This document shows, piece after piece, positions 1 through 54,838 of a stretch of DNA of 54,838 nt. Both the position numbers and the translations under genes were made by a program. This DNA is from a virus (taxonomy: Duplodnaviria; Heunggongvirae; Uroviricota; Caudoviricetes). The notes below the pieces were generated by a model. The model saw only the letters and a program-made list of their open reading frames with translations, made no database searches and was not told the origin of the DNA. Positions within the stretch are counted from its first letter, which is position 1, and the number at the start of each line of letters is the position of its first letter. The stretch spans positions 64,001 through 118,838 of IMG/VR virus record IMGVR_UViG_3300044981_000022, one strand, 5' to 3'.

Positions 1-1
1 G

Positions 2-274
2 AAAGCTGAAGCGCAAGCGGCAGCAGAAGGATGGTTGCACCGAGCGATAGTAGCGTTGGACATCTTCTTGAACGTAGTTGTTCTACGTGGCAATCAAGGG
101 GAGACCCTCAGTGCGCACATGTGGAGGGCCAGCAACGAGAACCATTTGTGGGGTAAGTTGTGCACCAAATGGCTCAATGGGTTCCAGGATTCACACGGGA
201 TAAAGGCAGCTTGCGGAGATTTGCAGAGATCATCAGCAGAGGTTTCGGTATTGAAAAGAGCTTTAGGTTTATAA
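2..274 (+). CDS. Small phage hypothetical protein, 5'-partial (frame is open to the window edge)
   Basis: Frame of ORF 35..274 stays open to position 2 (KAEAQAAAEGWLHRAIVALD...). The GETLSAH..W...C.WL pattern resembles a common small phage protein family. Confidence 0.6.
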   Translation, partial: KAEAQAAAEGWLHRAIVALDIFLNVVVLRGNQGETLSAHMWRASNENHLWGKLCTKWLNGFQDSHGIKAACGDLQRSSAEVSVLKRALGL

Positions 275-292
275 GTCGTAGCATGGGGCCAT

Positions 293-841
293 ATGAAGAT
301 TTTTCGCAGCTTATTTCTAGCCGGTGTATTGATCTTCGGTGCCGGTGCGATTGCTCAAGATAAACCCGCTCCTATTGTTGAATATGATTTAGGTAGTTGT
401 GGTGGAAGAGATTTTACTGTAGAGCATGTTGTCATAGACAAGAATGCTAAAACAATAGCATTCGACTACTTCATGCCATCACCGGACCAGGTTCAGAAGA
501 ACACTGATATGTTGGTGATGACAGATTATAAAGAAACTGTCTCAAATAACGATGTTGTCTTCGAAGCGAAATTAGATTATACTGATCCGGATGAAAAGAA
601 ATTGTATCATTTCGGATTGAAAGGTGTGATACGCGGTCAACGAGCTATCGCGGTGTTTGCAGTCAACGGAAAGATTGGTAGACTGTATTACGGCCAGCTA
701 GGTAAGGTCGATGACATGGTTAAGGTTGTTTTGGACCGAGCTAGTTTTTGTGATTATCTTCACACAGCAAGAGATAGCGACGATTTGATTGAGAAGTTAA
801 ACGGATTTTTAAATGCTTCGGATGATACCGGAGCAAAATAA
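293..841 (+). CDS. Exported hypothetical protein with Sec-type signal peptide
   Basis: 182 aa; N-terminus MKIFRSLFLAGVLIFGAGAIA-QD has basic, hydrophobic and AxA segments. Confidence 0.7.
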   Translation: MKIFRSLFLAGVLIFGAGAIAQDKPAPIVEYDLGSCGGRDFTVEHVVIDKNAKTIAFDYFMPSPDQVQKNTDMLVMTDYKETVSNNDVVFEAKLDYTDPDEKKLYHFGLKGVIRGQRAIAVFAVNGKIGRLYYGQLGKVDDMVKVVLDRASFCDYLHTARDSDDLIEKLNGFLNASDDTGAK

Positions 842-847
842 TCTTAA

Positions 848-1180
848 TGGTAAGCCGGACAATCGCGGAGCAAATGTAAGTGCGCTTCGAGGAAGTTCAG
901 GACTACACAGACAGAGAGCCGTGGAAGTTGCGGACGCAGTAATGCGATGGGTAAGCCTCGGTAGTTTCACTAGGAAGAGCGGTTTCAGCGAAAGCTGAAA
1001 GGCCCGTGAACGGTGAAATTCATTGGAGCCGGGAAACTCCACTCTCGTAGCAATCTCAAATAGGGCTGGAGCCAGTCTGAGGCGATGATAGCCGGGTTGA
1101 GAGCTTAGACGGATGGTTGTCATTCGCTGTATCTGGGTAAAACCGATTGGCGATACAGAATCCTGGCTATAGGCTAACCA
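848..1180 (+). ncRNA. rnpB: RNase P RNA, bacterial type A-like, phage-encoded
   Basis: CR-I GAGGAAGTTCAGGA (889-902) pairs with CR-V ACAGAATCCTGGCTAT (1155-1170) to form P4. Also seen: P1 TGGTAAGCC/GGCTAACCA, P2 GACAATC/GGTTGTC, P3, P9 CGCA-GTAA-TGCG, P12 TTTCAGC-GAAA-GCTGAAA, the GGGAAACTCCAC...GTAGCAA segment, L15 GGT, and CR-IV AGACGGATG. Confidence 0.92.
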
Positions 1181-1238
1181 GTAAGATATTATATTTGCGT
1201 AAACGGACATATATGGATGTTTAAGCGAATAAGATCGC

Positions 1239-1324
1239 GGAGCGGTGGCGAAATGGTAGACGCACGAGTTTGCTAAACTCGCAACCGCAAGGTTGTGCAG
1301 GTCCAAGTCCTGCTCGCTCCGCCA
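1239..1324 (+). tRNA. tRNA-Ser(GCT)
   Basis: Acceptor GGAGCGG/TCGCTCC, G73, encoded CCA, anticodon loop TT-GCT-AA, long variable arm; T-loop TCCAAGT (C55). Confidence 0.9.
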
Positions 1325-1333
1325 AAATTTTAT

Positions 1334-1422
1334 GGAGTGCGGCGACCGATGGCGGTCAACTGTCTTGAAAACAGCGCCTCGTTACTTTGTAGCGGGACAG
1401 AGTTCGATTCTCTGGCTCTCCT
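1334..1422 (+). tRNA. tRNA-Ser(TGA), atypical (T73, no encoded CCA)
   Basis: Acceptor GGAGTGC/GCTCTCC (one T-T mismatch), D-stem GACC/GGTC, loop CT-TGA-AA, 8-bp variable stem, T-arm CAGAG-TTCGATT-CTCTG. Confidence 0.8.
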
Positions 1423-1423
1423 C

Positions 1424-1510
1424 GGAAGACAGCGCAGACGTTCTGCAAACGGTTTCGAACACCGTGCTATCCTGAAAAGGATAACTGTTAAACTCAGTTC
1501 TCTTCCTCCA
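1424..1510 (+). tRNA. Non-canonical tRNA-Ser(CGA)-like, probable 8/4 (allo-tRNA-like) fold
   Basis: GGAAGACA/TCTCTTCC + T + CCA; D-arm GCAG-ACGTT-CTGC; anticodon arm ACGGT-TTCGAAC-ACCGT; variable arm TATCCT-GAAA-AGGATA; T-arm ACTG-TTAAACT-CAGT. Confidence 0.72.
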
Positions 1511-1551
1511 GTTTCACGGTCCGAGCGTCTAAAAGCGCGGAGACCGCCAAA

Positions 1552-1626
1552 GCATCGGAAACCAATCGGCTAGGTAGAGGTCTGCAAAACTTCTTTTGGT
1601 CAGTCCGACTCTGACCCGGTGCTCCA
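1552..1626 (+). tRNA. tRNA-Cys(GCA)
   Basis: Acceptor GCATCGG/CCGGTGC, T73 (Cys identity), CCA; loop CT-GCA-AA; T-loop TCCGACT (C55). Confidence 0.88.
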
Positions 1627-1633
1627 AGTTTGT

Positions 1634-1708
1634 TGCCATGTCGTCCAAATGTGAGGACAAGCGGCTTTGACCCGCTGAATCCTGGTTAGAATCCAGGCGC
1701 GGCATCCA
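1634..1708 (+). tRNA. tRNA-Gln(TTG) with U19-A56 elbow
   Basis: Acceptor TGCCATG/CGCGGCA, CCA; AGCGG-CTTTGAC-CCGCT; D-loop AAATGTGA; T-loop TTAGAAT. Confidence 0.85.
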
Positions 1709-1716
1709 GTTTCTGT

Positions 1717-1791
1717 TCCAATGTCGTTCAAATGCGAGGACAAACGATTCTGAATCGTTGAATAAAGGTTGGAATCCTTTCGCTGGAACCA
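1717..1791 (+). tRNA. tRNA-Gln(CTG) with C19-G56 elbow
   Basis: Acceptor TCCAATG/CGCTGGA, A73, CCA; AACGA-TTCTGAA-TCGTT; D-loop AAATGCGA; T-loop TTGGAAT. Confidence 0.85.
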
Positions 1792-1905
1792 AATTAGCCA
1801 TCGTAAGTCTGGTAGTTCGGGAAAACGCGAGTGGGATCGCCCGAACGAAAAGGACTCCATCGTCTTAGTAGATACGATGCCCACTCCATATTTTAGTTAT
1901 CGACA

Positions 1906-2151
1906 ATGAGAAAACTATCTGAATTGTCGAGAGCATACGGCCCTCGTACATTGTGTTGCCAAGAAAGTTACAACCACTGCTTGTGCAAGACAGCTATGAT
2001 TGATCCCGATGTAGAGTTTTTCTCTACCAAAGAACAAAAGATAGTTATCATCAAAGAACTACCAAAAGATTTAAATCACGGCGGCACTCCTGTAACAGGT
2101 GAGGAACTTCAACCGTGGGTGGCAAAAGTCAAAGCAAGATTCGGGAGATAG
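1906..2151 (+). CDS. Hypothetical protein (start uncertain)
   Basis: 81-aa ORF filling the gap within the tRNA array; no recognisable motif. Confidence 0.4.
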   Translation: MRKLSELSRAYGPRTLCCQESYNHCLCKTAMIDPDVEFFSTKEQKIVIIKELPKDLNHGGTPVTGEELQPWVAKVKARFGR

Positions 2152-2152
2152 A

Positions 2153-2284
2153 ATGCACTTTATCAGAGCACTAGAGATTTTGGGTTTGTTATTTGCAGGT
2201 GGAGTTGCAACATCTTTCGCTGAGTATAAATTTCAGTATTCGTTGTTTATGACAATTGCTCAGTTATTCGGTAAAAAGTTTTAA
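2153..2284 (+). CDS. Small membrane peptide
   Basis: ATG at 2153 after a GGGAG RBS; MHFIRALEILGLLFAGGVATSFA is hydrophobic. Confidence 0.55.
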   Translation: MHFIRALEILGLLFAGGVATSFAEYKFQYSLFMTIAQLFGKKF

Positions 2285-2293
2285 AAGTTTAAT

Positions 2294-2382
2294 CGGGGCG
2301 TAGGTTCGTAACTTGGTAGCGATCCGCTTTTGGAAAGCGGTGCGGAAACGCCTTGGAGGTTCAAATCCTTCCGTCCCGACCA
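2294..2382 (+). tRNA. tRNA-Pro(TGG) with long variable arm
   Basis: C1-G72, A73, CCA (Pro identity); CCGCT-TTTGGAA-AGCGG; extra arm GCG-GAAA-CGC; T-loop TTCAAAT. Confidence 0.85.
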
Positions 2383-2391
2383 TTTTATTAT

Positions 2392-2471
2392 CCGGGAATA
2401 GTGAGTTACAAGTGTAGAATACCGAGGATTAGTCTTCGGAGATGCGGCCTAGCGACCCGCGACCTGGACCA
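2392..2471 (+). ncRNA. Degenerate tRNA-like element ending in ACCA
   Basis: 80 nt; partial acceptor CCGGG/CCTGG, central stem CCGAGG/CTTCGG, T-like stem GCGG/CCGC; the anticodon loop is irregular. Confidence 0.45.
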
Positions 2472-2478
2472 GTTTAAT

Positions 2479-2556
2479 CGTGGAGTAGGGAAGCCCGGAG
2501 TTCCCGCTTCTTTCGGAAAGAAGAGAGCGTTGGTTCAAATCCAACTTCCGCGACCA
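2479..2556 (+). tRNA. tRNA-Pro(CGG)
   Basis: Acceptor CGTGGAG/TTCCGCG, A73, CCA; CTTCT-TTCGGAA-AGAAG; 5-bp D-stem GGGAA/TTCCC; T-loop TTCAAAT. Confidence 0.88.
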
Positions 2557-2617
2557 TATCTAAAGCAGTTCAAGCCTCAATCAAAGATTGGGGCTTTTGC
2601 ATTTTCAGGAGACACAG

Positions 2618-3115
2618 ATGCCATTTCCATCAACAGCGGGCGGAACGCCTATAGCAAGAGACCAGTATGTAGATCAGGGAGAAGGCATAGATGTTCTCCA
2701 GATTCTGGGACAGGGCGGCGGAGTTAAGTCTGGACAGTCTCTAACAGGTATTTTTTATGGGTCCGCGATGGGTACAGATAATATCACAGCCCATTCTGGC
2801 GGCGGTCAAGCGAATGCTGTGCCTCTTGTAACCGGCCTGAATCGCGTAACCACAGGCGCGACCGGCGATTCTGTTGTTCTACCTCCTGCTATCAGAGGTA
2901 TGGAAATTGTTGTTGCCAATGATATCGCGGGAACATCAGGAAACGTTATTAACGTGTTTCCAGCTAGTCAAGCTCAAGGCGGAGCAACTGGCGGAGATCA
3001 GATTAATGGCGCAGGTGCTAACGTAGCGTTCGCGTTAGGCTCTTCTAACGACACTGTGCCTATTCCTGTCACAATCTTTTACTGTTTTTCGAACGGCGCT
3101 TGGCGCACTAAGTAA
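2618..3115 (+). CDS. Probable virion structural/decoration protein
   Basis: ATG 2618 after CAGGAG; the TAHSGGGQANA...RVTTGATGDSVVLP motif resembles small phage structural proteins. Confidence 0.6.
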   Translation: MPFPSTAGGTPIARDQYVDQGEGIDVLQILGQGGGVKSGQSLTGIFYGSAMGTDNITAHSGGGQANAVPLVTGLNRVTTGATGDSVVLPPAIRGMEIVVANDIAGTSGNVINVFPASQAQGGATGGDQINGAGANVAFALGSSNDTVPIPVTIFYCFSNGAWRTK

Positions 3116-3119
3116 TTCT

Positions 3120-3151
3120 GCGGGGTCATCTTTTAGGTGGCCCCGCTTTTT
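3120..3151 (+). terminator. Rho-independent terminator
   Basis: GCGGGGTCATC-loop-GGTGGCCCCGC followed by TTTTT right after the stop codon. Confidence 0.8.
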
Positions 3152-3428
3152 GTTGTTTATCGAATTTAATTTTACATTTACCGCACATATGTCGTCTGAA
3201 GATATGGTGGTATAAGATTTTCAATACGTTAGTTTTACAGATCGGGCATCTAATCATGATTCCTCCCGATAAATCTGATTTATCGAGTTAGTTGTAGAAT
3301 ACCACTCTTTTAGAAGTTTGTCTGTTCACTTTTGAACAGTATACATAAGACACGTATTCAAGTGCTCGTAAGCCGGAACATCTCCGACACACTGAACCCT
3401 CTATAGGGAACTGTGTCAGGAGATTTAA

Positions 3429-3701
3429 ATGCCACAATCAGTATCTCAACCGCTTACATTAAATGTAATAGCGGTAACAGCTTTAACAATCGGCACTACC
3501 ACTTTGCCGAATGCTATAGAATTTTCTCCATACTCGCAGCAGCTTGTTGCGATAGGTGGTACGGCACCGTATACATGGTCTATTTCCGCTGGTTCTCTTC
3601 CAGCTGGTTTAACTATGTCATCAGCAGGTTTGATCAGTGGTGTTTCATCTGTATCAGGCTCATTTAGTTTCACAGCACAAGTTGTAGACTCAGGCGCATA
3701 A
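3429..3701 (+). CDS. He_PIG-type (putative Ig) domain protein
   Basis: ALTIGTTTLP...YSQQLVAIGGTAPYTWSISAGSLPAGLTMSSAGLISG...GSFSFTAQVVDS is the typical He_PIG repeat pattern. Confidence 0.85.
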   Translation: MPQSVSQPLTLNVIAVTALTIGTTTLPNAIEFSPYSQQLVAIGGTAPYTWSISAGSLPAGLTMSSAGLISGVSSVSGSFSFTAQVVDSGA

Positions 3702-3725
3702 ATTTAAATAAGGTAGGCAGCGCCG

Positions 3726-5420
3726 ATGTCTCAAACAACTCAAAAAAGTTTCAGTATCGTCGTTGCCTCATCAGAGGCAAAGATGGCAAACGAAATTGTA
3801 ATTCAGTGGAACTCTAGTCCTACTCCGGTTTCAGGGTACAATGTGTATCGTGGAACATTACCGGGTAACGAAGGTTCAACGCCGTACAATGTAGGTCTTG
3901 TAACGGTGGCACCAAATATGGTTCTATCTTCGGTAGCTCCGCTATCTGGAGGTGCACCGTACACAGTAACATCTGTAGCTACATCTACAGGTGGTACTGC
4001 GCTTTACACGGGCACATTTGCTAACGGAGCAGCTAATGCGTTAGCAGGAAAGAATTTTACCATAACAGGATTTACTAATGCGGTAAATAACGGAACATTT
4101 CTATGTACCGGGTCAACAATTTTGACTATCATATTAGTTAACACATCTGCTACAGCAGAGACAGCCACAGCATTTGCTAGTCAAGTTGTTGCTTCGGGTT
4201 CTGCTGTCTATATAGGAAATGTACCAGGTGGCGCATCTAGTGGATTCGCCGGGTTTACATTTGTAATTTCTGGTTATTCAAACGCAGCAAACAACGGTAA
4301 GTTTAACTGTGTTGCAAGCACTGCAACTAGTTTGACATTGTTAAACGCAAATAGTATTGCAGAAACACATAACGCTATAGCTAGTCAAGTTCCTCAGTTT
4401 ACTGATATAGCTGTTTTCCCTGGAAAGGTATACAGTTACGAAGTAACCGCCGTAGCTGGCGGGATTGAGAGTGCCGATTCTATTGGAATTCTTTCGGCTG
4501 CTGTGCCTTTTGGCTTTACACCTATTGCTCCTGAATTAGGAACATTAGATGGGTTCGTTATCTTGGCTGCTACCGCTGTAACAAATACCGGAGCGACAAC
4601 CGCTTCTGGCGATGTCGGTGTATATCCAGGAACATCTATCACAGGGTTCGGAGCGCCCGCTGCTATCAGTGGCGTATTCCATCTAGGTGATTTTGTTGCT
4701 GCTGCCGCCCAAGGTGCTGCTCAACAGTTATATAATACTTTGCAAACTATGACAGTAACAACTCCGATTGTTGCCGATCTAGGTGGTCAGACATTAGTTC
4801 CCGGAGTATATAATTCAGGTAGTTCAATTGGTGTCACAGGAACCTTGACTTTGGATGGCGGTGGAAATCCAAATGCAGTTTGGATATTCCAAGCCGGATC
4901 GAGTCTAACATTTGCTGCAAACACAGTTCTTATTAACGGAGCGCAAGCGGCTAATGTGTTCTGGGTAGTAGGAAGTTCAGCAAGCATTGCGGCAAATAAT
5001 ATTTTTGCTGGAACTATTGTAGCTCAAGCAAGTATTACAGTGCAAACAGGTGCTCAAATTGCTGGACGTTTGTTAGCATTAGGTGGAGCTATAACATTGA
5101 TTGATGACACAATCATTTTGTTCAATGCTGTTCCATTTGCTGGAACATGGCTCCCGCTTACAAATTATGGATTCGGATTAGCAATATTCGATTGCGGAAC
5201 AGATACCTTCCAGAGAGTTTTGGTAGCTGGAATATCTAGTTCAACTAGACCGAATTTTAGTGCTATACCGGGTGCCCAGACAACCGATGGTTCAGTAGTC
5301 TGGGAGGCTTTGTCACCAGCATCTGTAATACTTCAGACACAATTACCTCCGTCACCGCCTAATGTGCCTCCATCAGCACCAGCGGCTCCGACCGGATTGA
5401 TTATTTCGTTAGAAAATTAA
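3726..5420 (+). CDS. Multidomain virion/adhesin protein: FN3-like + beta-barrel repeats + DUF3494 ice-binding-like domain
   Basis: WNSSP..GYNVYRG and YSYEVTAV (FN3); FVILAATAVTNTG...GDVGVYPGTSITGF...DLGGQTLVPGVY...LTLDGGGNPNAVWIFQ...AQAANVFWVVGSSA (DUF3494). Confidence 0.85.
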   Translation: MSQTTQKSFSIVVASSEAKMANEIVIQWNSSPTPVSGYNVYRGTLPGNEGSTPYNVGLVTVAPNMVLSSVAPLSGGAPYTVTSVATSTGGTALYTGTFANGAANALAGKNFTITGFTNAVNNGTFLCTGSTILTIILVNTSATAETATAFASQVVASGSAVYIGNVPGGASSGFAGFTFVISGYSNAANNGKFNCVASTATSLTLLNANSIAETHNAIASQVPQFTDIAVFPGKVYSYEVTAVAGGIESADSIGILSAAVPFGFTPIAPELGTLDGFVILAATAVTNTGATTASGDVGVYPGTSITGFGAPAAISGVFHLGDFVAAAAQGAAQQLYNTLQTMTVTTPIVADLGGQTLVPGVYNSGSSIGVTGTLTLDGGGNPNAVWIFQAGSSLTFAANTVLINGAQAANVFWVVGSSASIAANNIFAGTIVAQASITVQTGAQIAGRLLALGGAITLIDDTIILFNAVPFAGTWLPLTNYGFGLAIFDCGTDTFQRVLVAGISSSTRPNFSAIPGAQTTDGSVVWEALSPASVILQTQLPPSPPNVPPSAPAAPTGLIISLEN

Positions 5421-5455
5421 CAGGAGAGGGGACAGAACATGTCCCCTCAACTTTT

Positions 5456-5788
5456 ATGTTAATAAATACTATTCAAGAGCAGCAGCGTCTTGTAAATCTT
5501 CGTCGGGAAGAAGCTAAGAAAAGAAATGCGGTAGAAAAACAAGTAGTCGCTTCGGAACAAACAGAAGTTACACTTGAACAAGCTCATAGACAAGCAGAGC
5601 GACTTCTTATTCATATCTCAGTCGTAGATCAGAGCGGTAAGATAGATGGGAATCAAACGCATTCTGTTCGAACTCAACTATCAGCATTGTGCGTTTATAC
5701 TCCGCAAGGAGTTGTAAAATGGCAGGAAACGTATAAAGCATTTCAGAAATTTTTGACAGATAGACATATAAATTATACTGTTAGATAG
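5456..5788 (+). CDS. Hypothetical protein
   Basis: 110-aa ORF in the operon direction; coiled-coil-like N-terminus. Confidence 0.55.
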   Translation: MLINTIQEQQRLVNLRREEAKKRNAVEKQVVASEQTEVTLEQAHRQAERLLIHISVVDQSGKIDGNQTHSVRTQLSALCVYTPQGVVKWQETYKAFQKFLTDRHINYTVR

Positions 5789-5906
5789 CCTATGCTCTTT
5801 CTTCGATTTGTAGCAACAAGATTGTGTCCTGTTTGTCATCGAGTGCTTATCCAACACGAGCACGGCGAACAAGTGAAGTGTAAATGCGGTTGGACGTGGC
5901 GTTAAT

Positions 5907-6185
5907 ATGGGAATTTTAGACGATAGTCGTTTAAAGGGTTATAACGGTAAAAAGACACACCCGGTATTATCTCTTGAAAGAACATTTTGTTCAGAGTGCG
6001 GCAAACCGTGGGGCTGGACAAGTACAGAATCCAGTCAGCATATTTCTGCCGCAGAGATCATAGTTTATTGTGACCGTTGTTTTGAAAAGTTAAATAAGTT
6101 AGCAGGAACTCCTGTCGAGCCGATTCCCGCTTCCGATCTTGCACGTCTTGGTTTGATAGACGATTTAAGTTTCTTAAGTAGTTAG
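5907..6185 (+). CDS. Hypothetical protein with two CxxC pairs (Zn-ribbon-like)
   Basis: CSECG ... CDRC motifs. Confidence 0.6.
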   Translation: MGILDDSRLKGYNGKKTHPVLSLERTFCSECGKPWGWTSTESSQHISAAEIIVYCDRCFEKLNKLAGTPVEPIPASDLARLGLIDDLSFLSS

Positions 6186-6196
6186 GAGAATTAGAA

Positions 6197-6685
6197 ATGC
6201 CATTCATGTACTCTGCAACATCACAGCAGAACACCAACGCAACAGCAAATACCGACACATTGCTAGCCGATCTAAAGACAGCAGCGACACAAGCTGGTCT
6301 TCGTGCATATCTTCAGAAGCTTCAGTGCGGTTCATATGTTACTCCTGCCGATAACGCAATTCGTCTTCGTATGAATCGTCTAGCGACAGTTGGTACATAC
6401 GCTTCTGGTACTGCGTTCACACCGACTCCATTAGTACCTGATGCGCCTGCGGCGGCTTCGCTTGCTTCGTCCCTTCCTATTTTAGGAACCGGAACATTTA
6501 ATGCAGTTCCGTTGCTTCAGTTGGCATTCAACCAACGTGGAACCGGACTCTGGGCTGCGTTCACTGCCGATGAAGCGGTAGGTATTAGCGGATCAAATGC
6601 CGCAGTTAACGGAATAATGGTTCTAGATAGCCAGTGTACCGGTGTATCAGTACCAGTTAACTTCAAGATGATTTTCAGTGAGTAA
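6197..6685 (+). CDS. Hypothetical, probable virion protein
   Basis: RBS AGGAG; Ala/Thr/Gly-rich beta composition; stop overlaps the next start. Confidence 0.6.
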   Translation: MPFMYSATSQQNTNATANTDTLLADLKTAATQAGLRAYLQKLQCGSYVTPADNAIRLRMNRLATVGTYASGTAFTPTPLVPDAPAAASLASSLPILGTGTFNAVPLLQLAFNQRGTGLWAAFTADEAVGISGSNAAVNGIMVLDSQCTGVSVPVNFKMIFSE

Positions 6686-8835
6686 TGTTTAAACGAAAAT
6701 TATTAAAATTCTTAGGGCCACTTTTATTAGCTCTTATCGTTCCTTTTCAAGTTTCTGCACAACTATGGTCTGGTATTCTCGCTCCTGCTCGCGGTGGTCA
6801 GAACTGGCAGCAAGCTGGAGCCGATCCGACTTATGTAAATGAAAATCGAACGCAGTGCGGTACGACGATTGCGGCTTATGGAAGTGCTGGTACTCCCGCC
6901 TCGGCAGCAACAATTAACACAGCGATTGCAAATTGTGCTTCGGCGCACCCATTAAGCGGTGTTGGCGGGTATGTCCAACTCGGGGCCGGAAATTTCTTCC
7001 TTAACACTCAATGGAATCTTTCAAGTAACGTAACCGTTCGTGGTATGGGCGCGAATCAGACATTTGTATTTTTATATAATACCACGTCAAGTTGCCCATT
7101 TTCAGGCGGGGCCGACATCTGTATTTCAACCAATAATCCCGGTTTCGGTTATGATGACAATGCTGATACTAATTGTGCTAATTGGACACCGGCTTTAAAT
7201 GCGGCAGATAATTGTGCAGGCTGGACCGCAGGATATGCACAAGGTACAACCACTATAACAATCGGAACCTTCCTTCACGGTGCAATGAGCAACTGGCAGG
7301 TTGGAAGTATTATCTTTCTCGACCAAGTTGATCAATCGAACACATCTCCACCAACTTCAGGTTTAGCTGTTTGCCGAAATGGTAGTTGCGGCGGAGGAAA
7401 CGTAAGCGGTCGTCCGAATCGTTCTCTCACTGAGCCACAGGTTATTACTTCGATTTCTGGAACCGGTCCTTGGACAGTTGGTATTACTCCCGGTATTCGT
7501 ATGCCATCATGGTTTACATCTGGGAGTACCCCTCAAGTTTGGGGTAATTCAGGTTTAGCTATTCAACGAGTAGGCATAGAAAATATGTCTATCGACAACT
7601 CCAACGCGCTAAACGTATTCTCCACCGTTCAATGCATCGATTGCTATAATGTATGGATAAAGGGAGTACGTTTCTCAGACACTCATGGTGATACAGAAAC
7701 AGGACAAAACGGTTTCTATCAGTTCTATCCGGTCCAGTCGATGCGCGTCACAATGCGTGATAGTTATATATACGGCTCTCCGCCTGTTTCAAATTATTAC
7801 GCGATGTCATGTTGGACGAGCGGTGATGAGCTATATGAGAACAATATTCGGCAACACATGGCGTTCGGTTTTATGGCCGAGGGTTGTATAAATTGGGTTC
7901 ATGCATACAACTTCGACATCGATGATTATTACACGCATTGCCACGGCTGCTCTCTTGATGCCCAATGGCAGCAGGCAAGCTCTTATCGCCACGGCGGTAC
8001 GGACGCCTTGGGCCTACACGAAGGCGATGTCGGTATAGGTGTCATCGGGGATCAAGTGTTCGGTGCATCGGACCTTATCACGGACTTCCGGAATCAATAC
8101 AATGGGCGTGACCCTAATGGTGGTAGTTCTGGCGGCAAGTCAGAGCAAACGAATGCTGTTTTGCTTTATCCGTTTAATCGAATTTGGAATATTGTTGGAA
8201 ATGTTCTCGGCACGGGAGCATACCACGATACTTATTCTTGTTTGACGCCGAGTTCAGCGGGACATTGTGGGGATAATTCTGCTGAGATTTATTCTTTGGG
8301 CTACGTAGATGGAAGTTCATGTACCGGTACATGCCAACCCGATGTTTATGTCGGAACCGGATTGATGAAATGGGGAAACTACGACACAGTTAGTAACGCC
8401 GTTCGCTGGTGCGGAAACTCAGGTAATACCGGATGGAGTACAACTTGCGGTAGTGTTTCTGAAGTTCCAACCGGATTAACGGATGGATTCTCTAACTCTG
8501 TACCGTCAACTCAGACATTACCGTCTTCTTTTTATTTAAATTCTAAGCCTTCTTGGTGGATATTTCCTTCTGGAAATTCGAGTACACCGTGGCCGGGTAT
8601 CGGCCCAGATATAACCGGTGGAAATATTACAGCAGGCACAGGAACAAGTTCTACACTTGGGGGCCACGCCTACCTTAATCCAGCAGCAAATTGCTATTTA
8701 AATGTAATGAGCGGACCAACAAATGGTGCGGCAACACTTTTAAGTTTTAACGCCACAACATGTTATGGTTCCGGCCTTTTACCTCCAACTAATTTAAAAA
8801 TAACACCTGGGTATATTCCTCACGGAGAAGATTAA
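6685..8835 (+). CDS. Signal-peptide-bearing protein with probable parallel beta-helix (pectate-lyase-like) fold
   Basis: MFKRKLLKFLGPLLLALIVPFQVSA-Q signal; AATINTAIANC...GYVQLGAGNF...VTVRGMG start typical of beta-helix proteins; many Cys pairs. Confidence 0.65.
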   Translation: MFKRKLLKFLGPLLLALIVPFQVSAQLWSGILAPARGGQNWQQAGADPTYVNENRTQCGTTIAAYGSAGTPASAATINTAIANCASAHPLSGVGGYVQLGAGNFFLNTQWNLSSNVTVRGMGANQTFVFLYNTTSSCPFSGGADICISTNNPGFGYDDNADTNCANWTPALNAADNCAGWTAGYAQGTTTITIGTFLHGAMSNWQVGSIIFLDQVDQSNTSPPTSGLAVCRNGSCGGGNVSGRPNRSLTEPQVITSISGTGPWTVGITPGIRMPSWFTSGSTPQVWGNSGLAIQRVGIENMSIDNSNALNVFSTVQCIDCYNVWIKGVRFSDTHGDTETGQNGFYQFYPVQSMRVTMRDSYIYGSPPVSNYYAMSCWTSGDELYENNIRQHMAFGFMAEGCINWVHAYNFDIDDYYTHCHGCSLDAQWQQASSYRHGGTDALGLHEGDVGIGVIGDQVFGASDLITDFRNQYNGRDPNGGSSGGKSEQTNAVLLYPFNRIWNIVGNVLGTGAYHDTYSCLTPSSAGHCGDNSAEIYSLGYVDGSSCTGTCQPDVYVGTGLMKWGNYDTVSNAVRWCGNSGNTGWSTTCGSVSEVPTGLTDGFSNSVPSTQTLPSSFYLNSKPSWWIFPSGNSSTPWPGIGPDITGGNITAGTGTSSTLGGHAYLNPAANCYLNVMSGPTNGAATLLSFNATTCYGSGLLPPTNLKITPGYIPHGED

Positions 8836-9104
8836 TGCCTTTGTGGTACAGTAAAGTTCAACGTTATTTAGAATTAGATTGGAGTTTCACATCTTCTGGC
8901 GGGGCGGTAGCAACAAATATTTATCGTGGTACTGTGAGTGGCGGTCCATATAATCTTTTAGTAAGCGATGTATCAGGTACAACCTATATTGATTTTCAGG
9001 TTAATCCAGGACAAACTTATTATTATGTATTCACAGAAATAGACGGTCTCGGAGGAGAGAGTGCTCAATCTTCCGAAATTTCAGCAACGGTACAAAGTCC
9101 GTAA
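8835..9104 (+). CDS. FN3-like domain protein
   Basis: LDWSF...NIYRG..SGGPY...TYID..V.PGQTYYYV...GGESAQS.EISAT. Confidence 0.8.
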   Translation: MPLWYSKVQRYLELDWSFTSSGGAVATNIYRGTVSGGPYNLLVSDVSGTTYIDFQVNPGQTYYYVFTEIDGLGGESAQSSEISATVQSP

Positions 9105-9113
9105 GGGAAAACG

Positions 9114-10565
9114 ATGGCTGTTCCAACATGGGCAAATAATCACGTACACACCGGATCAAATGCTGGAAATGAGGTCGGAAATACATTTAAGTTAGATTTA
9201 CCGAATCCTGCCGGGGCAAATAATTGTTTAATTCTATGTATGAATAACAATTTTTTATCTGGTAGAACTTATGCTATTACAGATAATAAAGGGAATACGT
9301 GGCCGACTACCCCGACAGTAACTACGAATGACGGGGGATGTAGTACAAGTATCTTTGTTTTGTTGGGTTGCGCCGCTGGTACGCAAAATATTCAGGTAGT
9401 ATTCGATACCGCTATTTTAAACGTTCAGATGATATTATCAGAATGGTATAATGTAGCGACGGCATCTGCAACGGACGGGTCTAGTAGTGCAAATAATCTA
9501 ACCGGTCCGAATATATCATCAGGTAGTTTTACCCCTGGAACATCCGGTGATTTGATAATCAATTACGGAGTAGACTCTAACGGAGGATTTCCGGGAAACG
9601 CGAACTTGGCTACCACCGGTGTTCCGGGTTCTGGATTTACTACTCTTTCTTATAATAGAATAAATTCATATGTTATAAGTTGGTTTCAATATTTAGTGCA
9701 GACTTCTGCTGCACCTATCAATCCAACTTTTACAGTTAATCAAGCGACTCATGATACTCAATTTAGTTCTGTATCTCTAGCATTGAAATCAGCTTCTGCT
9801 GGTACGCCTCCTTCTACCGGGATTAGGATTAATAGAATCTTACATGTATTTATGATTGGTTCTTCGCCGCAGACTATAGATTTTCCTTGCACAGGAAATT
9901 TGATCGCTATTACGACTGGACTGTCTAGGAATCAAGGAACTATTAGTTCTGTTACGGATAGTAATTCGAATCCGTACACAGTACATAATATAGGTACGAC
10001 CTCGGCGCAGATAGCTTCAACAGATAGCGGAGCCACTTCTGGACAAAGTTTAACTATGTCTGTAACTCTTACCGGATTTACAGCTACGTGGCTTGTTTAT
10101 GATATCTCCGGAGCGCATCCGACAGCGCCATTTGATACGTTTACAGCAGCGAGTGGTACTTTAACCGGCACCGGATCAACTCCAGGAAATACTCCGGCAA
10201 TCACGCCGTCTACATCTAATGGCTTAATTCTTGCTAACTGTGGAATGGGAACAGGTCCAGCTACTGCGATGCCGACGCCTACAGGTGCAGGTATTGCGGT
10301 GTTCGATTCATTTACTTACGCAGGTGAGACGGACACCGGTGGAAACGATTCCGCAGATGGATACGGTCATTATTACAATCCAAACACTAGTGCAGTGAGT
10401 TTTAGTTGGAACGTGGCGGGAACAAACGGTTATAACGCAGGTGCAGCAGCTTATAAGGCTGCCCCGATTATTCCTCTGACATCTATTGTATTTTTTGGAG
10501 GATACGATCAGGGATTCTCAGTTCAGATGGGCGGCGGAACAGGAAGTATATTTTCAGAGTTTTAA
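9114..10565 (+). CDS. Probable virion fibre/decoration protein (two beta-rich repeats)
   Basis: 483 aa, T/S/G-rich; two internally similar modules (TDNKGNTW / TDSNSNPY ... TPGTSGDLII / TPSTSNGLIL). Confidence 0.55.
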   Translation: MAVPTWANNHVHTGSNAGNEVGNTFKLDLPNPAGANNCLILCMNNNFLSGRTYAITDNKGNTWPTTPTVTTNDGGCSTSIFVLLGCAAGTQNIQVVFDTAILNVQMILSEWYNVATASATDGSSSANNLTGPNISSGSFTPGTSGDLIINYGVDSNGGFPGNANLATTGVPGSGFTTLSYNRINSYVISWFQYLVQTSAAPINPTFTVNQATHDTQFSSVSLALKSASAGTPPSTGIRINRILHVFMIGSSPQTIDFPCTGNLIAITTGLSRNQGTISSVTDSNSNPYTVHNIGTTSAQIASTDSGATSGQSLTMSVTLTGFTATWLVYDISGAHPTAPFDTFTAASGTLTGTGSTPGNTPAITPSTSNGLILANCGMGTGPATAMPTPTGAGIAVFDSFTYAGETDTGGNDSADGYGHYYNPNTSAVSFSWNVAGTNGYNAGAAAYKAAPIIPLTSIVFFGGYDQGFSVQMGGGTGSIFSEF

Positions 10566-10575
10566 AGGAATTTAA

Positions 10576-10986
10576 GTGGAACTTACTGAAAAACAAATAT
10601 ATCTTAAGAATTACTATCAAGAGCATCGAGAATCTTTAATTTTACAAGCGAATAAGTATCAGTCTGCAAATAGAGAAGCCGGACGAGCAAGAAGTTTTGA
10701 GATAAAGATAGAGGTTTTAACACACTACGGTAAAGACGGGCAGCTTAAATGTTGTTGGCCGGATTGTAATATAACAGACATAGATATGCTCTCATTAGAT
10801 CACATTAATAATGACGGAGCAGGTCATAGAAAAGAAATTAGTACTGGCAAGCGACCGATTCAAGGTAATGCTTTTTATCGGAAAACTATAAAATTAGGCT
10901 ACCCAGAAGGGTTACAAACATTGTGTTGTAATCATCAAATGAAGAAAGAAATAATTCGTAGAAAAGAACTACGAAAGGTATGGTAA
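10576..10986 (+). CDS. Free-standing HNH-family endonuclease
   Basis: CCWPDC...LSLDHINNDG..HRK...GYPEGLQTLCCNHQ beta-beta-alpha-Me motif. Confidence 0.8.
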   Translation: MELTEKQIYLKNYYQEHRESLILQANKYQSANREAGRARSFEIKIEVLTHYGKDGQLKCCWPDCNITDIDMLSLDHINNDGAGHRKEISTGKRPIQGNAFYRKTIKLGYPEGLQTLCCNHQMKKEIIRRKELRKVW

Positions 10987-10990
10987 TCCC

Positions 10991-11566
10991 TTGGCAAGAC
11001 AGTATTTTAATTCTACTTTAGCTGATTCTCTTATTACGCCGCAGTCTGCTGTTTCTCCGGCTACGTCTTTAACAGCGATTTTTTCTGCTGCTCAATGTTT
11101 GAAGTTTTTATCTCTACCTTACGGGCAGAACGCTCCGTCTCCGGGTCAAGTTTTTCATTTTACGTGTGGCGGATTAGTTACAACTCCTGCGTCAGGGACG
11201 GTAATTTTTTCTATTTACCACGGTTCTACAACAGGCGGAACACTTATAGCTACTTCAGACACAATTACTATGCCAGTAAGTGCCACTGCTGGTTATTTCA
11301 GATTGGAGGGAGACTTAGTTTATCGTACCATTTCTGAAGTCGCTACGACTTCAACTTGTTGGTATAATGGATGGTCCATTTTAAGCGGTCCTTCAGGAGG
11401 AACAATTCTTCCGGTAATAGCATTGATGTCTAGCAACGCTGCGGTTTCTGTAGATACTACAGGTACAACTGCAAACTCTTTTGGAAGCATTTGTGTTGCT
11501 GTAACTCCGTCTGTAACAGCCTCTACTTGGACACCAGAAATTGCATATAGCTCTAGTATGAACTAA
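10991..11566 (+). CDS. Probable virion structural protein
   Basis: TTG start; beta-rich; PGQVFHFTCGGLVT resembles segments of the 13036, 15518 and 16340 ORFs. Confidence 0.55.
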   Translation: MARQYFNSTLADSLITPQSAVSPATSLTAIFSAAQCLKFLSLPYGQNAPSPGQVFHFTCGGLVTTPASGTVIFSIYHGSTTGGTLIATSDTITMPVSATAGYFRLEGDLVYRTISEVATTSTCWYNGWSILSGPSGGTILPVIALMSSNAAVSVDTTGTTANSFGSICVAVTPSVTASTWTPEIAYSSSMN

Positions 11567-11577
11567 GAGGCATTTAA

Positions 11578-13035
11578 ATGCCTTTCAAAATAGGTACACA
11601 CGGCGCACACGGTCCGGTAAAGCCGTTTGAGTTTGTTTTACCCCATTTTAATAATTCACAAGTTTTATCATTAGCGTGGATGTACGGGCCTACCGTAGGT
11701 TCGTCTCAACAAACATATTTAGTAACAGTCGATGATTCGGCTGTTCTTTTATTGTCTCCGCCTCTCCCTGCATGGGATGAAGTTGATTGGCAGAAATTTG
11801 TTGATACACACTATTCTCAGGAAACGACTGAAGAAGACACCGGATTCGTTCCAATCATTCCTGTTTTAGCTTGGGATGAAGTCGATCAACAGAAGTTTGT
11901 TGGTACAAATTATTCTAATCAGACAATCGAGGAAGATGTAAGTCTTTTTCCGATTATCTCTGTTTTAGCTTGGGATGAAGTCGATTCACAGAATTTTCGT
12001 GGTAGTCAGTATTCTAATTCTACACAGGAAGAAGATTTAGGTGCTGTTCCGATTGTTACATTCTTAGCTTATGAAGAAGAAGATCAGAGCAAGAATGTTG
12101 ATGTAAGACAACAGCAAGACGACGAACCTTGGCATACGTTCTTTTTTGTTCCTACTCCACCACCTAATTTAGGTTGGGGCGATTGGGACTGGAATAAAAG
12201 CTTTGATGTTCGTGCGTACACACAAGATGACGAACCGTGGGATACTTCTTTCACGATTCCTTTGTTGTCGTGGGCTTACGGACCTAGTTTTTCAATTCCA
12301 CAGTCGTTATACAATGTAAGTGTAGACGATTCAGCAGTTCTGTTTTCGTCTTTACCTATAATAGCTTATGACGAGGATCAGAGTAAGTATACTGATATAC
12401 GTCAGCAGCAAGATGATGAGCCGTGGCATACGTTCTTTTTTGTCCCTACCCCGCCTCCTAACTTAGGTTGGGACGATTGGGATTGGAGTAAGAATTTTGA
12501 TATCAGTGCTCCTTCAACACAGTTGGAACACGAGTATTGGAACCCAACGTTAGTTAGCTTAATCAACTTTTTTGACGAGTTCGAAGAACAATATAACTCA
12601 CTTCCGAGAATAGATAAGCAGTTTGGTTATTCTTCAGATGATGAGCCGTGGTATACGTTCTTTAAGATTCCAAGTCTTGCTTATGACGAGGATCAGAGTA
12701 AGGGTGTAGATATACGTCAGCAACAAGATGACGAACCTTGGCACACGTTTTTCAATATTCCTATACCTCCTCCTAACTTAGGTTGGGACGATTGGGATTG
12801 GAATAAGTCATTTGCAGATGTTCGCCAGCAGCAAGACGATGAACCGTGGCAGACATTTTTTATAGTCCCTACCCCACCTCCAAATCTTGGATGGGATGAT
12901 TATGATTGGTGTAAAGCGTTCCAGGTCATATTTTCTTCTCAGACATCGGAAGAAGACATAGATTCATTACCATTTATTTCTCCGTTCGTTTTCGAAGAGT
13001 TTAATTTTTACTCAGGGGATGATCACGCGGAATAA
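11578..13035 (+). CDS. Highly acidic W/F/P/D-rich repeat protein
   Basis: Repeated DVRQQQDDEPWHTFFFVPTPPPNLGWDDWDWNK and LAWDEVD units. Confidence 0.75.
   Translation: MPFKIGTHGAHGPVKPFEFVLPHFNNSQVLSLAWMYGPTVGSSQQTYLVTVDDSAVLLLSPPLPAWDEVDWQKFVDTHYSQETTEEDTGFVPIIPVLAWDEVDQQKFVGTNYSNQTIEEDVSLFPIISVLAWDEVDSQNFRGSQYSNSTQEEDLGAVPIVTFLAYEEEDQSKNVDVRQQQDDEPWHTFFFVPTPPPNLGWGDWDWNKSFDVRAYTQDDEPWDTSFTIPLLSWAYGPSFSIPQSLYNVSVDDSAVLFSSLPIIAYDEDQSKYTDIRQQQDDEPWHTFFFVPTPPPNLGWDDWDWSKNFDISAPSTQLEHEYWNPTLVSLINFFDEFEEQYNSLPRIDKQFGYSSDDEPWYTFFKIPSLAYDEDQSKGVDIRQQQDDEPWHTFFNIPIPPPNLGWDDWDWNKSFADVRQQQDDEPWQTFFIVPTPPPNLGWDDYDWCKAFQVIFSSQTSEEDIDSLPFISPFVFEEFNFYSGDDHAE
12100..12915 (+). repeat. Four dispersed ~90-bp intragenic direct repeats
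   Basis: CAGCAAGAYGAYGARCCNTGGCA...CCTAAYTTAGGTTGGGRCGATTGGGA near 12110, 12405, 12720 and 12830; they vary mainly at third codon positions. Confidence 0.75.
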
Positions 13036-13890
13036 ATGGAAGCCGGAAAGCGAATAGCACAATTTATTAGATGGCCTTCGTTGTATAATGACGATGAATC
13101 ATCTGTAATAGTTCTTCCTATTACTGTTACGTCGCCTTCACAGTTCGTGATGGCGGCGTCACAGTCTGCGGGACGAAGAATTGCTCAATTTGTTCGAGCA
13201 AGTGCTTTACTTTCTTCTGGCGATTCAGATTTTATATTTTCTACAAATCTGCCGCCAACTGTAACTCTTGGAATTACATTATTCGAGAATTATTTTACAG
13301 ACTTAGGACCGACAATTATTGTACAGAGCGATCCTTTGTCCATAATTTCGGTTCCTATAGTTCCTAATTCTTCATCTGGAAGTTATCAACCTATTTCTAT
13401 AGGACGACAAATAGCTACGTTTGGAGCTAGTGTTTCACAACCGTCACAAATAACTGGTTTCTTTTCTTTCGTTCAAAATTTTTCTAGAACATCTGGCATA
13501 CCATCTGACTATTTTAGAAGAGCAGATGATTGGGGTGCTTTAGGACGATTAGCAATGGGGAGTCAGTTACTCGTAGCCCCTGGGAACGGTGGGTTATCAG
13601 GGCACGTTTATTATGTTGTTGCGGGTGGAAGTATAACAATCCCAGAGCTATCTTCTACTGCATTATGGTCGGTAGTCTGCCGATTAAATGGAAACGGTCG
13701 TAACAATGGAATTTTGAAATCGGATACCTTGGTTAATGGAAGCGTTGTTCAGACTTTGTATTCTAATCAGAACTATTATCAAGAACCTAAATTACAATTA
13801 AGTTTAGGTATAAACTATTCTGGGTCGGGTTCTAGTACCCCGGTAGTGCAACTGATGCAGTTTGAAATACAAGAAATATTGTATCGATAA
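13036..13890 (+). CDS. Hypothetical virion-associated protein
   Basis: 284 aa; repeated GRRIAQF motif; C-terminal half resembles 15518 and 16340. Confidence 0.55.
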   Translation: MEAGKRIAQFIRWPSLYNDDESSVIVLPITVTSPSQFVMAASQSAGRRIAQFVRASALLSSGDSDFIFSTNLPPTVTLGITLFENYFTDLGPTIIVQSDPLSIISVPIVPNSSSGSYQPISIGRQIATFGASVSQPSQITGFFSFVQNFSRTSGIPSDYFRRADDWGALGRLAMGSQLLVAPGNGGLSGHVYYVVAGGSITIPELSSTALWSVVCRLNGNGRNNGILKSDTLVNGSVVQTLYSNQNYYQEPKLQLSLGINYSGSGSSTPVVQLMQFEIQEILYR

Positions 13891-13973
13891 AATATTCTTC
13901 ATTCGTAAGAACGAGAAAATCAATCGTCTTTAAACATTGAGCATCTAGACGATGTGCTCTATAAGAAGGGAAT

Positions 13974-14807
13974 ATGATGCACAAGAAGAATTTTGTCGCA
14001 GTAGTCAAAGTTAATGGAAAGGTCCTTAGGGAGTCTTCAGATCGTGTGGAACTCCCTTTCGGTTCTGAGTACTCAGTGTTACTTAAGAATCTAGATACCG
14101 TTCGTCAGCAAGCGAAGATTAGTATCGACGGTCAAGACGCAACAGGATGGCTTATTCTCGGCCCGAACTCTGATATAGAAGTCGAGCGTTTTGTGAAAGA
14201 TTTAGATCGCGGTAATCGATTTAAGTTTATAGAACGTACAGAAAAGATTGAGAACCATCGTGGTGTCAAAGCTGAAGACGGATTGATTCGTATCGAGTTC
14301 AGACGTGAGAAAGTGTACGATCTTTCAAAGATCACGGAACATCATACGTACCACCATCACTACAACGATTACTACTATTCGTGGCCTTATCCGTGGAATC
14401 ATCCGTATAAGTATAGGCCAACTTGGACATGTAATGTAACTGCTTCGAATTTTTCTGGAGCACTACAGTCATCAGGTTCTGACGTAATAGCATCTTGTAA
14501 TATGTTACGTTCAGCACAGCAGAACCAAACAACGACTCAGAATTTTCAGTGTTCTGCTCAGAACTTGAATGACGCCGGTATCACAGTCCCAGGATCACTG
14601 AGTGATCAGAAGTTTGTTTCAGTATCCGGATTCGAAACCGAGCAATCTGAAGTTATTGTTCTGCACTTATTCGGTACACACGGAAAACTTCCGGTTAAGG
14701 TAGCAAGAATAGTAGAACATAAGTTGTCGTGTGATACATGTGGGAAGAGAAATCTTCCGACAGCGAAGTTCTGTATAGAATGCGGGACGAGTTTAGAAAA
14801 GTTTTAA
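13974..14807 (+). CDS. Conserved hypothetical protein with C-terminal zinc ribbon
   Basis: VKVNGKVLRE...GSEYSVLLKN N-terminus; CDTCG...FCIECG C-terminus. Confidence 0.7.
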   Translation: MMHKKNFVAVVKVNGKVLRESSDRVELPFGSEYSVLLKNLDTVRQQAKISIDGQDATGWLILGPNSDIEVERFVKDLDRGNRFKFIERTEKIENHRGVKAEDGLIRIEFRREKVYDLSKITEHHTYHHHYNDYYYSWPYPWNHPYKYRPTWTCNVTASNFSGALQSSGSDVIASCNMLRSAQQNQTTTQNFQCSAQNLNDAGITVPGSLSDQKFVSVSGFETEQSEVIVLHLFGTHGKLPVKVARIVEHKLSCDTCGKRNLPTAKFCIECGTSLEKF

Positions 14808-14831
14808 CTTTTGGGTAGCTCCCAAAAGCTA

Positions 14832-14876
14832 GATGTGGGAAGAGCCACTACTCTTCCCGCATCGTTCTTAGTGGAG
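14832..14876 (+). promoter_or_regulatory. Predicted H-type pseudoknot covering the RBS of the endonuclease VII-like gene
   Basis: 13-bp stem GATGTGGGAAGAG/CTCTTCCCGCATC; loop CCACTA is complementary to TAGTGG (14869-14874), overlapping the GGAG RBS. Confidence 0.7.
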
Positions 14877-14881
14877 AGTAT

Positions 14882-15433
14882 ATGAAAGGCTATTGTTATA
14901 ACTGTGGTTTAAAATTGTCGGAAGACAATTCCAGTCCATCGAGTATCAAAGCAAAGTCAGGGCTGTGTAGAGTTTGCGATTCTGAGTATCGTAGTGTAAG
15001 ATATCAAAGAAATAAAAAGAAGATTGCTAAGACTAATAAGAACTGGCGGGATAGAAATAAAAAGTATAGCCGTGAGCAACGTCTTCAATACGAGAAAGAT
15101 AATCCCGAAAAGAAACAACGTCATCTTAAACAGACCGCAGATGGCATCAGATTTAAATTGACGGGCGTCACATCGAAGCAGTTTTATAAGAAGCTATTTT
15201 TGCAGAAGAATCTATGTGAGATATGTAAAGAACCGATGGCTTCAAGTATATGGATTAGAAGGCCATGTCAGGATCACGATCATAAAACTGGACAGATAAG
15301 GGATATTCTTTGTAGCCAGTGTAATTTGTGTCTAGGAAATGCTCGTGATAATAAAGAAATTCTAGCGAGTGCTATTCAATACTTGCAGAAATGGGCAGAC
15401 AATAATTTAAAAACAGTTGTTTGTTCGGAATAG
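14882..15433 (+). CDS. Endonuclease VII-like (HNH) homing endonuclease
   Basis: CEICKEP...QDHDHKTGQIRDILCSQCNLCLGNARDN..IL..AIQYL. Confidence 0.88.
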   Translation: MKGYCYNCGLKLSEDNSSPSSIKAKSGLCRVCDSEYRSVRYQRNKKKIAKTNKNWRDRNKKYSREQRLQYEKDNPEKKQRHLKQTADGIRFKLTGVTSKQFYKKLFLQKNLCEICKEPMASSIWIRRPCQDHDHKTGQIRDILCSQCNLCLGNARDNKEILASAIQYLQKWADNNLKTVVCSE

Positions 15434-15517
15434 CATGACTATTCTAAAGCGTCATAGATAGGTAAGGTGCAATTAATTTTGCAGCTTGTTTTAGACGTAT
15501 ATAAGAGGTAATCGAAA

Positions 15518-16213
15518 ATGGTGATTTGCCAGTATCAGGTTAGTGCAGCGGCTCCAGCAATTGTTACGAACCCAACACTAGCCACATTAACATATTTTGC
15601 AAGCAATCCTCCACAGTCATTGTGGAACTCTGGAGCACAGGGCGTTGCCGCTCCTGTAAGTAGCGCACAGTTAGGCGCTACACCTACAGCATCTAGTGCT
15701 CTAGGTCAGTTACAGCTTTACACAGCATCGGGTACACCCGCAGGAGTTAATTTTGTAGTTGGTGGACAAGGTGAAGGTAAGCTGTTAGGCGGACGCTTCC
15801 GTATCTATGCATCTGGTAGCGCGACAGTTGCATCGGGTACAACTGCAACCGTAACACCAACTATTCAGGTCAATACAGGAACAGTAGCGTCTCCAACTTA
15901 TGTAAGTATCGCGGCTACTGCGTCACCTGCATTTTCATCAGCCCCAAGTTCTTTGGGTTGGTCACTTGCACTCGATCTAGAATTAGACCCTATTACTTTG
16001 TCTATTTATGGATTCCAGAAGCATAGTTATGCATTTTCTTCAGGTCAGGCTGGAAGCGCGGTGGTAGCAGAAGCTGTTATCTCTAACGGTCCGGTTTATA
16101 TTACTTTGGCTAACGCCCAGGGCGCTGCCGGATTCGGATTGGTTTGCGGCGTTAGTTTCGCTAACGTAACAGGCACTGCAAACTTGTTTGAATTCAAGGT
16201 AGTTCAAGACTAA
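15518..16213 (+). CDS. Probable virion structural protein (paralog of 16340)
   Basis: MVICQYQVSAAAPAIV...GRFRIYASG...LFEFKVVQD. Confidence 0.6.
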   Translation: MVICQYQVSAAAPAIVTNPTLATLTYFASNPPQSLWNSGAQGVAAPVSSAQLGATPTASSALGQLQLYTASGTPAGVNFVVGGQGEGKLLGGRFRIYASGSATVASGTTATVTPTIQVNTGTVASPTYVSIAATASPAFSSAPSSLGWSLALDLELDPITLSIYGFQKHSYAFSSGQAGSAVVAEAVISNGPVYITLANAQGAAGFGLVCGVSFANVTGTANLFEFKVVQD

Positions 16214-16339
16214 CAATTAATCTCTAGAAACGCGACGGGATGCAGAGACAGATTGCATCCCTTCGTTTCAGAATCTGTGTAAACCAGAGCTTGTCAGACG
16301 TTATAGCCGTTGACTTATTGTCCAGAATAATGAGGACAT

Positions 16340-16852
16340 ATGGTTATCGCTAGATATGAAATAAGTGCAGCAATGCCTTCGGTCGTAGGCGGGACCGGAA
16401 AAACTATTAAGTACTTCTTTACGCGGCCTACGCAAACTGTATGGAACTTCGGAAAGGTTGGGGTTTATGCTCCTTCTATTCCTCCGCCACAAGAACTATC
16501 AATTCCTTTTGAATTAGTAAATGGGACTCGTTTTGAAATATATGCATCAGGCTATGTGTCAACTCCGGGTCCTGTTGCTTATATCATTCAAGAAAAAGAA
16601 TCTGTTTTAGCTAGTTTGTCAAACATTCCCGGAGAGTCAGATTTACCTTTCCATATTAAATTAGTTCTAGAAGGGAACGGATTGATTCAGGGAACGATCC
16701 AATCCATGTTAGCAGGTGTTTTCGAGCCAGAGAAGGCTATAAAGCCTTTTGCAGTTACATCTTCACTTAGTTTAAAGATAGGTGTAATTTTTGCAGATAG
16801 CGTGGATGAAAATAAGGCCGCGTTAACAGAATTTAAAATTGTTCAACCTTAA
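16340..16852 (+). CDS. Probable virion structural protein (paralog of 15518)
   Basis: MVIARYEISAAMPSVV...GTRFEIYASG...LTEFKIVQP. Confidence 0.6.
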   Translation: MVIARYEISAAMPSVVGGTGKTIKYFFTRPTQTVWNFGKVGVYAPSIPPPQELSIPFELVNGTRFEIYASGYVSTPGPVAYIIQEKESVLASLSNIPGESDLPFHIKLVLEGNGLIQGTIQSMLAGVFEPEKAIKPFAVTSSLSLKIGVIFADSVDENKAALTEFKIVQP

Positions 16853-17102
16853 GGATTATATGAACGGCGATACTTTAGCGGTAATGCAAGCTATTTCAGA
16901 TAGTCGCAATGAGCTTACAAAAGCTATTGGCGATCTACATTCAGAATTTTCTAGTCACAAAGCCAACATAGATGTTCGTGTACAAGCTATTGAGGATGAT
17001 CAGAAATCTGCGAAAGTAAAACAGTATATACATTCTATTGTTGTGTTTTTAGGTAGTGCAATTCACCATGACTTAGGTCAATGGCTTCATTGGAAACTTT
17101 AA
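16839..17102 (+). CDS. Small coiled-coil protein with hydrophobic C-terminus
   Basis: Coiled coil followed by YIHSIVVFLGSAI; lysis/holin-like architecture is possible but unsupported. Confidence 0.5.
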   Translation: MFNLKDYMNGDTLAVMQAISDSRNELTKAIGDLHSEFSSHKANIDVRVQAIEDDQKSAKVKQYIHSIVVFLGSAIHHDLGQWLHWKL

Positions 17103-17104
17103 TT

Positions 17105-17329
17105 ATGCCAGCAGAAAGTCAGAAGCAACAAATAGCGATGGCAATCGCAGAGCATGAGCCGGAGAAGATTAACGCCGATAACAAGGGAATGTTAGATATG
17201 TCTCATCAGCAGCTTCACGATTTTGCGTCTACTCCTCGTAAGCATCTTCCGTATTCGGCGGCGCACAAAGCCCGAAAGAGTGGAGAGAAGCACCCATCGT
17301 ATCCAGAAGTACGTCAGTCCCGAAAATAA
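17105..17329 (+). CDS. DUF3008-like small protein
   Basis: MPAESQKQQIAMAIA...MSHQQLHDFASTPRKHLP matches the MPA.S..QQ.A...MS..QL..FAST family pattern. Confidence 0.6.
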   Translation: MPAESQKQQIAMAIAEHEPEKINADNKGMLDMSHQQLHDFASTPRKHLPYSAAHKARKSGEKHPSYPEVRQSRK

Positions 17330-17481
17330 CAGTTTATTGAGAGGAAGAACTGTTTGACCGGGAGCAGGCAGCGGACCCGAGAATTCATACTCGGATACAG
17401 CAAAACCTGTATCTTCCTAAGCCCGTGTTTTGACGGAGCAGAAGAGCACTCTCGATAATCTCCCGGAATTTTGAGGAAATA

Positions 17482-18093
17482 ATGGCGCACAAATTAGTAG
17501 CGATGTTTATTCGACACGGGGAGACTGCCTTAAATTCAGAAGGAAAATTTCGTGGAAATCTCGATCCTGACCTTAACGAAGACGGTAAACAGCAAGCTAA
17601 GAATTTGATTCCTATTCTAGGAAATAGAGGCATTAATGATGTCTTTACTAGCGGTAAAAAGCGATCCGAACAAACGGCGGCTTTAGCACTACCCGGAAGA
17701 AAACCAAAGATTGTAAAAGATTTTAACTCGCTGGATATTGGGGATTTTGCTGGACAACCTAAAGACGAAGAAAATATGAAAAAGATTATTCATTATCAGG
17801 AAAATCCGGACGAGAAGATTCCTGGCGGTGAAAGTCTTAATGATTTTAGGAAGAGAGTGAACCCTAACATCATGACAGTTATTAAGCGCGGCCAGGAAAA
17901 AGGCCGACCGTCTGTTGCGTTTGTACATAGCTCAGTTATCCATCAGATAGGTCATAGATTACATGGCGATCACAATTATGTCAAGGTAAAACCAGGTGGG
18001 ATTGTCGGAGTATATAAAACTCAGAACGGATACGAAGCAGAACCGATATATAGAAATAGTCACGATGAGCAAGATAAGCATTTGGTAAGTTAA
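17482..18093 (+). CDS. Histidine phosphatase (phosphoglycerate-mutase family)
   Basis: FIRHGETALN...G..QA...TS...RSEQTA...PGGESLNDF..RV...VHSSVI. Confidence 0.9.
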   Translation: MAHKLVAMFIRHGETALNSEGKFRGNLDPDLNEDGKQQAKNLIPILGNRGINDVFTSGKKRSEQTAALALPGRKPKIVKDFNSLDIGDFAGQPKDEENMKKIIHYQENPDEKIPGGESLNDFRKRVNPNIMTVIKRGQEKGRPSVAFVHSSVIHQIGHRLHGDHNYVKVKPGGIVGVYKTQNGYEAEPIYRNSHDEQDKHLVS

Positions 18094-18103
18094 GGAAATT
18101 AAA

Positions 18104-18370
18104 ATGGCAAAGAAAAAGCATCATAAATTTCATTCAACACACATCGAACATCATAAAGATGGTAGTCATACAGTGCATCACATGCATGAAGATGGCAAAG
18201 AACACGATGTAAAACACGGTGTCGGCGCTGAGATGGGCTTAGATGGCGTTCACGATTCTCTTCAAGATCATCTAGGAGCGCCGAATCCAGGCGAAGCGGA
18301 AACCACTCCAGGTGGAGCAGGCGCACCAGGACTTCCCGCAGGTGCGGTACCCGTAACTGCCGGAGCCTAA
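18104..18370 (+). CDS. His-rich hypothetical protein
   Basis: KKKHHKFHSTHIEHHKDGSHTVHHMHEDGKEHDVKHG. Confidence 0.65.
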   Translation: MAKKKHHKFHSTHIEHHKDGSHTVHHMHEDGKEHDVKHGVGAEMGLDGVHDSLQDHLGAPNPGEAETTPGGAGAPGLPAGAVPVTAGA

Positions 18371-18371
18371 G

Positions 18372-18560
18372 ATGGCTGAACACAACACATCACCCTACCG
18401 TGCGCTACATTCGTTACGTCGCGGCGGGCTTCACAAGGCACTAGGTATTAAGCAGTCAGATTCGATACCTGCCGAGAAATTAGAAGTGTCTCCTTCTGAT
18501 TCGGATCATGTTAAGCATATGAAGAATTTTGCAAAAACAATGAAGGGCTTTAAGCACTAA
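18372..18560 (+). CDS. Small hypothetical protein
   Basis: 62-aa ORF tightly packed in the operon. Confidence 0.55.
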   Translation: MAEHNTSPYRALHSLRRGGLHKALGIKQSDSIPAEKLEVSPSDSDHVKHMKNFAKTMKGFKH

Positions 18561-18561
18561 C

Positions 18562-18786
18562 ATGAATATAGATAATGTTTTAGACAGTATCATTAATAAA
18601 TTTCATATCATATTAGCTTCGGCAGCGCAAGCGGCGGTGTTTGTTTACCATTTTAAAACTGGACACGACATAGGGTCCGGCGTACAAAATACTTTATACG
18701 CATATTACGGGTTCTTAGGCGCACACGCATTTACATATCAGAAGTATCCAGATGGCTCGCCAGTACCTCCTGCTCCAGGATCGTAA
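18562..18786 (+). CDS. Small hypothetical protein with hydrophobic segments
   Basis: 74 aa; tight packing; two moderately hydrophobic stretches. Confidence 0.55.
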   Translation: MNIDNVLDSIINKFHIILASAAQAAVFVYHFKTGHDIGSGVQNTLYAYYGFLGAHAFTYQKYPDGSPVPPAPGS

Positions 18787-18787
18787 C

Positions 18788-18961
18788 ATGTTAAATATTA
18801 AGATGCCAGAACCTTCGAAGAATACTTTAGAGCCTATTAAGGCTCCGATGACTTCGGGTGCTCCAATTATAGAAACCGGAATCCCTAAAATAGGCCAAGC
18901 ACCATCGCATGAGTTTTCAAATGCGCCGTATTCAATGGCGCGTCAAAGAATGCTTCAATAA
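18788..18961 (+). CDS. Small hypothetical protein
   Basis: ATG at 18788 directly after the previous stop (in frame with the listed ORF at 18752). Confidence 0.45.
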   Translation: MLNIKMPEPSKNTLEPIKAPMTSGAPIIETGIPKIGQAPSHEFSNAPYSMARQRMLQ

Positions 18962-18978
18962 ATTAACAGAGGTACCCA

Positions 18979-21318
18979 ATGCCATCAGTCAGAAAGAGCC
19001 GTGATAAACAGCATGTTTCAGAAACTAATTTCTTAGGCGAGAGAATCAAGGACCAGTTACCATTTTGGCCCGATTACGTTGAGAAATGGGATCAAGAAGC
19101 AGACGGTAAGAGATTTAGATCAGAAGTTCTTTCTTTGACAGAATTGTGGAATTTGTATTTAGGCTACACCCAAGACTCAGAATTAGATGACAAAGGTAGT
19201 ATAAAAGCCAAGACAATCGCCCCTGTAAACCCTAAAAAGGGATACGGCATAATCCCTATTAGAACCATAGCGTTACCGGGCCGATTCTGTGAACGCGCCG
19301 TTGCTCACAAAGAACATCAACACGGGTATCTTCATTTTCATCAGTGGTTATACGCCCGTGATCAGGCTCGTAAGGATTTGTATTGGTTCGGTAAAGAAGT
19401 CTTTCAAATGGACTTTGTGGAACATGTCCACAGAGTTACCTGCAATCAGTTTGTTCAAAAAGATTTCGATGGCGTATTCGAAGAAGGATACGACCGCAAT
19501 GATTTAAAAGTTGCGTTTAATCGTCAGAGTAGAATTCCTAAGATATGGGTCCCGACCGGAGAGTATGACAACGAATCTTCTATTAAGTACGACGAAAACT
19601 TCAAGATAGAAGACTTAGGTCACTACATTCCCGATCCGAATCACGCAGAGTTAAAAGTTAATTTAGCTCGCACAATGATCTTGCTGGACCCTCGTGGTTT
19701 CTTCAAAACATTTACAAACATTCTAGATACGGTTCAATGGATTATTAATTGTCCCGATGTACGTATTCTTATCATGAGTGGTACGTATAAACTGACTTTA
19801 CAGTTTTTGAGTTTAGCAAAAGGAAAGTTCTATCTTCCGCCAGGAAGAAAGCCAGAGTACTTTCATTTATTATTTCCAGAGTATGTAGACAGAAGCGCAG
19901 ACGGTGATTCTAAGGAACCTTTAGTTGTTTTGAATCGAAAGCACGATTCTCCTGATCCGACTTTGGGAATCATGTCAATTGGTTCTTCGTTGTCTGGTTT
20001 TCACTGCGATGTCCTGAAGTTCGATGATATCGTCACCGATGAAAACTGTAATACAGAAGAAACCCGTCAAAGTTTGTTAGATAAAGCAGACGGTGCGGTC
20101 AATCTTTTGATGCCTTGGGGCTGGCACGACATCATTGGAACTAGATATTTTCCAAATGACTACTACGGCCAAGCCGAAGCTAAGTACAAAGAAAGTCCGG
20201 AAGATTTCAATTTAAAACTTTTTACACGAGCGGCATGGGTAGTTAAACCAGAATTCGAAGAGATCGAGAAGAATAGTTTGTTCGATCTCAAAGAACATAT
20301 GGTTGTCTTGACATTTCCAGAACATAAGACTTGGGCGCTCCTGCGTAAAGATTTATCGAAGAATGAGAAGAGCTTCCGTTGTCAACAATTGAATCAGCCG
20401 GTTTGGGGAAATGAAAAGAGCATTAACTTTGAGAGAATTGTTTTGGAATCACATAGATTCCGAAACGGCGTTCAGATTACTTTACAAGAAGTGTTGTTAG
20501 CAAAACCGGATTATGTTTATGGCGCTATCGATTTAGCTAGAGAAAATAAGGATCAATCGGATTATACCGCGCTGGCTGTTGGCAAGGTGTATCAGTTTGG
20601 ATTATTTCAGAATTTCTTAACCCCTGACGAACTAGCTAGTGCTATTAAGTTAGATGGCGAAGACGAAGGAAAGTGGGTACTTGTCATTCTTGATGTTCAA
20701 TTCGGAAAGTGGTCTCAAACAGAGATCGCTAATCGAATTGCAGCAATGCACAATAAGTGGCAATGTAAGTCTTGGTATGGAGAAGACACCGGCGGTCTAG
20801 CGTTGTTGAAAGAAAAGATCGCTGATGTATCAAAGACTACATACGGATGCTGGCCTTATATCCGATGGGATGTCCCTAGCAACTCAGAAGGTGCTAAGAG
20901 AAATCGTATCAAAGGTCTAGAAACCCTACTCAAAGCCAATAGATTATATTTTCTAACAGACACATGGAACGAAAAGGTCTTCGAGGAACTAGAGAAATAT
21001 AAAGGCCAAAAGAGTACTCGATACTTTAAAGACGATGTTCCCGATGTTCTGTCGCAGTTGACCAAATTTATTCCTAGTTTGGTAACATTATCAAAGAAAG
21101 ATATGGAACAGCAGGCTCTTCAAAAGCAGGCTGAGTACAACGAATACATCCGTAGAGAGATAAAGAGAGTTGTCTTCGGAGATAACTCTGGTGGGTTCGG
21201 AATGAATTCATCACAATATCTTTCGTATGGAATGGAACTACCCGACCAACAATCCGACAATACCCCGATGAGTGATATCGGTAAGAAGATTTTTGGCGGA
21301 AACGGGATAAGAATATAG
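18979..21318 (+). CDS. terL: Terminase large subunit
   Basis: Walker A-like MILLDPRGFFKT, Walker B LKFDDIV, GTRY coupling motif, RNase H-like nuclease (AIDLA...SDYTA...DDVPDVL); lies upstream of the portal. Confidence 0.9.
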   Translation: MPSVRKSRDKQHVSETNFLGERIKDQLPFWPDYVEKWDQEADGKRFRSEVLSLTELWNLYLGYTQDSELDDKGSIKAKTIAPVNPKKGYGIIPIRTIALPGRFCERAVAHKEHQHGYLHFHQWLYARDQARKDLYWFGKEVFQMDFVEHVHRVTCNQFVQKDFDGVFEEGYDRNDLKVAFNRQSRIPKIWVPTGEYDNESSIKYDENFKIEDLGHYIPDPNHAELKVNLARTMILLDPRGFFKTFTNILDTVQWIINCPDVRILIMSGTYKLTLQFLSLAKGKFYLPPGRKPEYFHLLFPEYVDRSADGDSKEPLVVLNRKHDSPDPTLGIMSIGSSLSGFHCDVLKFDDIVTDENCNTEETRQSLLDKADGAVNLLMPWGWHDIIGTRYFPNDYYGQAEAKYKESPEDFNLKLFTRAAWVVKPEFEEIEKNSLFDLKEHMVVLTFPEHKTWALLRKDLSKNEKSFRCQQLNQPVWGNEKSINFERIVLESHRFRNGVQITLQEVLLAKPDYVYGAIDLARENKDQSDYTALAVGKVYQFGLFQNFLTPDELASAIKLDGEDEGKWVLVILDVQFGKWSQTEIANRIAAMHNKWQCKSWYGEDTGGLALLKEKIADVSKTTYGCWPYIRWDVPSNSEGAKRNRIKGLETLLKANRLYFLTDTWNEKVFEELEKYKGQKSTRYFKDDVPDVLSQLTKFIPSLVTLSKKDMEQQALQKQAEYNEYIRREIKRVVFGDNSGGFGMNSSQYLSYGMELPDQQSDNTPMSDIGKKIFGGNGIRI

Positions 21319-21319
21319 A

Positions 21320-23440
21320 ATGAGCGAACCGCTATCACAACACGCCGCTGAGACTTTAGATAAGCTTTCAGTCACACCAGTTGGTGAGATCACCGAAAAA
21401 GAAATGAAGAAGGACCCCGATACCGGGGTTTATATGTTTTCGGACGAGGCTGCGTTAAAGATTGTTCTAGAAGATGCGGCTCGTGCAGATAACTACGCGA
21501 ACATAAATCAGTGGGCAAGCTTATGGACCCAAAGTGATTTGATTTTACAGAGTCCACAAGGTACATCGGCTTTCGATGGCGGAAGCGGGCTACGTGCTAA
21601 TGTTCCTAAGTTTACGTTGTCTAATCATTTAAGCAGCATTGTTCCTAAAGTTGTCGAGGGATTGTTCTACGAAGACCCTCCGTTTCTTCTTCGTCCACGT
21701 CCGGGAACTAAACCGGAAGTCACCCGTGCCAAAACTGCGTTGTTTTCGGCGCAATTATGGGACATGGGATTTCGAAAAGAAATGGAACGCGGAATATTCC
21801 AGATGGCGTTGTTGGGCACAGGAGTATTCAAGTGGGGCTATCTAGAGCACGATGACAAGCTGAAGAAAGCTCGTCGTTTGACAAAGCAAGCGGAGATTCA
21901 GTCAATTGTTCCTGTTCCGCCTATAGATACTGCGGACTCCGACGACTACGAAATTTACACAGATGTCGTAAAGATTAGCCGACCGTGGATTAAGTATACA
22001 GACATCCGTACTGTGTTAGTAGACCCTGGCTGCCGTGTCGGAGACATTCAAGAAGCTAAGTGGGTTGTCTATCGAGATTATGCGACCTACGATGATTTGA
22101 ATGCACTAAGAAACGTACCGGGATACACAATTCCGAGTGAAAATGATTTGCGTTCATTCTTCATGTCGAACACCACAACTCCTGGTGATAATATTACTAT
22201 GATTATCCCAGAAGGTATGCGTGGATTCTTGCAGCATGCTCTTCCGAGAAATTATCGATCATCTACAGATAGTCTACAGAACTCATTAGAGATTCTAGAG
22301 CGTTGGGATAGAGATAAGGTTATTGTTGTTTTGGCTTTCAACGGTCAGAATATTTTGATTCGAAATGAAGCCAATCCATACGGAAAGATTCCGTTCTATA
22401 GTGCAAATTGGCGTGACCTTCCAGATGCATTTTACGGGCAAGGTTTGGGTCAATTAATAGGCGCAGAGCAAATCGTTGAGCAAGGGATAACTAACTTAGC
22501 ACTTGATCTATTAGCATATGGCCTACAGCCAACCGCTGTTCGAAAGAAGGGCTTTAACGTCCCTACTCAGAACACCAGATGGAAGCAGGGTGGAATTATC
22601 GATGTTGATGACGACGTTGATAAGGCATTTAAGTTCCTTCAGATGCCTAATGTTCCGGGTGAAGCCTGGGCATTTATTCAACAGTCTCAGGCAACTGCTG
22701 CGGCTACATCCGGTGCTAACGAGCAGGTTATGCAGGGTGCTGCGTCTCAAGGCATTCGATCAACTGGTATGCGTTCTGCAACCGGAGCTAATTTAGTCGG
22801 TCAAGCCAATGCATCACGTCTAGACGGTCCTAGCGGTCGTTTGATCAATCAGGTTTTCGAACCTTGGTTATATCAGATGGACGAATTAAATAACGAACTT
22901 CTTCCAACGTCAGTTCTACGCCGTGTTCTAGGCGAAGAAATGGGACAGGCGTATATGGGAGATCATATCGACTTTCGTAATGCGAAGTTCGAGTATGAAG
23001 TTCTGGCCGGAGCGCATTTGGGCGCAAAGAAGGAAATGGCCCAGGCGTTACCGACAATAATTCAACTCCTAAATAACCCAACCTTCATGAAGAGTGTAAA
23101 TGACTCTCATTGGCAGTTTGATGCAGTAGCAATTTTCAAAGCATTTACGGACGCGGCTGGTTGGAAGTTCAGTCAAGACTTCTTGGTCAAGATGACTCCG
23201 GATCAGATAAAGCGTTACGAACAGAATTCACCTGCTGCTTTGCAGGCGCAGCAAGCCAAGTCACAGCAAGCAATGGCGCAGCAACAGTTTCAGCAGCAAC
23301 AGCAGTTAGAAGATCAGAAGCAACTCGGAAAGGCTGGAGCAGAAGTTCTTCGCGCAGCTACCGAGCACAGTCTACAATCCGAAGCTACTGGAGAGCCAAG
23401 TAACTCTCCAGAGGCGTTCGGCGCAACAACTACACTTTAA
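21320..23440 (+). CDS. Portal protein (P22-like)
   Basis: 706 aa after terL; LGTGVFKWG, NPYGKIPFY...FYGQG, Q-rich C-terminal barrel-like tail. Confidence 0.85.
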   Translation: MSEPLSQHAAETLDKLSVTPVGEITEKEMKKDPDTGVYMFSDEAALKIVLEDAARADNYANINQWASLWTQSDLILQSPQGTSAFDGGSGLRANVPKFTLSNHLSSIVPKVVEGLFYEDPPFLLRPRPGTKPEVTRAKTALFSAQLWDMGFRKEMERGIFQMALLGTGVFKWGYLEHDDKLKKARRLTKQAEIQSIVPVPPIDTADSDDYEIYTDVVKISRPWIKYTDIRTVLVDPGCRVGDIQEAKWVVYRDYATYDDLNALRNVPGYTIPSENDLRSFFMSNTTTPGDNITMIIPEGMRGFLQHALPRNYRSSTDSLQNSLEILERWDRDKVIVVLAFNGQNILIRNEANPYGKIPFYSANWRDLPDAFYGQGLGQLIGAEQIVEQGITNLALDLLAYGLQPTAVRKKGFNVPTQNTRWKQGGIIDVDDDVDKAFKFLQMPNVPGEAWAFIQQSQATAAATSGANEQVMQGAASQGIRSTGMRSATGANLVGQANASRLDGPSGRLINQVFEPWLYQMDELNNELLPTSVLRRVLGEEMGQAYMGDHIDFRNAKFEYEVLAGAHLGAKKEMAQALPTIIQLLNNPTFMKSVNDSHWQFDAVAIFKAFTDAAGWKFSQDFLVKMTPDQIKRYEQNSPAALQAQQAKSQQAMAQQQFQQQQQLEDQKQLGKAGAEVLRAATEHSLQSEATGEPSNSPEAFGATTTL

Positions 23441-23461
23441 TACAATAAAAAGGATTACCCA

Positions 23462-23794
23462 ATGAAACAGCAGCCTTTGTTAATGGATGAACTGACAGAC
23501 GTTCAGCGTGTGTCGTTAGTATCTCTTATACAGCACCCAGGATGGAAGGTGGTAGAACTTTTTCATACTTCGGCGTGTCAACGCGCAACAGAAGCTGTTA
23601 TCAAGGTGGACCCGGAAGAAGCGAACAGTGAGAAGATAATCTCTGTTCGTCAATTTAAAGCTAGAGAAAGAAATGAATTTTCCGGTCTTATTCTAGGCTC
23701 TGTTCAGTACCACATCGACGTGGTAGCTCAAGGACAGAAGGAAGAGACCGAGAAGGCCCCGACAAATCCAATACTAGGAAACAATAAACAATGA
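23462..23794 (+). CDS. Hypothetical head-module protein
   Basis: Between portal and scaffold; L..L..HPGWK pattern. Confidence 0.6.
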   Translation: MKQQPLLMDELTDVQRVSLVSLIQHPGWKVVELFHTSACQRATEAVIKVDPEEANSEKIISVRQFKARERNEFSGLILGSVQYHIDVVAQGQKEETEKAPTNPILGNNKQ

Positions 23795-25005
23795 CAGATA
23801 CAAAAGTATTAACACCAGAAAATTTAACATATGAAGATGTCAAAGCATGGGATGGGCATACGATGAAACATTATATGTCCGGCCCATTGCGTGAAGCTAT
23901 CTATAGAGTTATCTCAGAGCAGTCTGTGGTTTTAGCGCAGCCATCGCAGCAGGTAGAAGTTGTAGTTCCTCCGCAGCCCACTCCCGAAGAACAAGAGACG
24001 GAGCGTTTGCGTCTAGAAACTGAGCAGCAGGTTCAGGCTGAGACTGAGAGACAGCGTTTAGCCGCAGAGCAAGTTCGTGTTGCGGAAGAACAGCGTATAG
24101 CAACCGAAGCAGCTAGACCAAAGAAGATTGTTCTCGATTATCAAGTGACGAACGAGAAAGGCGAGAAAATCGGTCGCCCAACTCACTTAGAAGCTGCCAA
24201 TCACGAAGAAATGATTGAGAAGATGAAAGAAGCGCATATCCAGGCAACCCGTGCGTTCCATCGTCTGAAAGAACAAAAAGTACAATCAGTTCATGAAGTA
24301 AGGCAAGCTCCTCCAGCACCGGCGCAACAGATGACCGATGCTGAGTTGTTAGCGGCTATAAAAGATTTGAAGTCCGATGATCCGACCAAGGCACTTGAGG
24401 CGCATAGACTTTTGAATAAGGCTGAAGCAGATCGTGTTCAAGCAGAAGCCGATGCTAAAGTAGCAAAAGCGGAAGCGGAAGCTAAAGGCAAACTGGTTAG
24501 TTATCAGTTTTTGATGAATCATCTAACAGATTATAATAATTGTGAAGCAAATAACAAGATGCTCCATCAGTATCTCCAAGAAAATGAATTAGCTTGGACT
24601 GTGGATAACCTTGATATTGCTTTCCATGCTTTAGAAAAAGAACTGGCTCCAGTTGTGGAATCAGTCGTTGTCCCTCCGGCTAATCCGGCTACGGTACAAC
24701 CAGTTATTGCAACACCAGTAGTTCCACCAGCAGCGGCTCCGGTTGTGCAACCAGCGCCTGCTGCCCCGGTTACACCTACGCCTCCGGCTAATCCGGCTCC
24801 GGCGCAGCCGAGACCGGGAGTCAACGGCGGTATCGTCCCTGGACAGAACTCAGCATCACGTCCAAGCGGCGATCCGAAGGGTTTGACTATGGCAGAAATC
24901 CATTCTTGGGACGGTCCGACAATGCGTGCGAAGATGCGTAATCCGCAGCTACGTGCCGAAATCGAACGAGTCGTTGCCGAAGACCAAGCCAGGAAGAGAA
25001 AGTAA
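23791..25005 (+). CDS. Probable capsid scaffolding protein
   Basis: Coiled-coil, E/Q/A- and Pro-rich; directly upstream of the MCP; repeated WDG.TM motif at both ends. Confidence 0.65.
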   Translation: MTDTKVLTPENLTYEDVKAWDGHTMKHYMSGPLREAIYRVISEQSVVLAQPSQQVEVVVPPQPTPEEQETERLRLETEQQVQAETERQRLAAEQVRVAEEQRIATEAARPKKIVLDYQVTNEKGEKIGRPTHLEAANHEEMIEKMKEAHIQATRAFHRLKEQKVQSVHEVRQAPPAPAQQMTDAELLAAIKDLKSDDPTKALEAHRLLNKAEADRVQAEADAKVAKAEAEAKGKLVSYQFLMNHLTDYNNCEANNKMLHQYLQENELAWTVDNLDIAFHALEKELAPVVESVVVPPANPATVQPVIATPVVPPAAAPVVQPAPAAPVTPTPPANPAPAQPRPGVNGGIVPGQNSASRPSGDPKGLTMAEIHSWDGPTMRAKMRNPQLRAEIERVVAEDQARKRK

Positions 25006-25057
25006 GTCGCACCCACAGTAAATTTGTGGAGTAAAGAGCACTAAGGGGTCTACCAAC

Positions 25058-27421
25058 ATGGCAGGCTCACCAACACCGTCAGCAGCAAACGTAGGAAATA
25101 TACTGACGGCACAGTCGATTCTTTTTGATAAGGAATTGATTCCGAACCTTTTCTAATCTTGGGGTTCGTTAAATTTTCTCTGATTGACTCGAACGCTGAA
25201 ATGCAAACGAGGCGGAACTCTTAATCGAGACCGTGAGAGACTAAGCGAGAAAACGTCGAGAGACGATGCAATAGTCCGAACATTACAGAAACAGAAACTG
25301 TAAGAGATTAGCAGAAATGACTAATCCTCAATTGAGTAACAGTCCCGCAAGGGAGAGACGGATGCATTCGTAGTAGCGGCTGAGAAGCGTGTTCAGCCGA
25401 ATAACACTGGTATCAATCGTCAGTTCTTTCAGTACAACACACTGACAGGAGATATCACACAGGCGTCTGATGGTGTCGTAGGTTCACCAGAATTCGTAGG
25501 ACAGATCAGCGCACCTGCTCAACTTGGAGAGTGGAAAAACTAATTGTTCCACTATAAATTTAGTTATATCAAATTACATCTCATTGTGGTATAGTGAGAC
25601 GAGTTTGAGGAAACCTTAATGGAAAAGAAAGCGTGGCCGTATGTGGCCGGAATGCTAGATGCAGAAGGTACGATTCAGATTGCCGTGGACAAACGTCCAA
25701 ACGGAATTATCGGAACGTCCCTTCAGGTCATAATCTCTAATACTGACATTAAACTTATGAAGTGGCTATCGTCTAACTTTGGTGGGAAGTTTTACCGAAG
25801 AAAGAATCAAAGAGGATTTTCAACAAAAGATTCTCCTGATATCTATTTTTGGTTTGTGCTCGGTAAGCAAAATCAAGAAGCATTTCTTTTAGGAATTTTT
25901 CCCTATCTAGTGGCGAAAAAACAAGAGGCTGTTTTAGCTCTCGAATTCATTCGTTTAGTGGGTTGGAATAAAGAAAGAAGACTTCAGATAGCAGATGAAA
26001 TTAAATCTGCTAAGGTTAGAGATATAGATAAAGATAGGCAGACAAATTTAGTAAGATTTACTCCTGCCGAAGAATCAGCATATGCTGCCGGTATCTTCGA
26101 TGGAGACGGATCGATAGGTCAAAGTATAGAGCTAACACAGAAGAGATTGATTCTCATGCGTTGGTTTTTAATGTGCTTTGGGGGTCGATTCGACCAACGT
26201 TCTATGAACGGCGGAAAGATTTACTTCAGATGGCGATTATCAGGTAAGAAGAATAAGAAATTGTTTCTTCTAGACCTGATTCCGCACTTGCTTCTCAAAA
26301 AAGAGAAAGCAAAACAATTGCTTGCTTTAATATGCATCAATAAAGGTTCCGCAACGACTGACATACTAAATACCTAGAAATAGGCGAAGACACAGTCTGA
26401 ACATTACTGGTGACAGTAAGAGCGAATCTATAGAGATATAGAATTCCATAAACACATTGCAACTATACGAACTTCAGTTCGTTCGTTATCGCTTCGGCGT
26501 TGGACGACTTGGTAGGTAACAGTGCAGTTGAACTAGGATACCAAGCAGGGCAGAGCATTTCAGAGTTGTATAGCGCGGTAGCAGATAGTGCAGGTTTGGC
26601 TGCTGTGGACACACAGGTTAACCAGTCAGCTTTGCTATCAACACCGTTCACACTAGATTTGGCAACAATCCGTGAATTGAAGCAGCAGCTTGTTTCAAAG
26701 AACGTTTTGCCGAATCGTAACGGACGTTTTGCTGGAGTTATTTCACCTAACGTGTTGGGCGACATCTTCAATTCAACGACAGTGAACAACTCAATCGTTG
26801 ATTTGTGGAAGTTCAGCAACATGGAAAAGTTCGACAAGATGGCTGGCGCAGACCAGAAGATGGACATCGAACTTCCGGGTACAAACATTGTGCTTCGTCA
26901 GACACCGTTTGTAACAACAACAGCAAACTACAGCGGCAGCGGTAAAGTAGCTTACCGTACTTACGTATTCGGACAGTACGCTTTGATCGGCGTATGGCAA
27001 CAGGTTCCGGGCGATACAGATTTGGGTGACGGAGATTGGAGAACAATCGATTGTAAGGTAGTCGAGAACGCTCCGATGTCAGCATTCGATCCAGTAGGTA
27101 CCATAGGCGGCTGGTGTTCTTATAAATTTCATTAAAATCGGCTGGTGAAATTAAAATTCTCTTTGATTGACTCGAACGGTGAGATTCCCAACGAGGCGCA
27201 AGCGAAAGCAGCGTGAACGACTAAGTAAGAGAACACCGAAAGGTGATGCAATAGTCTGAGCAACTAAGGAAATGAACTTAGTGAGGTTGACAGAAATGTA
27301 TCAACCCTGTGAAAACAGTAACAAAGTAAGAAGCGATTTGCAGACCGTATCGCTTCCTCCGGCCCGTGGCGCAAATACTCAGAGAATGAGATATTTGGAC
27401 AGCGTACCGGCCATCCAGTAG
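25058..27421 (+). CDS. Major capsid protein, spliced: exons 25058-25149, 25348-25536, 26460-27132, 27341-27421 (344 aa)
   Basis: Exons total 1035 nt and join in frame: ...ELIPNL|KGETDAF...QLGEWN|NYTNFSS...WCSYKFH|QTVSLPP...AIQ*. Position after the scaffold and EW..Y..FS motif resemble N4-gp56-type MCPs. Confidence 0.85.
25150..25347 (+). ncRNA. Group I intron 1 of MCP (198 nt, no ORF)
   Basis: P1 exon GAACCT/IGS GGGTTC with U-G at the splice site; P10 CAAG/CTTG; P3 TTTTCTC/GAGAAAA; P7 GACTA/TAGTC; terminal G. Confidence 0.88.
25537..26459 (+). mobile_element. Group I intron 2 of MCP carrying a LAGLIDADG endonuclease
   Basis: P1 AGTGGAA/TTCCACT; P3 TTTAGT/ACTAAA; GCAACGACTG...GAAGACACAGTCTGAAC core (P7 GACTG/CAGTC); terminal G26459; the 5' boundary is uncertain by 1 nt. 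Confidence 0.82.
25619..26377 (+). CDS. Double-motif LAGLIDADG homing endonuclease (intron-encoded)
   Basis: YVAGMLDAEGTIQI and YAAGIFDGDGSI motifs. Confidence 0.9.
   Translation: MEKKAWPYVAGMLDAEGTIQIAVDKRPNGIIGTSLQVIISNTDIKLMKWLSSNFGGKFYRRKNQRGFSTKDSPDIYFWFVLGKQNQEAFLLGIFPYLVAKKQEAVLALEFIRLVGWNKERRLQIADEIKSAKVRDIDKDRQTNLVRFTPAEESAYAAGIFDGDGSIGQSIELTQKRLILMRWFLMCFGGRFDQRSMNGGKIYFRWRLSGKKNKKLFLLDLIPHLLLKKEKAKQLLALICINKGSATTDILNT
27133..27340 (+). ncRNA. Group I intron 3 of MCP (208 nt, no ORF)
   Basis: P1 exon AATTTCAT/IGS GTGAAATT with U-G; P10 CAG/CTG; core nearly identical to intron 1 (TGATTGACTCGAACG...ACGAGGCG...GACTAAG...GATGCAATAGTC); terminal G. Confidence 0.88.
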
Positions 27422-27454
27422 TTTTATAATAACTCTTTCCACAGGCTTATAATC

Positions 27455-27465
27455 TGTGGTATACT
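27455..27465 (+). promoter_or_regulatory. Extended -10 promoter candidate (TG-G-TATACT)
   Basis: TGTGGTATACT upstream of the GIY-YIG gene; near-identical TGTGGTATAGT at 25585-25595 upstream of the LAGLIDADG ORF. Confidence 0.5.
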
Positions 27466-27470
27466 AATCA

Positions 27471-27509
27471 GGGGTGCGCCTCGAACGCATCCCAGATTCT
27501 ATTTCGAGG
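27471..27509 (+). promoter_or_regulatory. Predicted H-type pseudoknot covering the RBS of the GIY-YIG gene
   Basis: Stem GGGTGCG/CGCATCC; loop CCTCGAA is complementary to TTCGAGG (27503-27509), which contains the GAGG RBS of ATG 27516. Confidence 0.7.
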
Positions 27510-27515
27510 ATAGTA

Positions 27516-28055
27516 ATGTTAATTTATCTAGTAATAAACAAGATTAATGGGAAGAAGTATGTCGGTCAAACATCGCAAGAATTATATAAACGGCGGAAAC
27601 GACATCAACGTCCTTTTTCGCATCGTAGGCCATCCTATCTTTATAACGCTATTCAGAAATACGGCGTAGAGAATTTTGATATCAAAACTCTTATCATTGT
27701 CGGTAGCAAAGAAGAAATGGATTATTATGAACAGAAGCTTATCAAACTTTGGGATTTAAGAAACTCAGAAAAAGGTTACAACTTAACAGACGGCGGCGGA
27801 GGAATGTTAGGTTTTAAATTGTCTGAAGAGACAAAGCAGAAGATGTCCGAGCATGTTAAATCCGCAGAACATTGTAAGAGAATTTCTAAATCTAAAATGG
27901 GAAACAAATCTCACTTAGGTTTAAAGCATTCTGAAGAAACAAAGAGACTTATGTCCGAAAGGGCAAAAGGTCGAAAATTTTCAGAAGAACATAAAAAGAA
28001 TTTGTCTTTGGCGCAACAGCGTCGAAGAGAAAGGACTGTATCGGCTCATGCCTGA
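27516..28055 (+). CDS. Free-standing GIY-YIG homing endonuclease with NUMOD3 repeats
   Basis: MLIYLVINKINGKKYVGQT; GYNLTDGG; LSEETKQKMS and HSEETKRLMS repeats. Confidence 0.92.
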   Translation: MLIYLVINKINGKKYVGQTSQELYKRRKRHQRPFSHRRPSYLYNAIQKYGVENFDIKTLIIVGSKEEMDYYEQKLIKLWDLRNSEKGYNLTDGGGGMLGFKLSEETKQKMSEHVKSAEHCKRISKSKMGNKSHLGLKHSEETKRLMSERAKGRKFSEEHKKNLSLAQQRRRERTVSAHA

Positions 28056-28698
28056 AAATAAAAACTTAGGAGTACAGACTCTTGACAAGCCTTGGGAGGC
28101 TCGCCACGATCTGTCCGTAACGAGAGAGACAATAAAAAGACTTCTCGCAGGCGGCACGCCCCAATGGGCGAAACACCCCTCGGATTTTAAAGCTATGGCA
28201 CGCGAAAGTTACTTAGCTGATAAAGAGATATCCGAAAGGATGACTCGTCGTTACCGAATAGGTCGCCAAGAGGATTTGTTGAATGAGCAAGCTCGCAAGG
28301 TGAATCCGATAAGGACACGAGACTTTATCGAAAAGTTACGAAAATCGGGTGTTAAATGCTACACAATCGACAACGCGCTACCCGGCACGGTTGGATTGTG
28401 GGCCTTCAAGCCAGGAACAGATAAAGTCGTACCAGTGGCATATCTGCAAGTGCCTGCTATGTACGAATTTAGCGTTCTTCGATTAGACAAGCGCGGACTC
28501 CCGGCAGGGGAATCTTTCCGTGGCTGGCGAGTTATCGAGACACAGTTGATTCAAAAAGGAATCATATCTGAGGCGCAAGCTCATAAGATATTTGGCTATC
28601 CGGTTGACGGACCTGTTAGCTATATATTCAGACGTGATCTGTTTTGGTTCCGCAATCGGCGTGAACTACAAGCTACTCCTGAAGAAATCGAACTATAG
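28048..28698 (+). CDS. Hypothetical protein
   Basis: 216-aa ORF overlapping the previous stop. Confidence 0.65.
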   Translation: MPENKNLGVQTLDKPWEARHDLSVTRETIKRLLAGGTPQWAKHPSDFKAMARESYLADKEISERMTRRYRIGRQEDLLNEQARKVNPIRTRDFIEKLRKSGVKCYTIDNALPGTVGLWAFKPGTDKVVPVAYLQVPAMYEFSVLRLDKRGLPAGESFRGWRVIETQLIQKGIISEAQAHKIFGYPVDGPVSYIFRRDLFWFRNRRELQATPEEIEL

Positions 28699-28762
28699 AC
28701 GCCAGTCTAGATGTTCGTCGCCTGTGGCGTATAAAACAAACCGAGTTGTACTCGGAGGATAA

Positions 28763-29302
28763 ATGGCAGACATACTACAGGGGCAATTAACCCCCAAATC
28801 TTCAGCGGTGTCTGAAGAACAAGCCATTCTACGAACACTAGTTCAGTTGATGGTTGAAGAGCGACAAGAAGCACTAAATGAGAGAAAAGCGAAGCTTGAG
28901 AGTTTTCGTGAGAAGGAACGTCAGCGTCAAATAAACGCTGAGTATCAACGAAAAGAAAACGAACGAAAGCAAGAACTTTGTACTCATAAGAAGGGCGGCA
29001 AAGGTCTTAAAGGTCCGAAGGTGGATTACGCACTCGGGTTCCATACTTTCTCTGATGCATCGAGTTACATTCGTTGCTTGATATGCGGAGCTAAGTGGAA
29101 GAATCAGGACACCGACGAATATCTAGTACGACGTGGAGAGAGAATCCCGAATCCGACAGGAATCGGCTGGAAGCGTGCGTATGCGATGTTAGGTGAGAGT
29201 TCTAACACTCCGACTTCATCTGAGGTTCAATTGAAGACCAGTATTCCTGTTGCTCCGGCGCAGGAAGATTTCAAAGCTAACCCTCGTGCAGTAGAAATTT
29301 AA
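28763..29302 (+). CDS. Hypothetical protein (coiled coil + Cys/His motif)
   Basis: GGAGG RBS; CTHKKGG...RCLICG. Confidence 0.65.
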   Translation: MADILQGQLTPKSSAVSEEQAILRTLVQLMVEERQEALNERKAKLESFREKERQRQINAEYQRKENERKQELCTHKKGGKGLKGPKVDYALGFHTFSDASSYIRCLICGAKWKNQDTDEYLVRRGERIPNPTGIGWKRAYAMLGESSNTPTSSEVQLKTSIPVAPAQEDFKANPRAVEI

Positions 29303-29455
29303 CTAGCCGATTTGTGGCTATCCGGCACGGCGGACTATATCCCAGACTCCGTAGCAATTCTGGGTAAATTTTGAGATATAGATGATCTTTTTATCCCACC
29401 TAATTTATTTCCCTATTCAAATTACTGCGCTGTTATCTATATCTGCGGAGATTAA

Positions 29456-32374
29456 ATGTCAATAAATACCCCGACTAAGAATACAACTATTGGTAACTTT
29501 AAGACGCCCATAGGTTTGGACTACGACATCTTCCAGACATTCGATGAGAAAGGTGCGCTAAGTCTTGCGATGGATTATCAGGGTATCATATCCGGGTATA
29601 ACGCTGGTGTCGGGAATATAGTCTTTAGTGGAGTTCCCACAGGTACATGTCAACCTGCTCAAACTGCGGTGAATAGCTCTAACGGGGCTTTTTATGATTG
29701 TATCGGTGGGACGTGGACTTTAATCTCCGGATCGGGTGGTTTGGTCAGTCCTGTTGTAACTCCGAATCCTCTAGCATTCGATATCAGTCTTAATTTTAAA
29801 GGACCGAATCCCTGGGTAGACGTTACTAGATACGGTGTAAGAGCGCCAGGTCCTGTGACATCTACTCCTGTTTCTTTGGGACTGACAGCGAATATTAATT
29901 CCGGATCGGCAGCAGCTACGATATCATCGGCAAGTAGTTTTATAAATGGGGACGGAGTTGTAATCTACGGTGCGGGTACAACTCACTCTATGACAACACC
30001 TGCCGGAGTAACAGTTACGCCTTCGGTTGCGGCAGCGGGAACCGGAACAGGTATTGTCGTTAACGCTCCGGCGGGAAGTACAACATATAATTATCAGGTT
30101 ATCGCTCGAAATAAGACAGGTGGACTAACAGCGGCAAGTACAGTCGCAACTACGACTACTGGAGCGGCTAGTTTAGGTCGTCAATCTGTAAATATCTCTA
30201 CGCTATCTCGTTCTACAAACATAACCACGGTTGTAACTTCAACTGCGCACACTCTGTCTATCGGATCAATGGTTTATATCTCAACAACTTCAGATGATAC
30301 CGATTTCGGAGGGTGGTTCGTTGTTGCGACTGTTCCGGATAACACCCATTTTACTCTTCTAAGCGGATTAGATACCCGTAACGGGGCAGTGGCTTCTGCG
30401 ACAGGTGGAACCGCTGTATGGTTTAATTGTAATCACATTACTTGGACTCAAGTTACAGGTGCATTTCAATATCACATTTATGGAAGAACGGGTGGTACTT
30501 TAACTTGGTTAGGATGCAGTAGGCTGTCATCTGTAACAGGTGGTTTAGTGGATTTAACGTTTGATGACTTCGGTTCCCCGATGATGGATAATTTCAAGCA
30601 GCCGGGTTTGATTCCTAGTTCTCCTCCTGTTTCGGCTACGAGTAATAGTTTATCGACAACAATTGTGTCCGGAGCAGGAACTACGTCATTGGTTTTGGCT
30701 AATACAGCATCTACTAGTGTATCAGGAGCAACAATTCGTTTTGATAACACACCGAATATTTTAGCTGCGGCAAATGCAACTACTAATCCAGATAATAAGT
30801 CATCATTGTTATATTTTCCTTTTTCAACAACTGGTCAACCGTATCCTATAAATTCATATCTAGCTCTTCCCGCCCATTTATCGGTATCTTTGACAACTGG
30901 ATTGTATGTTAACGATACAATAGAAGTAGCGCAAGGCTCTTCATGGTCCGGAGATGTTATTCCCCAAGGGCTTAACCCACCTTCGTTTGGTCAAAACGGT
31001 TGGCCGATAATCGGGATAAATGAAGCTAATCCTGGAATGTATATACCGTTTAATGTTATTTCATATTGGAAAGGTTTGACATTTTTAGGTCAAGGGTTAT
31101 TGAATGGGGGCTTGTTAGTATTTGGAGACCAAGTTACTCCTATTACATTTGAGGACGTTAATTTTATTGAAAGTACAAGTAGCACTTCGTATATGGGAAT
31201 AGGATTGATTCTTCGTGGAGACACGGTAGGATCGAACAATTCTAGTTTTGTCAATATGTTTAGAAATGTTCTATTTTCTGGCGGTCCTACACAATCAAAT
31301 GGTGCGTGTGCCACACCATATATGTACTGCAATGGCTGTGGTTTGACCTCATTCAATAGATTGAATTTGAGTGTTCGAGGAATATTCTTCCGTCCTGTAG
31401 GCGCGGGAGGAGACTTGGAGATTGATACAGGCCGTCAGCAAGGTGGTTTGATGCCCACGATTATGTACTGTAATACTTCTGGTAATTCATCGATTACATC
31501 TAATGCAATTAGACATTTTGAGCAAGATACCACAGCCCATCCTATTTTTGCTAATATGTCCGGAGAAGCATCGTTGTTGTATTTAGAGGGAGCAGGATAT
31601 CCAGGATTAGTTTCCGGAGCCGATTCCGGTCTTGTTACAGGCCAGCCTATGCCGAATATCTCTGGTATGAATGTTATACCTAATGGTTTTACCGGGCAGA
31701 ATGTAAGAATTGATGCGTCAATATACGGTACTGCTATTGATGGAGTATTTAATTCTACGGGAGTCGGGACAGCTAATTATGCTTATTCTAGTCACCAATT
31801 TAATTGCGGATTAAATATCGGAAAAGGATATTCTATATTTGCCACTGGCCCGACTCCTGCCGCTCCTACTGCTAGTGTAAGTTCGGGAGGTGGAGTTTCT
31901 GTTGGTACGCACACTTATCAAGTTGTCCCTGTTTGGGCAAACGGAGCGGAAGGAGTATTATCTCCCTCATCGAATTCAGTAACTACTACAACCGGAAATC
32001 AAACTGTAACAGTAACATGGTCCGCTATTACACCTGCGCCGATAGGTTACGATGTTTATCAGGACGGGCAATTGGTATCTATGGGTGTAGGAAATTGCAC
32101 AACTATCCCTCAATATACAGGAACCAGTGCGGTTATTACAAACATTGTATGCGGTCCATCTACATCGGTTCCGGCTGGCGGTCCGACTATTCTTAATGTT
32201 AACGGATTGTTCTCTCCTGCGCTGACGTTATCTCCTGTTCTGTTTGCTAATTTAGGAACTCCAAATAACGGGACTTTTTATTATTGTCCGGATTGCGCTG
32301 TTGCTAATCCATGCGCTGGAAGCGGAACAGGAGCATTTGCAAAACGTTTGAATGGAACTTGGATATGTAACTAA
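29456..32374 (+). CDS. Tail spike/fibre-like receptor-binding protein
   Basis: 972 aa; PWVDVTRYG tailspike-type start, FN3-like YNYQVIA and YQVVPV modules, central beta-helix-like region. Confidence 0.65.
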   Translation: MSINTPTKNTTIGNFKTPIGLDYDIFQTFDEKGALSLAMDYQGIISGYNAGVGNIVFSGVPTGTCQPAQTAVNSSNGAFYDCIGGTWTLISGSGGLVSPVVTPNPLAFDISLNFKGPNPWVDVTRYGVRAPGPVTSTPVSLGLTANINSGSAAATISSASSFINGDGVVIYGAGTTHSMTTPAGVTVTPSVAAAGTGTGIVVNAPAGSTTYNYQVIARNKTGGLTAASTVATTTTGAASLGRQSVNISTLSRSTNITTVVTSTAHTLSIGSMVYISTTSDDTDFGGWFVVATVPDNTHFTLLSGLDTRNGAVASATGGTAVWFNCNHITWTQVTGAFQYHIYGRTGGTLTWLGCSRLSSVTGGLVDLTFDDFGSPMMDNFKQPGLIPSSPPVSATSNSLSTTIVSGAGTTSLVLANTASTSVSGATIRFDNTPNILAAANATTNPDNKSSLLYFPFSTTGQPYPINSYLALPAHLSVSLTTGLYVNDTIEVAQGSSWSGDVIPQGLNPPSFGQNGWPIIGINEANPGMYIPFNVISYWKGLTFLGQGLLNGGLLVFGDQVTPITFEDVNFIESTSSTSYMGIGLILRGDTVGSNNSSFVNMFRNVLFSGGPTQSNGACATPYMYCNGCGLTSFNRLNLSVRGIFFRPVGAGGDLEIDTGRQQGGLMPTIMYCNTSGNSSITSNAIRHFEQDTTAHPIFANMSGEASLLYLEGAGYPGLVSGADSGLVTGQPMPNISGMNVIPNGFTGQNVRIDASIYGTAIDGVFNSTGVGTANYAYSSHQFNCGLNIGKGYSIFATGPTPAAPTASVSSGGGVSVGTHTYQVVPVWANGAEGVLSPSSNSVTTTTGNQTVTVTWSAITPAPIGYDVYQDGQLVSMGVGNCTTIPQYTGTSAVITNIVCGPSTSVPAGGPTILNVNGLFSPALTLSPVLFANLGTPNNGTFYYCPDCAVANPCAGSGTGAFAKRLNGTWICN

Positions 32375-32383
32375 GAAAATAAT

Positions 32384-33220
32384 ATGGCAATAACTTTTGT
32401 ACAATACGCTCAACCGATAGCATTAAGTGGAGCGTCAGTAACTGTTGCTAATGGTTTAGGAGATTTATTAGTGGCCGTTGTAAGAAGTAACGGTTCTAAT
32501 CTCTCTATTTCTGACACTGCGGGAAACGTTTGGGTTCCTATAAAAACCTCTTCCGGGTCAACTAATAAACTTATTGCGTATGTTTCGAGTGCAAAGTTAT
32601 CTGCTTCGAATGTTATATCCAGGGTAGCTACGGGAGAGACCTTCGGAGATATTATGTTTGTTGAGTACTCCGGTTTTGGAGGGCCAGCAATAGTCGATCA
32701 AAGTTCGGTGGCAACAGGAAGTAGTACCGCTCCTTCGGTTGGTCCGGTTTCTACAACAAGTGTTATAGAATTAATATTAGGGGCCGGATTAAACGATTCA
32801 ACAGGTGCTCATACAGATACAGCAGGTTCGGGCTATACACTTCGTTCCCCATCTTCTCAAACAATCAATACAGGAACATTAGAGGACCAGGTATCGTCAG
32901 TTACAGGAAGTTTTTCAGCTACTGCCACCTACGGGTCTTCAGTAGCTTGGACATGGTTTATTGCTACGTTTGCCGCTTCGAGTGCTTATAGTGTTCCTGA
33001 TTGCCGTAATTCATATTGCGGACTAGTTCCGACAACGAACGTATATCCTAATGGCAGTGTTAACGTTCAAGGCACATTGACTTATACAGTAGAGACAAGT
33101 AACAATCCAGCAATTCCTCCTGTGGATAGTCGTACCGCAGGTGCTCCTGTTGATAGCAGGGTTTCTCCAAACATTCCACAAAATTCTAGAACTCCGGGCG
33201 TATTCGGCCCAGGTGAATAA
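32384..33220 (+). CDS. Probable virion fibre/decoration protein
   Basis: MAITFVQ...GDLLVAVV...SDTAGNVW module similar to ORF 9114. Confidence 0.55.
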   Translation: MAITFVQYAQPIALSGASVTVANGLGDLLVAVVRSNGSNLSISDTAGNVWVPIKTSSGSTNKLIAYVSSAKLSASNVISRVATGETFGDIMFVEYSGFGGPAIVDQSSVATGSSTAPSVGPVSTTSVIELILGAGLNDSTGAHTDTAGSGYTLRSPSSQTINTGTLEDQVSSVTGSFSATATYGSSVAWTWFIATFAASSAYSVPDCRNSYCGLVPTTNVYPNGSVNVQGTLTYTVETSNNPAIPPVDSRTAGAPVDSRVSPNIPQNSRTPGVFGPGE

Positions 33221-34305
33221 TGGCTAACTCACAATCGACAATTACACTCCAGCAGATGTTGGATAAGGTTCTTCCATTAGGTGATGTTAATCCTGTTCTA
33301 GCCAATGTTGCAGGTTATCAGCTTGAGCCTTATATTACTATCTGCGAAGATGTTTATTCTGATATCGTAGGTACAGCATTTCCGCATCCTTGGAATCAAC
33401 TTAAGTTACCACTGTTTTATTCAAACAGTTTTCAGCAAGATTATATTTTATTGAACCCAAATGGTACATCGGTTTTTAATGTCGAATGGTTAGAACGTGG
33501 GATTGTTGTTGAAATGACTAGTACCGCCCTTCCTAAGCCTTGGGGATATGTAGAGTGCGGACGATCACAGACTCAAGCAACAGGGACGCTGGTACAGCCA
33601 GGATTGTGGGGAAACAATCCGTTATTTACTGCGAACCGAATCTATAATTATATGCAGTATACCGGAACTTGGGGCGCTACTTTAACTGGCACGCCTAGCT
33701 TAGGAAACGACCCCGGCCCAGGTTCAGTTTATACTAGCCCATTACAAGCAAACTCCCAAGCAGCAAATCCTATTACTCAGATTACAGATACAAACGGAAA
33801 TATTCAAGTTGTTACAACCTACGGCACAACCGGTTTGGTACAACCGACATGGCCCGCCGCAAATGCTGCGCCGGGGACAACAACTACAGATGGTACGGTT
33901 GTCTGGACTGTAGCCGATCCACAAGGAATCGGAATTAGAATTCTTCCAGTTGCTAGTCAAACCGGAGTCGTCTTTCAATTTAATTTAATCGGTCAGATGC
34001 CAGCAATTCAATTTACATCGTTGAGCCAAACATTTTCGCCGTTCCCAGATAAGTATTCATCATATTTCCGTCAGGGAATTATTGCACAGTGTTATCGATA
34101 CAATCCCGATCCGAAAGTTCGTGCAAAGTATCCGCAAGAATATGCAACTTGGATTAAGAGTTTGAATGATTTGCGTGCTACGCAAGATCGTGAATTAGAA
34201 GAGTACGAATTTACTCTAGAACGCGGAATCATGGGTGCCGGTGGTTCTAATAGTGTAAATAACTGGTTAGGTCCAGCGTGGCCGTTTATGGGACAACCGT
34301 TTTAA
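33220..34305 (+). CDS. Probable head-tail adaptor with an inserted TTTDGTVVW module
   Basis: TITLQQMLD N-terminus; helical C-terminus; position before the nozzle-like gene. Confidence 0.5.
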   Translation: MANSQSTITLQQMLDKVLPLGDVNPVLANVAGYQLEPYITICEDVYSDIVGTAFPHPWNQLKLPLFYSNSFQQDYILLNPNGTSVFNVEWLERGIVVEMTSTALPKPWGYVECGRSQTQATGTLVQPGLWGNNPLFTANRIYNYMQYTGTWGATLTGTPSLGNDPGPGSVYTSPLQANSQAANPITQITDTNGNIQVVTTYGTTGLVQPTWPAANAAPGTTTTDGTVVWTVADPQGIGIRILPVASQTGVVFQFNLIGQMPAIQFTSLSQTFSPFPDKYSSYFRQGIIAQCYRYNPDPKVRAKYPQEYATWIKSLNDLRATQDRELEEYEFTLERGIMGAGGSNSVNNWLGPAWPFMGQPF

Positions 34306-34308
34306 TTT

Positions 34309-34560
34309 ATGATTCAAACTGAACAACAGCATATTTGTGATGTTCATAGAATTTTAGATTACGACTGCGAACTAAGAACATGTTTTTATTGCAGTTTATG
34401 TGACGCATGGATTTGTCAACAAGATTCTAATAGATGGAACCGACGATTACATGCGGCTCTAAAAAGAAAATTAGAGCCGGGGTATCGTGGAGACCCGAAT
34501 TACAATACAGGAGAAACAAATGTCAGCAACGGGATTACAATGCAGGGAACAAATAGTTAA
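34309..34560 (+). CDS. Small Cys-rich hypothetical protein
   Basis: CDVH...CFYCSLCDAWIC. Confidence 0.5.
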   Translation: MIQTEQQHICDVHRILDYDCELRTCFYCSLCDAWICQQDSNRWNRRLHAALKRKLEPGYRGDPNYNTGETNVSNGITMQGTNS

Positions 34561-34674
34561 CTTCTTACTTCAGCAAATCGATGTCTACGAAAAAGAAGTT
34601 ATCGAATTACAAAAGCAGATCACCGATCTTAGGAAACAACTAGAGTCATCGTCTCAGAAACCTAGCGGAGCTTA

Positions 34675-35400
34675 ATGAGTTACACTTTAGCAAACACAAT
34701 TTCCTGGTCATCTCCCTACATTCAAGGTATTCCACTAACGGCGTGGTCAAGTGCGGGCGAACCTGCGTTGACTATAGCGTCGATGATCCAAGCTACGATA
34801 AATGCTCCGCCTTTTATTTGGGCATTTAATCGCGCTGTCACGTCACTGTCGGCTGTACAGGGAACGGCAGACTATTCTGCGTCATTAACTGACTTCGGTT
34901 TCATCGAACAAGCATCGGTTACAGACCCGACGATTTCTGCACCGAACACCGGAACATGGCAGATAAAAGATGTCTATAATACTCAACCTTTGTCTATAAG
35001 CAACACCCAAGCTAGGCCAATGGCTATCGCTTTGCAGTCACAGGTTCCAGGAACGAGTCAGGTATTTAGATTAAGTGCTACTCCGGATAAGACATACACA
35101 ATCGGTGTAATTTATCAGCAGTCTCCTGTATTATTTACAGCATTGAGCCAACAGTGGAGTCTTCCAGATAGTTTCATTCCGATTTACAACAATTTATTTC
35201 TTGGAGAGGCATTAGCAGATTCAGATGATGTCCGATCACAGCAGTATCGTCAGCGTGGAGTCGCTGGTTTATTAGCCCGTGCTTCAGGATTGACCGACCA
35301 AGATAAAGCAACGTTTGCTGCTCAGTATCTACAGCAAGATGTCAACACAATGTTGGCAACACTTAGAACACAACAATCGACCCAGGCAAGAGCTTTGTAA
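34675..35400 (+). CDS. Second adaptor-like protein (distant paralog of 33220)
   Basis: Similar layout: APPFIWAFN vs AFPHPWNQ, and LFTALSQQW vs QFTSLSQTF. Confidence 0.5.
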   Translation: MSYTLANTISWSSPYIQGIPLTAWSSAGEPALTIASMIQATINAPPFIWAFNRAVTSLSAVQGTADYSASLTDFGFIEQASVTDPTISAPNTGTWQIKDVYNTQPLSISNTQARPMAIALQSQVPGTSQVFRLSATPDKTYTIGVIYQQSPVLFTALSQQWSLPDSFIPIYNNLFLGEALADSDDVRSQQYRQRGVAGLLARASGLTDQDKATFAAQYLQQDVNTMLATLRTQQSTQARAL

Positions 35401-38400
35401 ATGCCAGCACTACTTCAACAAGCCGGAGCACAGCCACAAAAACAACCTGCGTTCTCTCCTCTTTTTATAGATAGAAAAATGACGGGTTTGTATACCCAAC
35501 GAAATCCGTTACATGATCCTTCAGATGTTGTCACCGCAAAATTTTATGGTGGACGACCGGATTCGCTGTGGATGGGTTCTAATATCGAGTTGACAAATCG
35601 TTTGACTTTGCAACGTCGTCCTGGGTTGATTCCGTTCTCAACCGATTTATATCCGACACCGCCAAATAGAACATTTGCGTTTGAGTTAACAAACGGAACA
35701 ATTCAGGTTTTGGTGGACACAGGATCGACCGGGAACTTATCTATATCATCTGTTGCAAACGCTTCTGGTGGAACAACAGTTTATACCGGAGTATTTCCAA
35801 ACGGTGGAAGCAATGCGTATGTCGGATTGACTTTCCAGATCACAGGTTTTGTAACTAATCAATCTAACAACGGAACGTTTACTGTCACAGCATCTACTAC
35901 AACAACCCTAACTGTTAATAATACTAACGGGATTGCCGAGACTCATACTGCAACCGCTGTGTCTGCCGGAGCAGTTTATTATGATATTCAAAATGGTTCC
36001 ACTACATTACTGTTTCCAAAGTCTCCCGGCGCTGGACAAGGCTATTTTGTTGCAGTCGCTGGAATTTTGTATTACGGAGACGGTGTAGATCAAAAGATTT
36101 ACACACCGCTAAATACAGGCCCGAACGGAACCATTTTTGGATTCGGGGTACCTGCGCCGACAGTAGCCCCTACGGTTTTAATTACTGAAAGCGGAACTGC
36201 ATCTACCGCCTGGACCGCATCCACAGTATTTTCGACAATGGGTTTGGTGAAAGACACCGGAACCGGGGATATATTTCAGCTTTTGTCTGTAAATGCGTTG
36301 ACGACAAATACCAATCCTAACATCGGCACATCGGGTTCTGGTCAACCTCCGTGGAATCAGTCTCCGGGTGGAACAACCTCGGATACAACCGGCGGAGGTA
36401 CGATAACCTGGACAAATAGAGGGCCTATAGTTGCGTGGACTGCACGTACTGTGTACAACAATGCTACTTTGGGTGGAACTCTAGCGAACCCTTGTATTAT
36501 TTATGATCCGGTCACACAAGCTGCATATGTTCAGTCAACCGCCGCTGCCCAAGGAACTTCAGGAAATATAACTCCGACATTTAAGAAAGCATTAGGCCAG
36601 CACACAATTGACGGTAGCTGCGTGTGGATTTGGGTTGGGCCGGGAATTGGCGGATCGGGATTAGCACCGTGGTTGCCGAGTCAGTCGTATCCGTTAGTAG
36701 GAACAGTATCAAATAACTACGCTGCGACAGCTATAGTAGAATTAACAGGATTGAGTTCAGGACTTCCTACCGCTGCATCTGGGCAGACTTTATATCTACA
36801 GGTATCAGGTGGCGGAACATCTGGTTCAGGATACACGCCGTTTGGAACAACACCAGTATTAGCTGGAAACTTAATTAACGACAATCAATTGACGTGGATG
36901 AGTTTAGGCTCGTTTACATGGACAGCAACAACCGGATATAGTCAGTGGTCTGCAAACGGAACAGTTTTTTCTGCGATTGTGGATTCGAATAATAACTTCC
37001 AAGTTTGTATTCAAACCGGGGTATCTGGTGGTAGCCAACCAACATGGGGAGTCGGATACGGAGTCACAACTATAGATGGTTCAGTGATCTGGACTAATGT
37101 TGGGGATGCGATGTCCTGGGCAACCAATACAAAGTGGTTCCTTCCTACTCAAGGATTCTTTCCGCCTAACGGTGCGGTGACATTTGGCGGTGCATCAATT
37201 CTTGATACTAACATCCCGCCAGATGTAGAGTTCTCGATTAATAGCGGGTTAAGCGGAACTATACAACCAACATGGACCGGAGTCGGAACTTATATTGATG
37301 ATAACGGAACATCGTTTACGCTGAGTCAAGTTACGGTCGGTTCCGGAATTGCAACATACACAGGAACTGGATTGAGCGGTTTGAGCGGACAGCAGTTGAT
37401 TATTTCTGGCTTCACTAATGCCGGAAATAATGGTTATGTTGTAGCCAGAGCCGGAGCAACATCAACAACATTCACGGTTGCGTTGACAAGCCAAGTAAAT
37501 GAAACCCATGCCGGAACAGCGAAGAACGGATTGATCTGGTTCAATGAAGAGATATTCAGTACTCAGAGTCTAGCATTTCAAAAAGGGTACTCGTATGCGT
37601 ATTCATATAAATCCAGATCACTGACGGATTTTTATACTGTAGATGTTGCAGGAACATCTCAACCACCGATTCCTCCGGGGCTATCTGCGCCGTTGCCGTT
37701 CCCGACAGGAAGTCTGACAGGAGACGTATCGTCGGCTTCGCCTGCGACAGTAACCCCGACAGGTCCGAATCCGGGAGCGGTTTTAACAATTTCTGGACCT
37801 ATTTCAACTAACCCCGCAGTAGACACTATAATTATTTGGCGTTCTACTGACGGCGGCGGAACATCAAATATGTTCGAGTTGACAGAAATTCCTAACGCCC
37901 CTAATGGCGGTCCGGGGATTTGGTCATTCAGAGATTTCTTACCGGACGTAGCAACTACGATTGGCGGCGTTTCGTTTCCCGGCTTGAATCAATTGATAGA
38001 TGCTCCTATCGACGGTGTTAACAATCCGCCTCCTGCGGGATTCCTGCCAATGGCTTTTAACTTTGAGCGTATCTGGGGTAGTGTTGGTAGCACTGTATAT
38101 TTTAGTGGCGGACCGGATACATTAGCATTAGGCGCTGGTAATGGAAACTCGTCATTCAATATAGCGGACAGTTTGCCGTTCTTGGCTACAGTAGTTCGCT
38201 TGGTCAAGACCCCGCAAGGTCTGGTAACTTTTCTTACGGATAGTATAGAATTGATTCAAGGCGGTCCGTCAACTGCATCGTTCTTTTCTACGACTTTAGC
38301 GCCTGGAATAGGATTAGGTAACTACAACGGATTGGATGTCTATATGGGAGAAATTTTCTTCTTTAGTTCAGATAATCAATTAATGTTATTAAGTCCTAGT

Positions 38401-39126
38401 TTGAACGCATCGACATTCGGATTTCCGTTAGGAGATCAATTTGCTAATATTCCTTCTTCTGGGGTATCGGATACAACTTGGAATCCAGCAACTGTATATG
38501 TAGCAGTTCTACAATCTGGCATAGACAATGCTTTGTTTGTCGGAGACGGGGCAACTGGTTTTTATAGGTGTAATCCGCATCAAGTGCCCGGTTACGGCCA
38601 AGGGCCGCAGCCTGTGTGGAGTCCGTATGCGAACATCACTGGCGGCTGTAAGATGCTTTACACTACAGAGGTTCAGCCGGGAATTAAAAAACTTCTTGTT
38701 GGTTCTCCGTCTGGAAATAAACAAATCTTAGAACGCAGTTTAACCACATTCACGGATAACGGAACAGCGTACCCTGCGTTCTATGTTATGGGCAGTATTA
38801 CTTTGGCAAACTCAGGACAGATCGCAATTCTTAAGCATCTTGAGATGGATATGAATTCTGCGGCTGCGCCGACAGTAAGTTTCCTTTTGAATGATGTTTC
38901 GGGAACATTCACACCATTTACGTTAGCGCCTCGATTTGACCCTCCACAGGTGTATGGAACTCAGTTGAGTCCTCAAAGTTATAACCCACTACGGTACTAT
39001 TTTACTGGCGTTAATACTGTAGCGAGATGTCGTCATCTTCAGATTAAGGTGGCATTTCCAGCAACGGGTACTCCCGATGAAGTCTGGAATACCACGATTT
39101 TTGGGCGACTTTTCGTAGAAGCGTGA
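35401..39126 (+). CDS. Tail nozzle/stabilisation protein (P22 gp10 / T7 gp12-like) expanded by many inserted modules
   Basis: 1241 aa; NIELTNRLTLQRRPG start and CRHLQIKV end; internal W.A.T.Y...DG..W repeats. Confidence 0.6.
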   Translation: MPALLQQAGAQPQKQPAFSPLFIDRKMTGLYTQRNPLHDPSDVVTAKFYGGRPDSLWMGSNIELTNRLTLQRRPGLIPFSTDLYPTPPNRTFAFELTNGTIQVLVDTGSTGNLSISSVANASGGTTVYTGVFPNGGSNAYVGLTFQITGFVTNQSNNGTFTVTASTTTTLTVNNTNGIAETHTATAVSAGAVYYDIQNGSTTLLFPKSPGAGQGYFVAVAGILYYGDGVDQKIYTPLNTGPNGTIFGFGVPAPTVAPTVLITESGTASTAWTASTVFSTMGLVKDTGTGDIFQLLSVNALTTNTNPNIGTSGSGQPPWNQSPGGTTSDTTGGGTITWTNRGPIVAWTARTVYNNATLGGTLANPCIIYDPVTQAAYVQSTAAAQGTSGNITPTFKKALGQHTIDGSCVWIWVGPGIGGSGLAPWLPSQSYPLVGTVSNNYAATAIVELTGLSSGLPTAASGQTLYLQVSGGGTSGSGYTPFGTTPVLAGNLINDNQLTWMSLGSFTWTATTGYSQWSANGTVFSAIVDSNNNFQVCIQTGVSGGSQPTWGVGYGVTTIDGSVIWTNVGDAMSWATNTKWFLPTQGFFPPNGAVTFGGASILDTNIPPDVEFSINSGLSGTIQPTWTGVGTYIDDNGTSFTLSQVTVGSGIATYTGTGLSGLSGQQLIISGFTNAGNNGYVVARAGATSTTFTVALTSQVNETHAGTAKNGLIWFNEEIFSTQSLAFQKGYSYAYSYKSRSLTDFYTVDVAGTSQPPIPPGLSAPLPFPTGSLTGDVSSASPATVTPTGPNPGAVLTISGPISTNPAVDTIIIWRSTDGGGTSNMFELTEIPNAPNGGPGIWSFRDFLPDVATTIGGVSFPGLNQLIDAPIDGVNNPPPAGFLPMAFNFERIWGSVGSTVYFSGGPDTLALGAGNGNSSFNIADSLPFLATVVRLVKTPQGLVTFLTDSIELIQGGPSTASFFSTTLAPGIGLGNYNGLDVYMGEIFFFSSDNQLMLLSPSLNASTFGFPLGDQFANIPSSGVSDTTWNPATVYVAVLQSGIDNALFVGDGATGFYRCNPHQVPGYGQGPQPVWSPYANITGGCKMLYTTEVQPGIKKLLVGSPSGNKQILERSLTTFTDNGTAYPAFYVMGSITLANSGQIAILKHLEMDMNSAAAPTVSFLLNDVSGTFTPFTLAPRFDPPQVYGTQLSPQSYNPLRYYFTGVNTVARCRHLQIKVAFPATGTPDEVWNTTIFGRLFVEA

Positions 39127-39127
39127 C

Positions 39128-40348
39128 ATGGCAGATAATCAAGAAAATAATTACGGTTTACCGTCGAATTATATTCCGATAGAATCTGCGCCGGTGATAC
39201 CCGGTGTTCCACCAGCCAACGCTCAAATCGGCCCTGGTCAATATTTCGCAGGACCGTTAGCTAGCAATTTACAGCACGATGCTGCTTTCTATCAGACAAA
39301 GTACGGCGGATCGGCTGTTCCAGAGTTTCCTTTAATTCCTGTAACAGCATCAGGGAACGCCTCTTCAAATGCTAGTGTGACTTCGATTATTAAAACAACA
39401 GAAGTTATCGGGGGCAGCGGAGCGGCTGAATTTGAAACGAATAGCATCCCTAATTCAACAAACAGTCTTTTAAATCTTATCGCCGGAACCAATATAACTT
39501 TATCAGAGGCATTAGGTAATGTTACGATTACAAGCTCTCCTGGTATTCAATTAGAAACAAATTCGGTTTTGAATTCTAGTCAAACTGTATTGAATCTTAC
39601 CGCAGGTAGTAATGTCACTCTGACTGCCGGAGCAGGCGGTTTGGTCACGATTGCGAGTGTTACTCCGGCTTTAGAAACAAATGGAGTTCTGAATTCAAGC
39701 CAAAGTGTTTTGAATCTAACTGCGGGAAGTAATGTAACTTTAACTGCCGGATCGGGCGGTTTAGTTACAATTACAAGCTCTCCTGGTATTTTATTAGAGA
39801 CAAACTCAGTTGCGAATTCAAGTCAAACAACTTTGAATCTTATAGCTGGTAGTAATATAACTTTAACAGATGGCGGAGGCGGAGCTATCACTATTACAGG
39901 TTCTCCATCTTCTTCAACTCAAGCTATTCAAGCGATTACAACTAATTCTACTATAGGTACAGTAATAGGAAATACAGCGACAACAATTTCAATTATTTCA
40001 ATTGCATTTCCGTCATCTGGCGGACCATTTCGTGTCATGATTAGTTATTCGTTATATCTAAATTTTGCCGGAATCACGAATGTTCCCGAAATAGATTTTT
40101 GGGTTTCGGACGGAACAAACACTATGGCGGGTGTCGAAACCGGCCAATCTAATGCATCGTCTGGCGGAAGAACTTCTGCCAGCTACGGCGGAATTAGTAC
40201 GGTTAGCTACGCTAATAGTGCAATAAAAACTTTTACATTATTTGGGATACAACCCGGTTCGGCAGGAGCAGTTGTTGAAAATTCTGCAACAAATGGTTCG
40301 GGTCCTGGGAGTACATTTCAGATAACTGTATTCACGAGTGCAGTTTAA
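39128..40348 (+). CDS. Tail fibre/needle-like protein with four tandem repeats
   Basis: (L/F)ETNS..NSSQTVLNLTAGSNVTLT.G.GGLVTI x4. Confidence 0.65.
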   Translation: MADNQENNYGLPSNYIPIESAPVIPGVPPANAQIGPGQYFAGPLASNLQHDAAFYQTKYGGSAVPEFPLIPVTASGNASSNASVTSIIKTTEVIGGSGAAEFETNSIPNSTNSLLNLIAGTNITLSEALGNVTITSSPGIQLETNSVLNSSQTVLNLTAGSNVTLTAGAGGLVTIASVTPALETNGVLNSSQSVLNLTAGSNVTLTAGSGGLVTITSSPGILLETNSVANSSQTTLNLIAGSNITLTDGGGGAITITGSPSSSTQAIQAITTNSTIGTVIGNTATTISIISIAFPSSGGPFRVMISYSLYLNFAGITNVPEIDFWVSDGTNTMAGVETGQSNASSGGRTSASYGGISTVSYANSAIKTFTLFGIQPGSAGAVVENSATNGSGPGSTFQITVFTSAV

Positions 40349-40602
40349 TGGGAAACGAATACTCAAACGCTAGTTATAAGCTAGCCGCCGATAAGCGAAA
40401 AGATGACGGCAACCGTTCTAGAATTGTTATCGAGCCAGCAGAATCTGAAGATAAACCGGTTCGTCCTGCGCAACCAACTTGGAAACACAACCTCCCGGAT
40501 GTCAACGATGAAAACTCATATGATAAGAATACCATTACTCCGGAACAGATGAAAGAATCCGGATGGACAAAGGGAAAACCGGAACCGGTTAAACAGACAT
40601 GA
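40348..40602 (+). CDS. Hypothetical protein
   Basis: 84 aa; start overlaps the previous stop. Confidence 0.55.
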   Translation: MGNEYSNASYKLAADKRKDDGNRSRIVIEPAESEDKPVRPAQPTWKHNLPDVNDENSYDKNTITPEQMKESGWTKGKPEPVKQT

Positions 40603-41024
40603 AATTTACAAATACTCTAGAATCGGATATCGAGCAGTTGACTGAATGGATCGCAGCGGACCCCTACCACAAAGATTGTTTAAATCCTCGGTGGTGGCTT
40701 ACGGGTGCAGAAAACGCGCTGACTTGTTTTTGCGCTCAAGATGAAACCGGTCCTGTAATATATGTCAGACTAGATAAGGAAAATGATTTATTAAGGTTTC
40801 ATGCTCAGTTCGGGCCAGAATCAGAAGTGAGCAAATCGAGGGTAGCGAAGGCTATCATAAAAGGGATACCGGTATTAGAACAATATGCAAAAGCAGAGAA
40901 ATTAAAGGGACTGGTTTATAAATCCACTAGTGAGGCATTGATTCAATTTTTGCAGATAAGTTTTGGATTTACGCCAACGGGCGCTAACGACGATTACTTT
41001 ATGCCGTTCAAGCAGGAAGGGTAA
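40599..41024 (+). CDS. Possible GNAT-fold protein (P22 gp14-like position)
   Basis: Position just before the ejection proteins; alpha/beta pattern ending L...FGF. Confidence 0.4.
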   Translation: MKFTNTLESDIEQLTEWIAADPYHKDCLNPRWWLTGAENALTCFCAQDETGPVIYVRLDKENDLLRFHAQFGPESEVSKSRVAKAIIKGIPVLEQYAKAEKLKGLVYKSTSEALIQFLQISFGFTPTGANDDYFMPFKQEG

Positions 41025-41028
41025 TTCT

Positions 41029-41700
41029 ATTTGTGGACCATCGAATGCAGAGTACGCTGCTCAAAATGAGCAGACTAGTTTAACATCTTCTATTCAAGCT
41101 GCGTTCAATGGCCGCTTTGCTAGCCAAACTCAGATTAATAACCTGCTCCAGAATTCTCTTACTCCTATAGCAGAAGCCGGTCCTAGTCAACAGGGAATAT
41201 CTCCACAAGAATTAGCGAGTCTTAATACCTCGGCCATAGATACAAACGCAGCAGCAGCACGTAACGCTCGTCAGGCAGCCGGTAACGCATTTGCCGGTCA
41301 AGGTGGTGGAGGAACTTCAGGTTTGGAGTCTGGTATTCAAGCACAGGTTTCCGGAGCTATTAATGCCACAGAAGCCGGTAATTTAGCGAATACCCAGAAT
41401 CAAATTGTTCAAAAGAATTATGATGTTGGCAGACAAAACTGGCAGACCGCAGAAGCAGGATTAAGTGCGTTGTCAGGTCAGATGAACCCAGGTCAATTCA
41501 GTGGTCAGGCTATTCAGTCTAACCAGGCTGCGTTCCAGCAAGCTGATACTATTGCTCAACAAAAGAATCAGGAAGAAGCAGAAATAGCAGGAATGGCAAC
41601 TTCCGGAGTAGAAGCTTTAGCTGGCGGAATCGGTAACTTGGATACAACAGGTAGTTCAACCGGCTTTGAACAGTTCCAGAATTTCTTAAGTGGAATATAG
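41029..41700 (+). CDS. Ejection (internal virion) protein, gp7-like; probable ATT start
   Basis: A/Q/G/S-rich helical protein; ATT-TGT-GGA lies 7 nt after GGAAGGG. Confidence 0.55.
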   Translation: MCGPSNAEYAAQNEQTSLTSSIQAAFNGRFASQTQINNLLQNSLTPIAEAGPSQQGISPQELASLNTSAIDTNAAAARNARQAAGNAFAGQGGGGTSGLESGIQAQVSGAINATEAGNLANTQNQIVQKNYDVGRQNWQTAEAGLSALSGQMNPGQFSGQAIQSNQAAFQQADTIAQQKNQEEAEIAGMATSGVEALAGGIGNLDTTGSSTGFEQFQNFLSGI

Positions 41701-41710
41701 GATAAATTAG

Positions 41711-44035
41711 ATGGCCTTTGAAAATATTTCTGATGCCGCAGTTCAGGCGCTACAAGCTCAACCGACTCTCCCACAACCGGGGGCTAATGCCGATTTAACA
41801 AATCCTTCTGCGCCTGATTTACAATCAAACGTTGGAGTAACAGCGTTAAACCCTCTACAAACTCCGCAACCACAACCGCCAACACCCCTAACATTCGCTG
41901 AAAAGCTTCATGCTGCGGCGAATAAATTAGGTATAGCTCCGGGACCGGGCGGGTGGGCGAGGTCGCTCGTGGGTGCCGGATTAGAAGCACTAGGACCGAC
42001 ATCGAAAGCCATTCAAAGTGTAGGAGCCAGTCTAGGTGATACAGCCGCTATCGGAACAGTCCCGGCTGGCGGCGGAGCGTTAACAGGAATAGGACGTACT
42101 CTAGGAGCACGTAATCAGCGTCAACAGCAGCAACAGATGCAGGCGTCTGAGATTGATAAGAACAAAGCTTTGATGGCTCAAGCTAATGTTCAGATGATGA
42201 AAGAGCAGCGACTGATCCATAACATGGATGAAGAAGCCAAACAGACAAGTCTTACAAACGGTAAAGCTCAGTTAGACGCTATGACTGCATCCGGTCAAGA
42301 ATTCAATGTCATAGCAAAAGATTTGACATACGATAAAATTCCTGATTTTCTTAAGAATAATGGAATAGACCCGACAAAAGAAACTGCGGTTCCGACAGGC
42401 ATAAAGACAATAGGTCAAGATAAAGATGGAAAACCGATCACTGCGTTGACTTATACTTTAACACAGGTTCCAGAGAGTATTACATTAGACTCAGAAAATT
42501 CTAAACAGAAAGGAGCACTTGACCTTCTTAATAAGTATAATCCTCCATCGGGCGGCGGGAAGTGGGATGGCACCACGATGACTGGAGTTCAATATAATTT
42601 GTTGATGCAACAGGCCCATAATAAAGTTGCGTCACAATTAGCTGCGGATAGAGCCGCGCTAGCAGCAGGTTTCCAGGAAACTGAAATTAAGAAGGGTAAG
42701 GAAGCTTTGGATTTCGGGCAAGACCCGAATGTTTTGAATGCTCTAGCCCATGCTACAAATCAGAACGGTGTCCCGGATTTTATTTCTGCAAGAAATGCTT
42801 TGTTGGCTGCGTCACAAAATAAGAATAGTCCGTTATATGGAAAGTATCAGAATATCGATAACGATATGCGTCAAGCTTTAGGATATACAGAAAATTCTAA
42901 AGGCGACCGAACATATGTATACGATAAGATGATTGAAGATTATCAGAAGAAAGCAGATGCCGGTGTAGAACAATTAGCTGACTACAAGAAAGAATTAAAT
43001 AATGCAGACGGTGAGAAAGCTGCCTCAATCGCAGCCGGACTGGATGCAAAGATAAAAGACCCGAATACTCCTCCATCGCTAAAGCCACAGTATCAAAGAA
43101 TGTACGATCAGGCAATCGCTCAGAGAGACGCGAGCTTGAAGTATTCTGAAGATAAGAAAGCACGTGAAACTGCTGCGGAAAATGCGGCTATCTCTGGAGA
43201 TATTGGGCCGTTAACTGATATGGTTTTGTCATACGAATACGAACCTAATGATTTGTTTTCACGTTTGAAGGGAAAGAAACAATTGGATGATTTCTTGACA
43301 AATATTCATAAGACAGACCCTACATGGAGTCAAGCTAAGTATAAACAGCGTTATAGTATGCAGCAGGAGTTGGCTTCAGATAAGTTGAATAGTATGGGCG
43401 GACAGGTAGATAGTTTGAACAGATTCGCTTTCCATACTGCATCAGCAAATCGCGCTATTCAGGATTTACGTAACTTAGGTTCTCCAATTATAGACACACC
43501 AATAAACAAGATCAAAGCAGGGACAGTTGGTTTTCCTGAAGCGCAATCATTTATGATTAAGGCCGAAACTGCAAAAGACGAATATCTAAACTTCATTAAG
43601 AACGGTCACGTTCCTCCAACAGAGCAGGAAGAGAGACTGGCTGCGGCTGTTAATAGAGATAGAACTCCAGCAGAGTTACAAGACACATTCCGTGCTATGG
43701 CAGAATTAGTAGCTGGTCGTGCTAAAGGAATGAACGGTAGATACAGTACGATTATGGACGGAGGAAGTATACCGGGACTTCTCCAGCCGGATACTGAAAA
43801 TATTCTACGTCAGTTCGGAGTAGATACGCAAGCTATCTATAACACGACTGGAATAACCAGTACAAGCTCAGATATAAATAAATCTCCGGCTCAAAAGGAA
43901 GCAGATAGAAAGAGTCTTCCTCCAGTTGCACAGGGAATGGCCCGTGTAAAGCTTCCTAGCGGAAACATGATGGACTTTCCAGCAGGTAGTGACCAATATA
44001 AGAAAGCTATAGCAGCGGGAGCCGTGGCACAGTAA
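41711..44035 (+). CDS. Ejection (internal virion) protein, gp20-like
   Basis: 774 aa, helical; position between small and giant ejection proteins. Confidence 0.55.
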   Translation: MAFENISDAAVQALQAQPTLPQPGANADLTNPSAPDLQSNVGVTALNPLQTPQPQPPTPLTFAEKLHAAANKLGIAPGPGGWARSLVGAGLEALGPTSKAIQSVGASLGDTAAIGTVPAGGGALTGIGRTLGARNQRQQQQQMQASEIDKNKALMAQANVQMMKEQRLIHNMDEEAKQTSLTNGKAQLDAMTASGQEFNVIAKDLTYDKIPDFLKNNGIDPTKETAVPTGIKTIGQDKDGKPITALTYTLTQVPESITLDSENSKQKGALDLLNKYNPPSGGGKWDGTTMTGVQYNLLMQQAHNKVASQLAADRAALAAGFQETEIKKGKEALDFGQDPNVLNALAHATNQNGVPDFISARNALLAASQNKNSPLYGKYQNIDNDMRQALGYTENSKGDRTYVYDKMIEDYQKKADAGVEQLADYKKELNNADGEKAASIAAGLDAKIKDPNTPPSLKPQYQRMYDQAIAQRDASLKYSEDKKARETAAENAAISGDIGPLTDMVLSYEYEPNDLFSRLKGKKQLDDFLTNIHKTDPTWSQAKYKQRYSMQQELASDKLNSMGGQVDSLNRFAFHTASANRAIQDLRNLGSPIIDTPINKIKAGTVGFPEAQSFMIKAETAKDEYLNFIKNGHVPPTEQEERLAAAVNRDRTPAELQDTFRAMAELVAGRAKGMNGRYSTIMDGGSIPGLLQPDTENILRQFGVDTQAIYNTTGITSTSSDINKSPAQKEADRKSLPPVAQGMARVKLPSGNMMDFPAGSDQYKKAIAAGAVAQ

Positions 44036-47000
44036 TGGGTCCAGATCAGTCAACAGATTTAACGACTACAAATCAACCTGCGGGTACAACCAGCATCAAA
44101 GACGGCATTGCATATGATGTTTCAGGCAAGCCACTAGGACGGGCTAATATCCCTAATGATCAACCTGCGCCGAAAGACGATTCTTTCTTCCAGCAGCTAG
44201 GCGGTAAGCCGGTTCAGCCAGCAGAATCGACTGCGCCGAAGGACGATAGTTTCTTTCAGCAGCTAGGTGGGAAGCCCGTCCAAGCTATAGATCAAAATGC
44301 TGAATTAGAGAAGCAAGGCTTTGCTGTTCCGGGTCCTCAACACAACTGGCTGTATAACAATATCGGTGCTGGTTTGTATAATGATGCAAAGAGAGTTAAA
44401 GATGCGTTGCTTGCAAACGAGGGACCGGGCTGGTTTCCTTACGATATAGCTCAAAAGTTTAGTCCTCCACCCCCTATAAAAGAAGCAACGGATGAAGAAG
44501 CTATAGCGAGATTGAAGGCTCGTAACGCATCAACTGCGCCGGACCAGGTTGAGATAGAAAAAGAACACATCAATCGTGCTCGTCATGATGCCCCGTTCGA
44601 AGAACGAAACGCAAAAGCGTACTCACAAGGAGAGCAGAGATTAATCTCTCCTGAAGCGGCGATGACCGTAGACGAACGTAAAGCTCATCCAATTCTATAT
44701 GGTGCGCTTCGCGCTGTTGGAAACTTGACAACAGAAGATAACGCCATGTTATTTATGGGTTCAGGTGGTGCAAACGAGTTAGCTGAGTTAGCAAAGATAT
44801 CTCCGGCGCTAGCTGCACCTGGGATATCTCTGGGTGATGCTGCTCTTAGAACCGTAGGTTCGGCATTGACTAAGCTTCCGAGAGCTATAAGTTTATACTT
44901 TGCCGGTGGGATGGCTCACGGAGTTTGGAACAGTCTCCCAGGCGTAGCCCAAGCTAAAAAAGACTATGACCAAGCGGTAGCCGCAGGAGACCGAGAGAAA
45001 GCCGATCAGATTCTCCGTACAGCACAAGAAAACACAACCGAATCGGCTGTCAACGCGTATTTTGCTTACGCGGCTGCGCACCACGGGTTAACAGGTAATG
45101 TAGACCCGATTACGGGTAAGGTAGCCGAAACCGTATCTGATGCAAAGGATATTGCTGCGGAACAAGGCTTGCAAGCGGTTGACAAGACCGGAGCAGCAAT
45201 TAAGACCGCTGCTGGAGCAGTAGGTAAAGTATCCGACGCTGTTCAGGGTAAGGCTTCTACACCTACCGACGCTATAATGCGTTTCTTGAATGTGCCTGAA
45301 AAGAAGAAGCCTGTGATGAGAAAGAAGGTTGAGGATGTAATAAACGATCTTCAGGCTATTCATGCTGACAATAAAGAAACAATCGAAGACCCGGCTAGTT
45401 TTGCCGCAGCTATTAAGGACCATAATCAAGAACAAGAAGCTGCGATGCAACAAGCGTCTGGGGTTGAAAGATTTTCATCGGAACCGGTTGTTCCCGATTT
45501 ACAGAAGAGAATTACAGATAGATTGAATGATTTCTTTAGAGAGACTCAAGGTAAGTATACCGCGTCTGAGGTTGCAGAAGCGAAGAGACAGATTCTAGAA
45601 AGAGTACTTCAGAGCAGGAACGGTCAGCACCTACAGGACCCCAATCTATTCGAAGCAGAGAATGTTAGACAAGGACTGAATGATATAAGTCAAACCGCGT
45701 TCGATGTCGGTACCGGAAAATTCATGCCTAAGAACGCACACCAAGCTGCGGCATATGAAATTGCCAACTTGATGCGTGAAGTCATTGACGAGAGCTATGA
45801 CAACCACGGGGTTGAAAATGTTAAACAGTACCGTCAGAAAGAAGCTAAGTTAATAGATGTTGCTAAAGCTATGTCAGATATGCAGGGCAAAGCCGAAGCG
45901 ATGGGCCAGCCTGGGTGGTTCAAGGCGTTGTTTAGCAAAGCAACAGGGTTAGAGTCTGCTTTAGCGATAGGTACAACTCTTGCGACACACTCGATACCGG
46001 GCGGTGCAGCGGTTCTTGCTCCTGCGGTTATCGGAAACAAGATATATCAGAATTTTAAGAACCCGATTGCTAATGTCAACCGTTTCGGAGAGCTAGCAAA
46101 CCCTGACGCAAAAGCAACCGAAGTTAATGTTCGTCCGTCAACCCCGCCATCAATTGATCACAAACTATACGCTACATTGTCTTCATACTACGGAAAGATT
46201 GTCGGAACCGTCCCGTTTGAAGATTTGGAGAATATGTTCACCGCCGAGGCTCAACAGGCTTATGAGCGGGGATCGTTGACTCCAGAACAATCTAGAAAGG
46301 GATTCCAGCAGCTACTAGAAAAAGTGAACGAGTCTAAGGCTACGCAGCGTGCGAAGCTGGATGAGGAACAAAAGCAACAGCAGTTAGAGCAGCAGAAAGC
46401 TGCCGAGAAGCAGGCTGCGGAAGACCAGAAGCAGGCACAGAAGGCACAAACTGACCGCGAGAAAGCGGTAGAAGAAGCTGAAAAGAAGAAGCAAGAACAA
46501 GCTGCGGCAGGTTTGATAACCACACAGCACCCACCATTTGAAACCACCGAACACATCCCTGTTCCAGCAAGATTCGCTGAAATGGGCTATACCCCTCAGA
46601 GAGTCGGTGCACACGAGCTAGCTCACCAGATTATAGTTGATCTCCACGGTCATGGAACCGGAGATATTATCAATCATCTTCATGATCAAATCGATTCTGG
46701 AAGTCTAGCAGAAGCTAGATGGGAAAAGCCAGAGTTCCAGGATGAAGACGGTAACTTTAAGACCGAGAAGTTACCAGAGTTACTAGAGATTCTTCACGCT
46801 GGAGTTGTCGCAGAAGAACTACTGCACGATGTTCCTCTACACGAGAACGCTGCGGACGATTTAGACATCGCTAGAAGGATTTTGAAGGACGCTGGATTAA
46901 CCCCAACCGAAGCCGGAATGATGATGAAGGCTGCGGAGATGAACGTTCGAAACACATTAACTCAACCTGGGGTTCTAGACATCATTAAGAGATATACAGA

Positions 47001-50000
47001 GCACCGCGAAGCGGGACTAGATAAGGACACTCATATGTCCGCCGAGACAGTCGGCAAAGCTGTGCAGGAAGTAAGACATGCTACCGGAAGAGGCGGAAAG
47101 ACCGGAGAGGGAGAAGGTGGTATAAATGAGAATGATAACAAAGCACGACCTGGCGAAGAAGGCAAGACAAGCGATTCAACAGATGAACCCGGAGGAGAAA
47201 GCAAAGCTACGCCAGCAGTTAAGGAAGAAATACGACCTGCCGGAGAGACCGGAGCCGGACCTGGAAAAGGAGGAAAGACCAATCTCCGAGTAGAAGATGA
47301 GGACGAAGACGAGGAAGAAAGAAATCGAACAGCTTGGAGTCCTATAGGAAAACAACTAGAAGAATCAGGTGCTCCGTGGGAACCCATAAGACCGCGCCCT
47401 GTGTGGAACGAAAAAACCCAATCTTGGGAAAACGCTAAACAGGGCGGTCACGCTGGCGGCGGAGTAGCTTCAGAAGAGGAGTTGTCAAGACCGGGTAGAT
47501 TTGTTAAGATTAGTCGTTCGGGTATGCCTACAGATCAAGGTAAAACCCCTGACTTTAATCTTGCTGCGGGAGAGGCCGGGTATCAGGTGAAACCGGACGG
47601 CACATACGAATTGAAAGCAGGACAGGAAACTCCGGCGACGAAGCGAGGGGTTGAACAATATTCTAAAGGCGTATTCAATACTAACTTGAAACCAAAGACT
47701 GCAAAAGAAACCATCGAAGATGAAGGACTAGTTCATAAAGGTGAATTAGTCGCAGGTTCTAACGTTCATATGTTCGAGCACCCAGAGCATCCGGGGAAGA
47801 CTGCGGCGTTGCAGACTCCGTTTACTGGAGAAGACGTAACAAACAAAATGAGATCGAAGCTGGATGAGTTCGGGGTTAACCCAAATCCAGTTAAGACAAA
47901 TTTGAAGCCTCAAACAGAAGAAACGGATACTGAATTAGAGAATCTAGCCAAAGAACACGGCGTAAGAAACGTTAACCAAAACGCTGGATTTCGAGCTAAG
48001 GGTTCGTTAGAGCAAGTTAAGAATTTTGCTAACGCTGCGGACAAAGCGGGTTATAAGCTGTGGGATTACACTGACAACGGCTATGACGCATCTATTCTAG
48101 CTAAGAAGCGAACTATTGCCGAACACGCTGACGAATTCAACCGTTTAAATCAACGTCCTTTGATAGACACAAAGACTACACCACACGATCCAGAATTTGC
48201 GAAGCGTGTCGCTGATGCCTATGATCAGATGCAGCATACTCCTAATGATCCAAAGACTCAGCAAGCTTATCAAGCCATGAAGAACGACGTTGATAAGCAA
48301 TGGGACTACGCCACAAATAAAATGGGTGTGAAGTTCGAGCCTTGGAATAAACAAGATCAACCGTATGCTAATTCTAAAGAAATGGTTGACGATGTAAGAA
48401 ATAATAAGCATTTGTATTTCTTCCAAGGCGGGGATTTGCCGGAGGGCAATCCGTTGGCTGAAGTCGATCCTAAGACAGGATTGACGTATAACGATAAGTT
48501 CCGTGCGGTTCACGATTTGTTCGGTCACGCTGCGCAAGGCAATCAATTTGGTCCGAAGGGCGAGGAAGTAGCATATCAGTTGCATCGTCAGATGTTTTCA
48601 CCTGAAGCTATTCCGGCGTTAACAACCGAGACCCGTGGACAGAATTCATGGGTAAACTACGGAAAGCATCTACGCGATGAACAAGGAAACGTTCCTGCAA
48701 AGGGCGAACAAGGATTTATTCCACAAACTGAGCGTCCGTATGCAGAACAGAAGACAGGGTTGTTGCCAGAAGAATTCCACGGCACAGGACCTGCACAGAT
48801 TAAGACAAATCTAAAGCCGGGTACGTTAGCAGAAGCAACGCAAGACGCTAAAGAAGGACTAGATAGATTAGCAGAACACTTCGGTATATCTTCAGATGCC
48901 AGCAAAGCTGGCGAAGGCGCGTCACTGATTACACCTGAAGGTAAATTTATTCATCTATCGGGTAGCGACCATCCGGCAGCGATAAATATTGTGGCCGGTT
49001 ATACTCCTCAAGAGTATTCAGCAGATAATAGAGTGCCATTCATAAATGAATCCGGCGCAGTCCGCTCGAACTTTACAACCGGAAAAGCAGGCCCGACTTT
49101 AAGCTTTTCGGTTCCTAAGACTGGATTGAATCCGAAACAGATCGAAAGTATGAAACAAGCGGTTCGAGAAGGATTGCCGGAGTACGGGCAGCTACGTATA
49201 GAGACTGCGGATAATCCAACCAACCTGAAGAACTCGATTAAGGACTTCGCAACTGAACAAGATGTAGAACCGATGCTACGTGAGATCGGTGCTCTTCCGC
49301 AAACCGCATCTGCTGCATTGAATCGTAATGTTCGCGGAACAGTAGATCAGACAGTAGCTGGAGCGGAACAACAAGGTGCTGCGGCTAATCAGGCACGAGA
49401 ACAAGAATTGAATAAGTTCTATACCCCCGGTGGGGCACTTAAGTTAAATTTGAAGCCAGCGGCTCAAACTGAGCAGCGACCAGTAGGATCGACTGTTAAA
49501 TTGCTAGACAATCCGCTGAAGGTTCAAGGAACTGGTCAAGGTGGAGAAATTCTAGCTACCGATGTTGCAAAAGCTTTAGCTAATTATACCACAAAGAAGT
49601 TGCCTGCATTAGAACAGAACACAGCGCGTCCTGCGGACATAGTTGCCCGAGCAAAGCGTCTGATGGAAGACGAAGCCAAGTACCAGCTTAGTCAGAACAA
49701 CGCCGGAGCAGAGTGGTATACCAAAGATATCGCAGAACACGATCAGATTTTGCAGAACGAGATGCGTCCTGAATTAAAGGACCCGGCTAAACTAAGTATG
49801 TTTAAGATGGCAGAGGCTATCTTGAGTGCTGGAAACAATCCTATAAACAACTTCGAAGCTGCGCTGTTGGCGTCAGACACCTACCGCGAAACCGGAGAGT
49901 TTCCTCACAAGAACCCTAACACCAATCAACCGTGGGGTAGATACGGTGTTAAAGCGTATGGGGACGCTCTACAGCGATTAAACGACCTAATCCATGACAA

Positions 50001-50469
50001 GGGCGAAGCCGGAGCGTCAGAGTGGCTATTAGCCGATCATCCGGTAAGTGAACTTAAACAGATTAATCCCTGGGTTGCTGGTAAGCCTGATGAGATGCAG
50101 CCGGGTACAATGATCTTTGGCCCGAAGCGAGGACCGTTCGCTTTGAATCTTCACGGCAAGGAAGCCGCATTTACTGCCGATCAGTGGGTAGATCGTAGTT
50201 GGAACCGATGGATGGGTACGGTTAAAATTGGGCCGGATGGGTTGCTGAACGATAAAGTGAGTCCGGTTGAGCGACGTTTGATGCATCAATCTTTTAATGA
50301 AACTGCGCAAAAGTTAGGTATTACTACAAGTAGCTTACAAGCAGTTATGTGGTACTACGAACAAGCTTTGTACGATAAGCATGGGGTTCCAACGACTCCG
50401 AAGAGTTTCTCGGAAGCCGCAAGAGCCGCACGAGATAGAGAATTTTCTACATTGAAATTTAAGGAATAA
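44035..50469 (+). CDS. Giant ejection/polyvalent protein with HExxH metallopeptidase-like domain
   Basis: 2144 aa; DDSFFQQLGGKP repeats; GAHELAHQ...GVVAEE zincin-like motif; FRAVHDLFGH...ETRGQNSWVNYG domain; C-terminal ADQWVDR...LQAVMW domain. Confidence 0.7.
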   Translation: MGPDQSTDLTTTNQPAGTTSIKDGIAYDVSGKPLGRANIPNDQPAPKDDSFFQQLGGKPVQPAESTAPKDDSFFQQLGGKPVQAIDQNAELEKQGFAVPGPQHNWLYNNIGAGLYNDAKRVKDALLANEGPGWFPYDIAQKFSPPPPIKEATDEEAIARLKARNASTAPDQVEIEKEHINRARHDAPFEERNAKAYSQGEQRLISPEAAMTVDERKAHPILYGALRAVGNLTTEDNAMLFMGSGGANELAELAKISPALAAPGISLGDAALRTVGSALTKLPRAISLYFAGGMAHGVWNSLPGVAQAKKDYDQAVAAGDREKADQILRTAQENTTESAVNAYFAYAAAHHGLTGNVDPITGKVAETVSDAKDIAAEQGLQAVDKTGAAIKTAAGAVGKVSDAVQGKASTPTDAIMRFLNVPEKKKPVMRKKVEDVINDLQAIHADNKETIEDPASFAAAIKDHNQEQEAAMQQASGVERFSSEPVVPDLQKRITDRLNDFFRETQGKYTASEVAEAKRQILERVLQSRNGQHLQDPNLFEAENVRQGLNDISQTAFDVGTGKFMPKNAHQAAAYEIANLMREVIDESYDNHGVENVKQYRQKEAKLIDVAKAMSDMQGKAEAMGQPGWFKALFSKATGLESALAIGTTLATHSIPGGAAVLAPAVIGNKIYQNFKNPIANVNRFGELANPDAKATEVNVRPSTPPSIDHKLYATLSSYYGKIVGTVPFEDLENMFTAEAQQAYERGSLTPEQSRKGFQQLLEKVNESKATQRAKLDEEQKQQQLEQQKAAEKQAAEDQKQAQKAQTDREKAVEEAEKKKQEQAAAGLITTQHPPFETTEHIPVPARFAEMGYTPQRVGAHELAHQIIVDLHGHGTGDIINHLHDQIDSGSLAEARWEKPEFQDEDGNFKTEKLPELLEILHAGVVAEELLHDVPLHENAADDLDIARRILKDAGLTPTEAGMMMKAAEMNVRNTLTQPGVLDIIKRYTEHREAGLDKDTHMSAETVGKAVQEVRHATGRGGKTGEGEGGINENDNKARPGEEGKTSDSTDEPGGESKATPAVKEEIRPAGETGAGPGKGGKTNLRVEDEDEDEEERNRTAWSPIGKQLEESGAPWEPIRPRPVWNEKTQSWENAKQGGHAGGGVASEEELSRPGRFVKISRSGMPTDQGKTPDFNLAAGEAGYQVKPDGTYELKAGQETPATKRGVEQYSKGVFNTNLKPKTAKETIEDEGLVHKGELVAGSNVHMFEHPEHPGKTAALQTPFTGEDVTNKMRSKLDEFGVNPNPVKTNLKPQTEETDTELENLAKEHGVRNVNQNAGFRAKGSLEQVKNFANAADKAGYKLWDYTDNGYDASILAKKRTIAEHADEFNRLNQRPLIDTKTTPHDPEFAKRVADAYDQMQHTPNDPKTQQAYQAMKNDVDKQWDYATNKMGVKFEPWNKQDQPYANSKEMVDDVRNNKHLYFFQGGDLPEGNPLAEVDPKTGLTYNDKFRAVHDLFGHAAQGNQFGPKGEEVAYQLHRQMFSPEAIPALTTETRGQNSWVNYGKHLRDEQGNVPAKGEQGFIPQTERPYAEQKTGLLPEEFHGTGPAQIKTNLKPGTLAEATQDAKEGLDRLAEHFGISSDASKAGEGASLITPEGKFIHLSGSDHPAAINIVAGYTPQEYSADNRVPFINESGAVRSNFTTGKAGPTLSFSVPKTGLNPKQIESMKQAVREGLPEYGQLRIETADNPTNLKNSIKDFATEQDVEPMLREIGALPQTASAALNRNVRGTVDQTVAGAEQQGAAANQAREQELNKFYTPGGALKLNLKPAAQTEQRPVGSTVKLLDNPLKVQGTGQGGEILATDVAKALANYTTKKLPALEQNTARPADIVARAKRLMEDEAKYQLSQNNAGAEWYTKDIAEHDQILQNEMRPELKDPAKLSMFKMAEAILSAGNNPINNFEAALLASDTYRETGEFPHKNPNTNQPWGRYGVKAYGDALQRLNDLIHDKGEAGASEWLLADHPVSELKQINPWVAGKPDEMQPGTMIFGPKRGPFALNLHGKEAAFTADQWVDRSWNRWMGTVKIGPDGLLNDKVSPVERRLMHQSFNETAQKLGITTSSLQAVMWYYEQALYDKHGVPTTPKSFSEAARAARDREFSTLKFKE

Positions 50470-50471
50470 CA

Positions 50472-50648
50472 ATGATTAAACCTAGCGATTTAAGAAAACA
50501 AGCAGAAGAACTAATCCAGTCAGGGTATATGCCGAAACTTGAAGACCTACTTCAAGCGGTCGCAGAGACTCGTCAAAAATACAAACCACAGATTGAGGCT
50601 TCACAAAATGAAACTATCCCCGGCTCTGATGCTTTAGCCGGAAAATAA
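50472..50648 (+). CDS. Small hypothetical protein (58 aa, absent from ORF track)
   Basis: AAGGAA RBS; MIKPSDLRKQAEELIQSGYMPKLEDLLQAVAE...; overlaps the end of the convergent gene. Confidence 0.5.
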   Translation: MIKPSDLRKQAEELIQSGYMPKLEDLLQAVAETRQKYKPQIEASQNETIPGSDALAGK

Positions 50649-51308
50649 TTCCATATATGTCACAACTGGAAAAGGTTGTCCATCAGCCCACCCGTATACG
50701 CGCCAAGCGGCTTTTAATTCTTCAGAGGGCGGTCCGTATGTTTTTGTGTTATAAGGAATATTATGAGTTTCTTTAAAGCCGAATGCTTTATACATTTTTT
50801 GTAGTTGTCCGCCGACATTCCAAGCATTTAATTTTTTCGCTCCGTGTCTAATCGCGTCTGGGACGACAAATCGTAGAGCGGTGTTTTTCCAAGGGCCGTT
50901 ATTGACTATTCCGGCTAGCTCTCCATCTGGAGAGATTCCATAATAAATGTCGGTTTCGAATCCTTGAATTAACAGTTCGTATCTTTGATAAGTTTTTAAT
51001 TGTTCTACTGTTGCATCGGTCAATGTAGCTGCTTGTGAATTCGCATCTAGAGCCTGCCGAAACTCTTTTGCCGATACTGTTACGAACTTATGTTTTTCTA
51101 AACTATCGATTTCGGTAGTTGTATAACTAGATAGAATTTTAGCTGTTCGCTTTAAAGTCTCATAAGGGATTCGGATACCGCCCATACCATCAAAAGCGAA
51201 ATAGTGTTTGTTAACAGCTAAATACACCATAAGACTCAAGTCATTTAATGGTATAAGATTTCGCAATTTCTGTTCTTCGCTTTCAATTTTAATTAGCTCG
51301 ATGCTCAT
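50634..51308 (-). CDS. Hypothetical protein with GNAT-like C-terminal domain
   Basis: GELAGIVN...AIRHGAKKLNAW...LQKMYKAFGFKE resembles GNAT motif B. Confidence 0.55.
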   Translation of the reverse strand: MSIELIKIESEEQKLRNLIPLNDLSLMVYLAVNKHYFAFDGMGGIRIPYETLKRTAKILSSYTTTEIDSLEKHKFVTVSAKEFRQALDANSQAATLTDATVEQLKTYQRYELLIQGFETDIYYGISPDGELAGIVNNGPWKNTALRFVVPDAIRHGAKKLNAWNVGGQLQKMYKAFGFKETHNIPYNTKTYGPPSEELKAAWRVYGWADGQPFPVVTYMELFSG

Positions 51309-51316
51309 GCAATCTC

Positions 51317-51856
51317 CTAAAGTTTAATATCCGATTCGATCTCATTACCCCAACTATCCCATCCTATCGGCTTTGTTCTAGAGAATAGTACAATTCGTGA
51401 TAAGTCTCCCATTAGAGTTATTATGCGGTCTCGGACTTCATCTGGTTTTTGACTATGCTGTCGAATAGGACTACGGAGCACTTGTCTTACTGACGCAGAT
51501 ATACGTTTTGGTCTACCTTTAATACCTAACAAAACAATCTCGGCGTTTGCGCGGGTCCAATTACCCATACCAAAGAAGTCTGTTTCAGATTTTTTGTTTG
51601 TTTTGACCCAGACAAAAGCAACTGTTTTATATTCGAATCCCCAAGCTTTCATAACATTAAAAGCATCAGGAAGCATAGGCATAGTAGCCCACATAAATAA
51701 AACGCAATCTTCATCTGCTAAATTCGAGATCGGTAAATTGCAAATGTCTTTAGTACTTAAAAGACTATATTTGTAGTATGCTCCACGTTCTCCTGCTGAT
51801 GCTTTGTCTTTATAACTCCACGGCGGATCAGCGTAAATAATTTTGTATTTTTTCAT
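51317..51856 (-). CDS. MT-A70 family N6-adenine methyltransferase
   Basis: YKIIYADPPW; LFMWAT; WGFEYKT..FVWVK; FGMGNWTRANAE..LLG; HSQKP. Confidence 0.92.
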   Translation of the reverse strand: MKKYKIIYADPPWSYKDKASAGERGAYYKYSLLSTKDICNLPISNLADEDCVLFMWATMPMLPDAFNVMKAWGFEYKTVAFVWVKTNKKSETDFFGMGNWTRANAEIVLLGIKGRPKRISASVRQVLRSPIRQHSQKPDEVRDRIITLMGDLSRIVLFSRTKPIGWDSWGNEIESDIKL

Positions 51857-52125
51857 GCTATTATTCTATACAAATTCTGAAGTTTTGTCAACATCTGATT
51901 CAGGGTGCGCAAAATGAAACTGTCCCTGGCGCGGACGCACTTAGCGGGAAGTAACAGTGAATACTTCTCTCCGGAGTTCGTCTTTTCAACTGACAACGAC
52001 AGATTGATGCGGTGGAGCATCTCCGCGTCACCCCCGATCATACGGATGATATGACGGTATGTCTCCGACTGCATCAATCTGTCGCGTTTTAGTTCCCATT
52101 TAGTCTTTTCGATCTTCTTAAGCAT
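51853..52125 (-). CDS. Hypothetical protein
   Basis: 90 aa; overlaps its neighbours in the operon. Confidence 0.45.
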   Translation of the reverse strand: MLKKIEKTKWELKRDRLMQSETYRHIIRMIGGDAEMLHRINLSLSVEKTNSGEKYSLLLPAKCVRARDSFILRTLNQMLTKLQNLYRIIA

Positions 52126-52126
52126 G

Positions 52127-52444
52127 CTAGTCTATTTTGCTAATACTTAGAATACAAAAGTCTCGATTTAAACACGCACAGGACATAGCGCACGGCGTAT
52201 TACGCGAGGTTATGTACGTGATTTTAAATGCTTGTTCCCTTCCGGTATAGGCACCTTCTGTTTGATCAAATTCTTGCAGTACTAGTGTATCTCCCACTTT
52301 ATAATCTCGTTCATCAAGAATACGAATATCGTGAGTTTTGATTCCGGCTACTGCGGCTTCAAATAAATATGTCCAAGATTTAACTTTGTGTTCGCTCATG
52401 TTTTCCACCATCGCCCTTCGCAGTCCTGAATCATTGTTGGACAA
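52127..52444 (-). CDS. ASCH/DUF3850 domain protein
   Basis: HKVKSW..LFEAAVAGIKTHDIR..DERDYKVGDTLVLQEF...YTGRE. Confidence 0.85.
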   Translation of the reverse strand: MSNNDSGLRRAMVENMSEHKVKSWTYLFEAAVAGIKTHDIRILDERDYKVGDTLVLQEFDQTEGAYTGREQAFKITYITSRNTPCAMSCACLNRDFCILSISKID

Positions 52445-52578
52445 GATTCCTTCAATGGTTGTCCATGTTTATATAAAGGCTGTCCGCAGCTACATCGAGA
52501 TTCATGGCTTGTTCGTATAAATGTTTTCCAATATTTCGGATCAACATTATCCCAACTCTCGACCTGGTTAACCTTCAT

Positions 52579-53970
52579 TTAAAACTCGTCGTAACTCTGC
52601 GCCCGTTGACGGATTTCCTTCAACGAATATTCCTTCTTGATCTCTCCGTTTTCAAACACAGTTTCAAGCATGTTCCCAGGTTCTTCTACAGTGTCGTCAA
52701 CCCGTAGAGTAATAAAACGACCACTGGTGTTCTTGACTGCGAACCGCCCACCCTTAGATTGTTTGGACATATCCGTCTTTGGAGTTTTGAAGACATCGTG
52801 CCATTTTCCGTCGATATTGATCGCAGACGCCTTGAATGCGAACTTCTGGGTGTCGCGGTTCACGGACTGCAACAGTGCTCCACCCATGCCGAACGCTAGA
52901 TTATCCATCGACCACCCGGCTTCGTTGATTCCACGGACAATCTGATTGATTGAGTGGTAATTTACGCCGTCTCCCTGGATTACTCGGACACAAGGAGCTA
53001 GGACCTTGTAGCCCTTAGCGTTTGTTTCCCCGCCGAACTTCTCCCATAATCCATCAAATGTCTGTAGGATTACCGGCAACGGGTCGCCGGAGTCCGGACG
53101 GACAACCAATGTGCCCTGCCTACTGACAACTTCATCTCGTAGTTGCTCTCCCCAGATTCTTTCGACCGCGTTCCGCAGATCATAGCTATCTGAGACACAT
53201 GCAACTAAACCTTTAGGATATTTCTGGAGTATATTACGGTATGCGTCGGCTTCGTGATCCTTGCCCCAACTAGTGATTGTTGAGTGCTCTGATGCGGGGA
53301 TCGAAAACCCCGCCATCGGATGATTGTAAAATTGATCGGCTAATTCGATAGCCGCTAATGTGTCTGTGCCCTGGAAGTTTACTAGATGAGCCAGCCCACC
53401 GATTGCTGCGGATTCTTCTGAACTAACCCCACGATATCCGAAGTCATGTAATTTAAACGGTAACAATCCAGGGATACCGGTCTTGACTAACGATTTGCCA
53501 ATGGCTTGTCGAATTTGACGACTTAATGTGCCAACCGTAATCGGGTACCAAACTTTCAGAAGTAAGGTTTCGATCCAGTTTGTCAGCCACGGGAACTCCG
53601 GATCGGTATTTTCTACAGTGATTAAAGCGTTGTGATTATTGACAACATGGCCTTCGGGAACCGCACGGATACGTAAAGGAAGAACCCCAAAATGCTTATC
53701 AAACATACTCAGCCATCCGGATTTGTTGAATAATCCAGGGTCTCCAAAGTGCTCTGCTGAATATTGATACGCCTCCTCAATATCTGATTTTGAATAAAAT
53801 GTACCTTGAAGATATTCCTTTAGATAATATTGCAACCCGATAATTTCGACACGATCAAACATCCCACCCCGTGACTCCAGATAAGAATACAAATATTGTG
53901 TCCCTGGAGGATACTGCCGGTAATGTGTTATTTTGTATGAGTCTGTTTTAAGAAGCGGATTGTGTCGCAT
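52579..53970 (-). CDS. nadV: Nicotinamide phosphoribosyltransferase (NAMPT)
   Basis: LKTDSYK..H..QYP; LHDFGYRG; SIPASEHS; VSDSYD; VVRPDSGDP; RVIQGDG; FGMGGALLQ.VNRDTQKFAFK. Confidence 0.97.
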   Translation of the reverse strand: MRHNPLLKTDSYKITHYRQYPPGTQYLYSYLESRGGMFDRVEIIGLQYYLKEYLQGTFYSKSDIEEAYQYSAEHFGDPGLFNKSGWLSMFDKHFGVLPLRIRAVPEGHVVNNHNALITVENTDPEFPWLTNWIETLLLKVWYPITVGTLSRQIRQAIGKSLVKTGIPGLLPFKLHDFGYRGVSSEESAAIGGLAHLVNFQGTDTLAAIELADQFYNHPMAGFSIPASEHSTITSWGKDHEADAYRNILQKYPKGLVACVSDSYDLRNAVERIWGEQLRDEVVSRQGTLVVRPDSGDPLPVILQTFDGLWEKFGGETNAKGYKVLAPCVRVIQGDGVNYHSINQIVRGINEAGWSMDNLAFGMGGALLQSVNRDTQKFAFKASAINIDGKWHDVFKTPKTDMSKQSKGGRFAVKNTSGRFITLRVDDTVEEPGNMLETVFENGEIKKEYSLKEIRQRAQSYDEF

Positions 53971-54838
53971 AATATCTCTTTCCGATGAATTTCTTTACCG
54001 CTTCCAGCAATGGTTGGTGTCCAGCTAAGATTACCGTGGGTAATTCCTGAAAGTCAAACCATTTTATTTCAGCGATATCATCGTCTGGTTTTCCGCGTAA
54101 TGAAGTAGTCCATCCGATGAATAGTGTCGTCGTGATCCCGGCATCCGGGTCGTTGGCGTATCGCCAGTCGTTAACCGGGAAGCTTCCAATATATTCAACC
54201 GAACTAATATCTAGCTTGGTTTCTTCGTAGACTTCTCGATGTGCAGCTTGCTCCGCTGATTCACCTTTTTCAATGAACCCGCCAGGAAATCTCCATTCGG
54301 TTTCACCTGGCTTCTTTGCTAGAAGAATCTTAATCTTTCGGTCTCCAGGATCGTATAACACCGCCGCATCCACAGTAGAGAACACCCGAGGGAACTGATT
54401 TGATACCGAGTAGATTACTCCGGCACGAAAATCAGGGGACTGCATCACTCGATTGGTTAGCTTTGATCTAATCTCGGTACCTGAAACAGGGCTAGGAATC
54501 TCTAGTTGATGAACCTGATGAACACCGTAGTAGTGAGGAACAAACGAGTCTCGCCCGCCGTATAATGTAATATCTCCGGTAAACTGAGTCACCGAAGCAA
54601 TCGAGTCGTCTAGACGGCTTGACCAGTAGTTATCGTGCTTCTCGTCCCGCAGAGGAAGAATTATGAAGTCCGGGTAATCGGCTTGGATCATTTTCTTGCG
54701 GGTTTCGAAGTCCATCGGATTACGTTTGGTTGCTGCTGTCCTGGGGACGCCGATGAAGACAATCACCCGGTCGTGCTTCTCCGAGACCTGTCGGAATAAT
54801 TCAAGATGTCCGGCATGTAGCGAGTTTACTTGAAAGCG
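53948..54838 (-). CDS. nadM: Bifunctional NMN adenylyltransferase / Nudix hydrolase, 5'-partial
   Basis: Frame open to the window edge: RFQVNSLHAGHLE (HxGH); NPMDFETRKKMI; SGTEIR; Nudix box PGGFIEKGESAEQAAHREVYEET. Confidence 0.95.
   Translation of the reverse strand, partial: RFQVNSLHAGHLELFRQVSEKHDRVIVFIGVPRTAATKRNPMDFETRKKMIQADYPDFIILPLRDEKHDNYWSSRLDDSIASVTQFTGDITLYGGRDSFVPHYYGVHQVHQLEIPSPVSGTEIRSKLTNRVMQSPDFRAGVIYSVSNQFPRVFSTVDAAVLYDPGDRKIKILLAKKPGETEWRFPGGFIEKGESAEQAAHREVYEETKLDISSVEYIGSFPVNDWRYANDPDAGITTTLFIGWTTSLRGKPDDDIAEIKWFDFQELPTVILAGHQPLLEAVKKFIGKRYYATQSAS

Follow-up and report, generated by a model that had tools for sequence, protein, structure and literature searches.

The locus and its genomic setting

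The RNA described here is located near the 5' end of the window—the whole stretch of DNA that was analysed, 54,838 nucleotides of a tailed-phage genome—and lies between a 182-residue open reading frame and the last six genes of a tRNA array (Table 1). It is matched by cmscan to the Rfam family RF00010 (RNaseP_bact_a) over model positions 1-367, i.e., the full model, with an E value of 1.7e-29, and is the sole RF00010 match across the 118,838-bp genome. The score of 100.2 bits barely reaches the gathering score of 100, and the posterior probability of the alignment is low in the P12-P14 part. The preliminary description had named a type-A RNase P RNA at 848-1180 from the letters alone; the covariance model bears this out, and these coordinates coincide exactly with the outer pairs of P1. 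That the phage genome encodes an RNase P RNA homologue beside its tRNAs is supported, and the segment is most likely a functional gene for an RNase P RNA of a phage-borne type-A lineage, as judged by its sequence and that of its homologues.

Table 1. Features of the RNA locus in window coordinates, followed by loci on other viral contigs
Feature	Position	Strand	Basis or remark
182-aa ORF, signal-peptide-like N terminus	293-841	+	stop codon ends 6 nt before the RNA
RNase P RNA gene (most likely), phage-borne type-A-like lineage	847-1185	+	RF00010; fold backed by covariation, 8 sequences
P1-to-P1 core of RNase P RNA	848-1180	+	
P1	848-856/1172-1180	+	
P2	858-864/1115-1121	+	
P3	866-889	+	
CR-I and P4 5' strand, GAGGAAGUUCAGGAC	889-903	+	direct reading; P4 pairs 894-902, U897 bulged
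P5	903-906/1047-1050	+	
P6 5' strand CAGAC, J5/7	908-912	+	pairs with 1075-1079
Specificity domain, P7-P12, without P13/P14	914-1046	+	cmscan; RNAfold of interior; P7, P8 and P9 covary
P7	914-918/1042-1046	+	
P8	919-933	+	
P9 with GUAA loop (939-942)	934-948	+	
P10/P11	949-958/1031-1040	+	
P12, one long hairpin with GAAA loop (990-993)	959-1030	+	RNAfold
P15-P16-P17 arm	1054-1102	+	cmscan, RNAfold, covariation
P6 3' strand GUCUG, P17 loop	1075-1079	+	pairs with 908-912
L15 GGU	1095-1097	+	
CR-IV, AGACGGAU	1107-1114	+	directly 3' of P15
Extra P19-like hairpin in J2/4, 33 nt	1122-1154	+	RNAfold, -10.3 kcal/mol
CR-V and P4 3' strand, ACAGAAUCCUGGCUA	1155-1169	+	direct reading; P4 pairs 1161-1168
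tRNAs Ser(GCT), Ser(TGA), Gln(TTG), Gln(CTG), Pro(TGG), Pro(CGG)	1239-2556	+	ARAGORN
Large terminase	18979-21318		PHROGs
Portal protein	21320-23440		PHROGs
Apparent miniature RNA	L019:456-629		~175 nt, same P4 strands
Apparent miniature RNA	L076:666-840		~175 nt, same P4 strands
Apparent miniature RNA	L116:9851-10075		about 175 nt, same P4 strands
Apparent miniature RNA	L036:6254-6467		214 nt, same P4 strands
Apparent miniature RNA	L047:8645-8903		259 nt, same P4 strands
YrlA-like matches (sub-threshold) or tmRNA	L022:3857-3968, L116:9298-9372, L047:11354-11466, L112:6292-6675		

The IMG/VR record of this genome carries direct terminal repeats and belongs to the 100% complete class; an exact terminal repeat of 127 bp was confirmed. 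A whole-genome ARAGORN run lists 31 tRNA genes at genome 56473-66556, each on the + strand: 25 lie upstream of the RNA (genome 56473-63836) and six downstream, and the RNA takes the slot between tRNA-Arg(CCT) and tRNA-Ser(GCT). The earlier placement of the RNA at the head of the tRNA array was mistaken, as the gene sits inside the array and merely the window begins there, whereas the distance of 58 nt to the first downstream tRNA was right. The structural-gene setting proposed at the same time applies in part: terminase and portal genes are present, but some 18 kb downstream of the RNA. The other points raised there, i.e., the checks for a genuine phage contig and for a link between RNase P RNA and tRNAs in related phages, and the statement that no rnpA gene is visible, are borne out by what was found. 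In three independently assembled relatives (G002, G005, and G006, with terminases 56%, 67%, and 52% identical), the RNA occupies the same slot, in the order Trp, Arg(TCT), Arg(CCT), RNA, Ser(GCT), Gln, Gln, Pro. Because of the terminal repeats and this shared slot, misassembly is excluded. A six-frame search of the whole genome gave no match to the rnpA family PF00825.

The tRNAs of the array encode their 3'-CCA in 29 of 31 cases and have a U at position -1 in 20 of 31, which fits two elements of the RNA described below, its L15 GGU and its invariant GCAA. Type-A enzymes read these two substrate features with L15 GGU and with the J5/15 adenosine. Most array tRNA genes (genome 56473-66556) also carry an AGUUU or GUUU trailer directly after the encoded CCA, possibly as a common signal for 3' processing. 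The frequency of promoter-like and terminator-like sites around the RNA does not exceed that in shuffled sequence; co-transcription of the RNA with the tRNA array is, for this reason, presumed.

The 182-residue open reading frame upstream of the RNA has no match in Pfam or PHROG, and a first search for relatives in viral contigs found none. Local tblastn yields weak homologues of 37% (L051) and 31% (L126) identity, both placed before the RNA, and none in L130; the frame is probably an unrelated passenger gene. It was considered as a candidate RNase P protein, against which the signal peptide argues. Farther downstream, an ORF with a He_PIG Ig domain (3429-3701) precedes the gene of a 564-residue protein (3726-5420), which features a complete ice-binding-like domain (PF11999, E 7.9e-51).

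Anatomy of the RNA and covariation of its fold

The helix map integrates the cmscan alignment with local folding by RNAfold and direct reading of the sequence (Table 1). The type-A framework that had been proposed stands for P1-P6, P8-P9, P12, P15-P16, L15 GGU, and CR-I, CR-IV, and CR-V, but not for P13. This helix is absent, as are P14 and P18, and cmscan deletes model segments of 17 and 24 nt, the P13 segment being deleted. The P12-P14 region folds as a single hairpin in RNAfold, and the 24-nt segment, missing at CR-IV, is P18. In the close relative L051, hairpins are still present at the P18 site; P18 is dispensable in some bacteria (PMC8172020). The conserved regions CR-II/III (J11/12-J12/13) have diverged: the ACAGAAA and GGGUGAAA motifs are unmatched, and a CAUUSRAG motif, conserved inside the subgroup of the window RNA, replaces them. 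The hairpin inserted in J2/4 differs in sequence and length among homologues, with an unrelated hairpin at this place in six of eight. Within this insertion, CUGUAUC (1129-1135) is the complement of GAUACAG (1152-1158), a stretch that contains the conserved ACAG of CR-V; the two might pair in an alternative way, at the expense of the active fold. A AACUUAUAACGUG direct repeat, present twice around a hairpin, occurs in the J2/4 insertion of the relative G005 (L130:1770-1815).

The pseudoknot helices P4 and P6 are both fully complementary in the window, P4 with U897 as its single bulge. Since the Rfam model does not contain P4, its pairing is evidence independent of the RF00010 match; P6 lies outside the model as well. 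The Rfam consensus for CR-I and CR-V reads GAGGAAAGUCCGGgC ... ACAGAACCCGGCUUA, and the window has GAGGAAGUUCAGGAC ... ACAGAAUCCUGGCUA, with three upper-case consensus positions differing per P4 strand. The bacterial P4 consensus GGAAAGUCCGG / CCCGGCUU is replaced by GGAAGUUCAGG / UCCUGGCU, at unchanged strand lengths and with the bulged U in its usual place. Four pairs are changed and all are still paired: A-U to G-C, G-C to U-G, C-G to A-U, and G-C to A-U. The compensatory P4 changes noted before are, hence, real, and the homologues add further covariation. The first two of these pairs flank the bulged U. The pairs at this position form the metal-binding heart of the ribozyme, and activity can therefore not be assumed.

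Homologues were collected from IMG/VR, starting with a scan for the P4 5'-strand 15-mer. The bare scan of viral contigs gave at least 118 matches, mostly by chance, from which blastn and nhmmer picked the true homologues; pattern scans requiring both P4 strands brought further ones. Against RF00010, L022 (on a 265-kb contig) and L131 score 170 bits, L129 165, L051 112, L130 94, L115 80, and L123 76 bits. Seven homologues from phage-type contigs were aligned with the window RNA by MAFFT, and the helix map was then counted on the eight sequences. Standard pairs occupy 89% of the pair cells, compared with 34-39% in controls with the 3' partners slid by one to three columns—a percentage that is inflated by deriving the map from one row, which leaves the counts of double changes unaffected. 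Two-sided changes occur in 34 of 60 pairs, P4 and P6 included, at a covariation score of 0.536; the slid controls give 4-13 such pairs and scores of at most 0.12. None of 500 shuffles attains any of the observed pairing or covariation measures. The alignment is imperfect in P1, P2, and P5 of some rows, which can only lower the support. RNAalifold, run independently, finds compensatory changes in 32 of 57 predicted pairs. As judged by these measures, the fold is clearly under selection, and decay or recent capture from a host is disfavoured because the aligned homologues exhibit covariation rather than decay.

All eight P4 pairs are formed in all eight sequences. The CR-I/P4 5' strand is invariant except for position 899, which forms A-U, U-A, or G-C with 1164. 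In P6, three of the five pairs covary, with the variants UAGAC/GUCUA, UCAAC/GUUGG, GGACA/UGUCC, and GAACA/UGUUC, and covariation extends to P7, P8, and P9 of the specificity domain. Among the conserved elements, the window RNA keeps the bulged U, ACAGAA, AGAnGnAU, GCAA, and L15 GGU. GCAA is invariant in all eight sequences; in L15, G248 and G249 are invariant and T251 is kept in six of eight (A in L131 and L022). In type-A enzymes, L15 GGU is the pairing site for the 3'-CCA of the tRNA, and the conserved adenosine of GCAA is taken here as the equivalent of E. coli A248. The homologues with scores of 165-170 bits keep P18 and carry the same P4 signature; the rewriting of P4 is for this reason no sign of general decay.

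A phage-borne lineage and its distribution

RNAs with the P4 signature of the window RNA differ widely in size, and all of them lie in tRNA arrays of large viral contigs. Five small ones (Table 1), found on viral contigs of 121-364 kb, feature the catalytic half with almost no specificity domain and score 40-47 bits against the archaeal model RF00373; they look like miniature members of the phage lineage of the window RNA. At the other end, on a 482-kb viral contig (L052:6336-6890), the P4 strands lie approximately 540 nt apart, which suggests a member with a large insertion, perhaps an intron or another inserted element. Arrays of other large phages that bear RNase P RNA also hold sub-threshold matches to YrlA, a Y RNA-like RNA, and a tmRNA.

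Cellular genomes were scanned with two patterns, both comprising the two P4 strands and an AAAUAGG anchor at limited spacings, in one genome per species across 185,579 prokaryote species. In the size range of L022, the scan gave no match, and in the size range of the window RNA it gave one, on a 72.7-kb contig binned with the alphaproteobacterial MAG G003. This contig is phage-like: its RNA sits in a tRNA array near ORFs matching PHROG families. The MAG has its own rnpB on a separate contig, at 277.6 bits and with a canonical P4. The P4 signature is common to unrelated phages and differs from this cellular rnpB, and absence of the lineage from cells is supported, although not proven, by the scan.

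Among cultured phages, Stenotrophomonas phage vB_SmaS-DLP_6 (DLP6, KU682439.2) carries an unannotated member of about 240 nt at about 105.78-106.02 kb (L134:1465-1705), between a hypothetical gene and tRNA-Arg(CCG). Its P4 is UUCGCGAC/UCGCGGCU, with a further P4 pair inverted, and Rfam misses it at E <= 0.01. Tunturiibacter phage Tunturi_3, which has the closest terminase among cultured phages (25% identity), lacks an RF00010 match. Searched by blastn, the window RNA and the L022 RNA have no match in 50,697 GenBank phage records, and a 174-nt member of the lineage has none in GenBank phage records either.

Taken further, these occurrences could mean that tailed phages with large tRNA arrays keep an ancient RNase P lineage of their own with a rewritten P4, active with host RnpA or protein-free, which would free the maturation of phage tRNAs from the host enzyme. 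This is a tentative reading and, on present evidence, a doubtful one. If such RNAs did act independently of the host, they could serve, e.g., once the host RNA has been lost following shut-off or while the tRNA supply is under attack by a defence system; on this reading, the window RNA would count among the large members of a size series that goes down to approximately 175 nt in other phages.

Proposed function and relation to known systems

The favoured interpretation, given a probability of roughly two in three, is that the RNA is an active RNase P RNA that uses host RnpA to trim phage pre-tRNAs, thereby adding or safeguarding processing capacity in infection. As read from sequence, the RNA would be transcribed with the 31-tRNA array on the same strand, cut from the precursor, and folded into a complete catalytic domain (P1-P6, P15-P17, CR-I/IV/V) with a reduced specificity domain (P7-P12). 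It would then bind host RnpA, a partner proposed because the phage has no rnpA, and would remove the 5' leaders of phage pre-tRNAs by the canonical type-A route: L15 GGU would pair with the genome-encoded 3'-CCA, and the adenosine of GCAA would meet residue -1, mostly a U. For the phage, the benefit would be RNase P capacity that is added or secured during infection. The two enzyme forms put forward in the preliminary description, a hybrid holoenzyme with host RnpA or an RNA acting alone, are likewise predicted forms.

Two other roles can be assigned to an intact RNA of this kind. The first is that of a decoy or regulator, in which the fold and the binding surfaces are kept, the rewritten P4 is inactive, and the RNA titrates host RnpA or pre-tRNAs, throttling or redirecting host RNase P. 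The two P4 pairs beside the bulged U indeed differ at upper-case Rfam consensus positions, the changes are fixed throughout the phage lineage, and, with no rnpA in the phage, the RNA would compete for the host protein. This role is nevertheless unlikely: all P4 changes are compensated, and the bulged U, ACAGAA, AGAnGnAU, GCAA, and L15 GGU are more than a decoy needs to keep. Moreover, the strict placement within tRNA arrays fits a processing role, and the changed positions are reportedly N in the three-domain CR-I/CR-V consensus of Chen and Pace 1997. The second is that of an active ribozyme with an altered target range, the specificity domain being remodelled for phage substrates such as tRNAs with an unusual elbow or tRNA-like Y RNAs instead of general tRNA maturation. 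The replacement of CR-II/III by CAUUSRAG, a motif conserved in the subgroup, speaks for such a role, but the majority of the 31 tRNAs resemble normal type-A substrates in their encoded CCA and the U at -1, and the lineage members devoid of a specificity domain point to relaxed rather than new recognition; this role is considered unlikely too. An origin by chimeric assembly, or by recent capture of a host rnpB fragment now in decay, as the borderline Rfam score and the loss of several helices might suggest, is hardly credible for a complete genome with terminal repeats, a slot of the RNA that is shared with three relatives of independent assembly, covariation in place of decay, and a P4 signature common to unrelated phages and unlike the canonical rnpB of MAG G003.

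Few ribozymes occur in all cellular life as RNase P RNA does; it is regarded as a housekeeping function of the host, and phage tRNAs as dependent on it. Full-text searches of literature outside subscription journals gave no description of a virus that encodes an RNase P RNA. The ribozyme as such is known; what is new is its viral lineage, in which P4 is rewritten and the specificity domain reduced. If trimming of phage pre-tRNAs by this RNA proves true, the translation gene repertoire of phages would grow from tRNAs, tmRNA, and modification enzymes to a tRNA-processing ribozyme. An active RNA would also provide natural compensated P4 variants and a natural size-reduction series for structure-function work, and would pose the testable question of hybrid enzymes formed by viral RNA and host protein. 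The small member in the cultured phage DLP6 makes experiments feasible.

Compared with bacterial type-A RNA (rnpB, E. coli M1 RNA, RF00010), the window RNA features the same P1-P12, P15-P17, P4 and P6 pseudoknots, CR-I/IV/V, L15 GGU, and GNRA loop on P9. It differs in being viral, in its position in a tRNA array of a genome devoid of rnpA, in four compensated P4 pair changes, the diverged CR-II/III, and the extra J2/4 hairpin, and in the lack of P13, P14, and P18.

Archaeal type-A RNase P RNA (RF00373) lacks P13, P14, and P18 too, and it is this model that gives the smallest phage members their highest scores, 40-47 bits. In the window RNA, however, the bacterial P15-P17 arm is retained together with its CCA-binding GGU, and the bacterial model fits best. 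Archaeal RNase P enzymes need four or five proteins, whereas none of the archaeal RNase P proteins is encoded in the phage.

Reduced RNase P RNAs are also found in CPR bacteria, plastids, and cyanelles: helices of the P13, P14, and P18 type are lost, the catalytic core is kept, and model thresholds are often lowered for detection (PMC8172020; PMC4264200). Those RNAs are the sole essential copy, whereas the window RNA is an extra, viral copy alongside that which the host presumably has.

Theta/HDV-like ribozymes adjoin phage tRNA genes as well, with a proposed role in tRNA maturation (doi 10.1101/2023.06.13.544163), and resemble the present case as phage RNA genes next to tRNA genes. They are small and self-cleaving and act in cis on one transcript, whereas RNase P RNA is a trans-acting enzyme with multiple turnover.

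Follow-up and report, generated by a model that had tools for sequence, protein, structure and literature searches.

Several tRNA genes in the array of an uncultured phage carry an elbow pair between positions 19 and 56 that is not G-C but another Watson-Crick pair, confirming the swap described in the original prediction. G19-C56 is taught as a constant of tRNA and serves as the stacking platform for RNase P, the ribosomal L1 stalk, the A-site finger and T-box leaders. Judging from the sequences, we consider it likely (a probability of about 0.75) that these are working phage tRNA genes that keep a Watson-Crick 19:56 elbow pair by compensatory substitution. The tertiary pair would have been replaced by paired substitutions, to U-A in tRNA-Gln(UUG) and probably in tRNA-Ser(CGA), and to C-G in tRNA-Gln(CUG) and tRNA-Arg(CCU).

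The window, the whole stretch of 54,838 nucleotides that was analysed, covers the right-hand 54.8 kb of an IMG/VR phage genome that is complete at 118.8 kb and has direct terminal repeats. The genome has a single tRNA array, at genome 56.4-66.6 kb, in which ARAGORN called 31 tRNAs by default and tRNA-Cys(GCA) in addition when run relaxed. The swapped genes of the window lie in the order Ser(CGA) - Cys - Gln(UUG) - Gln(CUG), and they and their neighbours are listed here in window coordinates except where genome coordinates are stated.

847 to 1185, plus strand: RNase P RNA, type A (Rfam RF00010, 100.2 bits); inside the array, and present in all six related arrays.
1239 to 1324, plus strand: tRNA-Ser(GCU), a context gene with canonical G19-C56 and with C55 (ARAGORN, Rfam).
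1334 to 1423, plus strand: tRNA-Ser(UGA), canonical G18-G19 and C56, 4-nt D loop AUGG, without encoded CCA; adjoins Ser(CGA); its D stem covaries across six phages.
1424 to 1510, plus strand: probable class II tRNA-Ser(CGA), T loop TTAAACT, U19-A56 (T1441 or T1442 with A1490); fold z = -3.0, 29.3 bits with the Ser(UGA)-family covariance model.
1552 to 1626, plus strand: tRNA-Cys(GCA), D-loop GG, C56 and C55 (T loop TCCGACT), called by ARAGORN at a relaxed threshold; between Ser(CGA) and the Gln pair.
1634 to 1708, plus strand: tRNA-Gln(UUG), U19-A56 (T1652 with A1688), encoded CCA, U1-A72, A5-C68 mismatch; Rfam 48.2 bits.
1717 to 1791, plus strand: tRNA-Gln(CUG), C19-G56 (C1735 with G1771), paralogue of Gln(UUG); Rfam 45.1 bits.
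Genome 63760-63836, ending 165 bases upstream of the window: tRNA-Arg(CCU), C19-G56 (ARAGORN; Rfam 53 bits).

Gln(UUG) has an 8-nt D loop, AAATGTGA (G1651, T1652), and the T loop TTAGAAT (A1688), giving U19-A56. Its paralogue Gln(CUG) has an 8-nt D loop, AAATGCGA (G1734, C1735), and the T loop TTGGAAT (G1771), giving C19-G56. Because the D loop is 8 nt long the numbering is unambiguous, G18 being G1651 or G1734, position 19 T1652 or C1735, and position 56 A1688 or G1771. The positions first proposed for the two Gln genes were exact, as assessed by ARAGORN, Rfam and an alignment of orthologues. In Arg(CCU) the D loop is AAATGCACA and the T loop TTGGAAT, again C19-G56. All three scored above the curated RF00005 cut-off of 29 bits, as elongator tRNAs do, with 48.2 bits for Gln(UUG), 45.1 bits for Gln(CUG) and 53 bits for Arg(CCU); these values of 45-53 bits fall inside the range of the other tRNAs of the array (36-64 bits). 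The T-loop motif (U54-A58, U55, purine 57, G53-C61) is present in all four swapped tRNAs, Ser(CGA) included (TTAGAAT, TTGGAAT, TTGGAAT and TTAAACT). The G19-C56 identity of an elongator tRNA is lacking (U19-A56 or C19-G56 in its place), with pairing potential kept in every case. Every tRNA of this phage without C56 is also without G19 and has the complementary base instead, while the remaining tRNAs have GG and C56, with the sole exception of a Leu(UAG) that has a single G.

Cloverleaves and encoded CCA ends were intact in the swapped tRNAs. An alignment of 12 Gln orthologues revealed an invariant G18 and a 19:56 pair that was GC in 10 sequences, CG in one and UA in one, and therefore 100% paired. 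In the same alignment 96% of stem cells were paired and 20 of the 22 pairs had changed on both sides, which no shuffle equalled. The claim that the double changes are matched and do not reflect decay was upheld by these intact cloverleaves, CCA ends and T-loop motifs, by covariation in every Gln stem, and by the complementarity of 45 of 49 non-C56 tRNAs described below. The alignment also showed U1-A72 to be invariant (12/12 phage Gln tRNAs). Acceptor pair 5:68 is non-standard in 5 of the 12, being A-C in both Gln genes of this phage.

Ser(CGA) was more difficult to detect. ARAGORN made no call on 1424-1510 at any threshold, RF00005 gave no match there at E<=1, and there was no match to RF01852. 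The computed fold of the sequence is a clean cloverleaf (-26.9 kcal/mol, z = -3.0) with a D arm consisting of a 5-bp stem and the loop CGU, the anticodon loop TTCGAAC and the T loop TTAAACT. It can be drawn either as 7/5, with a C7-C66 mismatch, or as 8/4, with a C-C mismatch in the stem; in the minimum free energy structure the acceptor stem comprises 6 bp and the T stem 4 bp. Ser(UGA) next door shares this compact layout of the D arm, with 5 bp and the loop AUGG, and its version recurs in six phages with stems that covary. When a covariance model was made from the six Ser(UGA) orthologues alone, Ser(CGA) scored 29.3 bits (E ~2e-7); only Ser(UGA) itself scored higher, and the bona fide Ser(GCU) reached 26.5 bits. 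Ser(CGA) shares with the class II tRNA-Ser of the clade the match to this model, a long variable arm and a Ser anticodon, and is probably a real class II tRNA with U19-A56. The model aligns AUGG of Ser(UGA) to ACGU(u) of Ser(CGA), G1440-U1441 to G18-G19 and A1490 to C56, which makes T1441/A1490 a reasonable reading of 19:56. The U19-A56 pair proposed for this gene is thus reproduced by the Ser(UGA)-family alignment, with a less certain register, T1441 or T1442, in a D loop of 3-5 nt; both are U. No orthologue of Ser(CGA) was found in the five related phages. Its acceptor stem (GGAAGAC...) is identical to that of Ser(UGA) in one of them, G002. Ser(UGA) itself (window 1334-1425 when followed to its junction) lacks CCA in this phage alone, ending in ..CTCC-TC with Ser(CGA) starting at once.

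The array has other unusual features. The Leu(UAG) with a single D-loop G (genome 61787-61871, upstream of the window; GAAYGCATA) has C56, and the same is seen in Leu(UAG) of G002 (L034). In both, either G18 or G19 is absent, as in the bldA tRNA-Leu of Streptomyces. Five tRNAs of this phage and eight of G002 (L034) have C55 where U55 is otherwise universal (T loop TCCGA..), with the D-loop GG kept. The five lie at window 1239-1324 and 1552-1626 and at genome 56473-56547, 57208-57282 and 60364-60437. C55 is not convertible to pseudouridine. It is common to Phe and Ile(UAU) across phages and is therefore a stable state; in an IMG/VR control sample, C55 was found in 8 of 367 tRNAs and G55 in 7 of 367. 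A tRNA-Pro(UGG) of 89 nt (window 2294-2382) has a long extra arm and is class II-like, Rfam aligning part of it only (24.8 bits). The long Pro(UGG) was called also in G003 and G005, and in G002 and G004 at a relaxed threshold. In bacteria a long extra arm of the class II kind is normally found in Leu, Ser and Tyr tRNAs only. A tRNA-Ala(UGC) upstream of the window (genome 58388-58462; L293:3388-3462) was called at a relaxed threshold, neither ARAGORN by default nor Rfam calling it; it has the G3-U70 identity pair, an encoded CCA and a non-canonical T loop, AGCGTAG. In the RNase P RNA, two UGAAA T-loop-like motifs in the specificity-domain stretch are present in this phage only.

Five further contigs related to this phage were found by a terminase search (36-63% identity). 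Each has the tRNA array in the same gene order, with RNase P RNA between Arg(CCU) and Ser(GCU). Cys(GCA) has orthologues in G002, G003, G005 and G007. The in-array ORF at 293-841 has a single homologue, an ORF of G002 that occupies the corresponding slot and is 31% identical; it had no relative in IMG/VR and only a self-match in a collection of 5.8 billion proteins. No close relative of the phage was found from which the swaps could be dated or intermediates caught. An exact-pattern scan for the Gln D arm gave no match, and blastn against cultured phages gave a single irrelevant match of 84 bases.

The orthologues of Gln(UUG), Gln(CUG) and Arg(CCU) have the canonical G19-C56 in all five relatives, indicating that the swaps arose in the lineage of this phage. 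Swaps of other tRNAs were found in three of the relatives:

G004: Arg(ACG), GU with A56 (U-A).
G005: Lys(CUU), GA with U56 (A-U).
G007: Lys(CUU) and Arg(UCG), GC with G56 (C-G).
G007: Glu(CUC) and Met, GU with A56 (U-A).
G007: Gly(UCC) and Cys, GA with U56 (A-U).

G002 and G003 have no swapped tRNA. The swapped tRNAs of the relatives have canonical orthologues in other arrays, except for Lys(CUU), for which G005 and G007 have different swaps. Altogether the six syntenic arrays contain 12 non-C56 tRNAs among ~190, Ser(CGA) not being counted. In 11 of the 12 the base after G18 is complementary to position 56, all three alternative Watson-Crick pairs are represented, and the swaps amount to at least ten independent events. 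Covariation of positions 19 and 56 across homologous arrays was observed, without any link to the presence of rnpB. The Leu(UAG) of G007 (L054:5302-5388, relaxed threshold) has the D loop GAATTACCAGA and the T loop TGGAAGC, and with G56 and no G18 it cannot be scored by the position rule; it may have undergone a double rewiring, to A18-G55 and C19-G56.

The swap was sought across IMG/VR with a pattern in which an encoded CCA follows a T arm with G56. The 80 loci that were retrieved contained 81 matches, of which ARAGORN identified 21 as tRNAs with a G56 T loop. Loops were assigned by ARAGORN together with a simple position rule. In these G56-selected loci C19 was present in 22 of 24 scorable G56 tRNAs, A19 in 6/6 U56 tRNAs and U19 in 3/3 A56 tRNAs. 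As a control, a scan for the canonical T arm provided one sample of 80 loci, 74 of which yielded tRNAs, with 367 neighbouring tRNAs not selected by the pattern. Only five of the 367 (1.4%) were non-C56, and all five had the matching G-N step in the D loop. When the clade and the two IMG/VR samples were pooled, 45 of 49 non-C56 tRNAs were complementary at position 19 and none had G19 (0/49). In a shuffle test the maximum was 35, with 0 of 100,000 shuffles reaching 45, which excludes a chance coincidence of the two positions. The swapped tRNAs of the pool keep U54 (49/49), A58 (49/49) and U55 (48/49), as well as R57 and Y60. No secondary co-change was seen at positions 17, 20, 54, 55 or 57-60 or in D-loop length when swapped and canonical tRNAs were compared. 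There was no specificity for amino acid or anticodon, the swaps spanning Arg, Lys, Gln, Glu, Met, Gly, Cys, Leu, Asp, Thr, His, Ser, Pro and Ala. The coupled swap, as read from these sequences, recurs in many unrelated phage tRNA clusters, suggesting that pairing of the two positions is required whereas their G-C identity is not.

Swaps are unevenly distributed among genomes. Non-C56 tRNAs make up ~6% in the clade as compared with 1.4% in the control (p = 0.003). In this phage they are 4 of 34 (p = 0.004 against 1.4%), or 3 of 33 when Ser(CGA) is left out (p = 0.02), and in G007 7 of 33 (p = 8e-6). Neighbouring tRNAs in the G56-selected loci were non-C56 in 13 of 168 cases, as compared with 5 of 367 in the control (p = 4e-4); swaps cluster by genome. 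Two unrelated complete phages, L061 (IMGVR_UViG_3300043788_000060) and L066 (IMGVR_UViG_3300050821_003228), had a non-G-C 19:56 pair in 8 of 20 and 5 of 16 tRNAs respectively. L066 comes from the same metagenome as the phage studied here.

We infer that the swapped tRNAs fold and function, and propose that the replacement is isosteric, any Watson-Crick pair having the same geometry. The L-shape would thus be preserved together with the elbow's flat outer face, and excision from the array transcript and use in translation would still be possible. Pyrimidine-19/purine-56 probably arose once in a Gln ancestor, because the two Gln genes of each phage resemble each other. The history would then comprise one flip in Arg(CCU) and one in the Gln ancestor, Ser(CGA) being a lineage-specific extra gene. 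The Gln paralogues could subsequently have split into C-G and U-A forms, which are reachable through a G-U wobble intermediate; the flip from G-C to C-G would have to go through a mismatch. G-C identity appears to be normally favoured, given that it is kept in ~98.6% of phage tRNAs in the control, far more than stem pairs are. The preference may be weaker in some phage-host systems, this clade included, and compensated swaps would be fixed more often there. C56 contributes to recognition by TruB and TrmA. Altered T-loop modification is plausible on this account, and also because C56 is a determinant for s2T54 formation (PMC7912444); a likely side effect of the swaps would be the loss of those T-loop modifications that need C56.

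The original prediction went further, and offered two explanations: that the swapped tRNAs evade host nucleases or modification enzymes, or that they are a private class co-adapted with the RNase P of the phage. As regards the second, the gene for the RNase P RNA does lie inside the array, ~240 bases upstream of Ser(CGA), the clade that bears it has more swaps than the baseline (~6% against 1.4%, p = 0.003), and the 19:56 platform is where RNase P of bacteria docks (PMC3664808). However, all six related arrays contain RNase P RNA, two of them (G002 and G003) being free of swaps, and the ~90% of this phage's tRNAs that keep G19-C56 must use the same enzyme. Conversely, G008, G009 and G010 are complete, swap-rich phages with no match to RF00010, and no RNase P RNA was found in L061 or L066. 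Swaps are thus not confined to phages with rnpB, nor do they always accompany it. An alignment of the six phage RNase P RNAs revealed a conserved catalytic domain and, where docking on the elbow is expected, a stretch that is hypervariable both in length (~20-80 nt) and in sequence; no conserved element in this specificity-domain stretch tracks swap content. Any Watson-Crick pair offers a stacking platform at 19:56. [quoted passage not shown] The occurrence of swaps is independent of phage rnpB, and co-adaptation with the phage enzyme is very improbable. Decay of the genes into pseudogenes, or a chance coincidence of two independent mutations, would fit with the fast evolution of phage tRNA genes, with the A5-C68 mismatch in the Gln genes and with the failure of standard tools to find Ser(CGA). 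It can be given next to no weight in view of the intact T-loop motifs and CCA ends and the strong compensatory covariation in the stems, and it is ruled out statistically by the 19:56 complementarity (45/49; 0/100,000 shuffles).

Two other readings draw on the strong clustering of swaps by genome. The host tRNAs might carry the same swaps, the phage having taken its copies from the host or adapted them to the host machinery. We regard this as unlikely: the five relatives with the same gene order are canonical for exactly these tRNAs, and the canonical orthologues place the origin of the swaps inside the phage lineage, arguing against import from the host. Alternatively, the swaps might be selected for because a host factor that recognizes C56, G19 or the elbow acts poorly on the phage tRNAs that carry them; such a factor could be a modification enzyme, or a defence tRNase aimed at the T loop or elbow. 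The swaps might also serve a phage factor that tells phage from host tRNAs. A selective agent acting on whole genomes would produce the clustering that is seen. There is precedent in phage tRNAs that escape anticodon nucleases by loop mutations (PMC10264068), and at least one T-loop modification, s2T54, is stated to depend on C56 (PMC7912444). Such a disguise is conceivable but improbable. Only a minority of tRNAs is swapped in each phage, the swapped isoacceptors vary from phage to phage and fall into three pair types, so that no common target is visible, and the report on anticodon nucleases makes no mention of the T loop, D loop or elbow (PMC10264068). Relaxed constraint accounts for the scatter over isoacceptors and three pair types at least as well as evasion does. 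A near-neutral reading alone, however, does not explain why swaps cluster in genomes such as G007 (7/33), L061 (8/20) and L066 (5/16). The cause of this clustering may be a weaker preference for G-C, as proposed above. It is also possible, if doubtful, that elbow swapping is an adaptive strategy of whole genomes, in which a candidate factor reading G19-C56 or C56 selects for re-paired elbows. It might be a defence tRNase, an enzyme that modifies the T loop, or one with which the phage depletes host tRNAs. If so, it would explain the pile-up of swaps to 30-40% of an array, and would add a second tRNA battleground to that of the anticodon loop.

With compensatory substitution in working tRNA genes as the preferred reading, the phage arrays provide a natural series that contains all three alternative pairs and shows strict covariation, suggesting that evolution demands the pair and not its G-C identity. 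Natural swapped pairs are conceptually expected for a Watson-Crick tertiary pair, and the observation is solid and useful to tRNA biologists. The swapped tRNAs are ready-made natural substrates for asking whether RNase P, TruB, TrmA, the CCA-adding enzyme, the ribosome and defence tRNases read base identity at the elbow. Their uneven spread, from a baseline of 1.4% up to 30-40% of certain arrays, is a hint that a factor specific to the host or the phage may be at work. There is also a practical consequence for annotation, in that tRNA finders and models that hard-code GG and TTC penalize such genes or overlook them; in this array Ser(CGA) escaped detection, and Cys(GCA) was called only once the threshold had been relaxed.

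Reduced or missing elbow contacts are a feature of animal mitochondrial tRNAs and of tRNA-Pyl. Reviews call G18 and G19 'constant' (PMC9976931), and a full-text literature search found no paper on natural non-G-C 19:56 pairs in phage or bacterial tRNAs. The string 'C19-G56' does occur in one paper (PMC10944890), apparently as a slip, since the tRNA in question is an ordinary one in the A site.

Compared with the canonical elbow of elongator tRNAs (G18-U55, G19-C56, U54-A58; RF00005), the phage tRNAs share the cloverleaf, the 7-nt T loop with U54, U55, R57 and A58, G53-C61, G18 and a Watson-Crick 19:56 pair; they differ in that this pair is U-A or C-G, with the purine on the T-loop side. In the class II genes of the clade, Ser(CGA) and Ser(UGA), the 4-5-bp D stem, the 3-4-nt loop and the long variable arm resemble those of tRNA-Sec and allo-tRNAs; Ser(CGA) may also have the 8/4 or 9/3 arrangement of those tRNAs, but can be drawn equally well as 7/5 with a C-C mismatch. 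The tRNAs with which phages escape anticodon nucleases likewise depart from the host-like consensus at conserved positions, although there the changes lie in the anticodon loop and here at the elbow (PMC10264068). A functional departure from the constant set G18-G19/U55-C56 is known from the bldA tRNA-Leu(UAA) of Streptomyces coelicolor, which is without G19 (PMC6614811); in bldA-type tRNAs the contact is lost, whereas in the phage it is kept by a compensating partner. A further parallel is provided by engineered 19:56 double mutants such as the A19-U56 pre-tRNA-Gly of T. thermophilus (PMC4797305), in which both sides were changed and Watson-Crick pairing was kept, as in the phage. Those mutants are laboratory constructs, whereas the phage swaps are natural and recurrent, and include the flipped orientation Y19-R56.
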